From NCBI RefSeq assembly GCF_018350175.1, contig NC_058381.1, positions 57,908,001 to 57,972,000 on the forward strand: a stretch of 64,000 nt of DNA, read 5' to 3'. A model generated the notes under the pieces. It was not told the origin of the DNA. It searched no databases and saw only the letters and a program-made list of their open reading frames with translations. Each line of letters starts with the position of its first letter. Position 1 is the first letter of the stretch. Source of the DNA: Felis catus (Eukaryota). This document shows positions 1-64,000 of this stretch, piece by piece. Position numbers and translations under genes: made by a program.

Positions 1-1561
1 TGGGGGGGGGGGAGGGGGTTGGGGAAAGAATAACAGCCCGTCCCCATAATCCAGAATAATGACCCCATCTCAAATCAGAAGATTAGCAACGTTGGGGCAC
101 CTGGGTGGCTCAGTCAGTTAAGTATCAGGCTCTTGATTTTGGCTCAGGTCATGATCATGCAGTTTGTGGGTTCTGGCCCCGCGTCTTGGGATTCTCTCTC
201 CCTCCCTCTCTCTCTGCCTCTGTCTCTCTCTCTCTCCCAAAATAAATAAATACACTTAAAAATATATACTAACAACCTTAATACCCCTCTGCCAGTAACA
301 TACATATTCCAGGGTTTACGACGCCAACATCTACCTACCAAACAGGCCCAGGCCCCTACAGCCCAGCAGTGGCAGTTGAGTGTAAGCCCTGGTTTAGTTC
401 CAAGGCCCAGGGGCCTACTAATTCCCCGGGGGGGGGGGGGGGGGGCGGTGCGGGGGCCTAGCTGTTCTGGGCCCAGCCCTGGTTGCTGAGCCCATGGGGT
501 GCTGTGGCCTCCGGGTTATCTCCTTGCTGCAGGAACCCACCCTGGGAGCCTCCTAGGGGCCCCAGAGTGGAGGTGGCCCTGTTGAGGGAGCTCTCGTGAG
601 CCTGAGCAGAGGGTCCTCTGCCAGCAGAGGCATGAGGCTCCTTCAGCTGCTCTGCTTGGCCCTGCTGGGTGAGCCACTGGGGACATCGCGCGGGGGGCAG
701 GAGGGAGCCCTGCCAGGGCCTCGGGGAAGCAGGCTCGTGCAGGGGTGCCAGTGAGCACAGGAGAGGGACCTGGAGGCACAGACACTTCTGGAAGCGCAGG
801 AGAGAGGGAGAGACGTGGGCTTGGGTCTCAGACCAGCCCCTTGTGGCCCCTTTACCGATCGCGGCATCATTCTGGGCCCGCTATTTACTCATCCACAAAA
901 TGACTGATGACACCAAATGTTGAGGCCTCGAAAGAGCTTTTGTGAGTGAAGACGCTTGCTGAGTCCTAGGCTTCCCTTCTGGCCTCGGCAGGAGGCTCTC
1001 CGGGCGGCCTCTGCGTCCTGGGCTCTCTGCTTACTCCCCTATCACCCTCTCCTCTGGAAGCCACCAGCAGCTTCTCTGCGGAGCAGGAGGAGGCCTAGTG
1101 GCCCGCGTGAAGGAGACGGCTGGTGGAGGTTGCTGATAGAGAGGGGGTGTTTGTTGGCAGACAGCTGGACGATTCTGGAACTTGGCCTCAACTCCTGCGG
1201 GGTCTTGGGGGGGTGCGGAGAGGAGCGGGGTGAGCAGGCCAGTGTGGGACCTCCAGGGGCCATGGGGCCAGGAGAGCGCTGGCTTCCACCTGGGCTGTGG
1301 TGGGGGAGGGAGAGGGAGCAGCGCGCATGTCCCTGGGCAGGCTTGTCCAGTCTTTTTACCCCAGGGGCCCGATCTGGAACAGGAGCCCTTCCTGGAGCCC
1401 CCCAGCTCTGCCAGGTGGGGGTGGCCCCAGAGAGGGCTGGGGGCATTCCAGCGGGGCGTCTCTGCCCCGAGGAAGAGGAAGTCCGGGCTTCCTCAGAGGT
1501 CCGGCCAAGGGAGCCTGACTTACTCTCAGAGGCAGCCGGAGGGTGGCAGGGTCCCCGCTCT

Positions 1562-1575
1562 CCACCAGGGGGCGG
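1562..1575 (+). promoter_or_regulatory. CTCF-binding motif (candidate)
   Basis: CCACCAGGGGGCGG matches the CTCF core consensus; it lies in a CpG-rich patch next to GC boxes (1605-1650). Confidence 0.55.
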
Positions 1576-2891
1576 TACAGAACCAGGGGGAGGGGACGCT
1601 CCTGGGCCCGCCTCCGCGCCTGCCTCCCGCCCTGCTCTGCCCCCGCCCCCATTTCTAGCCCTGTGACCCTTAAGGTCAAGGTGGTGGGTCACCTCCTCCT
1701 CTCCACCAGGCTGGGGGCTGGCGCGCCTCCCTGACTTATCTCAACCGTTACCTTCCCTGGGTCACGGGGTCGCAGAATTGGCACCTGCCCCTATTCCACT
1801 GAAGGGTGGGCCTCGCGCGAAGGCGGCAGAGGCAGAACTATCATTTCCTCATTCGCTTTAAAAACAAACGCGTCAGTTGTGGTGTTTCTGCTAAAAAGAG
1901 ACAGCAGCTTGAGGCGGCAGACATTCCTGTCCCCGACTCCGGGAAGTACCTGTCCCCCCCCCTCCCCCACCCCCCGTCTGCCCCCCGCCCCGCCCCGCCC
2001 CTGCCTTCTGCTCAGAGTCTTACCCAACAACCTTCGCTAACCCAACTCCTGAGAGATCAGCTGCTAAATCTTTCATTCATTCAGCACAGCCTGTTGGAGC
2101 ACCTGTTCGGTGCCAGGCACTGTTCTAGGCCCCAAGACGGATGTGCAGAAGCAAAACAGAGGTCTCCCGTCCTCACAAAGCATACTTTCCAGTGGGGCTG
2201 GGAGGGGGGACACAGACGACGGTGAAAATAAGCGATTTGCACAGTGTGCTGGGATGTGGTAAGCTCTAGACAAAAGCAAGCAGGTAAGAGTAGAAGGGAA
2301 TACGGGGTGGGGCGGGGCGGGGGCAGCAGCCTTTACTGGGAGATCGTCACTGAGAAGGAGACACCCAAGCTGGAGGAGGAAATGGCCTGAGCGCAGGAAG
2401 CAGTAGGGAGGGGAGAGCTTGATGGGGAGGAGGGTTGAGCAGTTACAGGGACAGGGTTTGCGCCGAAGACCTGGGCCGCTTTCCCCTTCACGGGTTCTGT
2501 GTTGAGAAGAGACGGGATGGGAACCACGGGGGCGTCCCAGGGGCCTTCGGGCTGCTCCCCGGATCCAGAGGCAAGATCTGGTGATAGCCAGAGCCCTGGG
2601 GGGTGGGGGGGGGGGGGAGAAGCGATCAAGACATTCTGGAGGTCAGGCCAGTGGCACGTGCTGAGGACACAAGGTGATGCGCTGCGAAAGAGCCGCGGGA
2701 GATGATCCCGAGGTTTTTGGCCCGAGCGACTCAGAGGACTGGCTAAGTGAAGTGGAGTCTTGCCATAGGATGTTGTGCAGCTAAACGCCTCAGTGGGAGC
2801 AAGAAAGTTGGACACGAGAGATTGGAAGTGAAGGAACCAAAGAACCAAGATACTGAAAAGAGTATCTCTGTGTGTTTTGAAATCCCCAAGA

Positions 2892-3011
2892 GGGGGGTGG
2901 GAGGGAGGGGAGGGTGGGTGATGGGTACTGAGGAGGGCACCTTTTGGGATGAGCGCTGGGTGTTGTATGGAAACCAATTTGACAATAAACTTCATATATT
3001 GAAAAAAAAAA
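2892..3011 (+). mobile_element. 5'-truncated carnivore L1 3' end with A tail
   Basis: L1 3'UTR sequence (gggatgagcgctgggtgttgtatggaaaccaatttgacaataaa), A tail, and perfect TSD TGAAATCCCCAAGA at 2878-2891 and 3012-3025. Confidence 0.85.
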
Positions 3012-4499
3012 TGAAATCCCCAAGAATTCGGGCAAGTGTGGTACCGTGGGAACCGGGGGCAAGAATCTTCAGGGAGTGATAGGCGTTTCTAGGTAATGGT
3101 AGCCCAGGGGAGCAGGGCAGAATACGTCTGAAGATACGAGGTTCCAGGATGGTGTTTAGGGAGGAAGGAGGGAGACTAGTCCAGAAGTGTCGAGGGGAAG
3201 TCCACCCCTGTCCTCCCAGGTCAGTGCTGGGGAGGCTGTGGGGGACCCCCAGCACCAGGGACAACAGCTAGGGTAGGCGGAGCTGGGGGCCTGGGGGTCC
3301 CCGTGGGGCCGCCATGAACACATGACAATGTTCTCATTCAGCAGGTGGGGGTGGGGGGATCTGGTTGAAGCATGGATCCAAGCTAGATTGTACTCCCTCC
3401 CCGAGCGAGAGCAAAGGAACCTCGGATTGTCCCCCATTCGTTCCTAAAACCTGTTTGGAATTTTTGAGTGACGTTCTAGACCACTTCATAAGAGCCACAT
3501 TGGAGGGGGTGCTGTATTAATTCCTTGCCGCTGCAGCCAATTACCCCGGGGGTGGGGGCAGGGTAGGGCTGGAAGGTATCTTTTGGGAAGAGACAATTCA
3601 ACCCTCAAAGGTGGGCTGGCTGTTCAGCATCTGATCCCTGGGCCCCACCTTAGGTCTAAGAAATTGGATCTTTGGGTTTGGGACTCAAATCTCCAAGCCT
3701 CCGGTTATGACACACACATACACAAGTCTGGAGAGCCGCCTAGCCACGGGGGCGGCGGCAGCTCGGCTCTCCCCGCTTACACCCCAAGGGGCTTCCTTCT
3801 TCCCTTAGCAACAGAAGGAGGCTCTGCGCGGCCACCCACTCAGCCCAGCGCAGCCTGGCTCCGCTTCGGGTCTGAGCGTGGGCTTGTCTCCACTCCACCG
3901 CATCATTCCAGTGCTCTGACGCGGTGATGAATTTTTAAGTGCGTGCCGGAGCACTCACTACCCGTGGGTTAAATGCATCAACTAAACAATCAAAAGACAA
4001 CGACCACGCCGGTCCTGAAAAGTGACCCCCCCCACCCTGCACCCCCCCCCACCCCTCTTACAGAGCTCACGGGACTCTGGTCCGTGAACTTATGTAAATC
4101 AAGCTTCTATAAATGGCCATCGAAATGGAAACAAAGGCGGCCAGCTTTTCCTTTGAACTTTTATAGGTCCTCCTTCCGTTGAAGGGAGCAAAAAAAAAAA
4201 AAAAAAAAAAAAATGTCTCCAGACACAAAGGTCCCCTGGAAGCAAGGCCACCTCTGGTGGAGAACCTCTGATCTAGAAAGAACTATGCTTAGGGGTCAGA
4301 AACTTAAGCACACCTGGGAAATGTCTCTGGAGGAAGAACATTCTGGTTGGTTCCAGTTCTCTGCTCGGTGAGCAGTTTTCTGATGGCGGTGCGATTTCCA
4401 GAGCCAGTGTGCCCAGCAGGGCAAGGGTGGTGCACAAGGTATATATTTCGATTTGGTAAACCCTTTTCTCTACGCCCCAAGCACTGCCCCCGCACACTA

Positions 4500-4781
4500 T
4501 TTTTTTAATGTTTATTATTTTGAGAGAGAGAGAGAGAGTCATATATGTCTTCCAGTTTGCTTCTTCCTCCTTTTTATATGTTTATTTTTGAGAGAGAGAG
4601 AGACAGACAGAGCACGAGTGGGGGAGGGGCAGAGAGAGAGAGGGAGACCCAGAATCCCAAGCAGGCTCCAGGCTCTGAGCTGTCAGCACAGAGCCCAACG
4701 GGGGGCTCGAACTCACGAGCCGTGAGGTCATGACCTGAGCCAAAGTCGTACACTCAACCGACTGAGCCCCCCAGGCGCCCT
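4500..4781 (-). mobile_element. CanSINE with doubled tail and captured foreign flank
   Basis: tRNA-derived CanSINE head and body on the minus strand, (GA)n tract, and a second tail at 4500-4537. Confidence 0.85.
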
Positions 4782-5867
4782 TCCCGCCCCCCCACTATTC
4801 TTCAACAGGCACCATTAACATGAACAATCCGACCCTCCCCCGCAAACCCCCATTCCGAAAGCAGCTCTGTTTCCTCCTGGCCTCTCTGCCTTGGAGAATT
4901 CACTATTGGCAGCGAGAGGGCCAGCCAGTAGGAAGCTCTTAGAAATGTCTTCTGCATCAGGTCGACTCCAGGATCCGCCTACAAAACAAAGAAGTTACTT
5001 CCAAGTTCCGCGTCTTGATGGACGAGCGCCTTCGGGGCGTGGCCGGGCAATGGGTCTGGTCCTGGGTTTTCCAGGGGCTGGGAGCATCCAGTCTCCTTCC
5101 GGAATCCTGCTTTCCCAAGTGGCATCTTTCTCTCTGGCTCAGCTGGTCCCTGTGGATCTGGGTCATACCCTCTACCCTCGCGTTCCGACGGTCCCTTTAA
5201 ACTAGACATTGACCCCTCTGGGAGCAGGGGCCGGGCATCCCAGGCACCCTGGTGGGTCTGGCAGAGGAGGCCTCTGATACCAGGGGGCAGACAGGCCTTC
5301 CCGGTCTCAGCTCCCCCTCCCCTCCCCCGTCCAGCATCAGGTCCGAGCTCGGGGCCAGCTGATCGGGTGGCTGGTCGACTTGGCACCTAACTTGTCTCTA
5401 TCTCGGTGAGGAAATCCCCAGCTCGGCGCGTCCTCGAGGCGCGCACTTTATCGCATTAGGAGATGCCTGGACCGCGCATGCGCTCCCGGCTGGACATGCG
5501 CATTAGGAGCTGCCGTCTCCTGTAGCGGGTGGTTCAGCCAACCAACCCGAGATGGGTGGTGTCACCACGAGGCACACCAACGCCTGTCCTGCGAGTTCCA
5601 GTCGACAGACTGGTTGAACCTAGAAGTTGAATCCAGCGTCCGCTCTCCCGACCTCTGTTCAAACCTCTCCGTGCTTCCTACTCACATCCTAATTTCATTT
5701 TGTTTTTGTAATAAAATATTCTGGACAAAAAAGAGTCTAAGTCCCAGAGGTAGACTTTTATCCAGTAGGGTTTCCTTCCTTCCTTCCTTCCTCCTTTCTT
5801 CTTCTTTTTCTCTCTTCCTCCTTCCCTCCATCTTTTCCCTCCCCCCTCCCCTCCCCTACTTTCTCCT

Positions 5868-6220
5868 TTCTAAATTGAGGTGAGGTGAATTTCACTTAGC
5901 ACAAAATTAACCATTTTAAAGTGACGATTCACAGCATCTGATGCATTCACAATGTTGTGCAACCACACCTCTATCTAGTTCCAGAACATTTCCATCACCC
6001 CAAAAGGAAAACCCCTACACAATTAGCGGTCACTTCCCATTTCCCCCTCCGCCGGCCCCTGCCCACTACCAGTCTGCTTTCTGTCTCAGGATTTTCCTAT
6101 TCTGGACATTTCCCACGAGCGGAATAGAACAGATGTTGCCTTTTGTGTCTGACTTCTTTCCCCGGGCGTAATGTTTTTAAGGTTCGTCTGTGCCGTAGCA
6201 TGGATCGGAACGTCACTCCC
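5868..6220 (-). mobile_element. Old L1M-type 3' fragment
   Basis: Characteristic aaattaaccattttaaagtg...cattcacaatgttgtgcaacc...atcaccccaaaaggaaaccc motif. Confidence 0.7.
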
Positions 6221-6462
6221 TTTTTTTTTTTTTTTTAATTTTTTTATTTATTTTTATTTTTATTTTATTTTTGAGAGAGAGAGAGAGAGAGACAGAGTGC
6301 GAGCAGAGGAGGGGCACAGAGAGAGGGAGACACAGAATCCGAAGCAGGCTCCAGGCTCTGAGCTGTCAGCACAGACCCTGACGCGGGGCTCGAACTCACA
6401 AACCATGAGATCATGATCTGAGCCAGTCAGACGCCCAACTGACTAAGCCACCCAGGAGCTCC
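6221..6462 (-). mobile_element. CanSINE without TSD (possible recombinant)
   Basis: Full SINE on the minus strand; flanks cgtcactccc and tagaatccag do not match. Confidence 0.8.
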
Positions 6463-6548
6463 TAGAATCCAGATTCTTCTAAGTGACAGTTCTTGTTCTG
6501 AAGGAACATGTATTCCAGTAAAAGGGTCAGTACTGAAAAAATATAAAT

Positions 6549-6668
6549 AGGGGCTGCCAGATAAATTTTGCACAGGACACATTCATACCGAAAAATTATT
6601 CATTATTTACCTGAAACTCAAATTTAACTGGGCACCCTGTATTTTTATTTGGTAAGTCTGGCAACCCA
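6549..6668. mobile_element. MER53-like hAT MITE fragment
   Basis: Terminal inverted repeats ggg(g)ctgccaga ... tctggcaaccc and internal aaatttaactgggcaccctgtattt. Confidence 0.55.
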
Positions 6669-6754
6669 GAATGTACCATAAGAACAAAACCAAATGTGAA
6701 ATTGTGTGGTACACACTACAAGTAGGGTTGAAACCCAGACATATGACAGATGGA

Positions 6755-6947
6755 GGGGCGCCTGGGTGGCTCAGTCGGTTAAGCGTCCGACTTCAGCTCA
6801 GGTCATGATCTCACAGTCTGTGAGTTCGAGCCCCATGTCGGGCTCTGTGGTGACAGCTCGGAGCCTGGAGCCTGCTTTGGATTCTGTGTCTCCCTCTCTC
6901 TCCGCCCCTCCCCTGCTCATGCTCTGTCTCTCTCTGTCTCAAAAATA

Positions 6948-6986
<39 letters not shown>

Positions 6987-7008
6987 ATATTAAAAAAAAA
7001 AAAAAAAA
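6755..7008 (+). mobile_element. CanSINE
   Basis: GGGGCGCCTGGGTGGCTCAGTCGGTTAAG head, (AAAT)n tail, TSD GACAGATGGA. Confidence 0.9.
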
Positions 7009-8407
7009 GACAGATGGAGTAATCCAGAAGGCTGCCTGGAGGAGGCAGCAATGACAGGCCTCCAAGCCCAGTAGGCACTTTGAAACGAGGGAATTTGCTG
7101 GGGAGAGGGTGTTAAAGTCACGCAGTCATGCCTTGCTAACCTCTTCCACCCTATCGGAGCCCATGTCTCAGCTACAGGCTAACTCCACCTTGCTGGACGG
7201 AGACACGGGCCCCAGGGTGGAGATTTCCTGCCAGGTGCCCTCAGGCAGCCCACCCATCGCCTCTAGCCTTGTCGGGAAGGACCCACAGGTCCCCGTGCAG
7301 CGGGGACCGAACTACGGGCAGTCTGCCAACTTCTTCCCACTTACCCCGATGTCAGCCTGGCATTGGAGCCAGGCTGAAAAGGACTTCAGTGGCCACCCCA
7401 GCCCGTTCAAGCTGGTGTCCCCAGGTGAGAGGGCCCCTTGGTTTCCAGAGGGGCGGTTGGCACTTCTGGGTGGGTCAGCGGGAGGTAGGAGAGCCCCGCC
7501 CTGGCCCTGCCTAAGGGAGGCCAGCTCAGCCACCCCCGCCTCCCTCCCGGGGCAGCTGCCCCTGGTACCCACCTCTGTGCTGGCTGGTTGGTAGCCTCAC
7601 CTCCATTGCTGCTGTTGCCTCTGGGTTGCTGGACCAAGCACGCGGATCGGGTAGGAAACGGGTGCAGGATGTGGGGGACAGCGAGAAGGAGGTCGGGTAG
7701 CGGGTTTGGAGGACAGGGCTGCCTCCAGGGCAAACGAAGGGCCATGTGGCTCATGCATCACCTGCAAGAGTTTATGAAGGGCCTACTGTGTGCCACGTGT
7801 CTGCTGAGGGCTTGCACTTCCGTGGCTTTATCTGACCCCGACCAACACTCCCCTGTGATGGAGTCAGTTGGCCTCCGGGTGGGGCATTCATTCGCCTGTA
7901 TTCCTGACGGGTCTGGGGAGGGACACGAGGAGCGGGGTTGAAGCCTCCTGGGGACCAGGCTGGATCAGGGGCTTCTGTTCCCCGTGGGAACCACATAGGT
8001 CGGTGCTTCCCAGCTGGTGACAAGAGGCAGGGGCTGGACCTCCTGGGGTCCCGTGTCTAAGGCTCTCAGTTCACTGACTTGTAAAGCGACCGGGCCTTTG
8101 TGTTGTCTGTCCCCAAGCCCCACAGGCCTCTGCGTGTTGCACCTGTCTGGCCTTTGGCAGCAACAACCTCTGCCCCGTGAACTTCTCACCTGCCTTGGTC
8201 TCTAGACACGGCCATCTCCTGGTTGGCTTCCTCCCTCCCTAGCCAAGCTTTTCAGTGGCCGCTGTCCGGGAGTCTATCCTTGGCACTCTCCTCGTCTCAC
8301 ATCAGTGTCCCTTCCTCCCATCTCTGTCCTTTCCAGAGGCCAGACTCCTGGGAGAGCCGCGTCACCTCTCTGAGCCTCGGTTTTCCCTTTTATAAAGGGG
8401 ATAGAGA

Positions 8408-8615
8408 GGGGCACCTGGGTGACTCAGTCGGTTGAGCGACCGACTTTGGCTCAGGTCATGATCTCGCAGTGTGTGAGTTCGAGCCCTGCGTCGGGCTCTG
8501 TGCTGACAGCTCGGAGCCTGGAGCCTGCTTGGGATTCTCTCTGCCCCTCCCCTGCTCATGCTCTGTGTCTCTCTGTCTCTCAATAATAAATAAACGTTAA
8601 AAAATTTTTTTTTAA
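8408..8615 (+). mobile_element. CanSINE
   Basis: Typical head, CT-rich tract and A-rich tail. Confidence 0.85.
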
Positions 8616-9749
8616 TATATAAATGGGATACGGAGACCAGGCTCTCCCTCGCCACGTGACCAGGAGCCGACGCTTGCCCTCTTGGTGACTCAGTGCCCCC
8701 CTTCATTTAGTGGAGTGACTAAGCCTTATACCCCTTCTCCTGCCCAGGGCACTGATGCGCTTGGCACCATAAAATTCCTGGAGGCCTTGGGAGGGGTGGC
8801 TGAGAGGTGTGCTTGCCTAACCTGGAATCTTAACTCCTTTATCATCAAGGCTGTGGCCAGACGATGCGGGCTCGGCAGAGTCCCCTCAGGAGGGCCCCGG
8901 CTGTCTGTCCCCTACAGAAGGACTCGCCATTTGAATGAAGGAAATCCCTGCCGGCCCTGATTCTTGAAGGCTGGTGTTCTTCCACGAACACACATGGTGT
9001 TAGTGTGACAATTTCAGGACGGGGATGGAATGAATAGAAGGGCCTGTGATGGAAGGGGAGGTCCACAGAAAGTGGGGGGACCTCTGTGTGGCCCCTGTCC
9101 TCACCGTCCCTGCAGGTCTGGGGAGAGGGTGGGGTAGACTGTGAAAAGGCCCAGCTGCAACAACTCACTCAGCGTCCCCTCCTCCTCCCCCACCCCTGCT
9201 CCCCTCTTCCCTGGTGTGGCACCCCATCTCCTGGTGGCCTAGTCGCCTGTCACTGTGTGGCTCACCTGGGAGGATTCTGAGCACCGCCCCCCTCTCCCCC
9301 CCAGCACCCACTCATTAATCCTTACCCGCAACTAGCAAAAACTGTCTGGAATTTTTCCCTTCCGGTCAGTCCGTGGCCCCTAGGGAGCGCACCCCCACCC
9401 CACCCCCCATCAGCCTTCTCTGTTCAGATGCTCTAAAGATGTTGGGGTGGGGGAGGGCTGGGTTAAACTCTGCCCTCTGCCTGTCACCCTGGAAACTTTG
9501 TTTCTGTCTGCATACCATCTTGGGCATGGAAGTCTGAAGTCACACACCCCTGGGGCCTGGCTCAGCCCCGGAAAATTTGCGGAGCGGGCACCCCCAGGCT
9601 TAGCTCCAGACGGGAGCAAAGAGCGACAGGCCAGTCGAGGAGGGCGTCCAGGCTGTGGGCTGGGGTTTGGGATGGAATGGGGAGAAAAGAGGGGGTGCTT
9701 CTGAGCCTGGGTGAGGCCCAGAACGGCATCTATCTGCTGGGCTTCCTGG

Positions 9750-10520
9750 AGAAGGCGGGAGGGCGGGGGGGGGGGGGGGGGGGGGGGCAGTGTGGGTGGG
9801 GCAGAGGGGCGGGCCCTCCTGGCGTCCCTCTCTTCCTGGGGACTCTCTGGCCCCTTGCTGGGGGCAGGGGGACGCGGCCCCCGCCACGACGTGGGCTGGA
9901 CGTTTGTCGGCCGCCAGAACGCAGGCAGGCCCAGCCGTCGGAGCGTCCGGGCCGCTCTGCTCGCCGCTGGCTGCGGACCGCATTTTGCCCTCGGTCCCTG
10001 GGGCCGCGCTGGCCACGCCCCTGGGGGCGGGGCCGGGCCGGGGCGGGGCGGGGCGGTGGCAGGGTCCTAGGCTGGCGGCGGCGGCTACGGCGGCGGCGGC
10101 GGCGGAGGCGACATGGAGAGCGGGGCCTACGGCGCGGCCAAGGCAGGCGGCTCCTTCGACCTGTGGCGCTTCCTGACGCAGCCGCAGGTGGTGGCGCGCG
10201 CCGTGTGCATGGTGAGCGGGTGGGGAGCCGGGCGGGGGAACCGGACTCCGCCGCCGGGGACCGGGCGGGGGAGGGGGTGCCGCGAGGCTGCGAGCGCGAC
10301 AGGTGGCGGCGGCCGAGGCCCGGGGGAGGGGTGCGGGTGGCGCGCGTGGGGCCGGCGAGGGGGCCCGGGCCCCGCCGCCCTCCATCCTCCGGGCCCCGCC
10401 GGCCGCCACTCGCGCGCCGCAGCTTTCCCCGGCTTCCCCTGGTCCCCACTGCCCCCCACCGGCCGGGCCCGGGCGCGGGGTGGCCCGGAGGCGCCGCGGG
10501 GGAGCAGGCCTGTCGCCCTG
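9750..10520 (+). promoter_or_regulatory. SYNGR2 CpG-island promoter with GC boxes and (GGC)n 5'UTR
   Basis: Very high CpG density, tandem GGGGCGGGG at 10024-10057, GGC repeats at 10074-10110 and a G23 run at 9765-9787. Confidence 0.85.
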
Positions 10521-13065
10521 CTGGCGGTGGGAGGAGCTTGGGGCAGCTCCAGGACAGGTGGCCGCCGTGCTGGGACTCTCTGCTGGGGGAATTCATCCGG
10601 CAGGGGCTTTCCCAAGCCACGTTGGGTAATGGGGTCTCCCCTCCACTCGGAGAGCAAGTCACGTGCCTGCTTCCCCACCCAAGATCAGGTGACCCCAGGA
10701 TGTACCCTTCCCAGGGAGGGTAGGGCATCCCTCCAGCACCAGATTACTGGGGGTAAGGGGGTTGGAGGGGGGCGGGGCACAGGATTTTGGACAACCAGCG
10801 CCTGGAGCTGGACAAGGTGTTAGTGTGGGCAGGCAGAGGGCTGGGACTAAGTGCCCTCACCATGCCTGCCTGGGGCTGGAGCCTTCTGAGGTGCCCTGGT
10901 GGCACCCATGCCCCCTCCCTGCCTGACCGTGGGGTCTGATCCAAGGAGCAGATGCCCCGTGTGTCGGGACAGCTGTGCCAGGAGTCGGGGCTGGCACACG
11001 GCTCCCAGCATCAGGGAGTTCCGGCTTCATCCCCAGCTGGGGGTGGGGCTTGTGACTGCCAGCTCCAGAGTCTATTCAGAGGGCCTTGTCCGGGCAGGGC
11101 AAGGGAGAGGCCTGTGCCTGTCCTAGTGGGAGCCAGGTGTCCAGACCGTCCCGCATCTGCTGACATGGGGTGGGGATGGGTGGTGGCCTTGACGTCTGGG
11201 GAGGAGAGGAGGCCACATGAGGCTGTTCCCAAGGGCCTAGAGCCCCTCCCAGAGTTCTGGCTGGTGAACCCCCTTCCACCCCGGCCCAGGACCTCCAGGG
11301 TTCTGAGTGCAGAACTGTATCCACAGGCCTGCCAATCAGACTAGCCTGGGGGGCCCTCAGAGGGGAGGGTCAGGATGTCAAAGAGGCCAGGAGTCCTTGT
11401 AGGAAGAAAGCTGGCCAAACTGGGGTGGGGGGGTGGGGGGAGCAGCCTGGAGCAGGAAAGAGTGGGAGGGGGCTCCAAGAAGTGGGAGTCTGGGGACACG
11501 GGTTCCAGCTCAGGGCACACTGGTGCGGCTTTCCTGAGAGGTGGGGGGGGGGGGTGTCTTTCATCACCCAGGTTTTGGGGCAGAGGTTGGGCTCTGCAGA
11601 GGTGATTCAAGCAGAAGGTGATCTGGGGGTGACTCCAGGCCTGGGTTTCTGTAACTTTGTGGCCCATCTCCTACGGAACCACGATGGTCCTTCCCGGCAG
11701 GCAGCCGGGGTGGGGATCTCCCTCCCAGGAGATCCCCGTCTGTTCCCCACCAGCCCCTGGTCCAAGAATCTCCCGCCGTGCCCCCGGTGATGGCGACTGT
11801 GCTGGCACCTGCAGGTGGCCCGGGAGCACGGAGAAGTGGGGACTGTGCACCAGCCAGAAGCAACTTGCTTACGAGCTCAGTCCCCAAGTTCAGAGGGGGC
11901 CCTGGTGCCTGCCGTCCCAAAGGGGAACAGCTGCAGTGGGGGGGCCCAGGGTCCCTCTCACGTGTGCCCGCCGTGGGGCTTGTCTGGCGACCGCTCAGCC
12001 CTTCCCCACCTGTCCCCTCAGGTCTTTGCGTTGATCGTGTTCTCGTGCATTTTCGGCGAGGGCTACAGCAACACCCACCAGTCCAAACAGAAATACTGCG
12101 TGTTCAACCACAACGAGGACGCGTGCGGCTACGGCAGCGCCATTGGGGTGCTAGCCTTCCTGGCCTCGGCCGCCTTCCTAGTGGTTGACGCCTATTTCCC
12201 CCAGATCAGCAACGCCACTGACCGCAAATACCTGGTCATCAGCGACCTGCTCTTCTCAGGTACCTTCCAGCGGGACCCCCCAGTTGACTTGGGAGAGGTG
12301 AATAGGAGTGTTCCTAAGAGGGTTCTGGGATGGCAGGGCCTCGGCAACCTCAGGGGGAACCGAGGGCAGCCCCTACCCAAGCAGACAGGCTTGCACACAG
12401 GGATTTCTGTGAGTCTGCTTAAGCCCACCAGCGTTGAGTGACAATCACGGGACCTTCGAGCCAGGCACCCAGGTCGCCACCCTGGCTTCTGCATCAGTGC
12501 CCTTCACACTCCTGGAGGCTTCTGGGAGATCCCTGCCACAGGGCCTCGCCATCGCCGCCCCCGCAGGGGGCCCCTCCTGGGTCCCCAGACCGCCCCTGCC
12601 TCCATGGAAGTGACCTTGCCCTTCCGGCCTTCTTCCCAGCTTTCTGGACTTTCCTGTGGTTCGTTGGTTTCTGCTTCCTCACCAACCAGTGGGTGGCCAC
12701 CAAGGCGGAAGACGTGCTAGTGGGGGCCGACTCGGCCCGGGCAGCCATCACCTTCAGCTTCTTCTCCATCTTCTCCTGGGTAGGTGGGCCGGGGCGGGCA
12801 GGGGTGCAGTGTCTTTGGAGAAGGGTGGCGGAAGGCTGAGGAACCCAAACCTCGGGGCTCCCTGCAGGGCGTGCTGGCCTCCCTGGCCTACCAGCGCTAC
12901 AAGGCCGGCGTGGACGACTTCATCCAGAACTACGTGGACCCCACTCCAGACCCCGGCACCGCCTACGCCTCCTACCCTGGTGCGTCTGTGGACAACTACC
13001 AACAACCGCCCTTCACCCAGAACGCTGAGACCACGGAGGGCTACCAGCCGCCCCCTGTGTACTGA
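10113..13065 (+). CDS. SYNGR2: Synaptogyrin-2 (MARVEL domain), 224 aa; join(10113-10211,12022-12259,12640-12779,12868-13065)
   Basis: MESGAYGAAKAGGSFDL..., VFALIVFSCIFGEGY, FWTFLWFVGFCFLTNQW, C-terminus EGYQPPPVY*. All introns are GT-AG and exon lengths 99+238+140+198=675. Confidence 0.98.
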
Positions 13066-13907
13066 GCTGCGGCCGGAACGGTCAGGGGAGCAGAGAGGGC
13101 GCTCGGGGGCCTTCGCTCTATGCTGGACTCCTCCCGTGAGCTTCGCCTCCTGGAGCTGCGGCCCCCTCACCCTGCCGGGTGCCCGTCGGAGCCGCGCATG
13201 GCCTGGAGAGCCCCCGCTTCCCCTGCCCTGGCTGCCGGGCTCCCTCTAGCAAGGGCTTCGCCCACCCACTCCTCAAGGGCATTTTTTGGAAAAGGGTTTT
13301 TAGCCAGATGTGTTTTGTCATTGCTTTTAATGATCCCCAACCCCAGTTGGAATAGCTAGAAGTGCCCGACACGCTTTTTGACAAGTGCCTTAGCTTCTCC
13401 CCAGCCCAAAGGAGCCGGGCCCAGGTCCAGGACCTGGGCCCTGGTGGCCACAGTTACTCGGGGTTCTGTGCCAAAGAGGAGACTGTGGGGCCAGGGCCCC
13501 CTTTCCTGCTCACTCAGGTTTGTTCCCCACCTCCTGGCGCTGCTGTGTCCCCAGCCTCCTGCCTGCCCTGGGAGCCAGCAGCCCCGTGCTCACTGCTGTA
13601 GCATCTGCTTGCTCTTGGATCTAGGGTCATCGCCCCATGCCAGTGCCTCCGGACTGCCTGCCTGCCTGCCGGCCGTGGCGCTGGATGCCCACCCCAGGGG
13701 GCACCGGGAGGCATTCCCTCCGCCTTGCTCCCAGCCCTTGGCAACCGGGAGGGGCTTTGCCTGCCGGAAAACACCCAGCTTTATGTAAATACTCTGCCAC
13801 TGTGAGGTGTGGGGTGTATCCGCAGCCCCTGGGCTGTTCTGAATGTATTAAAAAGCCTTGGGGGTAAGATGCAGACCCTTGGTTCTGTTAGACTGATTTG
13901 AAGACGG

Positions 13908-13913
13908 AATAAA
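13908..13913 (+). terminator. SYNGR2 polyadenylation signal AATAAA (variant ATTAAA at 13847-13852)
   Basis: AATAAA ~840 nt after the stop, followed by T-rich sequence. Confidence 0.75.
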
Positions 13914-15034
13914 TGTTTTTCTCGTTCATAATCTCCAGGGTCATCAGTTGGGCCTCAGCCCAGGGGTTGGAGAGAGATTCCACTCTGGGGTGCACCCTGG
14001 GAGGGGGCTGCTTTATGAACTTGCATTTTGAAGTCACGGCAGTGTGCCCCTCCAGCACGCCCAGCGCGCGCACGCACTTGTCTGGGGTCTCATTCCTCAC
14101 ACTGCCGTCCAACAGCATCTTAAAATAGCAACTGTGCTCAGCTTGTAAACAAGACAGTCTTTCTGGACTGCCTTGCCAGGGCCCTGCTGTGCCCTTGCTG
14201 GAGTTGGGGTGGGGGCCCCTGGGAGTGGACCCTGCGCGGTAACCCTTTCCTTCCCAACCCTCTTAGCAGAGTGCGGAGTGATCCAGCAGGGCCCAGAGGC
14301 CTCCACTTCTAGCAGACAGGGGTCCACACGTCTGGAGCCCGTTCCGGGATGGCCCACCCTGAGGGAGTGAGCCCATCTCTAGCAGGAAAGGCCAGGGCCC
14401 CTGAAGCACCTCACTTCCCTTTTGGAGCAGAGACAGCAAGAACTGTCAAAAGTGGGCCTGTTAGTTTCAAAATCGAGTAGACACTCATAGGGTTCTGCAA
14501 ATGCCTCACTGTAATTCGGGACCAGTCACTAGCAAGCCGGAATAGAGCAAAGGGGAGAGGCAAGCCAGGGCGAGGAGGCCACCCCAGAACCCCCATCCCA
14601 TCCCCACTGGTGGGTACACCCAACCCCAGAAGGTTCTGGCCTCCATGCAAGCCACTGACGGCCCATGTTACAAGGTACAGCTGAGCTAGTCTTCTGGGCT
14701 CCTGAACTATCAAGTGTCTGTTTCACAAACAAAACCTGACCCCACAGCCCCAGCGGGCAGCCCCGAGTATAGCCTTGTCTTTCCATCCCGGGCCCCAGCC
14801 TCCTCCTTCCACCCATTTTGTCCTAAACCTGTCCAGACAGGAGAGCAAGCAAATGTGCCTCTTGGGACGCGCTTCGCGGCGCTTCTCAAAGTGTTGTGGC
14901 TAAGAGACCAGCAGGTAGTGCTAAAAAAGATCTGGAAAGAAATCCCCACCCATGGTCCCATCAGAGCTGTCCACAGGGAGACCCAGGGCATCCCAGACTG
15001 TTAAAGACACATGTGCTCCCACCAACCAGTAAAT

Positions 15035-15040
15035 TTTAAT
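15035..15040 (-). terminator. TK1 polyadenylation signal (ATTAAA)
   Basis: tttaat on + inside an AT-rich patch ~700 nt past the TK1 stop; convergent with the SYNGR2 3' end ~1.1 kb away. Confidence 0.55.
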
Positions 15041-15688
15041 ATTAGTTATTAATTTCACACACAACAGAATCAGAGACCCTGTCCCCAGCTACCTTTGCCC
15101 CTACCCACCCTACCCCCCCCCCCTTAAAAGATAAGCCCCTGGGATCTGGGCCCCACTAGGGTAAGTGTCCCCCGTGTGAGAGAAGCTGTAATTCTGGAGA
15201 AAATGACCACCAGAGAGAGGGAAGAGCTTTTAGCCCAAAGGGAAGCCAGAAGGCACAAGTCCAGCCACCCCGAGGGACCAGGAGCCCTTTCCAGGCCAAC
15301 AGAAATTTTTGCGTGGGATGACACTGTGCTGAGCCGGAGCAACTGGGGAACGGACTTCCCAGCGAGAACAGAAACTCAACAGTGAAAGCCACAAGGGGGA
15401 AGAAGCGGCCAGCGGTAGTGTCGCCAGTGTGTGGCTCGGCCCCTCACCCCACGGGAGGAGGGGGCGGGTGTCCGCGGTGGGTGGCCAGACCCTGAGCTCA
15501 GGAGTGGATCCGCAGCGGGGAAGGGAACCAAGAAAGCGCCGGCGGGCAGGAAAGGGGAAACGGAACGTGCAGACCACCAGCCCGGGAAAAGCGCACCGCC
15601 GAAAGTTCCGTCCCCGCACCCCACCCCCCTCCACTTCCTCTTCTGGAAAGGCTGCGCCGCACGAGGGCGGGGGCAGTCCTGCAAGCAT

Positions 15689-15704
15689 CCGCCAGGGGGC
15701 GGCA
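15689..15704 (+). promoter_or_regulatory. CTCF motif (candidate) in TK1 3'UTR
   Basis: CCGCCAGGGGGCGGCA matches the CTCF consensus. Confidence 0.5.
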
Positions 15705-15741
15705 GCGGGAAGGGAGCGGGCGCTCCCCAGGCGCCCACACC

Positions 15742-17991
15742 TCAGTTGGCCGAGCTGCACTGCAGGATCTGATGCGGAGCAAACAGCTTGCGGGCCCCCG
15801 AGGCCTCTCCTGGCTTCCCCAGCAGCGGGCAGTTCTCCTTATTCTCCTTGCCGTCCGGCCCGGCGGGCAGACCCGAGGCCTTCTTGAAGTAGCACAGGCG
15901 GCACACGGAGTGGTATTTGTCTGCGCCCCCGATCACCTCGACCTGGCCGCGGGGATGCAAAGAGCCATAGGCTGAGGCGGGGCGGGGCGCCTCCGGGCCA
16001 CCCTCCCCCCTCCACCCCTGGGGAAGGCAGGTGGCGGCTACCTCCTTCTCCGCGCCCAGCCTCTTGGTATAGGCGGCTTCGCGGAAGCACTCCATGCACA
16101 CCGCCGTCAGCTTCACAACACTCTCCGCCAGGGGCACCAGGTTCAGGATGGTCCCGAAGGCCTACGTTCCGGGGGAGAGACAGCCTCTGGGCGCATCCAC
16201 CTGGCCAGGCGGGTCTTTCCTTGCAACCCCTTGACTCACAAGCACGGACACAGGGGCACTTTGCCTTGACCTTGCTTTCCCCAGAGTGCTGTCCCCTGCA
16301 ACACCCCCAGCACCCAGACTGGGATGGACTCGCTCCCAGGCAAACCCCGGGGGGCCTGGGTCCCGCTCACCTGAGTGCCAGGCTCAGCCTGAGCCGCTCA
16401 GAGTGCCCCCCAAGGGCTAAGCCCCAGTCAGTCAGGTGGCATCGCGCTGAGAGCAAAGGCTAGCTGGGCTGTCCCTGCTCCTCCCCGGGCCCCCTTCTCC
16501 CTCCAGACCCCTTCCCAAGACCTGGATCAGACGACTCACCTTCCTCTGGAAGGTCCCATCCAGTGCAGCCACAATCACGGTCTTCCCGGCGTTGGCCATA
16601 GTCTCGCTGAACTCCACGATGTCTGGGAACTGGGAGGGGGCGGAAGGGGGACGACAGTGGGTTTCCACCCCAAGCAGCTTGCAGCAGCCACGGAGAGACA
16701 GTGCCACCGGTCAGCGTGGAGCATGAGAACAGGGCGACCCCAACGGTCCCGCCAGTGCCCCGAGGAGCAGACCCGCGTTCCTGCGGTTGCCCCACTGCAC
16801 ACAGCCATGTGCACCCACAACCACCCATGCCGCCTCACCAGCCACCGGGACAGAATAGGGACAGAATAGGTCGGCTCCAGGCCCCAGCACAGCACCACAG
16901 ACCTGTCGCCAGGTGATGTGGCCCCCCTGGAGGCGGTCTAAAACCGCGGTGGCCAAAAGCTCAGGCCAGAGGGCTGCCTGCCTTGAACCCTGCTCTGGTG
17001 GGACGCGTGTGCTTGGTGACCTTGGCAAGGACTTCACATTTCTGAACCTTAGAAATGGCAGGGACCGCCCTCGGTGTTGTTTAAGGATCGGAGGCACTCA
17101 TATAGGGAATAATGTGCCATCTGATGCCTTGAGAAGGGCTCGGGGTTCCACTGGCCATTGACGGAGCAGGACGCCACAGCGGGCCCCGCGTGTACTTGGT
17201 AAACCAACTGTGATTTTAAGTGGCCCAGGGTGAGGTCGCAACTTCTGCAGATGCTCGGGCGAGCTGTCCCCGGTCAATCCCACTGCCTTCGGCTGATTGT
17301 GTTAGTCTATCTGGATTGGTCTTCGGGCTGTGAGAACGCGCACGTGCTTGTCTTTGGGCAGCGGGGTCTCTCTCCAAGCCATCAGGCCTGACTTGGCGCA
17401 TTTATCGAGGTGCAAGGTTACCGAGCCCTGGACAGTTGGCAAGACAGGTCCCGTGAAGGTGGCTAGAAAAATCACGAGCAATTCAAGTACGATTCGGCCC
17501 AAGAAGCCAGCCGTGACTCCCCTCTGTGGGGCTGGCCAGTCCCGAGCTACAGAAACACCCACGACTCCTGCACCGTCACGCACGTGTCCCCACTCCGTCA
17601 CAGGTGACAGAAATGCAGCTCCCAGCCTGCAAGGAGCTCTCAGCCAGTAGACGCCTCCCTCCCTAAGTTGTCGGAGAGAGGCCGGGCACACCCTTCCCCT
17701 CGGGGCCCTGAGAGGGAAAGGAGCCTGCCCACTCCCTGATGTCGGGTTTTCTGCCACCAGAATTGGGAAAATCAATTCCTGCTGTTTGAGCTGCCTGGTC
17801 TGTGGTACCTGTTAGGGCAGCCCTAGGAAAATATTACAGTTACACTTAAAGTAGAACCTCGGGGTGCCTGGGGGGCTCAGTCTATGGAGCATCGGACCCT
17901 TGGTTTTGGCTCAGGTCATGATCTCCCCGTCTCGTGAGTTCGAGCCCCACATCGGGCTCCAAGCTGGAAAGGTGGAACATGCTTAGGATCC

Positions 17992-18034
<43 letters not shown>

Positions 18035-21000
18035 TCCTCTCCCACCCGTGCTATCTCTCTCTCTCTCTCTCTCAAAATAAACAACCTCAAAAGAAAAATA
18101 CTTTAACACAGAACCTCAAAGTACTTAGTTAATTTCAGGTTTTCTTGGTAGACAAAAATAATCACGAGACCCACAGAGGAAAGTACCGGGAGGTCTCTCG
18201 CTGGGGACGAGCTTGCCCACCCGAGTCCAGCGGCCCGTTCTACGCCTCCGGGCGACCTGCAAGGAGCCACTTCCCAAACGAGTTCTCATGAAGGGGAAAG
18301 AACCCAAAGAAGAGATTAGGAAGCCTACGAGTGGATTTTCACCACTGCTGTCTTCCTGCCAAGAGCCGGCTCGCTCGAGATGTGCAGCCCAATGACCCCT
18401 GGCCCTGCCCCAGCCCAGGCCTCTGCTTCCTGGCAGACGGGCCGGCCTTGAAGGGGCAGAGGCCACAGAAGCCAGGGATAAAGGACGTGACAAAGCAAAA
18501 CGTTTGGCCATGAGTGGTAAAACATGAAACGGAATGCCACGGACAGATCTCCGGGGCACATAAACAGGGAAGAAAGAAGCAGACCATGTGACAAAGTGGC
18601 ATCGGCCACTTCAGGTCCACCGGAGAAGGGAGAAACCAAGAGAAAAATGAGTGGAAGCCCTTCAAAGGCCATTGGAAAAAGGAGAAATAAATACAAGTGG
18701 CCCGTAAACATGGACACAGACATCAGAGAGCGGCGATGAGACAAACTTTCACTGGGGTGTGTGTTCGTGCGTGTGCGTGTGTGTGTGCGCACATGCGTGC
18801 AAGCTCTGCCACCTGCCCCTTACTCCTCCCCTCTCTCCTGGGGATTTCTGCAGAGGCCCAGTGGTCACACTGTCCTGTCATCCGCTCTCCGTCAGCGGGG
18901 CCGCCCTTTGGCGGGCTCTGCCCAGGCTAATTCCCGAGTCTTCTCCGCTAGCCTGCCCAGAGCCACCTGCCTCCATCCTGCCCCTGGACACACCCAGCCG
19001 GCCAGCAGCTCACTCCCTGGCTCTCCCTCAGACCCCTCTCTGACCACCTCACCGTAGCTCTGTCCCCTTCACATTGTCCGTCTGTCCAGTTGTCCCCACC
19101 TGACCTAGGACATCGTTCTCTCCCTAGAAAGGAGAGACTAGACTAGGGACTAGAAAGGATGCTCAAGGGGGGGAGACTCTGGCTGTACCCCCCCCCCAAC
19201 ACCAAGAACACTGCTGGCATGGGGCACAAGCCCAGAAAATACTTAGGAATGAATGAATGAATGAATATTGCACATTTGCTGACATGGGTAAATGGTCAAC
19301 CATGCGATAGAAGCCCACTCTATTTACTTATTTATTATTTACGAATAATTTATCATCAAGTTAGCTAAATACAGGGTCGTCTTGGCTTCGGGAGATTCCC
19401 GCGATCCGTCGCGAACATCCAACACCCGATGGAGCTCGCGCTATTTAAAAATACACATCTAGGGGCGCCTGGGTGGCGCAGTCGGTTAAGCGTCCGACTT
19501 CAGCCAGGTCACGATCTCGCGGTCCGTGAGTTCCAGCCCCGCGTCGGGCTCTGGGCTGATGGCTCGGAGCCTGGAGCCTGCTTCCGATGCTGTGTCTCCC
19601 TCTCTCTCTGCCCCTCCCCCGTTCATGCTCTGTCTCTCTCTGTCCCAAAAATAAATAAACGTTGAAAAAAAAAATTAAAAAATAAATAAATAAAATAAAT
19701 AAATAAATAAAAATACACATCTAGAAAGACTAGATGGCTGCCGACCAACACGCAATGAGTTTTTGTTTGCTTTTCTGGGCTGCAAAAAGAGAAAAGCAGC
19801 CCCCACAGCAGGAGCTGGCCTGGCGTTGGCAGCTGGGCCCCGGCGGTGCCACGTAGAGCGAAATTCATTTCACGGAACATTCGCATCCGGCAAGGCCACT
19901 CCTCGACTGGGATGGGTCAAGAGGAAACCAAGACCCTCCGTAATCCTGTCTGAGCACAGAGACAGACGTGAACACTGTCCAGGCTACGGAGGACCACACG
20001 TTCCCCCTTCCTGCCCAGGAGGAGTGACCACTGCTGCTTTACCGACTCGGCCTCCGCCTCCTGGTCCCCCCTCCTCCCTAGGGGGAAGGTTGAGGAGGCC
20101 GGTCAGTTACTCCCTTCCCGAGGGCACAGAATCGAGAGCCAGGCCAGCCTCTTAGAAGCCTCCCCAAAATGATCCCCCACAAGCCCTCTCCGGCTCCCTC
20201 CGTGAGAGGTCCCTGGTTCCCACGCTGTGGGTTCTCCCTGCAACAATCAATACCCACTCACCAAACACACACACAGAAGAATTTCAGGGCACAGAGGTAG
20301 AATAAATAGGCAGTACAGGGGACCCTCCACCTTCGCCCAATTCCTGTGTCAGGACGCGCCCACCCAGGGAAATTGTAGAAGCCGTGTCGGCAGACCTCCC
20401 CATCACTGACTCACGATAAAGTTCTATGTTATTCAGCTGCTGAGATTTGGGGCCTGATTGTTACAGCAGCTCACGTCACCCTCACGAGTGCACTGGGTGG
20501 AGACAGACGCACTCAGAACTCTCCGGGGGGCTGAAGTGAGCCCTGTGGGGAGAGAGTTACAGTTTCATTCATTCCAGACGAACTCGCGGAAACAAAAACT
20601 CCCAAAGCACACGAAAGACGAAAGACGCCAAGACTACGAAAGACAACCTGCAGGCTCACCCAGAGAGTGCACTCCAGAAGAAAGGGGAAGAGTGAGCCGG
20701 AAAAGCCTTTAACACAAGATTCTCGGAAAGACAAGGAAAGGGACAACAGCCGCCACACAAACAAAAAACGGTAAATTCGCAAACAAAAATGAAGATATGT
20801 GAATTAGAGCAGGAGCTACACAAAGAGAACTAACCAGAAATCCCAGAAACGAATAGAGTCTTTGAGGGGCGCCTGGTGGCTCAGTCAGTTGGGCGTCGGA
20901 CTTCGGCTCAGGTCGTGATCTCACAGTTTGTGAGTTCGAGCCCCGTGTTGGGCTCGGTGCTGACAGCTCAGAGCCTGGAGTCCGCTTGGGATTCTCTGCC

Positions 21001-24000
21001 TCCCTCTCTCTCTGCCCTTCCCCCACTCGTGTTCTGTCTTGCTCTCTCTCAAAAATAAGCAAACATTGGGGCGCCTGGGTGGCTCAGCTGGTTGAGCATT
21101 GGACTTCGGCTCAGGTCATGATCTCACGGTTCGTGAGTTCGAGCCCCACATCGGGCTCTGTGCTGACAAGCTCAGAGCCTGGAGCCTACTTTGGATTCTG
21201 TGTCTCCCTCTCTCTCTCTACCCCTCCCCCGTTCACACACTCTCTCTCTGCCTCTCAAAAATAAAGAAACGTGGGGCGCCTGGGTGGCGCAGTCGGTTAA
21301 GCGTCCGACTTCAGCCAGGTCACGATCTCACGGTCCGTGAGTTCGAGCCCTGCGTCGGGCTCTGGGCTGATGGCTCAGAGCCTGGAGCCTGTTTCCGATT
21401 CTGTGTCTCCCTCTCTCTCTGCCCCTCGCCTGTTCATGCTCTGTCTCTCTCTCTGTCCCAAAAATAAATAAACGTTGAAAAAAAATTTTTTTTTAAATAA
21501 AGAAACGTAATAAAAAACTGAAAAAAAAAAAACAGGCAAACATTAAAAAAAAAAAACTGAAAAAAAAAAAAAAGATCAGAAATAGAACGAATACCTTCCA
21601 AGTCAGCAGAGGACAAGGGGGGGACAGATAGGGAGTCTGTAGGCAGAATGCCAGGACAAACCAACTTACAAACTGCCCTTCGTCGATGCCTATGACAGCC
21701 ACGCCTAGGGCCTCCTGGGCCACATCCCGGAGCAGGCAGGCTGGCAGTGCCTCCATGGTGTTTCTGGGGAGAGAAAGCCAGGGCGTGAGCAAGGCAAGGG
21801 AGTGGGGGCCTGAACGCAGGGGCCGGGGAACAGCTCTCGTGACCGCCCTACCCGCAAATCACGCAGCACTGTCTGGCTGGAGCGTGAAGTTAGCGCCTGT
21901 GGGAGGGCATCTGGGGAGAATAAAGGCCCATGCTCAGAAAACCAGTTATTCAACACAAGCTATTTCACTGGATGCTTTGGACTAGAAATTAGCAACATGA
22001 GATACAAAGCTTTACTGAGGCTCAAAAGCTCCTCCCCACTTTGGTTTAGTGGGCCGGGGCAGACGAAAGGCTTTAATTTGTTTTAAAAATGAGAAAAGGA
22101 ATAAGTAACTATAACTCAGCCTGCATTACAGATGTCTTTAGATCAATGCAGTCACAAACTAGAATTTTTTACTTCTTTTTACGGCGGAAGGGGCCCATGA
22201 AAGGCAAAAGTGCCCAGGGAAGTCCAACGTGGCCCTGGGCCAAACATTAGCACCAGACTCGGAGCCCTGTGTATCCTGGCAGAGATAAGTCCGGAACCCC
22301 AACCTTTAGCTCTCTAGAGTTCCCTCTATCTGGCTTTTCTGGAAGATTGAAGGGTTTCTCCAAGCTCACAGAGCTGTTAACCAGCAGAGCCAAGATTTAT
22401 ATCTAAGGTCCCACGGCTGCCTGGCGTGCCCTGCGGGGACAGTCATATCCAGAAGGGTTTGCAAGTGAAAGGTCACATGTGGGAATGTTCCAGGGCATTA
22501 GACCCCATCCTGCTCCCACACCCAGGGCCCTTTCTGAAGAGAAATGCCTTTCTCTGTCCTCTTAAATAGCGTCTCTGTTTTCCACAGTGTTGTTTTCCTT
22601 TGTCTTCACTTTAACTTAAACTAAAGCTCAGCTTTTGTTTACTTAACTAAACTAAAGCTCAGCAGTTTGTAGGTGTATTTAGAAAAACATAAAACACAAC
22701 CACTGCTTAGTTATTACCGTGCTATAATTCTACTCCAAGATCTGGGAAGAGCATAAAATGGTATTCCCTGCATTTTAAATTCCCCCTTTCATCCCCAAAT
22801 AGAGAAGACCAGAGGGCGGGCAAGGGAAGGGTGTGTGGAACTGTCACTCCTGCCAGGGGCTCAGTCCCAGCCGCTGCAGCCCGAGTTAGACAGCACCTGT
22901 GCTCAGACAGGCAGAGCTCAGATGTGACCCTGATCTGAGGGACTTCTCATCACTGCACAGTACTGCCTCCTGGTTTCACGGGCTTCCCTGGATGCTCCCC
23001 TGCCCAGTGCATGTTTTAAGGAGGAAGAAGCAGGGGCACCTGGGTGGCTCAGTCCGTTACGCGTCCCACTTCAGCTCCGGTCATGATCTCACAGTTCGTG
23101 GGTTCGAGTCCCACATTCGGCTCTGTGCTGACAGCTCGGAGCCTGGAGCCTGCTTCGGATTCTGTGTCCCCCCCTCTCTCTCTGCCCCTCCCCCACTCGT
23201 GCCCTGTCTTTCTCTCTCTGTCAAAAATAAATAAACATTTAAAAAAAAGGCAGGGAGAAAGAAGCAAACTGGAAGACATACGTGGCCTACATCAGACAGC
23301 ACGGCCAGGAAGCAATGGTCATGCAAATCCCGGCACTTAACTCCAAACCCCGGGCACTGTCCACCCCACCACCGGCCTGGCTTCAGAAAACCCCATGCTC
23401 CCACCCTGAAGCCACACATCAGGCGGTTCTGAGGCTGCAAGCCCCGCCTCCAGCTCAGGTGGACAAGTCCAAAGGGCAGAGACATGTCCCAGGCTCAGAA
23501 GTGTCAGGCCCCAATCTGCAGCAAGGAACAGGCCCGAGTAAGACTAAATGTAACCCTCCACCCCCCACCTCAGGTTGCAGACTGAAATGATCCCAAGGTG
23601 CAGGCAGATAAACATAGAAGGGGATATGCACAAAAGCCACAAGGCCACAGGGAATCAGCCCCAGGGCAGGGCAACTGAAAAGTTACATAAAAAGCCCCGT
23701 GCAGGCCCAACAAAACCAGTTTGCAACCGTGTAGTTGTAACCTCCAGAGCAGGGTTCCTCAGCCCGGGCATGGCACTGTTGATAATTGGGGCAGGATCAA
23801 CATTTGGGGGGGGGGGGGGCGGTGCCGCCCTGTGCATTGTGGGATGTTCAGCAGCATCTCTGGCCTCTAGCCACGGGACGCCAACAGCCACCCCTAGCCC
23901 GCTCCAGTTGTGAAAAATAAATACGTCCCCAGACATCGCCAAATGGACTTTGGGAAGGGGGGGAGGGGGTGCAAAATCTCCCCTGGTGAAGAAACCCGGG

Positions 24001-24871
24001 GCTAGAATCCTGTGAGAGGCCAAGTCCCGAGATCCCTTGCCAAGCAGCCCTCAAAGTCTACCGAGTTGCACGGTCGGCATGAGGCCCCCCCCCCCCCCAG
24101 TGAGTTTACACCCGGCTTCCAGAGGAGGTGTTAGGAGAGGACAGAAGAGAGCAGACACTGACCGGTCGTGCGTGGAGAAGCTGCTGCTATAGCGAGTGTC
24201 TTTGGCGTACTTGATGACCAAGCACTTGTACTGGGCGATCTGGAAGCGACGGACCCGTCTCATCAGCTCAGTACTGCAAGAGCAGAGCACAGTGGTTAAG
24301 AGGGGGCAAAGAAGACTCTATCAGCACAAGCTGGGCTCCCCACCACCGTCTAGGGGTCTGCAGCCTGACGCCCGCGCCTTTGGACAGAAAGACCAGTGAG
24401 GACAGAGAGGGCATGCTGGGGCAGGACGTGCTCTCCACGTGGGGGGTGGCAAGGGATAACCCCCCAGGTGGCCGGGGGAGGAGGCAGAGAAGTGCAAAGG
24501 CCACAGGCAGAGGGGAGGAGTCCAAAGTAACCTCACTCCAGAGGTCTTCACAGAGTCTGAACTGACGTCACAAAATCCTTTTGTGCCAAAGAGGGCGCTT
24601 TGCCACTGGATCCCAGAGCCCACCTGAGCGTCACTGCAGCTGTCCCCCAGGGCGGAGGGAGGTACTCAGGGGGCTCACCAGCCCACCAGGTCAGCTAGTG
24701 GTCCTGTCACATCGGGGGAGCAAAGGTCCCCTGGCCTGACTCCTTAGTGTTAAATTTTTAGGGGCACCTGGGTGGCACCAGTCCTCGGTTTCGGCTCAGG
24801 TCATGGTCGCCTGGGTGGTGAGTTGGAGCCCGGCATTGGGACCTGCGATGACAGTCTGGAGTCTGGTTGGG

Positions 24872-24911
<40 letters not shown>

Positions 24912-25811
24912 CCTCCCCTGCTGATGCTCACTCTGTCTCTCTCTCTTTAAATAAATAAATACGTAAATGAAATAAACTTAAACTTAGAATACTTAAAGTT
25001 TTACAGGCGCCTCGGTGGCTCAGTCGGTTAAGCCTCCGACTTCGGCTCAGGTCATGATCTCACAGTCTGTGGGTTGGAGCCCCTGCGTGGGGCTCTGTGC
25101 TGACAGCTCAGAGCCTGGAGCCTGCTGGGGATTCTGTGCCTCCCGCTCTCTCTGTTCCTCCCCCACTCACGCTCTTTCTCCCTGCCTCTCAAAAATAAAT
25201 AAACATTGAAAAATGTTAAATACTTAAAATTAAAAAAAAAAAAAATTAGGAGACCTGGCTGCCCCTTTCTGAGAGGGCTCTAGCGAGGGGCCAAACCGTC
25301 AGCAGCTGCACCCGGCTGCGCGAAGGCGCGGGTGGTTATCGGACCCTAATGGGAGGGCCTAAACTGGGCGGGCTGGGAAGGAGAGCCTCCTCTAGGACCG
25401 GATCCAAGGGCGGAGCGGCATCCTGGGCGGGAAAGCGCGGTCGGGCGGTGACGGCTGACCTAGGGGGACTGCACGATGGGGGGCTGTCCGAGAGGGGGGA
25501 CAGACCCGCAAGAGGCGCCAGGGGAGGACAGACCCTCGGGAGGGAGGGGTGGAGGAGGAAGTGGTCCCGGCCCGCCCTGGCCCCGCGAGACCATTACCTT
25601 TTTCCCGAGAACATGGGTCCTAGAATCACCTAGGAGAGAAAGCGGGGTCACTTCGGAGTCCACTGCACACAGACCCCCGGCCACGACCCCGCCCCCGCCC
25701 CCGCCCCCGCCCTCGCCCCCGCGTGCTGGGACCCGCCCCCCGTACCTGGATCTGCCCCCGGGTCTTGCTGGGGGAGCCGGGCAGCACGGTGGGCAGGTTG
25801 ATGCAGCTCAT
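15742..25811 (-). CDS. TK1: Thymidine kinase 1, 237 aa; complement join(25746-25811,25598-25629,24163-24273,21670-21763,16540-16629,16042-16161,15742-15942)
   Basis: [23 protein letters not shown]-loop [17 protein letters not shown], Zn-binding CMEC and CRLC, C-terminal KEN box. All introns are GT-AG and the total is 714 nt. Confidence 0.98.
17861..18095 (+). mobile_element. CanSINE (older)
   Basis: SINE head, long (CT)n tract and A tail. Confidence 0.8.
19462..19708 (+). mobile_element. Young felid CanSINE
   Basis: Variant gggtggcgcagtcggttaagcgtccgacttcagccaggtcacgatc; perfect TSD AAAAATACACATCTA at 19447-19461 and 19709-19723. Confidence 0.92.
20866..21575 (+). mobile_element. Three nested/tandem CanSINEs in TK1 intron 4
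   Basis: Heads at ~20866, ~21068 and ~21274, with nested TSDs. Confidence 0.88.
23033..23250 (+). mobile_element. CanSINE in TK1 intron 3
   Basis: Full SINE with degenerate TSD aaggaggaagaagca / agggagaaagaagca. Confidence 0.88.
23750..23999 (+). mobile_element. MER20 hAT DNA transposon remnant
   Basis: Characteristic ctgtgcattgtgggatgttcagcagcatctctggcctcta...ccagttgtga...cccagacatcgccaaatg. Confidence 0.7.
24761..25245 (+). mobile_element. Two tandem CanSINEs in TK1 intron 2
   Basis: Heads at ~24761 and ~25005, each with a CT tract and A tail. Confidence 0.82.
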
Positions 25812-26116
25812 GGCGCCCCTAGGAAGCTCGCCACTCTGGGACCCTCAGGTGTCACCGCCCAGCTGCCTGGAGCTGGTTCCCGCGCCGCCCGTCTTTATCC
25901 CCGGCGCGCTGGCCAATCGGGAGCCGGCGCCGGCGCCCGGGAGCCAATCAGCGCGCGGCCGCGGACTGGCGGGAGGTTCGACCGCAGCCCTCCCCTAGTG
26001 GGCAGCGCCGAGGACGCGGCGGGCTGACGTCACCAGGACGGCAGGCCCCGCCCCGCCCCGCCCCCCCCCCGCGTAGAAAAGGCAGGCGGGGAGCACCGTC
26101 CCGCGGTAGCGGCGAG
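25812..26116. promoter_or_regulatory. TK1/AFMID bidirectional CpG-island promoter
   Basis: Divergent ATGs 306 bp apart. CCAAT boxes at 25913-25917 and 25944-25948, E2F-like TGGCGGGAG at 25967-25975, palindromic CRE TGACGTCA at 26025-26032, GC boxes at ~26046-26062. Confidence 0.9.
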
Positions 26117-29100
26117 ATGGAAGTTCCCGAGCGGGGTCGCCGGGCCGAGGCTCCCTGGAAGAAGCTGTCTAAGGAGGTAGGCGGGTTGCAGGCGGCGGCT
26201 GGGGCTGAGCTGGGCAGCGCGGAGATTGGATGCAGTTCCAGGAACGGAGCTTCGGAGCCCGTTGACCCACCACCCCCGAGCGCGCCGGCGAGCGCCGGGC
26301 GTGCCTGCTCCAAAAGCTTTGGCGCCCGGGTCTGGTTTGCTTCTGGCCACAGGAAAGCCTTTTAAGGGCAGAGAAGACCGAAGCTGTGCCGATAGCCATC
26401 CAGGGGGCCACGCTGCCGACCTCAAGCGCAGGGTCTCACCGTGCAGGCAGGTCGCAGGATGCTGGATGCAGGAAGGCTGGTGTTTACTGCCGGGTGCTTG
26501 TGAGGGCTGGAAACCACACCGGCAAAGCATGTGTTGTGATCATTCAACTGTAACTTCCTAACCAGTTTCCCCCGCATCTCAGGCAGTGGTTGGTTTGTTT
26601 GGGGGGTTTTGTTAGTTTTTTGTTTTGTTTTGTTTTGTTTTGTTTTATTCTGGCCACTGATACATCTGAGAATCTGGTTAAGTTATGGACACTAACCCCC
26701 CCAAGAAATCCCATTCTCTGTCTCTGTCTCTCTGTCCGCCACACACTTGCCTACAATATCAGAGGACTCTCAGAAACCCGTGGCATTATCATTAGCATAC
26801 TTAAGAACAGTGAGGACGGTGACAAGCAGTCACCGTGTGTGCCAGGGACAGCTGTGAACGTCTGACAGGCACAGATTGTACAGATCTAAAGAACCCTGGC
26901 CAACAACCTCGTTCCGCTCGAGGAGGCAGTAACCCACATTTGAATGGCTGGTTTTACTTCATTTACGTGCCTTATGACCTTTCACCTTGTGAGGCTGCTA
27001 TTTTGCCCATTATATAGATGTGGGAACTGAGACTCAGAGACTATAAGTTGCCCAGGGTAAAACAGCCTGTAAGTGACGGAGCATGGATGGCCCTCAACCC
27101 ATCTGACTCCAGAGCCCCAGATCCTTCTGTGAAGCTACCCTGTCTTCCAGTTTCCCATTTGGGGCTTCACTCTTTCTCCTTGCCTTTGAACTTTTTCTCC
27201 AAAACCTGGTTCTTGTTACTTTTCCACATGAAGGCTGAACATCTTAGCCTGATATGTGAGACCCTCCGTCTTCCGGTCCCAGCTGCCCAGCCTCACCTCT
27301 GTGATTCAGCAGTCTGGCCTATCACTATCTCCAGACCGACCTTTGATTCCCCCCTCCTGAGCCCTGTACCTTTGCTCTGGGCCCTCCTGCAGTCAAAACC
27401 ATGGCCTCTCAGAGATAAGCTCTGCCACACTTTCTCTGCGGTGACCACCCCAGCAACCTGGCCTCCTGCAGTAGGAGTGGTGCCCATGGTGGCATTAACC
27501 AGAACACATTTTATAGGACCTTATCTCCCCTTTAAGGCTGGCCACTAGTTAAAAGCACGGCCATAGCTCCAGACCGTGAATCTGAGAGCCCCTGTGATGT
27601 TGTATCTGAAATACCTAATTAGTTGGTGTCGGGGGAGAGTGGAGAGTGGGATACCAGGGGCTTGAAGGAAGCTGAGGGCCTCTAAAGAGCCTGAGATATT
27701 GGGGAGGGGGCTTCTCAAGGCAGGCATTCGGAGGGGTGGGGGCACGTTGTGTGGAGAACAAAGGTCTTACGGAAACTTCTGTCTGTGTTCCATAGGAGCT
27801 GGAGAATCAGTACAGCCCCAGCAGATGGGTCATCCGACTGGGAGCCGAGGAGGCCCTGAGGACCTACTCACAGATAGGGGATGAGGGTACTGGGGGCCCT
27901 CCCCTTGGATGCTGTGGGTGGTCTCTAGCATATGGCAGTGGTTCAGAATGCTGGGGGCAGGAGGAGGCTCTCGGGACAGTTCCCAAAGTCCAGGTACCAC
28001 GCAAGCCTCTTTGGCTCAGGGCCAGGCATCCAGGAGCCCTCGTCACAGGTCAGCTGGAGGCAGGAAAGGCCCAACAGGCCGTGTTCCACCTCCTCTCCTG
28101 CTCGGCTGACAGTGCCCAGACCAGTAAGGCCACATGCTACAGGGGCACCAGCAAGTAGGGTGAGAAAAAGGCAGGCCTCCCACTTGGCTGAACCTGGACT
28201 GTTATTGATATTTATAAAAAGCAAAAGGGGCTCCTGGGTGGCTCAGTCGGTTGGGCGTCCGACTTCGGCTCAGGTCACCATCTCGCGGTTCATGAGTTCG
28301 AGCCCCGCGTCGGGCTCTGTGCCGACAGCTCGGAGCTTGAAGCCTACTTCCGATCCTGTGTCTCCCCCCTCTCTCTACCCCTCCCCTGCTCACGCTCTGT
28401 GTCTCGCTGTCTCTCAATAATAAATAAACGTTAAAAAAATTTTTTTTTAATTTAAAAAGTAAAACAAAATAAAATGTTGACATTTTGTTGGCCATGGACA
28501 TTTAGCATTAATTATTAATTTTGATTTATATATATATATACATATATATATATACATATATATATATGTATATATATTGCATTTAAATACTATTTATCTT
28601 TATATTGGTCAGCTTGGGCTGCCATTGCAAAATGCCATAGAACGGGTGGCTTAAATGATAGGAATCTGTTTCTCACAGTTCTGGAGGCTAAGAAGGCCCA
28701 AGAGCGAGGTGCTGGCCAGTTTGGTTCCCTGATGAGAGTCCTCCCGGTGTGCAGACAGCTGCCTTTTCCATGCTGTCCTCACATGGCAGAGAGACAGTGA
28801 GAGCTCTGGTCTGTCTTCCTCTCCTTTTAAAAGTTTTTTAAGTTTATTTATTTTGAGAGAGAGAGAGAGAGAGAAAGAGCATGCACGCACGAGCAGGGGA
28901 GGGGCAGAGAGAGAGAGAGAGAATCCCCAGCAGGCTCTGCACTGTCAGCACAGACAGAACCCCATGTGGGGCTCGAACCCACGAACCCTGAGATCCTGAC
29001 CTGAGCCCTTAACCGACTGAGCCACCCAGGTGCCCCCTCTTTCTTTTTTTATTTTTTTTAATTTCTTTTTTAATGTTTATTTTTGAGAGAAAGAGAGGGA

Positions 29101-32100
29101 GAGAGAGAGAGACAGAGCGTGAGTAGGAGGAATGGCAGAGAGGGAGAGAGAGACAGAATCCGAAGCAGGCTCCAGGCTCTGAGCTGTCAGCACAGAGCCC
29201 AACGCAGGGCTTCAACTCACGAACCGCGAGATCGTGACCTGAACCGAAGTCAGATGCTTCACCTACTGAGCCACCCAGGCGTCCCATTCTTCCTCATTTT
29301 ATAAGGCCTCTAATCCTACCATAGCACTTCACCCCATCGAAACCCAACTACCTTCCAAAGTTACCACTGTCATACCATCACGTTACGGGGCAGTGCTTCA
29401 ACATATGAGCGCTGGGGGACACAGACCTTCAGCCCAAAACGAACTTCATGACTGAAGTTTTGGTGCTGACGCCCCCATGCTGTGCCCAGAGCAAGGGCCT
29501 CACCCTGCTCGATGAGGTTAAATAACTTACCCAAGTCACGCAGCTCGTGATGGTAGCCACCGCCCGGAGCCGAGCTTCCAGAAAAGAGTGGGGCAGCCCG
29601 ATGGGGTGAGGTGGGTCGGGCAGTGTCCGTGAGTGCGCAATAGTCGGCCTCTCCTGGAGGTGCTCCCCAGACCTCCTCGGTGCTGCCTGCCGTCTCCAGG
29701 GATTGCCTCCTCCCATGCAAGCTCACAGGGGGCGGCAAAGGCACAGGAAGGGCAAGTGATGAGAAATAGAGCCAGAAAGCCTCTCCACAAAGGACAGAGA
29801 GAGAAAGAAAATAAGTTTTTATTGAATAAGGGTTAAACCAAACTGTGATGTGCACCACAGGCAAGCTGCTAAAGAGACTGTGAAACCAGAAAGAAACCTC
29901 ACCCTTTTTAAAAAAAAAAAGTTTTTATTTGTTTATGCATTTAAGTCATCTTGACGCCCAACGTGGGGCTCAAACTCACGACCCAGAGATCGAGAGTTGC
30001 ACGCCCTGCCTACTGAGCCAGGCAGGCACCCCAGAAACCTCACCCTGTTATGCAGGCAGGCAGATATACCCCCACTGCATACCTGTTCTCAAGATAAATG
30101 ATAGCTGTGCTGAAGCAGGTGGCCTCACAGTGCCACTTGTCCCCCTAGATCTTCCTAAGTCCACCTGGTAATGAGGGTGGCCATCTGTGCTTGCCAATTG
30201 CCTTTATCCAGAAGAAAAAGAAACCTTCCCATAGCTTAACAACAAAGTAGTTTTGTAACTTGGAGCCGGGCACCTGCAGAAGGTAGGCTCCTGTCTGACC
30301 GCAGAATCTGGGGGTAGGGGCACTGTATTTTGATGATTACGTTGCAAAGTGATGACGACCCAGGTCCTGGAGGAAAACATTCCGAGGTTGGAAAACTGGC
30401 AAGAGACTCATTTAGCTCTTCAAAATATTTACGTACACTTCAAAGGGGAGAGAAAAGATTCATAAAGAGTTTCTCAAAATAACTGCTCTAAGAAAAGGGA
30501 AGGAGGAGGCTCTCTTTTCCTTTTCTGCACCAGGGAGACTTAATCTCTCTCTCTCTCTCTCTCTCATACTTTGATTTGTATTCATCCTCATGGCCATCAA
30601 CCTATTAACTGGCAGGGGGGCGGTGTTCTTTACTAGCAAGTAGACAGACCACCTTTATCTGCCACAAAGACCTGGCCTCCCTCAGCCCAGGGGACTGCTC
30701 GGTGAGCAGGGGCAGAAAGCAGAGGCGAGCTGGCAGGACAGGTTTCCAGAACTATTTCCTCTCTCAGTAGTTTTAGACTTGTTTTACCGAGACCCTTAGT
30801 GTCGTAGACTCTGGGTCTAGAGTTCTTTCTTGTCCAGCAAGAAAGCGGGACGCAGGATTAAAATCCGAGAGACGGCTAATGCCCGGGAGAAGACAAGAGC
30901 CCCGATTCAGAGTCCTTGCTCTGTTTTTATTGGGATCAGAAGGCTTACAAACATGGTGATGGGTGTGCACAAAGAGACAATAAATCTGTGAACATTAACT
31001 CATGGGCGTGAGGGAAAGGGGGGTTTGAAGATATATGGTGTTAGGGGTTTGGGTCAATATAAAACAAAATCCTGCCGCTGGGCAGATGGTTGTTAACGGC
31101 AGACAGGAGGCGCCGTGTCTGTTTGTCTTAGGTAGCCTAGGTGATGAGACGGACCGAGTGTGCTACCTCAGGGTCAGCAAGGCACCTTTCTTTTGATAAT
31201 TAGCTCCTCTCTGGGCCACTTCACCGCACAGAGATCTATGGCCCTATTTACCTGTTTACCTAACTTGGTTCTTCCTTCCTGTGAATGCAGCTTTCTGCTA
31301 TAGTACTAAATTGGGGGGTCCGCCCTGAATACCTAATCTTATTTACCGCATATACCTTTGTATCGGGGCCTTTGCCCCACCCTCTCTCTATTTGTTTACC
31401 CAGACTTGGGTGTGAGCATCCTATGGCTTTGCAATTCTTTATGCCTTGTTAACCCATCAGTGCAGGCTCAGGGAATTCCTAAGCTTATTCCCCACCTCTT
31501 AGTACCAATACATTGTACACGAAATGAGGGAGGGGTACATGGATGGCTAGATGGATGGATGAATAAGGTAGGTAGGTGGGTAGGTTGGCAGATAGGCAGA
31601 TACTGAACTGCCGTCTGGGCGCCCTGCCTCTGCTAGCTTCCGGCAGGTCCTAGTCCACGCCCCTCTCCAGGAGAACCAATCACCAGTGACGTGGGTGGAG
31701 CCTCTACTAGGGATCCCCACCCCACTACCTTCGCAGGCTCCCGGCTTGGGCTTTTCCCTCTCCACCGGAAAAGTGAAAGGAGAAAAACAAAGGCACAAAA
31801 GATACAAGCCCCAATTTTGTTGGACTGTGCTACGGTACATATAAAATTGACCATTCTAACCATTTTAAAGCGTACAATTCGGTAGCGTTTAGAACCTTCA
31901 AGATTTGTGCAGCCATCATCAGTACCTTGTTCCAAATATCATTTTCGTTGCCTCAGAAGGAGCCCTACCATCAGTCACTCCCCATTTCCCCCCCTCGCCG
32001 TCTCTGTCTACGGATTTACCTATTCTGGACACCCGGTCGGAATGGAATCCTACACGTACATGTGGCCTTTTGTGGCCGGCTTCTTGGCATAATGTTCTGG

Positions 32101-35100
32101 AGCTCCATCCACGGTATATAATGCCGATCACTACTTCACGCGTTCGTCGTATGGACCTACCACGTCTTGTTTATTCACTGACAGACATGTGGGCTGTCCG
32201 CCTTTTGACAACTGTGAATAGGGCTGCTGTGAACATCCGCGTACACGTTTTCGTTTGAAAGCTCTTGATTTCTTATTACTAAGACCAGTAGACAAAGCCG
32301 TTGGACACAATTGCATACATTCCAAATGCTTACTTTCACTTTGCATATTTAGCTCATCATAGACCAGTAGCAAACAGGGTAGGGCTCCCAGTATCCCCAG
32401 ATCGCAGGCCAAGCAGCCCTGCTCTGAGCCACCTTGACTATTTTTTGGTAACCATTGTTTTCCTATTACAAAAGGAGCATATGCTTACTCAAATAGATTT
32501 ACAAAATAAAATCCTCAATAATTCCACCACCCATCGTTGACCAGAGGGTGGCTGATGGGACCCTGCCATTTTTTAAAGTGCTGCCACAGCCTGGAATAAG
32601 GTCTTCAGCCTTTCTGGGACCGTGTGGTCCCCCTGCTGTATCTTGCATAAGTCCCTAAGGACTCTGGTCTCCACTTCCTCTAATCCCCCTGACATGTGCT
32701 CTGGATGGGTCCCCGGGCCTGGGGTTTCTGTCTGTAAGAGTTTGGATACTTTCAGTTGCAAATAATAGAAACTGAGTTTCTTCAGTATCAAAAAGAGGAC
32801 GTTTTAATGAGGTCTATTCATTGACGTCCTCCCGTGTTCCTGCCCTGGGGTCCAGAGACTGGAGGGCTGGTGGTGTTCACCCTCGGTGGGGAGGCTGTGA
32901 GTCACCTCGTTCTCTGCCCCTGCACCCAGCTGCCCGTCACCAGCCGCGGGGTCCACTCCTGGAGAGAAACAGTTCCTCTCTTTCTCAGGGTCAGCTGAGT
33001 TTTTTAATATCTGAGGGAGACACGCCCATGATAGTGCATGTCTACAGCTGTGTGGTTTGAATCACTCTTCAACTCAGAACGTAAATTTCATAGTCTTTTC
33101 TTAGTTCTGGCACAAAAGGAATCTGGCTGGTCCATGTATACTTTAAGAACTCTTGAGAAGGGGCGCCTGGGTGGCTCAGTCGGTTAAGCCTCTAACTCTC
33201 GGTTTCAGCTCAGGTCATGATTTCACAGTTCATGAGATCGAGCCTCACGTCAGCCTCTGTGCTGACAATGCAGAACTTGCTTGGGATTCTCTCTGTCTCT
33301 CTCTGCTCCTCCCCTGCTCGCTTGCGTGCTCTCTCAAATAAATAAATAAACTTTTTTTTAAAAAAGGACAAATGAATAGACCTACTAATGCAGAAATTCC
33401 ACTGCTGAGAGTGCTTCCTTCAGACCCCCACACACAGTGGTGACGTGTGCACGGGGCTGATCACGGCAGGGTTACTTGTGCTAACCCAGCCCAGATGCCT
33501 CCATTCAATGAATATTTACTGGGTGCCTGACATGTACTGGTCACTCATTTTGTGCACGGAATACATCAGTGAGCAAAGCACACAAACCCCTGCCCGTGCA
33601 TCGATGTGAATCTTTTTCTCTTTCTTATTTTATTATTTAAAAATAATTTTTTTAACTTTTGTTTATTTTGGAAGAGAGAGAAAGCTCGTGCACGTACGCA
33701 CAAGCAGGGGAGGGGCAGAGAGGAGAGACAGAATCCCAAACCGGCTCCTGGCCATCAGCGCAGAGCCTGGTGCAGGGCTCACACTCACAAATTGTGAGTT
33801 GTTGTTTTTTTTTTTTTTTTTTTTTTTTGAGCAGCAGGCAAAGGTTTACTAGAGTATAAGATCAGAAAGCAAGAGGAGTATGAAAGCTCTCTTTACAGAG
33901 AGGGGGGCATTCAAAAGTGAATGCCCCACAAGTTGTGAGATCATGACCTGAGCTGAGATCAAGAGTCGGAGGCTTAACCGACTGCGCCCCCCCTGGTGCC
34001 CCCCTTCTTACTGTATTATTGAAATACAGTTGACTTACAAGGTATATTAATTTCAGGTGTATAACGCAATGATTCAACAGTTCTCTACATGACTCTGTGC
34101 TCATCATGAGAAGTGGAGTCACCATCTGTCACCTTCCACGTTATCACAGTGGTATTGACTGTATTCTCTGTCTTTCACTGTGATTCTTTTTTTTTTTTGG
34201 AGAGACAGAGACAGAGTGCAGGTGGGGGAGGGGCAGAGAGCGAGGGAGACACAGAATCGGAAGGAGGCAGGTTCTGAGCCGTCAGCTCTAACTCATGAAT
34301 CGAGAGATCATGACCTGGGTCGAAATAAGACGCTTCACTGACGGAGCCACCCAGGTGCCCTGGTCGTGAGTCTTAACGGGGCAGGGGAAGAGGACAAAGT
34401 CAATGCCGTGGTCCGTTAGAAGGGACAAGCGCTCTGGCAGTATGGAGCAGGCAAGGCGGGTGCTGGACAGTGGGTGTTAGGGTGGCCAGGGTCGACCCCT
34501 AGAGGAAGGTGTGCTGGGCAGGGTTGATTTTGTAGAGCCCCAGGGCTTTTGGGGGTCGTGTGTCAGATGCTGTGGACTGAATCTTTGTGCCCTCCCCAGA
34601 TTCACATGTTGAAGCCTTAACCCTTAGGGTGGCTGTATTTGGAGTGATTGGGTGAATTGAGGTCATAAGCGTGGGGTCCCGACCTGGCTGGATTCTTAGA
34701 AGAGACGCCCGAGGGCTTGCCTCCCTAGAGAGGCCAAGAGCCCCACAGGCCCACCCAGAAGAGGCGCGTATGCACCCAGTGAGCAGGTGGCCACCCGCCA
34801 CCCTAGGGGAGGGCCGTCCCCAGACACAAGCCCCTCTGGCGCCTGGATCTAGGCCTTCTGGGACCCAGAACTGTGAAACGTAAGTGTAGGTTAAGCCTCC
34901 GCACCCTGTGGTATTTGGTCACAGCAGTGGGAGCCAGCTCGCGCAGGAGCCCCGGACGGACTTGAACCTGAGAGGGAAAGGTGCGCCCAGGACTGGCTCA
35001 CACCTGTGGCCGGAGGGCACTTGGAAGAAGTAGGAAAAGCCGCGAGGGCCGCCCTTGCTTCCAGCGGAGAAGGGGAGGGACATCCAACAAGGGAGTCGCG

Positions 35101-35624
35101 GGGAGGCGGGAGGAGACACACGGAGAGGATTTCCTGATGACGGGATGTGGTTTGTTGGGCCTGCGCAACTGGCATGCCTGGTTAGCACGCAACCCTCAGA
35201 TGGAATATAAGAGCGAAGGAAGGTCTATGTGCAGATGGGGAAAGCTCTCCAAGAAACACTACGCGAAGTGGGCAGGGCAGACACGTATTTTATATGCTGC
35301 CATTTGGACGAAAGGTTGAGAGGGTCTATACCCGTGTTAGTAACGGAGGTCACTTGGGCAAGGGGCCGGGAAAGCAGGCAGGCGAGAGGCGGTGAGGGAA
35401 CGTTTCACTGGAAACCCTTTTTTTTTTTTTTTTTTTTTAACGTGTATTTATTGGGAGAGGTGGGGGAGGGGCAGAGAGAGAGGGAGAGAAAGAGAATCCC
35501 AGACAGACTCTGCGTTGTCAGTGCAGACGTGGAGTTCAGTCTCAGAACCATGAGATCATGACCTGAGCTGAAATCAAGAGTGGGACGTTAACCGGCTGAG
35601 CCACCCAGGCACCCATAGGAAGCC

Positions 35625-35667
<43 letters not shown>

Positions 35668-36267
35668 CCATACAAACATATTGTGTCTCCATAAGAAAAA
35701 TTAATGACAGGGGCGCCTGGGTGGCTCAGTCGATTGAGCGTCCAACTTTGGCTCAGGTCATGATCTCGCGGTTCGTGAGTTCGAGCCCCGCGTCGGGCTC
35801 TGTGCTGACAGCTCGGGGCCTGGAGCCTGCTTCGGATTCTGCGTCTCCCTCTCTGCTCCTCCCCCTGCTCACACACTCTCTCTCCCTCAGAAATAAATAA
35901 ACATTAAAACAATTATCTAATTAATAATAGATCCATTCCGTAAAGCATGGTCTTCAGAGTGAGCTGTGTCCAGTGTGGCCGGCACAGGGGGAGCCTGTTT
36001 TGTTCCGTTCGTTAGACACTTGCAGGAGTCACACCTCAGGCTCTCTGAGCAGCTGGTCGCTTTGGGAGATGGGAAGTCTCCCCCTACCGCTGCCCAGCAC
36101 CAGAGAGGGAGCAGGGACGCACAGCAAGCCACATCTCTCTCCTCTAAGAAGCTTTGTCTCCTTTCACTCTCAGGACAGGGGCGTCCGTAGACAAGGTCTG
36201 ACAGCAAAACTGGTTTGACAGCCCCTTGGCCTGTTCTGCAGAGGCAGCCTGGTCTCTGGTTTTGGCA

Positions 36268-36302
<35 letters not shown>

Positions 36303-39300
36303 ACTTGGCCTTTTTGTTTCTGTTGGCCTTGAGCGGTCTCTCTGAATGGAGATGGCCTATTTTACTAGTTAGTTTATGCCTAAACATACTTTATACAAAC
36401 TATCTTTTCCTACTGGGTTTGTCCCTTCTAGAGTTGCAGAATCATCCAGCCAAGAGGTGCACTGGTTTCCTTTTGGGCCCGCCTCTACGGACCCCAAGGT
36501 TGGGGACCTGGGCACCTCCAGGGACACGGATCCCAAGTTCATGTCTCACTGCTCCAATGTTCAGTATCAGAAAGATCACACTGACCAGGCTCTATTGTAT
36601 TTATGTAAACTGTTTTGCAATTAATCTCCACACCCAACATGGGGCTCAAACTCACAACCCCGAGATCCAGAGTCACGTGCTCTACTGACTGAGACAGCCA
36701 GGCACCCCTCCTTTTTGATTAGTACACGTTGGGTCCTATTTATGCAATCTTTGTCTATCCCAAGATCATGAAGATCTCCCGTTTTCTTTTCCAAGAGCTT
36801 TGTGGCTTCTCTTTCGTGTTTAGATAGACCATCAGGAACTCATCTGATGTGGTGTGAGGTAAGGATCAAGAAACTTTTTTTTTTTTACGTTTATTTTTGA
36901 GAGAGAGAGAGAGAGAGCACAAGCAGGGGAAGGGCAGAGGGGGGGGGGGGGGGGGACAGAGGATCCGAAGCAGGCTCTGTGCTGACAGCAGACAGCCCAA
37001 TGCGGGGCTTGAGCTCACAAACCTCAAGCTCATGACCTGGGCTGAAGTTGGACGCTTAACTGACTGAGACACCCAGGTGCCCTAACAAACTATTTTGTTT
37101 TCATTTGGATATTCATTTGACCCAACACTGCTTATTGAAATATTTATTTAAGGGGCGCCTGGGTGGCGCAGTCGGTTAAGCGTCCGACTTCAGCCAGGTC
37201 ACGATCTCGCGGTCCGTGAGTTCAAGCCCCGCGTCAGGCTCTGGGCTGATGGCTCGGAGCCTGGAGCCTGTTTCCGATTCTGTGTCTCCCTCTCTCTCTC
37301 TGCCCCTCCCCCGTTCATGCTCTGTCTCTCTCTGTCCCAAAAATAAATAAACATTGAAAAAAAAATTAAAAAAAAAAAAAGAAATATTTATTTATCACAC
37401 AATTTTCTTTTTCTTTCTTTTCCACACAACTTTCTTTGAATTGTTTACTACGTATCAGATCCTGGGTGTCCAGAGGTGGGCAGAGCCAAGCCCTTGTCTT
37501 GACAGTGAGGGCAACAGACAGTAAACAAGGCAAAAAATATATCAAGGATGATGAATGCCGGGCTGCACGATAACGCAGAGAAAGGGGATATACCGTACTG
37601 TATTTAAGCAGCCTTCTGTTACAGGCTGTGTCCAGTGTTTTGCCGTTACACATAGCATTACTGTGGGCATCTTTTTTTTTCAACTTTTTTTAAATTTATT
37701 TTTGGGACAGAGAGAGAGCATGAACGGGGGAGGGGCAGAGAGAGAGGGAGACACAGAATCGGAAACAGGCTCCAGGCTCCGAGCCATCAGCCCAGAGCCC
37801 GACGCGGGGCTCGAACTCACGGACCGCGAGATTGTGACCTGGCTGAAGTCGGCCGCTTAACCGACTGCGCCACCCAGGCGCCCCACTGTGGGCATCTTTA
37901 AAACAAGTCCTTGGGGATGTTTCTGATTATTTCCTTATAAAAATTACGTGCATAAGGACTCATGCATCAAGGAGTATGGTCTTCTCGGGCCTTGATACAT
38001 ATCGTTATTTATTTGAAGTGAGTTTATATCTTGCTTCCCTAGAAAACTGATTTTCCAAAGACTTGGAAAAGTTTATACTTCCTGGAGCGTGAAACAGAGT
38101 ACAACGCACAAAATGAGCGCGTAAGAAAGTGGTGGTAAAAGGTGACCTTCAGAACCACAGCTCACTTACAGACAGACGTCAGCACATAGTATTGGTCGCA
38201 CTTGGATGGGACAGTCTGGTCTCTTTGCAACTACGCCCCCAGGGGAGGCTCCAGAACCCGGCACAGTTGATCGCGAGGACTTGGGGGGGAGGGGCACCTT
38301 TCACGGAGTTCTGAAACCTGGGGCTGATCGGCCGACCCAAAGGGGCTTTCAGCAGAAAGGTTTCTACCTTCGGTAAAATGGACAACAGCTGCAGGTCAGC
38401 AGGTCGTGCTAATAGTGACCTGTCCACTTCTCGAGACAGCTACTAAGAGGGCCCGAGCCACCAGGAGCAACCTGCTGCATGTCCCCTACGGAGACGGCGA
38501 GGGGGAGAACCTGGACATCTACTTTCCCGAGCGAGTGTCTGAAGGTAGGCGAATGGGCGGGTGGTCCCGCAGCAGGGCTCAGCTGGGCACCCGGCTCAGC
38601 CCCCACGCCCTCTGTCTGTCTTCCAGCCTCGCCTTTCTGTGTGTTCTTCCATGGCGGGTACTGGCAGAGTGGAAGGTGAGTCGGGAGCTTGGATGAACAG
38701 GGAGAAAGGGACATCCACCCTTCCCTGGTGTAGGAGATCGTGCGAGCCGCTGCTTCAAACTCCGTGTCTGACCACAGGAGTGCGTTCTCTCACAGCTCTG
38801 GAGGCCAGAAGTCTGAGATAAAGGTGTGGGCAGGGCCCTGCTCCCTCCAGAGGCGCCGGGGGAGAACCCACTCCTGCGTCTTCCAGCGGCTGGGGGCTCT
38901 GGGTTTTCGTTGGCTGTGGCCGCATCACCCCCGTCTCTGCGTCTATCCTCACGGGGCCTCCTCTGTGTCCGTGTCTCAGATCATCCCCCGCCCTTCTCTT
39001 ATAGTGTCACCAGTCATGGGATTTATGCCCACCCTGAATCAGGGATGATCTCACCTCGGGATCCTTAACTACATCTCCGTCTCTCTTTCTGCAGTAAAGA
39101 TACATCAGCCTTCATGGTCAACCCACTGACAGCCCAGGGAGTGGCCGTGGTGATAGTGGCTTATGACATAGCCCCCAAAGGTAAGGACGATGGTCTCACA
39201 GGTTTGAAGCCTGGTGGGCTTTGGAGGGGAGAGAGCCCCTGACGGACCCTGCCCCGACTCGTGTTCTCTGTGCAGGTACCCTGGACCAGATGGTAGACCA

Positions 39301-41740
39301 AGTGACCCGGAGCATCGTGTATATCCAGAAGCAGTATCCACGCAACGAGTAGGTATCACTGAAGATTTCCCTTTTGCGAGACGATGTGGGAGGGACCGTG
39401 GATTCAGCCCCCCGGGATGCAGCCCAGCTGCTCCCTCTGGCCTGTGGAGCAGAAGGCGAACCGGGACTCCTCGATGCCGACCCGATGCACTCGGGCCACC
39501 GAATGCAAATCCGGCTCTCTCTCCTCTGACCCAACCCAGGGGGATTTACCTGTGCGGACACTCAGCTGGGGCCCACCTGGCCGCCATGATGCTCCTGGCC
39601 GACTGGACCAAGCATGCAGTCGCACCCAACCTCAGAGGTTTCCCTGGGACTGCGGGCTGGCCGGGCAGCCTTCTCCCTCCCCAGATGGGCCCGAGGGCCG
39701 CACCAGCTGCACGAAATCCCAACAGCCATGACGTGCTTGAGCTGGGGGCTTGGAGCCCTGTGACATGGGCTCGTCTTTGCTTCTTCTCTACCCCTACCCT
39801 GGTCTCGCCCCTTTGGGGCTGGCCCCATATTGCCCCACTGGGTGCCTGCAGGAAGCCTGGTATGGGTGGGGTGTTGGCCCCACCTAGAGCCTGGCCCTCT
39901 GACTGCTCTTCACCTTTACAGGCTTTTTCCTGGTGAGTGGGATCTATGACCTAGAGCCCATCGTGTTCACCTCTCAGAACGGCCCTCTCCTCATGACCCT
40001 GTGAGTCACTTGCCCCCTCCTTCCCCAGCTGAGCTTGAACCTACCAGGCGGGCCAGGGGTGACGCGTGGGCTTTTCTCCGTCCTGACCCATGCCTGCCCC
40101 CCCCCACCCCCGCATCAGGGAGGATGCTCGGAGGAATGGTCCACAGCAGCTCCTGGAGGCGGCCCTGACGCAGCCCGTGGATCCCGCCTGCCACGTGCTG
40201 GTGATCGTGGGCCAACACGACTCCCCCGAATTCGCCCGACAGTCCAGGGAATTTTATCAGGTACCCCCAGCACCCCGCTTCTGGCCGGAGGTTGAGGGTC
40301 ATGCGCTGTCATTACCTTCCCCTTTATTTCACCCAAAGGGACCCCAAGACCATCAGCCATTTATTCAACAAATACCGAGCGAGCACCTGCTCCGGGTCAG
40401 GCAGGGCCCTGCTGCCTCACGCTCCTGCTTGGCCCTTGTCTCTACCCAGACACTGTGCAGAGGAGGATGGAACGCCTCGTTTGAAGAACTCCACGATGTG
40501 GATCACTTTGAAATCATCTGGAAGCTAACCCAGGACGACTACGTGCTCACCCAGGTGGGGCACATCCCTTCACTGTGGAGGGCATGGGTCCTGCCTTAGC
40601 ACCCCTGGACATACGGACAGGAGGGTAGGTGGGGAGCACAGAGGAGTCATTCACTAGTTCCTTGGCCTCCAGGAGGCTGGGGACCCTACGGTAGGACTTG
40701 AGTCCCCCCCGGCTTCCTAGACTTCACCTCTCTTTGAAAGAGCCCCAGAGTCTGTGCCTGGGCACACAGGTGGGAGCTGCACGGGGCTTGGTGCCGAGGC
40801 GGAGAGGCATTGATCTGGGCCAAGGAAAGTGTTAGCCTGTGTTAAGCATAAGGCAGAGCCAACTCCATACAGGACAAGATGGGCGGATTTGGTTCAGAAA
40901 TGTTGATTACAACTTAAACGTGGAGAATCCTTTTGAAAACCAAACATTACAATTTTAACGTGGAGAATTCTTTCACAAGTCAAAGAATAAGCTGGGGAGA
41001 GTATTTGCCACAGACCTGGCAGATACAGAGTTACCACTTCTCTTCTTTTTCTTTTTCTTTTTCTTTTTCTCGCCCCCAACGGGAAAGTGGTTCTTCAGAA
41101 CTTCACTTTTAATCAGCTGCCCCCTCAGTAAGGCTTTGATAGCATTCAGTGTTTTTTTTTTTAATTTTTAAAAAATATTTTTGAACGAGAGAGAGAGACA
41201 CACACACAGAGAGCAGGGGAGGGGCAGGGAGAGAGGGAGACACAGAATCCGAAGCAGGTTCCGGGCTCCGAGCCGTCAGCACAGAGCCCGACACGGGGCT
41301 CGAACCCACAAACTGTTGAGATCATGACCTGGGCTGAAGTCAGATGCTTAACTGACTGAGCCACCCAGGCACCCCTATAGCATTCAGTTTAATTCTTACA
41401 TAACTAATATTCTTACTGTATAAAGAGTACTTTCAAATCAATAAGAACTGTTTTAATTTCTATTTAGAAACAGACACAAATGGATAAAGAATAAGGGATA
41501 GTTTAAGAAAAAATATAAATGGCCAATAAACATGGGGGGAAGATTATCCCAGGGATATTAGAAATGTCACTTAAAATGACAGTCCTTTCCCACCTGTCAT
41601 TGAAAATGTTCTAATAAGGGGCGCCTGGGTGCAGTTAGTTAAGCGCCCAACTCTTGATTTTGGCTCAGGTCATGATCTCGTGGTTTTATAGGTTCAGCCC
41701 CATGTCAGCCTCTGTACTGGCAGCACAGAGCCTGCTTGGG

Positions 41741-41788
<48 letters not shown>

Positions 41789-42890
41789 TCCCTCTCCCTC
41801 TCTCTGCCCCCACCCCCAACACACTGTCTCTGTCTCTCTCAAAATAAATAAACAAATGTCTAAAAAATTAAAAAATAGAAAAAAAAAAAGGAAGAGAAAA
41901 TGTTCTAATGATAATTATGCCCAGCACTGCTGGAGAGATGGTGGAGGGGGTCCTCTCCAGTTCCGCCGGGGGGCGCACAGCCTGGCAATATGGATCCAAA
42001 CCCACTAGCCCAGTAATTCTGCTCCTTGGAGTTTCTCTTCCGGATAATCAAAGAAATACACAGAGATAGCCCCTGCAACTGTATTAATATTCAAAACTGG
42101 GAAACAACCTAAATGTCCCAATGAGGTTACATGATGACATAATCGGGTAATGGAACACAGTTTGTGAAAATCAGTTAGGATACATCAAATTGATTCAGAT
42201 GTGAAAGCAAAAACACAAGAAACAACTGATCCAGTATATTCCCAATTCAATCATACACAGACAGCTAGACCCCTGGAGGCATATGGATGCATACGAAAAA
42301 CTCAATTATCAGTGGTGTCACACAGTGCATTTTAAAAATTCATTTCCAAAAAAAAAAAAAAAAACAACTCATTTCCAGGGGCGCCTGGGTGGCTCAGTCG
42401 GTGACACGTCCGACTTCAGCTCAGGTCATGATCTCATGGTTCATGAGTTCTAGCCCTGTGTCAGGCTCTATGCTGACAGCTTGGAGCCTGGAACCTGCTT
42501 CCGATTCTGTCCCCTTCTCTCTCTGCCCCTCCCCCACTCACACTCTGTCTCTCTCTCAAAAATAAACAGTAAAAAAAAAAAAAATGCAATTCCACATTTG
42601 CTAACATGAGCACGTATTACTTAAAAAAATGTGTTTTTTATTTTTATTTTTTTTTGAGACAGCACCAGTGGGGGAGGGGCAGAGAGATTGGGAGACAGAG
42701 AATCCCAAGCGGGCTCCACCCCGTCAGGATGGAGCCCCATGCGGGGCTCGAACTCATGAACCCTGAGATCATGACCTTAGCGGAAATCAAAGAGTCAGAC
42801 GCTTAACCGACTGAGCCACCCAGGCGCCCCCTTATGTGTCTTTTCTTATCGCTGCAGATGATTTTGAGAACAATCCTCCAGGAGCCCTGA
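26117..42890 (+). CDS. AFMID: Kynurenine formamidase (arylformamidase), 306 aa; join(26117-26176,27796-27886,38440-38544,38627-38675,39095-39180,39276-39348,39540-39637,39922-40000,40119-40260,40450-40554,42858-42890)
   Basis: [11 protein letters not shown], oxyanion motif HGGYW, nucleophile GHSAG, catalytic D (GQHDSPEF) and H (VDHFE). All 10 introns are GT-AG with consistent phases; the total is 921 nt. Confidence 0.96.
28227..28450 (+). mobile_element. CanSINE
   Basis: Full SINE with A/T tail. Confidence 0.85.
28605..29435 (-). mobile_element. MLT1 (MaLR) LTR interrupted by two minus-strand CanSINEs (~28825-29285)
   Basis: gggctgccattgcaaaatgccataga...ttctcacagttctggaggctaagaag...gggacacagaccttcagccca. 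Confidence 0.65.
29755..30590 (-). mobile_element. Old ERV1-class LTR (MER34/39-like), interrupted by a short SINE at 29905-30032
   Basis: Minus-strand AATAAA near 29818; SINE TSD agaaacctcaccc; LTR-like composition. Family assigned by eye. Confidence 0.45.
30800..31497 (-). mobile_element. Solo endogenous retrovirus LTR (~700 bp) in AFMID intron 2
   Basis: Starts TG on +; minus-strand AATAAA at 30926-30931; 5-bp TSD CTTAG at 30795-30799 and 31498-31502. Confidence 0.7.
31830..32260 (-). mobile_element. Old L1M-type 3' fragment
   Basis: Same L1M motif family as 5868-6220 (accattttaaag..tacaattc, ttttgacaactgtgaatagggctgctgtgaacat). Confidence 0.65.
33645..34003 (-). mobile_element. CanSINE interrupted by a small polyadenylated retrocopy (33799-33927)
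   Basis: The SINE body resumes after the duplicated cacaa(a/g)ttgtgag. Confidence 0.8.
34570..34945 (+). mobile_element. MLT1 (MaLR) LTR remnant
   Basis: tgtggactgaatctttgtgcctccccagattcacatgttgaagcc...ccagaactgtgaaa...tgtggtatttggtcacagcag. Confidence 0.6.
35627..35665. repeat. (TG)n microsatellite
   Basis: About 19 TG units. Confidence 0.95.
36269..36301. repeat. G33 homopolymer
   Basis: 33 consecutive G. Confidence 0.9.
37151..37380 (+). mobile_element. Young felid CanSINE
   Basis: Young variant with perfect TSD GAAATATTTATTTA. Confidence 0.92.
37675..37884 (-). mobile_element. Young felid CanSINE
   Basis: Young variant with perfect TSD ACTGTGGGCATCTTT. Confidence 0.92.
38740..39075 (-). 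mobile_element. MLT1 (MaLR) fragment filling most of AFMID intron 4
   Basis: ttctctcacagctctggaggccagaagtctgagataaaggtgtgggcagggc...atccttaactacatct. Confidence 0.65.
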
Positions 42891-44273
42891 CAGCATTGGA
42901 CCCCCACCAGAGGGCACCCCGATGGTGAAGCTCCCCCCCCAGACCCCGCAGGCTTCCCCTTCCTGCCAAACTGGCCTCTCCCCACGCCCAGGAGCGCCTC
43001 CATTTTCTCTGAACACCACTAAAAATCTCCACGGCCTTTTGCTGGTCTGGATACATCAGATCGATTCAGATGTGACAGCTGAATGTAGCCTGTAATTTGA
43101 AACACTAAGATATTCAAAAAGCTTCCACGACGCAGGCACACGAGAATGACATTATAGGAGTGACTTGAATTTATTCCAGATCGTCAGAGGAAATGAGTCA
43201 CAAAGTGTGGGACTTCGTTTAACGTGTGCAACAAATTCCTTGTGGGACACCCCACAACAGCTGGCAGGAAACCCAGGCTGTCTCCACACCTAGGTCAAGA
43301 ATTGCGCCCCCTAGGTTATGCCCTGTCAAAGCAAAATGCCTTAAACTAAGCAAAAGACAGAACAAAACTGTGTCCGCCACCTCTATGATCCTATTTTCAC
43401 TTAAAAAGGATGCATAGGGGCGCCTGGGTGGCTCAGTCGGTTAAGCGTCCGACTTCAGCTCAGGTCACGATCTCGCGGTCCTTGGGTTCGAGCCCCGTGT
43501 CGGGCTCTGGGCTGATGGGTCAGAGCCTGGAGCTTGCTTCCGATTCTGTGTCTCCCTCTCTCTCTGCCCCTCCCCTGTTCATGCTGTGTCTCTCTCTGTC
43601 TCAAAAATAAATAAACGTTAAAAAAATTTCAAAAAAAAAAAAAAGGATGCATAGACCTCTATGTGGGCATGTGACATACAATACACAGATATCTATAGAT
43701 CTAGAAAAAAAACACCAGCGGGATACACACAGGGTAACAGCAGTAAACAAAGCGAGATCGTGGGAAATTTTAATTTCTTCCTCTCATCTAATATAAATGA
43801 TTGTATTACTATAAACAATTGAATATAAAAGTTATACTAAATAGACTGTGGACTGGATAACTATTTTCATGGCTTGTTAAAAAATGGGGTAGGGACGCCT
43901 GAGTGGCTCGGTCGGTTAAGCGCCTGACTCCGGCTCAGGTCGTGATCTCACAGGTCGTGAGTTCGAGCCCCGCGGGGGGCTCTGTGCTGACAGCTCAGAG
44001 CCTGGAGCCTGCTTCGGATCCTGTGTCTCCCTCTCTCTCTGCCCCTCCCCTGCTCATTCTCTCTCTCAAAAATAAACATTTAAAACTAAATAAATTTAAA
44101 AACTGGCAGGGCACCTGGATGCCTCAGTCGGTTGAGCATCTGACTCGATTTCGGCTTAGGTCATGATCTCCTGGTTTGTGATTTCAAGCCCGGAGACGGG
44201 CTCTGTGCTGACAGGATGGAGCCTGCTTGGGATTCTGTCTCTCTCCCCTTCTCTCTGACCTTCCCCTGATCGC

Positions 44274-44306
<33 letters not shown>

Positions 44307-46299
44307 ATAAATAAATTTTTTTAAAAAATTTAAATGATACAGGGGCGCCTGGGTGGCTCAGTCGGTTAGGCGGCCGACTTCGGCTCAGGTCATGATCCCG
44401 CGGTCCGTGAGTTCAAGCCCCGCGTCGGGCTCTGTGCTGGCAGCTCAGAGCCTGGAGCCTGTTTCCGATTCTGTGTCTCCCTCTCTCTGACCCTCCCCCG
44501 TTCATGCTCTGTCTCTCTCTGTCTCAAAAATAAATGTTAAAAAAAAAATTTTTTTTAATAAAAAAAAAAAATTAAAAAAAACATTTAAATGATACAGTAA
44601 AAAGTTTCCCGCCTGGCTCAGTCGGTAGAGCATGGTAGAATATATGACTCTTGATCTCAGGGTCATGAGTTCAGGCCCCATGTTGGGCTTGGAGCCTACT
44701 TAAATTTTTAAAAAAGAAAAAGTTTCCAAGAAGTTGTGACATTAAAAGAATAGAAGCCAGCAGCCCTCATAGAGCCGGAGCACTGAGGAGGTCTCTTATT
44801 TCTGGCCTGCGGATGTGAGAGGCGCCACTCAGCCACCCCTGCAGCTCGGGAAGTGACTTCAGAACACCCTGTTCCTGACAGAGGACACACAGATTTTTCC
44901 CGTAGGCTGCAGGATTTGCCGTTGCTGGGACACGTTGCTGGGACACCGCTCTGAGGTGGGAACCAGCCCCACCCACCCTCCCTCTCTTCCCTTGTTCTCT
45001 CCCAAGTTTGCCACTGCCCCCGGCCCCTCCTGGACGCCCAGGTCTGGGAGGTCAGTGATGCCTTCAGGGACTTCAGTTCTTTCTCTGTCCCTTTGTCCTT
45101 CAAGCTCACTTGAAGCTTTGGGGCGGCAGTGAAGCCCTCTAGACTTCTCCTGACTTTGTGGAGCAGGTGGGGGCCTGTCTTGGCCCTCTTTGGTTGCCTA
45201 GCAGTCAGGAGCTGCTCAGAGCTCTGTTCCTGGAGACTGGATTCACTCCCTGTCCTTTCCAGACTCCCACCAGCCACTCTGGGTCTCCGTTTATTCACCT
45301 GTAAAAAAATCTAGCTAGAGCAGGAGCAGACAAACAGACCCATGGGCAGAAACAACGCGGCAGAGATGGGCCCCAGCACATAGTGGACTTAAGCATGTGA
45401 CTCAGGTGGTGTTTCAAACCTGCCTTTGTTCAAAGCCACTTACTGGACAGTGTGGGGGCAACTGGCCAGATCTCGGAAAACAAATCCGAACCCGTTTCAT
45501 GCACCTTCCATTGGTATACTTCTGAAAGAATCAAGACTTTTTTTTTTTAAGATCAAGACTTTAACAATAAAAAAGAAAACCAAAAGAAATCTTCAATGAA
45601 TACCTTTTCTAAATCATCTCAGAGCAGAACAAGCCTTTCTAAGCGTGGCAAAAACAAAACAAAAGAAGCCAGCCAGAAACAAAAAATAAAAGTCAGGGGC
45701 ACCTGGCTGGCTCAGTCAGAAGAGCCCGTGACTCTTGATTGGGGAGGGGTTGGGGGTGGGTGCTGAGTTCAGGCCCACTTTGGGTGTTGAGATTACAAAA
45801 TAAATAAACAAACAAACTAACTAACTAAAAAAAAAAGTCAAAAAGAAAAGGAGTGATAAATATGACGGCATAAAAATTTAAAACTTCTGCAAGAAAAAAT
45901 ATACGACAGAGTGAAAAAAACAAACTGGGGTCGAGGGCACGGAGGGCAGGACAAATGAGGCTAAGTGCCTTTTGAATAAAAACTCACCTGGCAGTGGGAA
46001 AAATGTCATTAACCCAACAGCAAAGCAGACATGAAGAGGCAATTCACAGGAAAGACGAAAGTGACAGGTTTGAGATGATCAGCCTCCCTTGTAATCGCAG
46101 CAATGCAGCTTAAAACAAGCGCGTGTTGCTCGCAATTTTCTTTTGCATTAGGCTAGGAAATAAATGCAAGCTACTAACTTTTTTTTCTCCTTTTTAAGTT
46201 TACTTGTTTAAATAATCTCTACACCCCACGAGGGGTCTGAATTTACAACTCCAAGATCAAGAGTCACAGGCTCCACCCACTGAGCCCGCCAGGGGCCCC
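41152..46299. mobile_element. Dense CanSINE cluster (~11 copies) with L1 fragments across the AFMID 3' end and AFMID-BIRC5 spacer
   Basis: SINEs at ~41152-41375(-), 41617-41890, 42378-42585, 42640-42830(-), 43417-43645, 43893-44100, 44108-44330, 44342-44580, 44610-44720, 45696-45835 and 46190-46299(-). Confidence 0.8.
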
Positions 46300-46625
46300 T
46301 GCAGGCTACCAGTTTCTTATCCAATTCTTAAAGACTGTTACCCATAGAAATGAACAAAATGAGTCTGACCACGGCCAAAACTGCACATGCTCAGTGTCTT
46401 TACTAACGCGGATGAAAGCCTCGAGATTTTTTTCTTTCGGGTACTATATTGTTAAAATGTTGACTCCAGACGATAGGAACGTGGTACAAATAACCTAGAA
46501 GGCTCAAACTGGCAGAAGCTGTTATCGGTAAAATTTGATTTAGCCAAAAGCTGATCTGTGAATTAAATATTTGTTACAAAAACTTATGAAAAGGGGGAGT
46601 GAGTGTTTAGTGGGCACAGGCTTAA

Positions 46626-55140
<8,515 letters not shown>

Positions 55141-57051
55141 CCCCCGGCCACCACGCTGGGCCCGGAGCGGAGCGCGGCTGCCCGCGCACGCGCCCCAGAG
55201 TGACCGGCTCTTCTGGGGCGCTTTCACCGCGCCTTAGGAAAGGATGTCCACGTTTTGAAATTAGAATATTTAAGCTATGCTTTTGTTTTTTTCTTGCAAG
55301 TGGTGCCGGGGGCTCCTCTTGGCGCAGCCGGTGCTGCTGAGCACGGTAACCGAGTCTCTCTCTCTCTCTTTTTTCTTCGGTAGTTTCTGGGCCGTTGGTT
55401 CCTGGACTTTCCAGGGTGACCAGGTGACAAGAGTGTTCTCGTGGGCAGAGCCCTTTCACAGGGAAACATCTGGGCTTCAGGCTGACTAGCTGTGGAGCCT
55501 GAGATTCGATGCCTGAATGCTACTGTGGGTCTGCTGTGACTGGACAAACAGAGAGTGAAGGAGACCATTTTAGATGTGATTTGTGTAATAATCTAAGTTT
55601 CTAGCGCGCGTGTCTCGTGTGGTCAGCACCCCGTGTCACCTCACCTGGATGAGACAAGTCGTGCGGCCATCCTTTTCCCCCGTCAGGTCTGTGGTACTGC
55701 CCGGGCCTCCCTTACTCCAGAGCGGATTATACAAAATCCCACCCCTGCCAAAGCTCTGAAGGTGCCGTGTGCGGGAAGGGGCTTCCTCGCCTGTCTCGTC
55801 ACTTTGTGATCTTCAAGTTCATACCGGGGGAGCTGGTGGAATTCAACCCCAGACTGCCTCGGGCCTCGAGGTGTGACAAGCCCAGACGGCGGGAGTGCGG
55901 TGGGGGAGGGCAGAGGTCTTGACAGTGAAGCCAAGATGTCTCTTCACCTCCGGTGGGCACCATAGGCACACCACAAGGTTGTGACATTTCTCTAAAACGG
56001 GTGAGGAAGAGGTCCTTAATGCGAGACAGTGCGTTTTCTAGAGGCCTGGCTCCCGGCTCTGGAGGAGCCGTCACACGGCTGGGGACAGGCAGGGTGGGAC
56101 GAGAAACCCGTGGAAGGAGTTTCCTGGTCTTTCTGTTCCCGGGCTGACAGGGCACCTGTGTCTTTCTAATGTGAACCCTCCTCAAGGAAGGCAGTGGAGT
56201 CGATGGATCTGAAAGGTGGATCGGGACTCTCTTTGGGGGGAAACTGGTTTTTATAGGGAACTTGTTTATATTGTTTGCAATCTTTTACAAGATCATCAAT
56301 TGCGTGATGTCCAAGTTGGAGCAGTGGTGACGAGCATGCCAGTTGGGGTGCTCCCTCGGGCCCGGCCACAGTGCCCTCGCACAGGCTGCCCTCCAGGGGG
56401 TCCGGTCCCTGCACTTGTTGAACCTGAGCTGTGGTTTCTTCGTCTAACGTGGCGTCGTGAAACCTGTGCTGCCTCGGCTGGCTTTCTCGTGTCACGATGT
56501 CTGTGTGAGACGCATCCTCAGCTTCTAAGGTTCTGCAATGTCCTTTTCTTACTTTGTTTGAATTATTACTTCACAGAACATCACACACTACAGTTAAGTG
56601 AGCACAAAGCCATCCCAAGTCATTGGGCAAACAGGGTGACCCTTAGGTGGATTTGGAGACAGAGCAAGGTAGCAGGAAGTGGGTAGCAGAAATTGTCGTT
56701 TATGAAATTGCTTCGCCACTAGACAGCCCGACTGAGTCGTCAGCCGCACGCCGGTTCTCCCTCCCTGAGCACAGTGCAGTGGCTCAGGAACTCGCCTCAG
56801 ACGTGTGGGGACTCGGTGGCCACTGCGGGTGATCCGTCGGCCCTGGTTGGCCGAGTCTCCGTTGCCGCTGCTCGCTCCCGCACACCCGTGCCCCGTCCAC
56901 GTCGTCGTCTCCACACCGGTTCTCCCTGCTGTCCTCCCAGAGGCTCACACAGCAGTTACGGTGACAGATTTTGTTTCTCCCTCCGTGAAATCGAGCTGCA
57001 GGGTGGATTGTTTCGGCCCGGTGGTTGGAGGTCATCCCGCCATTTCTGAAA

Positions 57052-57057
57052 AATAAA
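57052..57057 (+). terminator. BIRC5 polyadenylation signal AATAAA (3'UTR ~1.9 kb)
   Basis: AATAAA followed by ...catttcaaacac and a downstream GT/T-rich element. Confidence 0.75.
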
Positions 57058-57304
57058 AACTACTTCATTTCAAACACTTCATTTCAGGGTCTCCTCCTGG
57101 GTTTTTAAAGTCTTGTTGGGTTTTTGTTGTGGTTCCCTAGCCTGCCAACTGCTGCTTCCCGCCCACACGGGTGTGGGGAAGGGCTGAGCCTTGGCAGACA
57201 CAAAGCCGGCCCTGGGCCACAAGGCCCACTTGTGCGTGTCGTCTGGGCCCGTTCCAGGTGTGAACCAGCTATGCAAGATGCATCTCCAGCTTCTTTTTCT
57301 TCTT

Positions 57305-57518
57305 AAAAATTTGTTTAATGTTTACTTTTTATTCTTGAGAGACAGAGAGAGAGCACGAGCAGGGGAGGGGCAGAGAGAGGGAGACACAGAATCCGAAGCA
57401 GGCTCCAGGCTCCGAGCTGTCAGCACAGAGCCCGACGTGGGGCTCGAACTCACAAACCGTGAGGTCATGAGCTGAGCTGAAGTCGGCTGCTTAACCACCC
57501 GAGCCCCCCAGGCGCCCC
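57305..57518 (-). mobile_element. CanSINE
   Basis: Full SINE on the minus strand. Confidence 0.85.
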
Positions 57519-58178
57519 ACATCTCAGTCGTTGAGGAAAGTGTGCTTTTCCCTTCAATGTTGGAGAATATTTATTGCAGTAGTTTAGTTGGGGGAGAAAG
57601 CATTCTAGCCTCTATACTCCTCGAAGTTGCTTATTTTTGGTTATTTGTGCCAGTCGGTACGTGGATACTTCACCTTAATAACTGGTCCTTACAGGTCGGC
57701 TTTGTAGAGAAGCTGGCCCTTTGCACAGCGGGCAGTGATGCAGTTCTTGGCTTTGTCGGGCTGTGCTGTGGAACGGGACCGTGCTGGAGCTTGACCCTCA
57801 GTCCCTCCCGCGTTTGCACGTCTACAAATGTATTTTCTGTCTTTCGTTTTTGTTTTTAATCTTTCTTTAGAGAGCGCAAGTGGGGAGCGGGACAGAGAGA
57901 GAATCTTAGGCAGGCTCCACGCTCAGTGCGGATGGTGGGTTGTCAGGTAGATAGGGTGATTTAGAGGTTAGAGCCCTGCGGTCTGCCTCGGGAATCGAAT
58001 CGTCCACCTGCCCCAGCACTGTGAAGAGGACCGGCCTGACCAAAAGTGACCCGCCAAGTACGGAGCCACTTGCCACTGTCTGCAGGTCGGCACCCCTTTG
58101 GGGTGCTGACCATTCGTTGCAGACTGCCCTTGAAAATAACTCAAAATCGTCTCTGAAGCCTCCTGTAATCTTACCTGC

Positions 58179-58180
<2 letters not shown>

Positions 58181-58227
<47 letters not shown>
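58181..58227. repeat. (TG)n microsatellite
   Basis: About 23 TG units. Confidence 0.95.
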
Positions 58228-58230
<3 letters not shown>

Positions 58231-61200
58231 CTTGCAAAGAGGCAAAGCTTGTCCAAGATGGTACAACTAGTAAGTATTAGGGGTAAGGCTTGAACCCAGG
58301 CATCCTGGCCTCAGAGGTGGGCCCTCCCTGATTCGTGATGCTGCCCGGCCTTTCAGGTGTGGCCGGGGTCAACTGCCTGACTCTGGGGGCTGAGGCCTAT
58401 CTTGAAATCCATTTTTCAGACTTTGTTGAAAAGGCCTTCGTTCTACGGAACTGAAACCTGCCTCCCCAGGGTTTCCGTTGATCCAGTACAACATTTTTAA
58501 AAATTTGAACTAAGATTCATGGGAGCTTGAGAAGATAGTACGAAGGGGCCCCATGTACCCTTCACCCACTTTGTCCTGTTGTAACTACAGTAAAATGTCT
58601 GTACTTGCTTCCAGCGTCTTTACCGTTGGGACGCCTGGGTGGTTCAGTCAAGCTTCCGACTCTTGGTTTCCGGCTCAGTTCGTGATCTCACAGTTCAGGC
58701 CCTGCATCGGGCTCCGCACTCACCCACTCACCGTGGGGATCCCGCTTGGGATTCTCTCTCTCTGCCCCTCCCCCCGCTCTCGCGTGTGTTCTCTCTTTCT
58801 CTCGATAAAAGTTGGAAAGAAAAGAAGGTTCTGTTGTGCAGCTCAGCTTGCTGTGAACCAGTGTTGCCGGCACAAAGGGTCTTCTTGTCTGGGCCCAGCC
58901 AGGGTGAGTCTAGCCCTTAGAGCAGAGCAGCTGAGCCAGAGCTTTCCTCACCCCTGGGCTCAGCCTACAGGATTTGAGCCCGTTTTCAGCTGACCAGCCA
59001 AACCGGGGCCTTGACTTCTCTGTGGTTATTTTCCACCTGATCCCACTGTGGTCACATCTACCCACTCGTTCACTCAGATGCTTGTGCCTCTGCTGTGTGC
59101 GCATGCTACGTCCAGGAACTGAACGGAGGCCAGAGAGGACTCGTCTCCTGCAGGGAACTCGGGAAGACCAAGGCCAACAAACGGCCGTATGGTGTGGAGG
59201 CTGAGAAGACCATGAACTCTGCATTGGGTGGAGATGAAAGAACTGAGCTGTCTGTCCAGGAGCAAGGAGGAGGCTGCCAGACGACCAAAGAAGGGAAAGG
59301 TGTGCCAGGCAGAGGGAACAGAAGCGTACGTTCTGGAGACTGCAGGTGCATCCTGTGATGGGGCATCAGTGGCACCTTCCTGTTTCCCTGTTAGCAAAGC
59401 TCCAGCAGAGGTGACCAGGCTCACGGATGGACAGATGCTGGCAAGTCCCAGCTGGTTGTGAGGAGCCCTTCATAGGTCTGTCGGTCCCCGGGGATGAGAC
59501 TGACTAGGTATGTGGCTGGCTGCTTCCCAGTTAGGGCCAGGTCCCTCCTGTCCCTGGTTTTGGTGGCGATGTCCTGGAGATGGGCGTGGTGCCTTGCCAG
59601 GTGGCCCACCGACAGCTCTAATCATGAGTTAAGAGTTGACGGAAGACGGATGAACGGTGAAAACGGGGGGAGGGGTCACTCTGAAAAGTGGCACTTTTCC
59701 AGAGCCAGGCTAGGGTATAATTTGGGTCCATCCCAAGGACAGAGACTGGGGGAATTCATCAAAGTAGCCCCTCGAGGGCCAGTGCTTACTGCCTGGGGGA
59801 CAATCCAGTCAGCGGCTCCAACTTCACATTGGGTTTAAAAACACTGAACTTTAAAGCAGTGAGGCGTAGACTGCTAGCCTGGCCGTCTGCATGGCGGTGT
59901 GGGGGGAATACTTGTCTATTCTGCACAGAGCTGCATGGCCCTGTGGGAACAGTGGCCTCAAGCAGTGCTGGCCCTGGCCCTGACAGCAGAATCCTGTTTA
60001 AGTTTTATGGGGGTGCAAAGAAGACCCTTCGAAACCAGCTCTGGCTGAACAGCGGGCGTCACTGAGAAGGAACGTGTAGAGCACACAGCCAGAGAGGGGC
60101 TCCTCGGTTCTCCCCGTCTCTAGATTCGTCCTTCAAGCCCACAGGAAGGCTTTGAGCCAACTAAAGCAATCTTGGTCCTTGTCACCTTATAGGTAAACGT
60201 TAGGGTCACTAGTCACCCTTTTGCCCCTCAAGCCCCACCTCCATGCTCCCTGCCCTTCTCACTTCCTGCTTTGTAGATGCCTGTCTCGCCCAGAACACCT
60301 GCTTTGTGTTTGCTGAATTCTTTCACCTGCCAGGCCCAATGCCCCCTGAGAGAGAAGCCCCCTGCCCCCAGGCACTCCCCAGCTTCAGAGCAGGGCGGGG
60401 GGCACCCACAATGCCACAGCTGGGAAGCCCCTAGGCCTGCTCTGTGCCCCAACCCAGCCTTGGAAAGGTGCACAGCCTGCAAGAGCCCCAAATGATTCCA
60501 TGGGCTCTGAATGCTGCTTGAGGTAGTGTCTCGATGACTGCTTCCTGGCTGTATTCCTCAAACCTAGTGGAGGAAAAAGGGCTGGAACATTCAGAAACTA
60601 GAGCCTGGGTGACCCTGGGTCATGAAGCTACTTGGTCCGAGAAGGGCCACCTTCAGTGACGATGTGGACGTCAGCCTCGGACCCTGTCTCTGCAGGCTCT
60701 GCCCGGCCCTGTGGGGCAGCCACCCACCATCCAGGGGCCCAGAGAGAAGCCCCCCCCCATCACCCACAATTGCACCCAAGAGAGCCCCCTCCCTACCATG
60801 CAAGTCATTGCCTGCTCCTGGGTGGGGGCCCTTTGAGACTCCCCTGCTTCCCACCCGCGGCGTCTGACCGTGTCCTAGAAGGCACCTTGTCCATGTTTGC
60901 TGAGTGAGTGAGGGACAGGCAGAGCCGGGCCCTGCCCCCTGTGACATTTGTAATTAGAAGCTAACTGGAAGCAAGCCTTCACCCTCCTGCGGCCCCCTCG
61001 CCAGCCTGCCTAGGCCCTTTGCCCACCCACCCCGCTTCACCGGATCCCTCTGGTTAGTCGGAGACCGATTAAGACCAGGACCGCAGGGCCAGCCAGCGGC
61101 CAAGTGCCCCGGCCAGGGGCGGCTGCCTCCCACCATTCAGGCTGTCAGCTGCCTGCTGAGCCCCCTCCTGGGACGACGCGGGCCCCACCCTTCCTCCTCC

Positions 61201-61305
61201 TCGGCCTGGCCGTTTGGAGGCTGAAAACTCAAAGGTTTAGAGCGATTAAGACATTTGTCCCGGGATCCAGTCCAGCGGCCGGCCCCTCGGTTCGCTGGGA
61301 TTTGA

Positions 61306-63753
<2,448 letters not shown>

Positions 63754-64000
63754 TGATAGGGGCAGGGGCAGGGGTAGAGGCCTTTATAGTAGGGACAGGG
63801 GCAGGGGTTCTGGCTGTGGGCCTAGATCGAGGGACGGAGGAGCCCCGAGGTTGAGCTTCTAGGCATGGGAGGCATGAGACTCCCCGAGGCGACCCCAGGA
63901 CCTGCCCTACTAGACCCGCAAGAAGGGCATGGGCTGACCCCTACCTGTTCTCCTTCCCAGACTGGCCTGGTAGGAGGAGGGAGAGTGGGCAGGGCCAGGC

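What the first reader, a model, noticed from the sequence alone, without database searches (positions are those of the whole stretch)
632..8960. IL-40 (C17orf99) cytokine gene appears inactivated by several independent lesions
Seen in sequence: (1) exon 2 (1061-1093) is followed by CCTAGTG instead of a GT donor; (2) no exon encoding the first Ig domain is recognisable between 1094 and 7157; (3) the acceptor of the second-Ig exon reads GG (7156-7157), not AG; (4) the second Ig cysteine is Ser (WHWSQA vs recalled human WFWCQA); (5) the next exon's acceptor is also GG (7549-7550), and a TGGT duplication (7585-7592) creates TAG at 7592-7594. Established: C17orf99 encodes the B-cell-associated cytokine IL-40, linked to IgA production. 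Inference: five separate lesions are unlikely to be assembly error and indicate lineage-specific loss of an immune cytokine, which I cannot confirm has been described.
Basis: partly seen in the sequence, partly recalled or inferred. Interest (0 to 1): 0.85.

Follow-up and report, generated by a model that had tools for sequence, protein, structure and literature searches.

The report
Cat IL-40 gene is a pseudogene
In this cat-family genome the gene for the B-cell cytokine IL-40 (C17orf99) sits in its normal place but is broken in many independent ways, so cats are probably a natural knockout of a gene that mice need for normal IgA levels.

Summary

- **Locus:** it is the true C17orf99 locus. 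It has introns, a Pfam Ig_C17orf99 hit, and SYNGR2, AFMID and BIRC5 downstream.
- **Lesions:**
  - Exon 2 has no GT donor, and read-through meets an in-frame TAG.
  - The first Ig exon and its intron flanks are gone.
  - The acceptors of the Ig2 exon and the hydrophobic-tail exon read GG.
  - Ig2 has lost its second cysteine, five other residues invariant in 17 mammals, and one codon.
  - A TGGT duplication makes TAG in the tail exon, which carries a further net -1 shift.
  - The last exon changes frame twice relative to panda.
- **Is it real DNA?** An independent DNA run matches 7020-8431 and 8588-9000 exactly.
- **Other cats:** the clouded leopard's only IL-40 model carries four of the invariant-residue changes and the codon loss, so decay predates the split of these two cat lineages.
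- **Caveats:**
  - Whales, camelids and horse have annotated IL-40 without Ig1, so Ig1 loss alone is not inactivating.
  - The exon 2 and Ig1 lesions were not checked in reads.
  - RNA data were uninformative.
  - A weak cryptic splice could still give a degenerate product.

Verdict: unitary pseudogene. It is not described in the literature I could search. Moderate interest.

The parts
632..668 (+). Exon 1: start codon and the first 12 codons of the signal peptide (MRLLQLLCLALL). Donor GT at 669-670 is intact.
   Evidence: tblastn matches orthologue N-termini at 632-667.
1061..1098 (+). Exon 2 (1061-1093, ATSSFSAEQEE, acceptor AG intact), then CC where the donor GT should be, then an in-frame TAG at 1096-1098.
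   Evidence: The 33-nt exon length and the phase match ferret, horse and whale proteins.
1099..6693 (+). The stretch where the first Ig exon should lie. Neither the exon nor its flanks are recognisable, so it was deleted rather than decayed.
   Evidence: Ig2, of the same age, is still 60-67% identical to caniform Ig2.
6694..7157 (+). The 3' part of the intron before Ig2. It is orthologous to other mammals' introns and interrupted by a SINE at about 6760-7010. It ends in GG (7156-7157) instead of AG.
   Evidence: Genomic ORFs of other species (P0006, P0003) align to 6694-6750 and 7012-7146. Sequence read.
7158..7424 (+). Second Ig exon. It is an open frame but degenerate: Cys to Ser at 7367-7369, five other invariant residues changed, and one codon lost near 7334. 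Donor GT at 7425-7426 is intact.
   Evidence: Pfam 47.9 bits against 85-102 in intact orthologues. Alignment, tree. Identical in the independent DNA run.
7425..7550 (+). Short intron of 126 nt, open and in frame with Ig2. It ends in GG (7549-7550) instead of AG.
   Evidence: The ORF 7055-7591 is continuous. Ferret and horse genomic ORFs read L-T-G at this junction where the window reads L-P-G.
7551..7650 (+). Exon for the hydrophobic C-terminal tail. The TGGT tandem duplication (7585-7592) makes TAG at 7592-7594. The exon is 100 nt where 97+4 are expected, so there is a further net -1 shift near its 3' end.
   Evidence: homology moves between frames. The ENA-derived ORF P0058 ends at the same stop. 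Identical in the independent DNA run.
8850..8938 (+). Last exon (alternative C-terminus; acceptor AG at 8848-8849 intact). Similarity to the panda C-terminus passes through all three frames, which implies two frame changes.

Best explanation
This is the orthologous C17orf99/IL-40 locus of a cat-family genome, and it is a unitary pseudogene. It sits at its ancestral position upstream of SYNGR2.

Shown in the sequence:
- The donor of exon 2 is lost.
- The whole first Ig exon is missing.
- The acceptors of the Ig2 exon and the tail exon are lost.
- The structural cysteine of the remaining Ig domain is replaced.
- The reading frames of the tail exon and the last exon are broken.

Inferred:
- A transcript from the intact start would end after about 24 codons at the TAG just past exon 2, so no IL-40 is made.
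- The damage began before Felinae and Pantherinae split.
- Since then the locus has drifted neutrally.
For: - **Identity and synteny:** Pfam Ig_C17orf99 hits. A SYNGR2-like exon 1 peptide lies at about 10146. AFMID and BIRC5 motifs and a BIR domain lie downstream.
- **Lesions in the sequence:**
- **Ig1 absent:**
- **Real DNA:** the independent run X1 is identical over 7020-8431 and 8588-9000. An ENA-derived ORF is 99.4% identical and ends at the same TAG.
- **Relaxed constraint:** Pfam gives 47.9 bits (window) and 52.2 (Neofelis) against 85-102 in nine orthologous proteins. 6 of 17 invariant columns are changed, against 0-2 in 15 of the other 16 mammals and 4 in the sengi. The felid stem is 0.42 changes per site, against 0.18 for wolf, about 0.12 for mustelids and about 0.08 for bear.
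- **Shared with another cat lineage:** Neofelis XP_058560921.1 has F9S, Y35S, P55S, C71S and the codon deletion, and its tail is frame-shifted. The model begins in the SINE and reads intron as coding.
- **Annotation pattern:** among the 120 best of 143 homologues of ferret IL-40 there are many caniforms and pangolins but no feliform. The only feliform protein found anywhere is the 150-aa Neofelis fragment.
Against: - The Ig2 frame is still open for 179 codons (7055-7591).
- One weak GT donor (CTA|GTGGCC, after 1097) combined with AG acceptors at 7072 or 7126 would join the signal peptide to Ig2 in frame.
- Ig1-less IL-40 is annotated as protein-coding in whales, camelids and horse.
- The last exon keeps its acceptor.
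- The exon 2 donor and the Ig1 absence were not checked in reads.
- No RNA data from a relevant tissue were examined. The one raw RNA run gave zero depth, which says little.
- No search for a paralogue elsewhere in the genome was possible.
Confidence: 0.88

Rival explanations
1. The locus still makes a shortened, secreted, single-domain protein. It would consist of the signal peptide joined by cryptic splicing to the Ig2 frame and would end at the TAG in the tail exon or in the last exon. This would be a felid-specific form, comparable to the Ig1-less IL-40 of whales and camelids.
For: - An in-frame, stop-free GT-AG pair exists: donor after 1097, acceptor before 7072 or 7126.
- The ORF is open over 7055-7591.
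- Ig1-less proteins are annotated in other orders.
- NCBI annotates a 'protein IL-40' in Neofelis.
Against: - The donor matches the consensus only at GT and position +3, and the acceptors lack a good pyrimidine tract.
- Ig2 has lost its disulfide cysteine and five other invariant residues, and its Pfam score is half that of intact orthologues.
- Between the window and Neofelis, the exon is no better conserved than the adjacent intron: 3 of 79 codons differ in the exon and 2 of 33 in the intron.
- The Neofelis model is frame-shifted at the end of Ig2 and starts inside a SINE.
- No RNA support was seen.
Confidence: 0.07
2. The lesions are assembly or sequencing errors, or private to the sequenced animal, and the species has a working gene.
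For: The exon 2 donor and the Ig1 gap were not covered by the reads laid. Homopolymer-rich, GC-rich sequence surrounds exon 1.
Against: - An independent run from another sample and study is identical over 7020-8431 and 8588-9000.
- Fourteen runs from five studies hold all sampled words of 7020-8400.
- An ENA-derived ORF ends at the same stop.
- Neofelis shares the Ig2 changes.
- The window has no N.
Confidence: 0.02
3. The remnant is kept as a non-coding transcript or regulatory element and not as a protein gene.
For: - Exon 1, exon 2 and the upstream region remain similar to horse 5' sequence.
- A small RNA-library contig from a second organism lies on 7628-7859.
Against: That contig has a depth of 2.4, lies downstream of the tail exon and may be DNA carry-over. 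No transcription was seen in the raw RNA run. Nothing marks conservation beyond what neutral drift leaves.
Confidence: 0.03

Closest known systems
C17orf99 / IL-40 of caniform carnivores (ferret M3YPG8, 247 aa; dog, bear, seal models)
   Same: Same genomic neighbourhood, the same exon order and phases for exons 1 and 2, Ig2, the tail exon and the last exon. The signal peptide and the tail segment (LAGSLTSIAAV) are nearly identical.
   Different: The caniform genes have both Ig exons, both cysteines in each, and an open frame to ...WTRL. The window lacks Ig1, three splice sites and the Ig2 cysteine, and its tail and last exons are frame-shifted.
Ig1-less IL-40 of whales, camelids and horse (e.g. 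Megaptera, 146 aa; Vicugna, 160 aa; Equus caballus, 257 aa)
   Same: The first Ig domain is absent, and exon 2 would join Ig2 directly in the same phase.
   Different: Those proteins keep the signal peptide, both Ig2 cysteines, Pfam scores of 85-102 bits and an intact hydrophobic tail. The window keeps none of the last three.
XP_058560921.1 'protein IL-40' of Neofelis nebulosa (150 aa)
   Same: It is 91% identical to the window's genomic translation over 7058-7423 and 96% identical within Ig2. It has the same Cys-to-Ser change and the same codon loss.
   Different: It is an annotated protein model, but its first 27 residues come from the SINE at 6835-6915 and the next 33 from intron. It has no signal peptide, no Ig1 and no tail, so it looks like an annotation artefact on the same pseudogene.
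Other lineage-specific unitary pseudogenes in Felidae (from my own knowledge: TAS1R2, UGT1A6)
   Same: A single-copy gene conserved in other mammals is disabled by several lesions shared across cat species.
   Different: This one is an immune signalling gene, and no ecological reason for the loss is apparent. The comparison is from memory and was not tested here.

Membership tests
C17orf99 / IL-40 orthologue | Ig domain of the Pfam family Ig_C17orf99 (PF17736) | tested here: met
   E=1.5e-12, 47.9 bits against a cut-off of 26.
C17orf99 / IL-40 orthologue | Conserved position next to SYNGR2, AFMID and BIRC5, with introns (so not a processed copy) | tested here: met
   SYNGR2-like exon 1 peptide at about 10146, AFMID and BIRC5 motifs, BIR domain at about 47.4 kb. 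The exons are separated by introns. The gene order is compared with the human order from memory.
C17orf99 / IL-40 orthologue | Two Ig domains, each with a cysteine pair, behind a signal peptide | tested here: not met
   Ig1 is absent and the second Ig2 cysteine is Ser. The signal-peptide exons are present.
Unitary pseudogene | Disabling lesions: stops, frameshifts, lost splice sites, lost exon | tested here: met
   At least eight separate lesions.
Unitary pseudogene | Lesions are real and shared by several individuals or species | tested here: met
   The independent run is identical over Ig2, the tail exon and the last exon. The ENA-derived ORF has the same stop. Neofelis shares the Ig2 changes. 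The exon 2 donor and the Ig1 gap were not covered by reads.
Unitary pseudogene | Relaxed constraint on what remains | tested here: met
   Protein-level tests only: branch length, invariant columns, Pfam scores. dN/dS could not be computed because no orthologous DNA was available.
Unitary pseudogene | No intact paralogue elsewhere in the genome | not testable with these tools
   Only this window is held. The protein searches found no other felid IL-40, which is weak support.
Unitary pseudogene | No spliced coding transcript | tested here: inconclusive
   A raw oligo-dT RNA run, of which 2% was read, gave zero depth on the unique parts. The tissue is unknown.

The most novel reading that the evidence does not exclude
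IL-40 was lost early, in the stem of all cats and perhaps of all Feliformia. The amount of change on the felid stem is about what neutral drift over the whole stem would give. Whales, camelids and horse independently shed only Ig1.

Together this would mean two things:
- The conserved core of IL-40 is Ig2 plus the hydrophobic tail, that is, a membrane-tethered form and not only a secreted cytokine.
- Cats are a natural knockout, so genes co-lost with IL-40 in cats could point to its still unknown receptor.
Probability: 0.3. Interest if true: 0.6.

Novelty: new member of a known kind. Interest (0 to 1): 0.45.

Why it matters
IL-40 is an orphan cytokine. According to the review PMC10923619, only mammals express it, its receptor is unknown, and knockout mice have a general IgA deficiency, including in milk.

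- A whole carnivore family living without it shows the gene is dispensable in some mammals.
- It cautions against using cats as a model for IL-40 biology, and against assays or antibodies that assume a feline IL-40.
- It gives a lineage in which to look for compensating or co-lost partners such as the receptor.
- It flags the only felid 'protein IL-40' RefSeq model found here as a likely artefact.
- The Ig1-less forms in whales, camelids and horse suggest that Ig2 plus the tail is the part under selection.

Tried and rejected
- **Fetching orthologous DNA:** No genomic DNA of other felids or feliforms could be fetched, so splice sites and dN/dS could not be compared at nucleotide level.
- **Third protein search:** searching with the Ig2 exon returned only P0001.
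- **Looking for Ig1:** I used gene models, a profile, and intron-flank ORFs from other species and found nothing. This rules out 'Ig1 present but decayed'.
- **RNA check:** the raw oligo-dT run had no reads on the unique parts. The contig runs showed only unspliced pieces, and the SINE at 8405-8620 swamped the joint and loose-end tables. This gives no verdict on expression.
- **Literature:** seven searches on C17orf99 or IL-40 with pseudogene, mammals, gene loss and carnivores, Felis catus, evolution and orthologs, feline, and TOGA found nothing on loss in cats.
- **Rejected reading:** 'Ig1 absence proves inactivation' fails because of the whale, camelid and horse proteins.
- **Handling notes:**
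Exons were searched apart, by reference, and the joined step was left out.
  - Human entries appeared in one hit list and were not fetched or used.
Full report
**Locus.** The + strand of the window from 632 to 8938 carries the remains of C17orf99/IL-40.
- Exon 1 (632-668) and exon 2 (1061-1093) together encode a signal peptide close to that of dog and horse.
- The stretch 7160-7423 translates to a domain that Pfam assigns to Ig_C17orf99 (E=1.5e-12, 47.9 bits).
- Downstream lie a SYNGR2-like exon 1 peptide at about 10146, AFMID and BIRC5 motifs and a BIR domain at about 47.4 kb.
- From memory, that is the gene order of human 17q25.3. With introns in place, this is the orthologous locus and not a processed copy.
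- The carnivore SINEs, and 96% identity of Ig2 to the Neofelis nebulosa model, place the genome in the cat family.

**The normal gene.** Proteins found with the Ig2 exon and with ferret IL-40 show the usual layout:
- exon 1 and a 33-nt exon 2 (signal peptide);
- an Ig1 exon and an Ig2 exon;
- a 97-nt exon for a hydrophobic C-terminal tail. This tail is present in the mouse RefSeq precursor and in ferret, dog, bear, rhinoceros and armadillo;
- a last exon that also serves as an alternative C-terminus in panda and primates.

**The five observations.** All are confirmed.
- Exon 2 is followed by CC instead of GT, and read-through stops at TAG 1096-1098.
- Ig2 (7158-7424) is preceded by GG at 7156-7157.
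- The second cysteine is AGC (Ser) at 7367-7369.
- The tail exon (7551-7650) is preceded by GG at 7549-7550.
- TGGT at 7585-7588 is repeated at 7589-7592 and creates an in-frame TAG at 7592-7594. Without the repeat the frame reads exactly like dog.
- Ig1 is absent. A profile of seven Ig1 domains has no hit better than E=0.2 in the whole window. tblastn with gene models and with genomic ORFs of other mammals that carry Ig1 plus its intron flanks finds only low-complexity noise. Ig2 is still 60-67% identical to caniform Ig2, so an Ig1 of the same age would be visible. It was therefore deleted, not eroded.

**Further lesions.**
- The tail exon is 100 nt where 97+4 are expected, and similarity to orthologues moves to another frame near its end. 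There is therefore a further net -1 shift.
- The last exon (8850-8938) has an intact acceptor, but its similarity to the panda C-terminus passes through all three frames.
- Ig2 has lost one codon.
- Ig2 has changed 6 of the 17 columns invariant in 17 other mammals (F9S, Y35S, P55S, C71S, N75K, P88S). Most other species change 0-2 such columns, and the sengi changes 4.

**Is it real?**
- An independent DNA run of the same organism, from another sample and study, has a contig identical to 7020-8431 and another identical to 8588-9000.
- Fourteen runs from five studies hold all sampled words of 7020-8400.
- An ORF from ENA assemblies is 99.4% identical and ends at the same TAG.
- The exon 2 donor and the Ig1 gap were not covered by the single reads call allowed.

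**Constraint.**
- Pfam scores for Ig2 are 47.9 bits (window) and 52.2 (Neofelis), against 85-102 in nine orthologous proteins.
- In a maximum-likelihood tree of Ig2 the felid stem is 0.42 changes per site. Wolf is 0.18, mustelids about 0.12 and bear about 0.08 from the same node.
- Between the window and Neofelis, the exon (3 differences in 79 codons plus a frame shift) is no better kept than the intron read by that model (2 in 33).
- These are protein-level tests. dN/dS could not be done without orthologous DNA.

**Extent.**
- The only feliform IL-40 protein in the collections is XP_058560921.1 of Neofelis (150 aa).
- Its first 27 residues map to the SINE at 6835-6915 and the rest to contiguous 7058-7423, reading straight through the dead acceptor.
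- It shares four invariant-site changes and the codon deletion.
- The decay therefore predates the Felinae-Pantherinae split. By my recollection of published felid phylogenies that is roughly 11 million years ago.
- The size of the stem branch suggests a much earlier start, possibly in early Feliformia. That is inference.

**Nuances.**
- Whales, camelids and horse have annotated IL-40 without Ig1 but with the signal peptide, both Ig2 cysteines and the tail. Ig1 loss alone does not kill the gene.
- The 126-nt intron before the tail exon is open and in frame, and a horse isoform retains it. The GG acceptor there therefore weighs less than the TAG.
- An exhaustive scan shows one stop-free GT donor (after 1097) that could join in frame to AG acceptors at 7072 or 7126. 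Both sites are weak, and the product would be a cysteine-less Ig2 ending at the TAG. I give this reading 7%.

**RNA.** The raw oligo-dT run (2% read) gave no reads on the unique parts, and no spliced joints were seen. This is uninformative because the tissue is unknown.

**Novelty.** Seven literature searches found nothing on C17orf99 loss in cats. According to a review, the receptor is unknown and knockout mice are IgA-deficient. Large gene-loss tables that are not held as text may already list this loss.

**Limits.**
- No paralogue search of the whole genome was possible.

Noticed in passing
proteins P0200, P0206, P0203, P0207, P0020 (no window coordinates): Whale, camelid and horse IL-40 models (145-257 aa) lack the first Ig domain. 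They keep the signal peptide, an Ig2 with both cysteines (Pfam 85-102 bits) and the hydrophobic tail. Ig1 seems to have been lost or skipped independently in several orders. Donkey and rhinoceros models still have it.
   Followed up: partly
window 6835-6915 and 7058-7423: The RefSeq model 'protein IL-40' of Neofelis nebulosa (XP_058560921.1) starts inside the SINE orthologous to 6835-6915 and reads intron 7058-7157 as coding. It looks like an annotation artefact on a pseudogene.
   Followed up: yes
window 6221-6470: A minus-strand SINE with its A-rich tail at 6221-6275. By eye I saw no matching target-site duplication in its flanks. Sequence right of it, from 6694, is orthologous to the intron before Ig2, which fits, but the joint itself was not tested.
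   Followed up: partly
window 7425-7550: The short intron between Ig2 and the tail exon is open and in frame here and in genomic ORFs of many mammals. Its first part is conserved at the peptide level (GERAPWFPEG...). One horse isoform retains it, so a retained-intron coding isoform may be widespread.
   Followed up: no
window 7628-7859: A 232-nt contig from an RNA library of a second, coded organism lies just downstream of the tail exon with one difference (depth 2.4). It may be weak transcription or DNA carry-over in a relative.
   Followed up: no
Ig2 tree: The equid Ig2 branch (0.47 changes per site) is as long as the felid one although both cysteines are kept. The horse lineage may be under relaxed or positive selection.
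   Followed up: no
window 1-20 and 427-446: Long G homopolymers flank the region upstream of exon 1. They are possible weak points of the assembly.
   Followed up: no

Follow-up and report, generated by a model that had tools for sequence, protein, structure and literature searches.

Structure of the insert and its host repeat

The window, that is, the whole stretch of Felis catus DNA that was analysed (64,000 nucleotides), contains a SINE on its minus strand (33612..34004, bounds approximate), which is recognised from its sequence and from the very deep multi-copy cover at 33934-33999. We take this repeat to be a CAN-SINE. It is broken by a short insert lying in the same orientation, and all the features that a sequence-only reading had listed around 33799-33927 were found in place on the minus strand when the sequence was inspected. 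The body of the insert (33829..33926, ~97 nt) represents the R region of an LTR from a class I ERV, extending from the predicted +1 to the polyA site, and it is up to 93% identical to copies that are embedded in LTRs. Unlike those relatives the insert has neither U3 nor U5 beside R, and copies of this kind are referred to here as R-only.

On the minus strand the body is followed by an A tail of 30 nt (33799..33828), composed of A24 and then CAACAA, and the whole is bounded by a 13-bp TSD, the upstream copy of which (33927..33939) pairs with the downstream copy (33786..33798) with one mismatch and a score of 12.5, the 95th percentile of the null being 9. The A tail of about 30 nt and the TSD of 12-13 bp that had been described are thus confirmed. 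An A tail and a TSD of 7-20 bp are expected of an L1-mediated retrocopy and both are present; of the L1 hallmarks that had been claimed these two stand, but the nick site AT|CTCA departs from the usual TT|AAAA and LINE-1 is only the presumed enzyme. The 5' junction (33840-33956) is spanned by independent contigs in two organisms, X1 from organism A with 0 differences and X12 from organism B with 1 difference, and this junction is therefore not an assembly artefact. These contigs end short of the left flank and the A tail, X21 did not reach the insert, and the six runs recorded as RNA contained only 0.13 of the words.

Two hairpins are predicted towards the 5' end, the terminal one with a stem of 10 bp (33904..33927), where 7-9 bp is usual in the family, and the second one with a 6 bp stem and a 4-nt loop (33887..33902). 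Both are found in the minimum-energy and in the centroid fold of the window copy, which has a z-score of -4.16 and was not equalled in stability by any of 200 shuffles. The second hairpin therefore stands as it had been read; the perfect 10-bp stem is also present, but it is partly specific to the window copy and its first G is shared with the TSD. Indeed base 33927 serves both as the fourth G of the 5' end of the insert and as the final base of the upstream TSD copy; it may be either TSD or cap-derived and is uninformative by itself. At the position of the polyA signal (33845..33850) the window copy has AGTAAA, which ends 16 nt before the start of the A tail, as had been noted; this hexamer is, however, a decayed form of the AATAAA of most family copies (AATAAA in 50 of 66 R-only copies, AGTAAA in the window copy alone). 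A check against Rfam had also been proposed, and in a search of 33000-34700 no family reached the threshold, by which a known structured RNA was rejected. The window copy by itself is inert, with no sign of function.

Source of the insert

The genome (2.4 Gb) was searched with the insert, 40 of 770 candidates were scored and 30 loci were fetched. Among the 40 scored of the 770 candidates the best non-self match reached 93%. At most of the 30 fetched loci the match sits between a conserved block with a TATA box upstream and another conserved block downstream, and the comparison of LTR-embedded copies all against all (n=70) gave a repeat of ~600 bp. One locus, L192 (G000:C15:54227000-54236900), is a degraded provirus with gag and protease remnants in broken frames. 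Its Gag_p30 remnant (PF02093, E=3.5e-7, above the cut-off) is placed between two LTR matches ~5 kb apart, the protease match (PF00077) being weaker and below the cut-off. Its primer-binding site is presumably tRNA-Pro-like. The U3 and U5 flanks of the relatives and the Gag_p30 remnant between paired LTRs identify the insert as an LTR R region from a class I ERV, which agrees with the origin proposed for it by the sequence-only reading (transcription start to polyA site), and on this sequence evidence the source is a class I (gamma-like) ERV.

A provirus of the same LTR family was also observed in near-identical inverted duplicates (L009-L014, L195 and L196, at G000:C47:50.16-50.21 Mb and C55:28-46 kb). 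L195 and L196 are 99.8% identical over 4 kb; of the LTR matches, C47 holds four and C55, a small contig, holds two. This arrangement is either a palindromic amplicon or an assembly duplicate.

Census of R-only copies

Copies of the R region were counted with two motifs. The mid-R motif, an exact motif of 28 nt that is blind to both ends of R, found 94 copies, all of which were fetched and classified. They comprise 70 U3-R-U5, 19 R-only, 3 U3-R and 2 R-U5 copies with clearly separated class scores, so that about one fifth of the copies of the R region (19/94) are R-only retrocopies. The 3'-anchored motif, consisting of the R 3' end followed by A and blind to the 5' end, found 80 copies and its reversed control 0. 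In order to place their 5' ends, these 80 tailed copies were aligned to nine real LTR copies. It was found that 62 start within ~10 nt of +1 (58 of them at -5 to +6), 11 extend into U3 and 7 begin inside R; in other words, a stretch of 16 nt holds 62 of the 80 ends, compared with 11 spread over U3 (~440 nt) and 7 within R. The 3' end is also common to the R-only copies, lying ~16 nt past AATAAA.

Together with 7 copies seen only in the mid-R set, the 62 make 69 distinct R-only copies. The tail motif recaptured 12 of the 19 R-only copies of the mid-R set, which gives a capture-recapture total of ~98, a probable underestimate, as both motifs pick up the less decayed copies more readily. The sequence-only reading had foreseen a SINE-like family derived from an LTR, for which random 5' ends would have been damaging. 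What we found is a common 5' end in 62 of the 80 tailed copies, and the family, with at least 69 copies, is real in this sense, but its members appear not to propagate themselves. Base, TSD and box counts were made on 66 of the 69 copies, three being dropped for want of an anchor.

Start site, extra 5' G and target site duplications

The exact TATAAAA box is retained in 43 of the 70 LTRs, and in 38 of these 43 it is placed at -30/-31. A G precedes +1 in 51 of 66 R-only copies, compared with 12 of 70 LTR copies (Fisher p=1.2e-12), and at each of the six positions further upstream G is found in 3-16 of the 66 R-only copies. In the LTRs the base before +1 and +1 itself read CG, TG or CA in 45 of 70 copies, which is a decayed CpG. 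An untemplated 5' G in L1 and SVA insertions has been read as a copied cap, according to the available part of the source (PMC4859970), and the extra G of the R-only copies is, as a sequence sign, what would be expected of a copied cap. Since 12 of the 70 LTRs hold a templated G at that site, some of the G's in R-only copies may be templated.

A TSD above the 95th percentile of the null, which was built from 300 flank swaps, was found for 32 of the 66 R-only copies and for none of the 70 LTR copies; the other 34 R-only copies have no TSD beyond the null. The TSDs of R-only copies measure 7-21 bp. In 13 copies the TSD ends one base before +1, and the leftover base is G in 11 of them. A crude script found a nick start of the pyrimidine|AA type in 12 of the 32 TSDs.

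Parent locus, subtypes and age

A near-identical parent was sought for seven R-only copies and found for one. This copy, L108, has a tail of 19 A's and is identical at 96 of 97 positions to an LTR on another contig, L134, with which it has six rare alleles in common and is grouped with support 100/99. When the genome was searched with L108, L134 came first at 99%, followed by a match at 91%. At the 5' edge the parent reads C-A and the daughter G-A. No primer-binding site or ERV interior was present in the flanks of L134 that were examined, and L134 is thus apparently a solo LTR. The pair implies that at least one aged, apparently solo LTR made R RNA after it had gained private mutations. For the other six copies, the window copy included, the best match was 84-94%; among these, L198 was considered as parent of L036 (93%) but was rejected for its differences at several sites. 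Most R-only copies could derive from proviral 5' LTRs or from early solo LTRs.

A tree of R was built from 131 sequences (70 LTR copies chosen by exact motif and 61 R-only copies, five being omitted for length) over 97 columns, and its bootstrap is unsettled. The two classes are mixed in it, with 37 label changes against a shuffled mean of 43.9 and 16 of 500 shuffles as low. No bootstrap tree unites the R-only copies as one group, no alignment column is diagnostic for them, and at the subtype markers both classes show both alleles. The tree would therefore argue against a single master copy, although it resolves little. The mean pairwise distance is 0.138 for R-only copies and 0.126 for LTRs, and the TSDs have 15 mismatches in 421 bases, a count that is biased low. 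Most R-only copies are thus of considerable age, roughly ten to thirty million years at the felid rates that we presume.

Hairpins across the family

Seven core pairs of the terminal stem form in 82-97% of the copies. The innermost pair forms in 27-34% of them and arises in the window copy from a C-to-T change, and the outermost pair forms solely when the extra G is present. Folding z-scores had a median of -2.18 among the 24 LTR copies sampled and of -1.17 among the 18 R-only copies sampled. The hairpins belong to the viral R region, the perfect stem of the window copy being partly particular to it, and the high pairing across copies follows from shared ancestry.

Proposed origin and alternative explanations

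We consider, with a probability of about 0.85, that the insert in the window belongs to a set of at least 69 R-only copies, which would have arisen by LINE-1 reverse transcription of a ~97-nt capped and polyadenylated LTR RNA. The copies themselves display the LTR origin, the fixed 5' and 3' ends, the A tails, the TSDs, the extra G and, in one case, the parent. According to this proposal Pol II would start at +1 of the LTR, and since the nearby polyA site would go unsuppressed in a solo LTR or a leaky proviral 5' LTR, cleavage of the R RNA would follow at the R/U5 border. A solo LTR is without any downstream splice donor. The R RNA would be made in the germline or early embryo, and L1 ORF2p would prime on the A tail, copy the whole of the short RNA and read the cap as G. 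The R-only copies have lost the U3 promoter, they have no Pol III boxes (A box 0/66, B box 0/66) and TTTT is found inside 59 of the 66, so they are likely dead ends, and the family would have grown from LTR sources only, belonging to several subtypes and over a long time. On these features the R-only copies are not a classical SINE.

The same copies might be explained as 5'-truncated processed pseudogenes of long RNAs, proviral ones or host mRNAs ending at the LTR polyA site, with the reverse transcriptase stopping at the hairpin. Such a route is known from HERV-W, as far as the accessible part of the report goes (PMC5016936), and the 11 of 80 tailed copies that extend into U3, as well as the R-U5, short interior, U3-R and A tail of locus L193, are longer copies of the type that it would leave; in the window copy, moreover, the extra G is ambiguous. 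Nevertheless the crowding of 62 of the 80 ends into 16 nt, with so few across U3 and inside R, speaks against truncation, and a stalled enzyme would be expected to stop at the 3' base of the hairpin, which the copies contain in full. The supposed stop would also have to fall 30-31 nt past the TATA box and next to a G that is missing from most LTRs and, for L108, absent from the parent L134. We regard this explanation as unlikely.

The absence of both Pol III boxes and the frequent TTTT speak likewise against an R-only element that turned into a self-propagating SINE from one or few R-only masters. Small R-only clusters without a sampled LTR (L036/L147/L185, support 100/85; L149/L158, 99/86) and the slightly stronger clustering of the R-only label than in the shuffles are in its favour, and subsets of R-only copies may have one origin, the tree having few columns and an unsettled bootstrap. 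However, the R-only copies are spread over the LTR subtypes without a single bootstrap group or a diagnostic column, and their pairwise distance is no lower than that of the LTRs, which makes such masters very improbable. Hardly more credible, and the least probable of these explanations, is that selection maintains the R RNA as a functional, structured small RNA, the copies mirroring its abundance. The strong fold of the window copy and the frequent formation of the seven core pairs would suit it, but pairing of this kind follows from common ancestry, z-scores across the family are modest, the window copy is partly alone in its perfect stem, and Rfam gave no match.

Two other origins were rejected. 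Retroviral strong-stop DNA consists of R-U5 without an A tail, and the layout in the window differs from it. A SINE-plus-R dimer moving as a unit would have the SINE tail directly upstream of R, and with a strict motif this was seen in just 3 of 66 copies, the junctions differing by eye.

Comparison with known elements

The closest counterpart to the cat copies are the TINEs of tarsiers, which the available parts of the reports describe as Pol II transcripts mobilised by LINE-1 that run from a TATA-driven LTR start to the LTR polyA signal (PMC5059674; Noll et al. 2015, PMC5322556). TINE1/2, from LTR77_TS, number 29,041 copies and TINE3, from a MER83B-like LTR, 1,668 (Schmitz et al. 2016, PMC5059674), and TINEs have been presented as tarsier-specific. 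The cat unit is likewise a short, A-tailed, LTR-derived Pol II unit with a TATA-driven start and its own polyA signal, attributed to LINE-1; its copies are dispersed, mostly full length (62/80) and provided with an A tail, and 32 of 66 have a TSD beyond the null. TINE units were made from LTRs after the mobility of these had ended, and in the cat the same was found for one pair, L134 and its daughter L108, out of seven copies searched. The cat family differs in belonging to another mammalian order, in deriving from several LTR subtypes of what would be an independent LTR family (this without direct sequence comparison) and in its low number: the thousands typical of TINEs are not reached, with at least 69 copies and an estimate of ~98. 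Moreover its extra 5' G has been quantified and a parent locus identified, neither of which is given in the portions of the TINE reports available to us. As the host is a felid, descent from the tarsier TINEs seems unlikely.

Processed pseudogenes of HERV-W are also of the L1 type, with an A tail, a TSD of 5-15 bp and an end at the R/U5 border (Grandi et al. 2016, PMC5016936, available part), and a review, in the part at hand, terms HERV-W the sole HERV group so mobilised (PMC5537654). They have the arrangement R-U5-interior-U3-R, which the window copy does not fit, the cat family being mainly R alone. In the portion of PMC5016936 available, Pavlicek et al. 2002 are cited as reporting many HERV-W copies of 0-0.5 kb, and these could include R-only ones. 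One cat locus does have the HERV-W layout, L193 (G000:C1, ~144451690-144452530, minus strand), with R-U5, a stretch resembling a primer-binding site, ~270 nt of interior, a G-rich tract, U3-R and an A tail. Its two R copies are 74% and 91% identical to the window copy, a divergence that would fit an RNA transcribed from a provirus that had already aged and lost internal sequence.

In retroviruses the polyA site of the 5' LTR has to be suppressed, and Schrom et al. 2013 (PMC3694450, in part) describe this suppression as leaky for foamy virus and MoMLV; in a foamy-virus reporter ~40% was cleaved, giving short RNAs polyadenylated in the 5' LTR (PMC3694450). There the start-to-polyA RNA from one LTR comes from exogenous viruses in cell culture, whereas the cat family is known from genomic fossils alone. 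SVA, whose SINE-R derives from HERV-K, resembles the cat unit in being a Pol II product with an LTR-derived polyA signal, L1 mobilisation and an untemplated 5' G (PMC4859970, in part), but SVA is long and composite and has source elements of its own, while the cat unit is a single 97-nt LTR segment without a promoter.

Significance of the family

The literature was searched for a carnivore counterpart and none was found, a search made without the name TINE, so that a report may have been missed; R-only copies are also not reported in the available parts of PMC4373062 (felid ERVs), PMC13756887 (canine retrotransposons) and PMC11359688. The mechanism has already been described, in the literature found only for the tarsier TINEs, and the cat family works like a TINE and would be a new case of this rarely reported kind. 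With it, TINE-type elements would have originated in mammals a second time, independently. At its low copy number individual source LTRs are still traceable, and the extra G and the parent-daughter pair provide sequence evidence for a capped Pol II template and for an aged LTR source, steps that the text available gives as probable for TINEs. A traceable low-copy family of this type, with a cap sign and a known source LTR, would interest retroelement specialists. In addition, since 19 of 94 R copies are retrocopies, repeat annotation may be biased in its solo-LTR counts and in the ages it gives to LTRs.

We are tempted to suggest, at slightly less than even odds, that TINEs are a general and overlooked class, in which LTRs with a short R and a strong polyA signal would shed capped germline RNAs of ~100 nt that LINE-1 inserts as R-only copies, misread as LTR fragments. 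A screen for R-only copies with an A tail, a TSD and the extra G is applicable to any mammal, by which this generality is directly testable. If the suggestion is true, R-only fossils would give the start and polyA sites of extinct ERV promoters to the exact base and would name aged solo LTRs, such as L134, that were recently active in the germline.

Atypical and nested copies

Some copies depart from the common structure. The tailed copy L040 (G000:C13:51924738-51924830, minus strand) retains the seven initial bases of R, after which both hairpins are missing, possibly by a skip of the reverse transcriptase across the structure. In the R-only copies L080 and L126 the A tail starts early, a few bases past the polyA signal or directly at it, which suggests alternative cleavage or internal priming. 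At L194 (G000:C21:102680716 and 102685039) a tailed U3-R copy and a tailed R-only copy are located 4.3 kb apart on the same strand.

The daughter copy L108 (G000:C18:7428307-7428403, minus strand) is part of a triple nest with one outer TSD, in which the R-only copy lies in the tail of a SINE and a second SINE lies in the tail of R. Two further R-only copies, L033/L051 (G000:C1:156782090-156782430) and L073, were split by a later SINE. Their nesting is the reverse of that in the window, which indicates that the SINE and the R-only families were active in overlapping periods.
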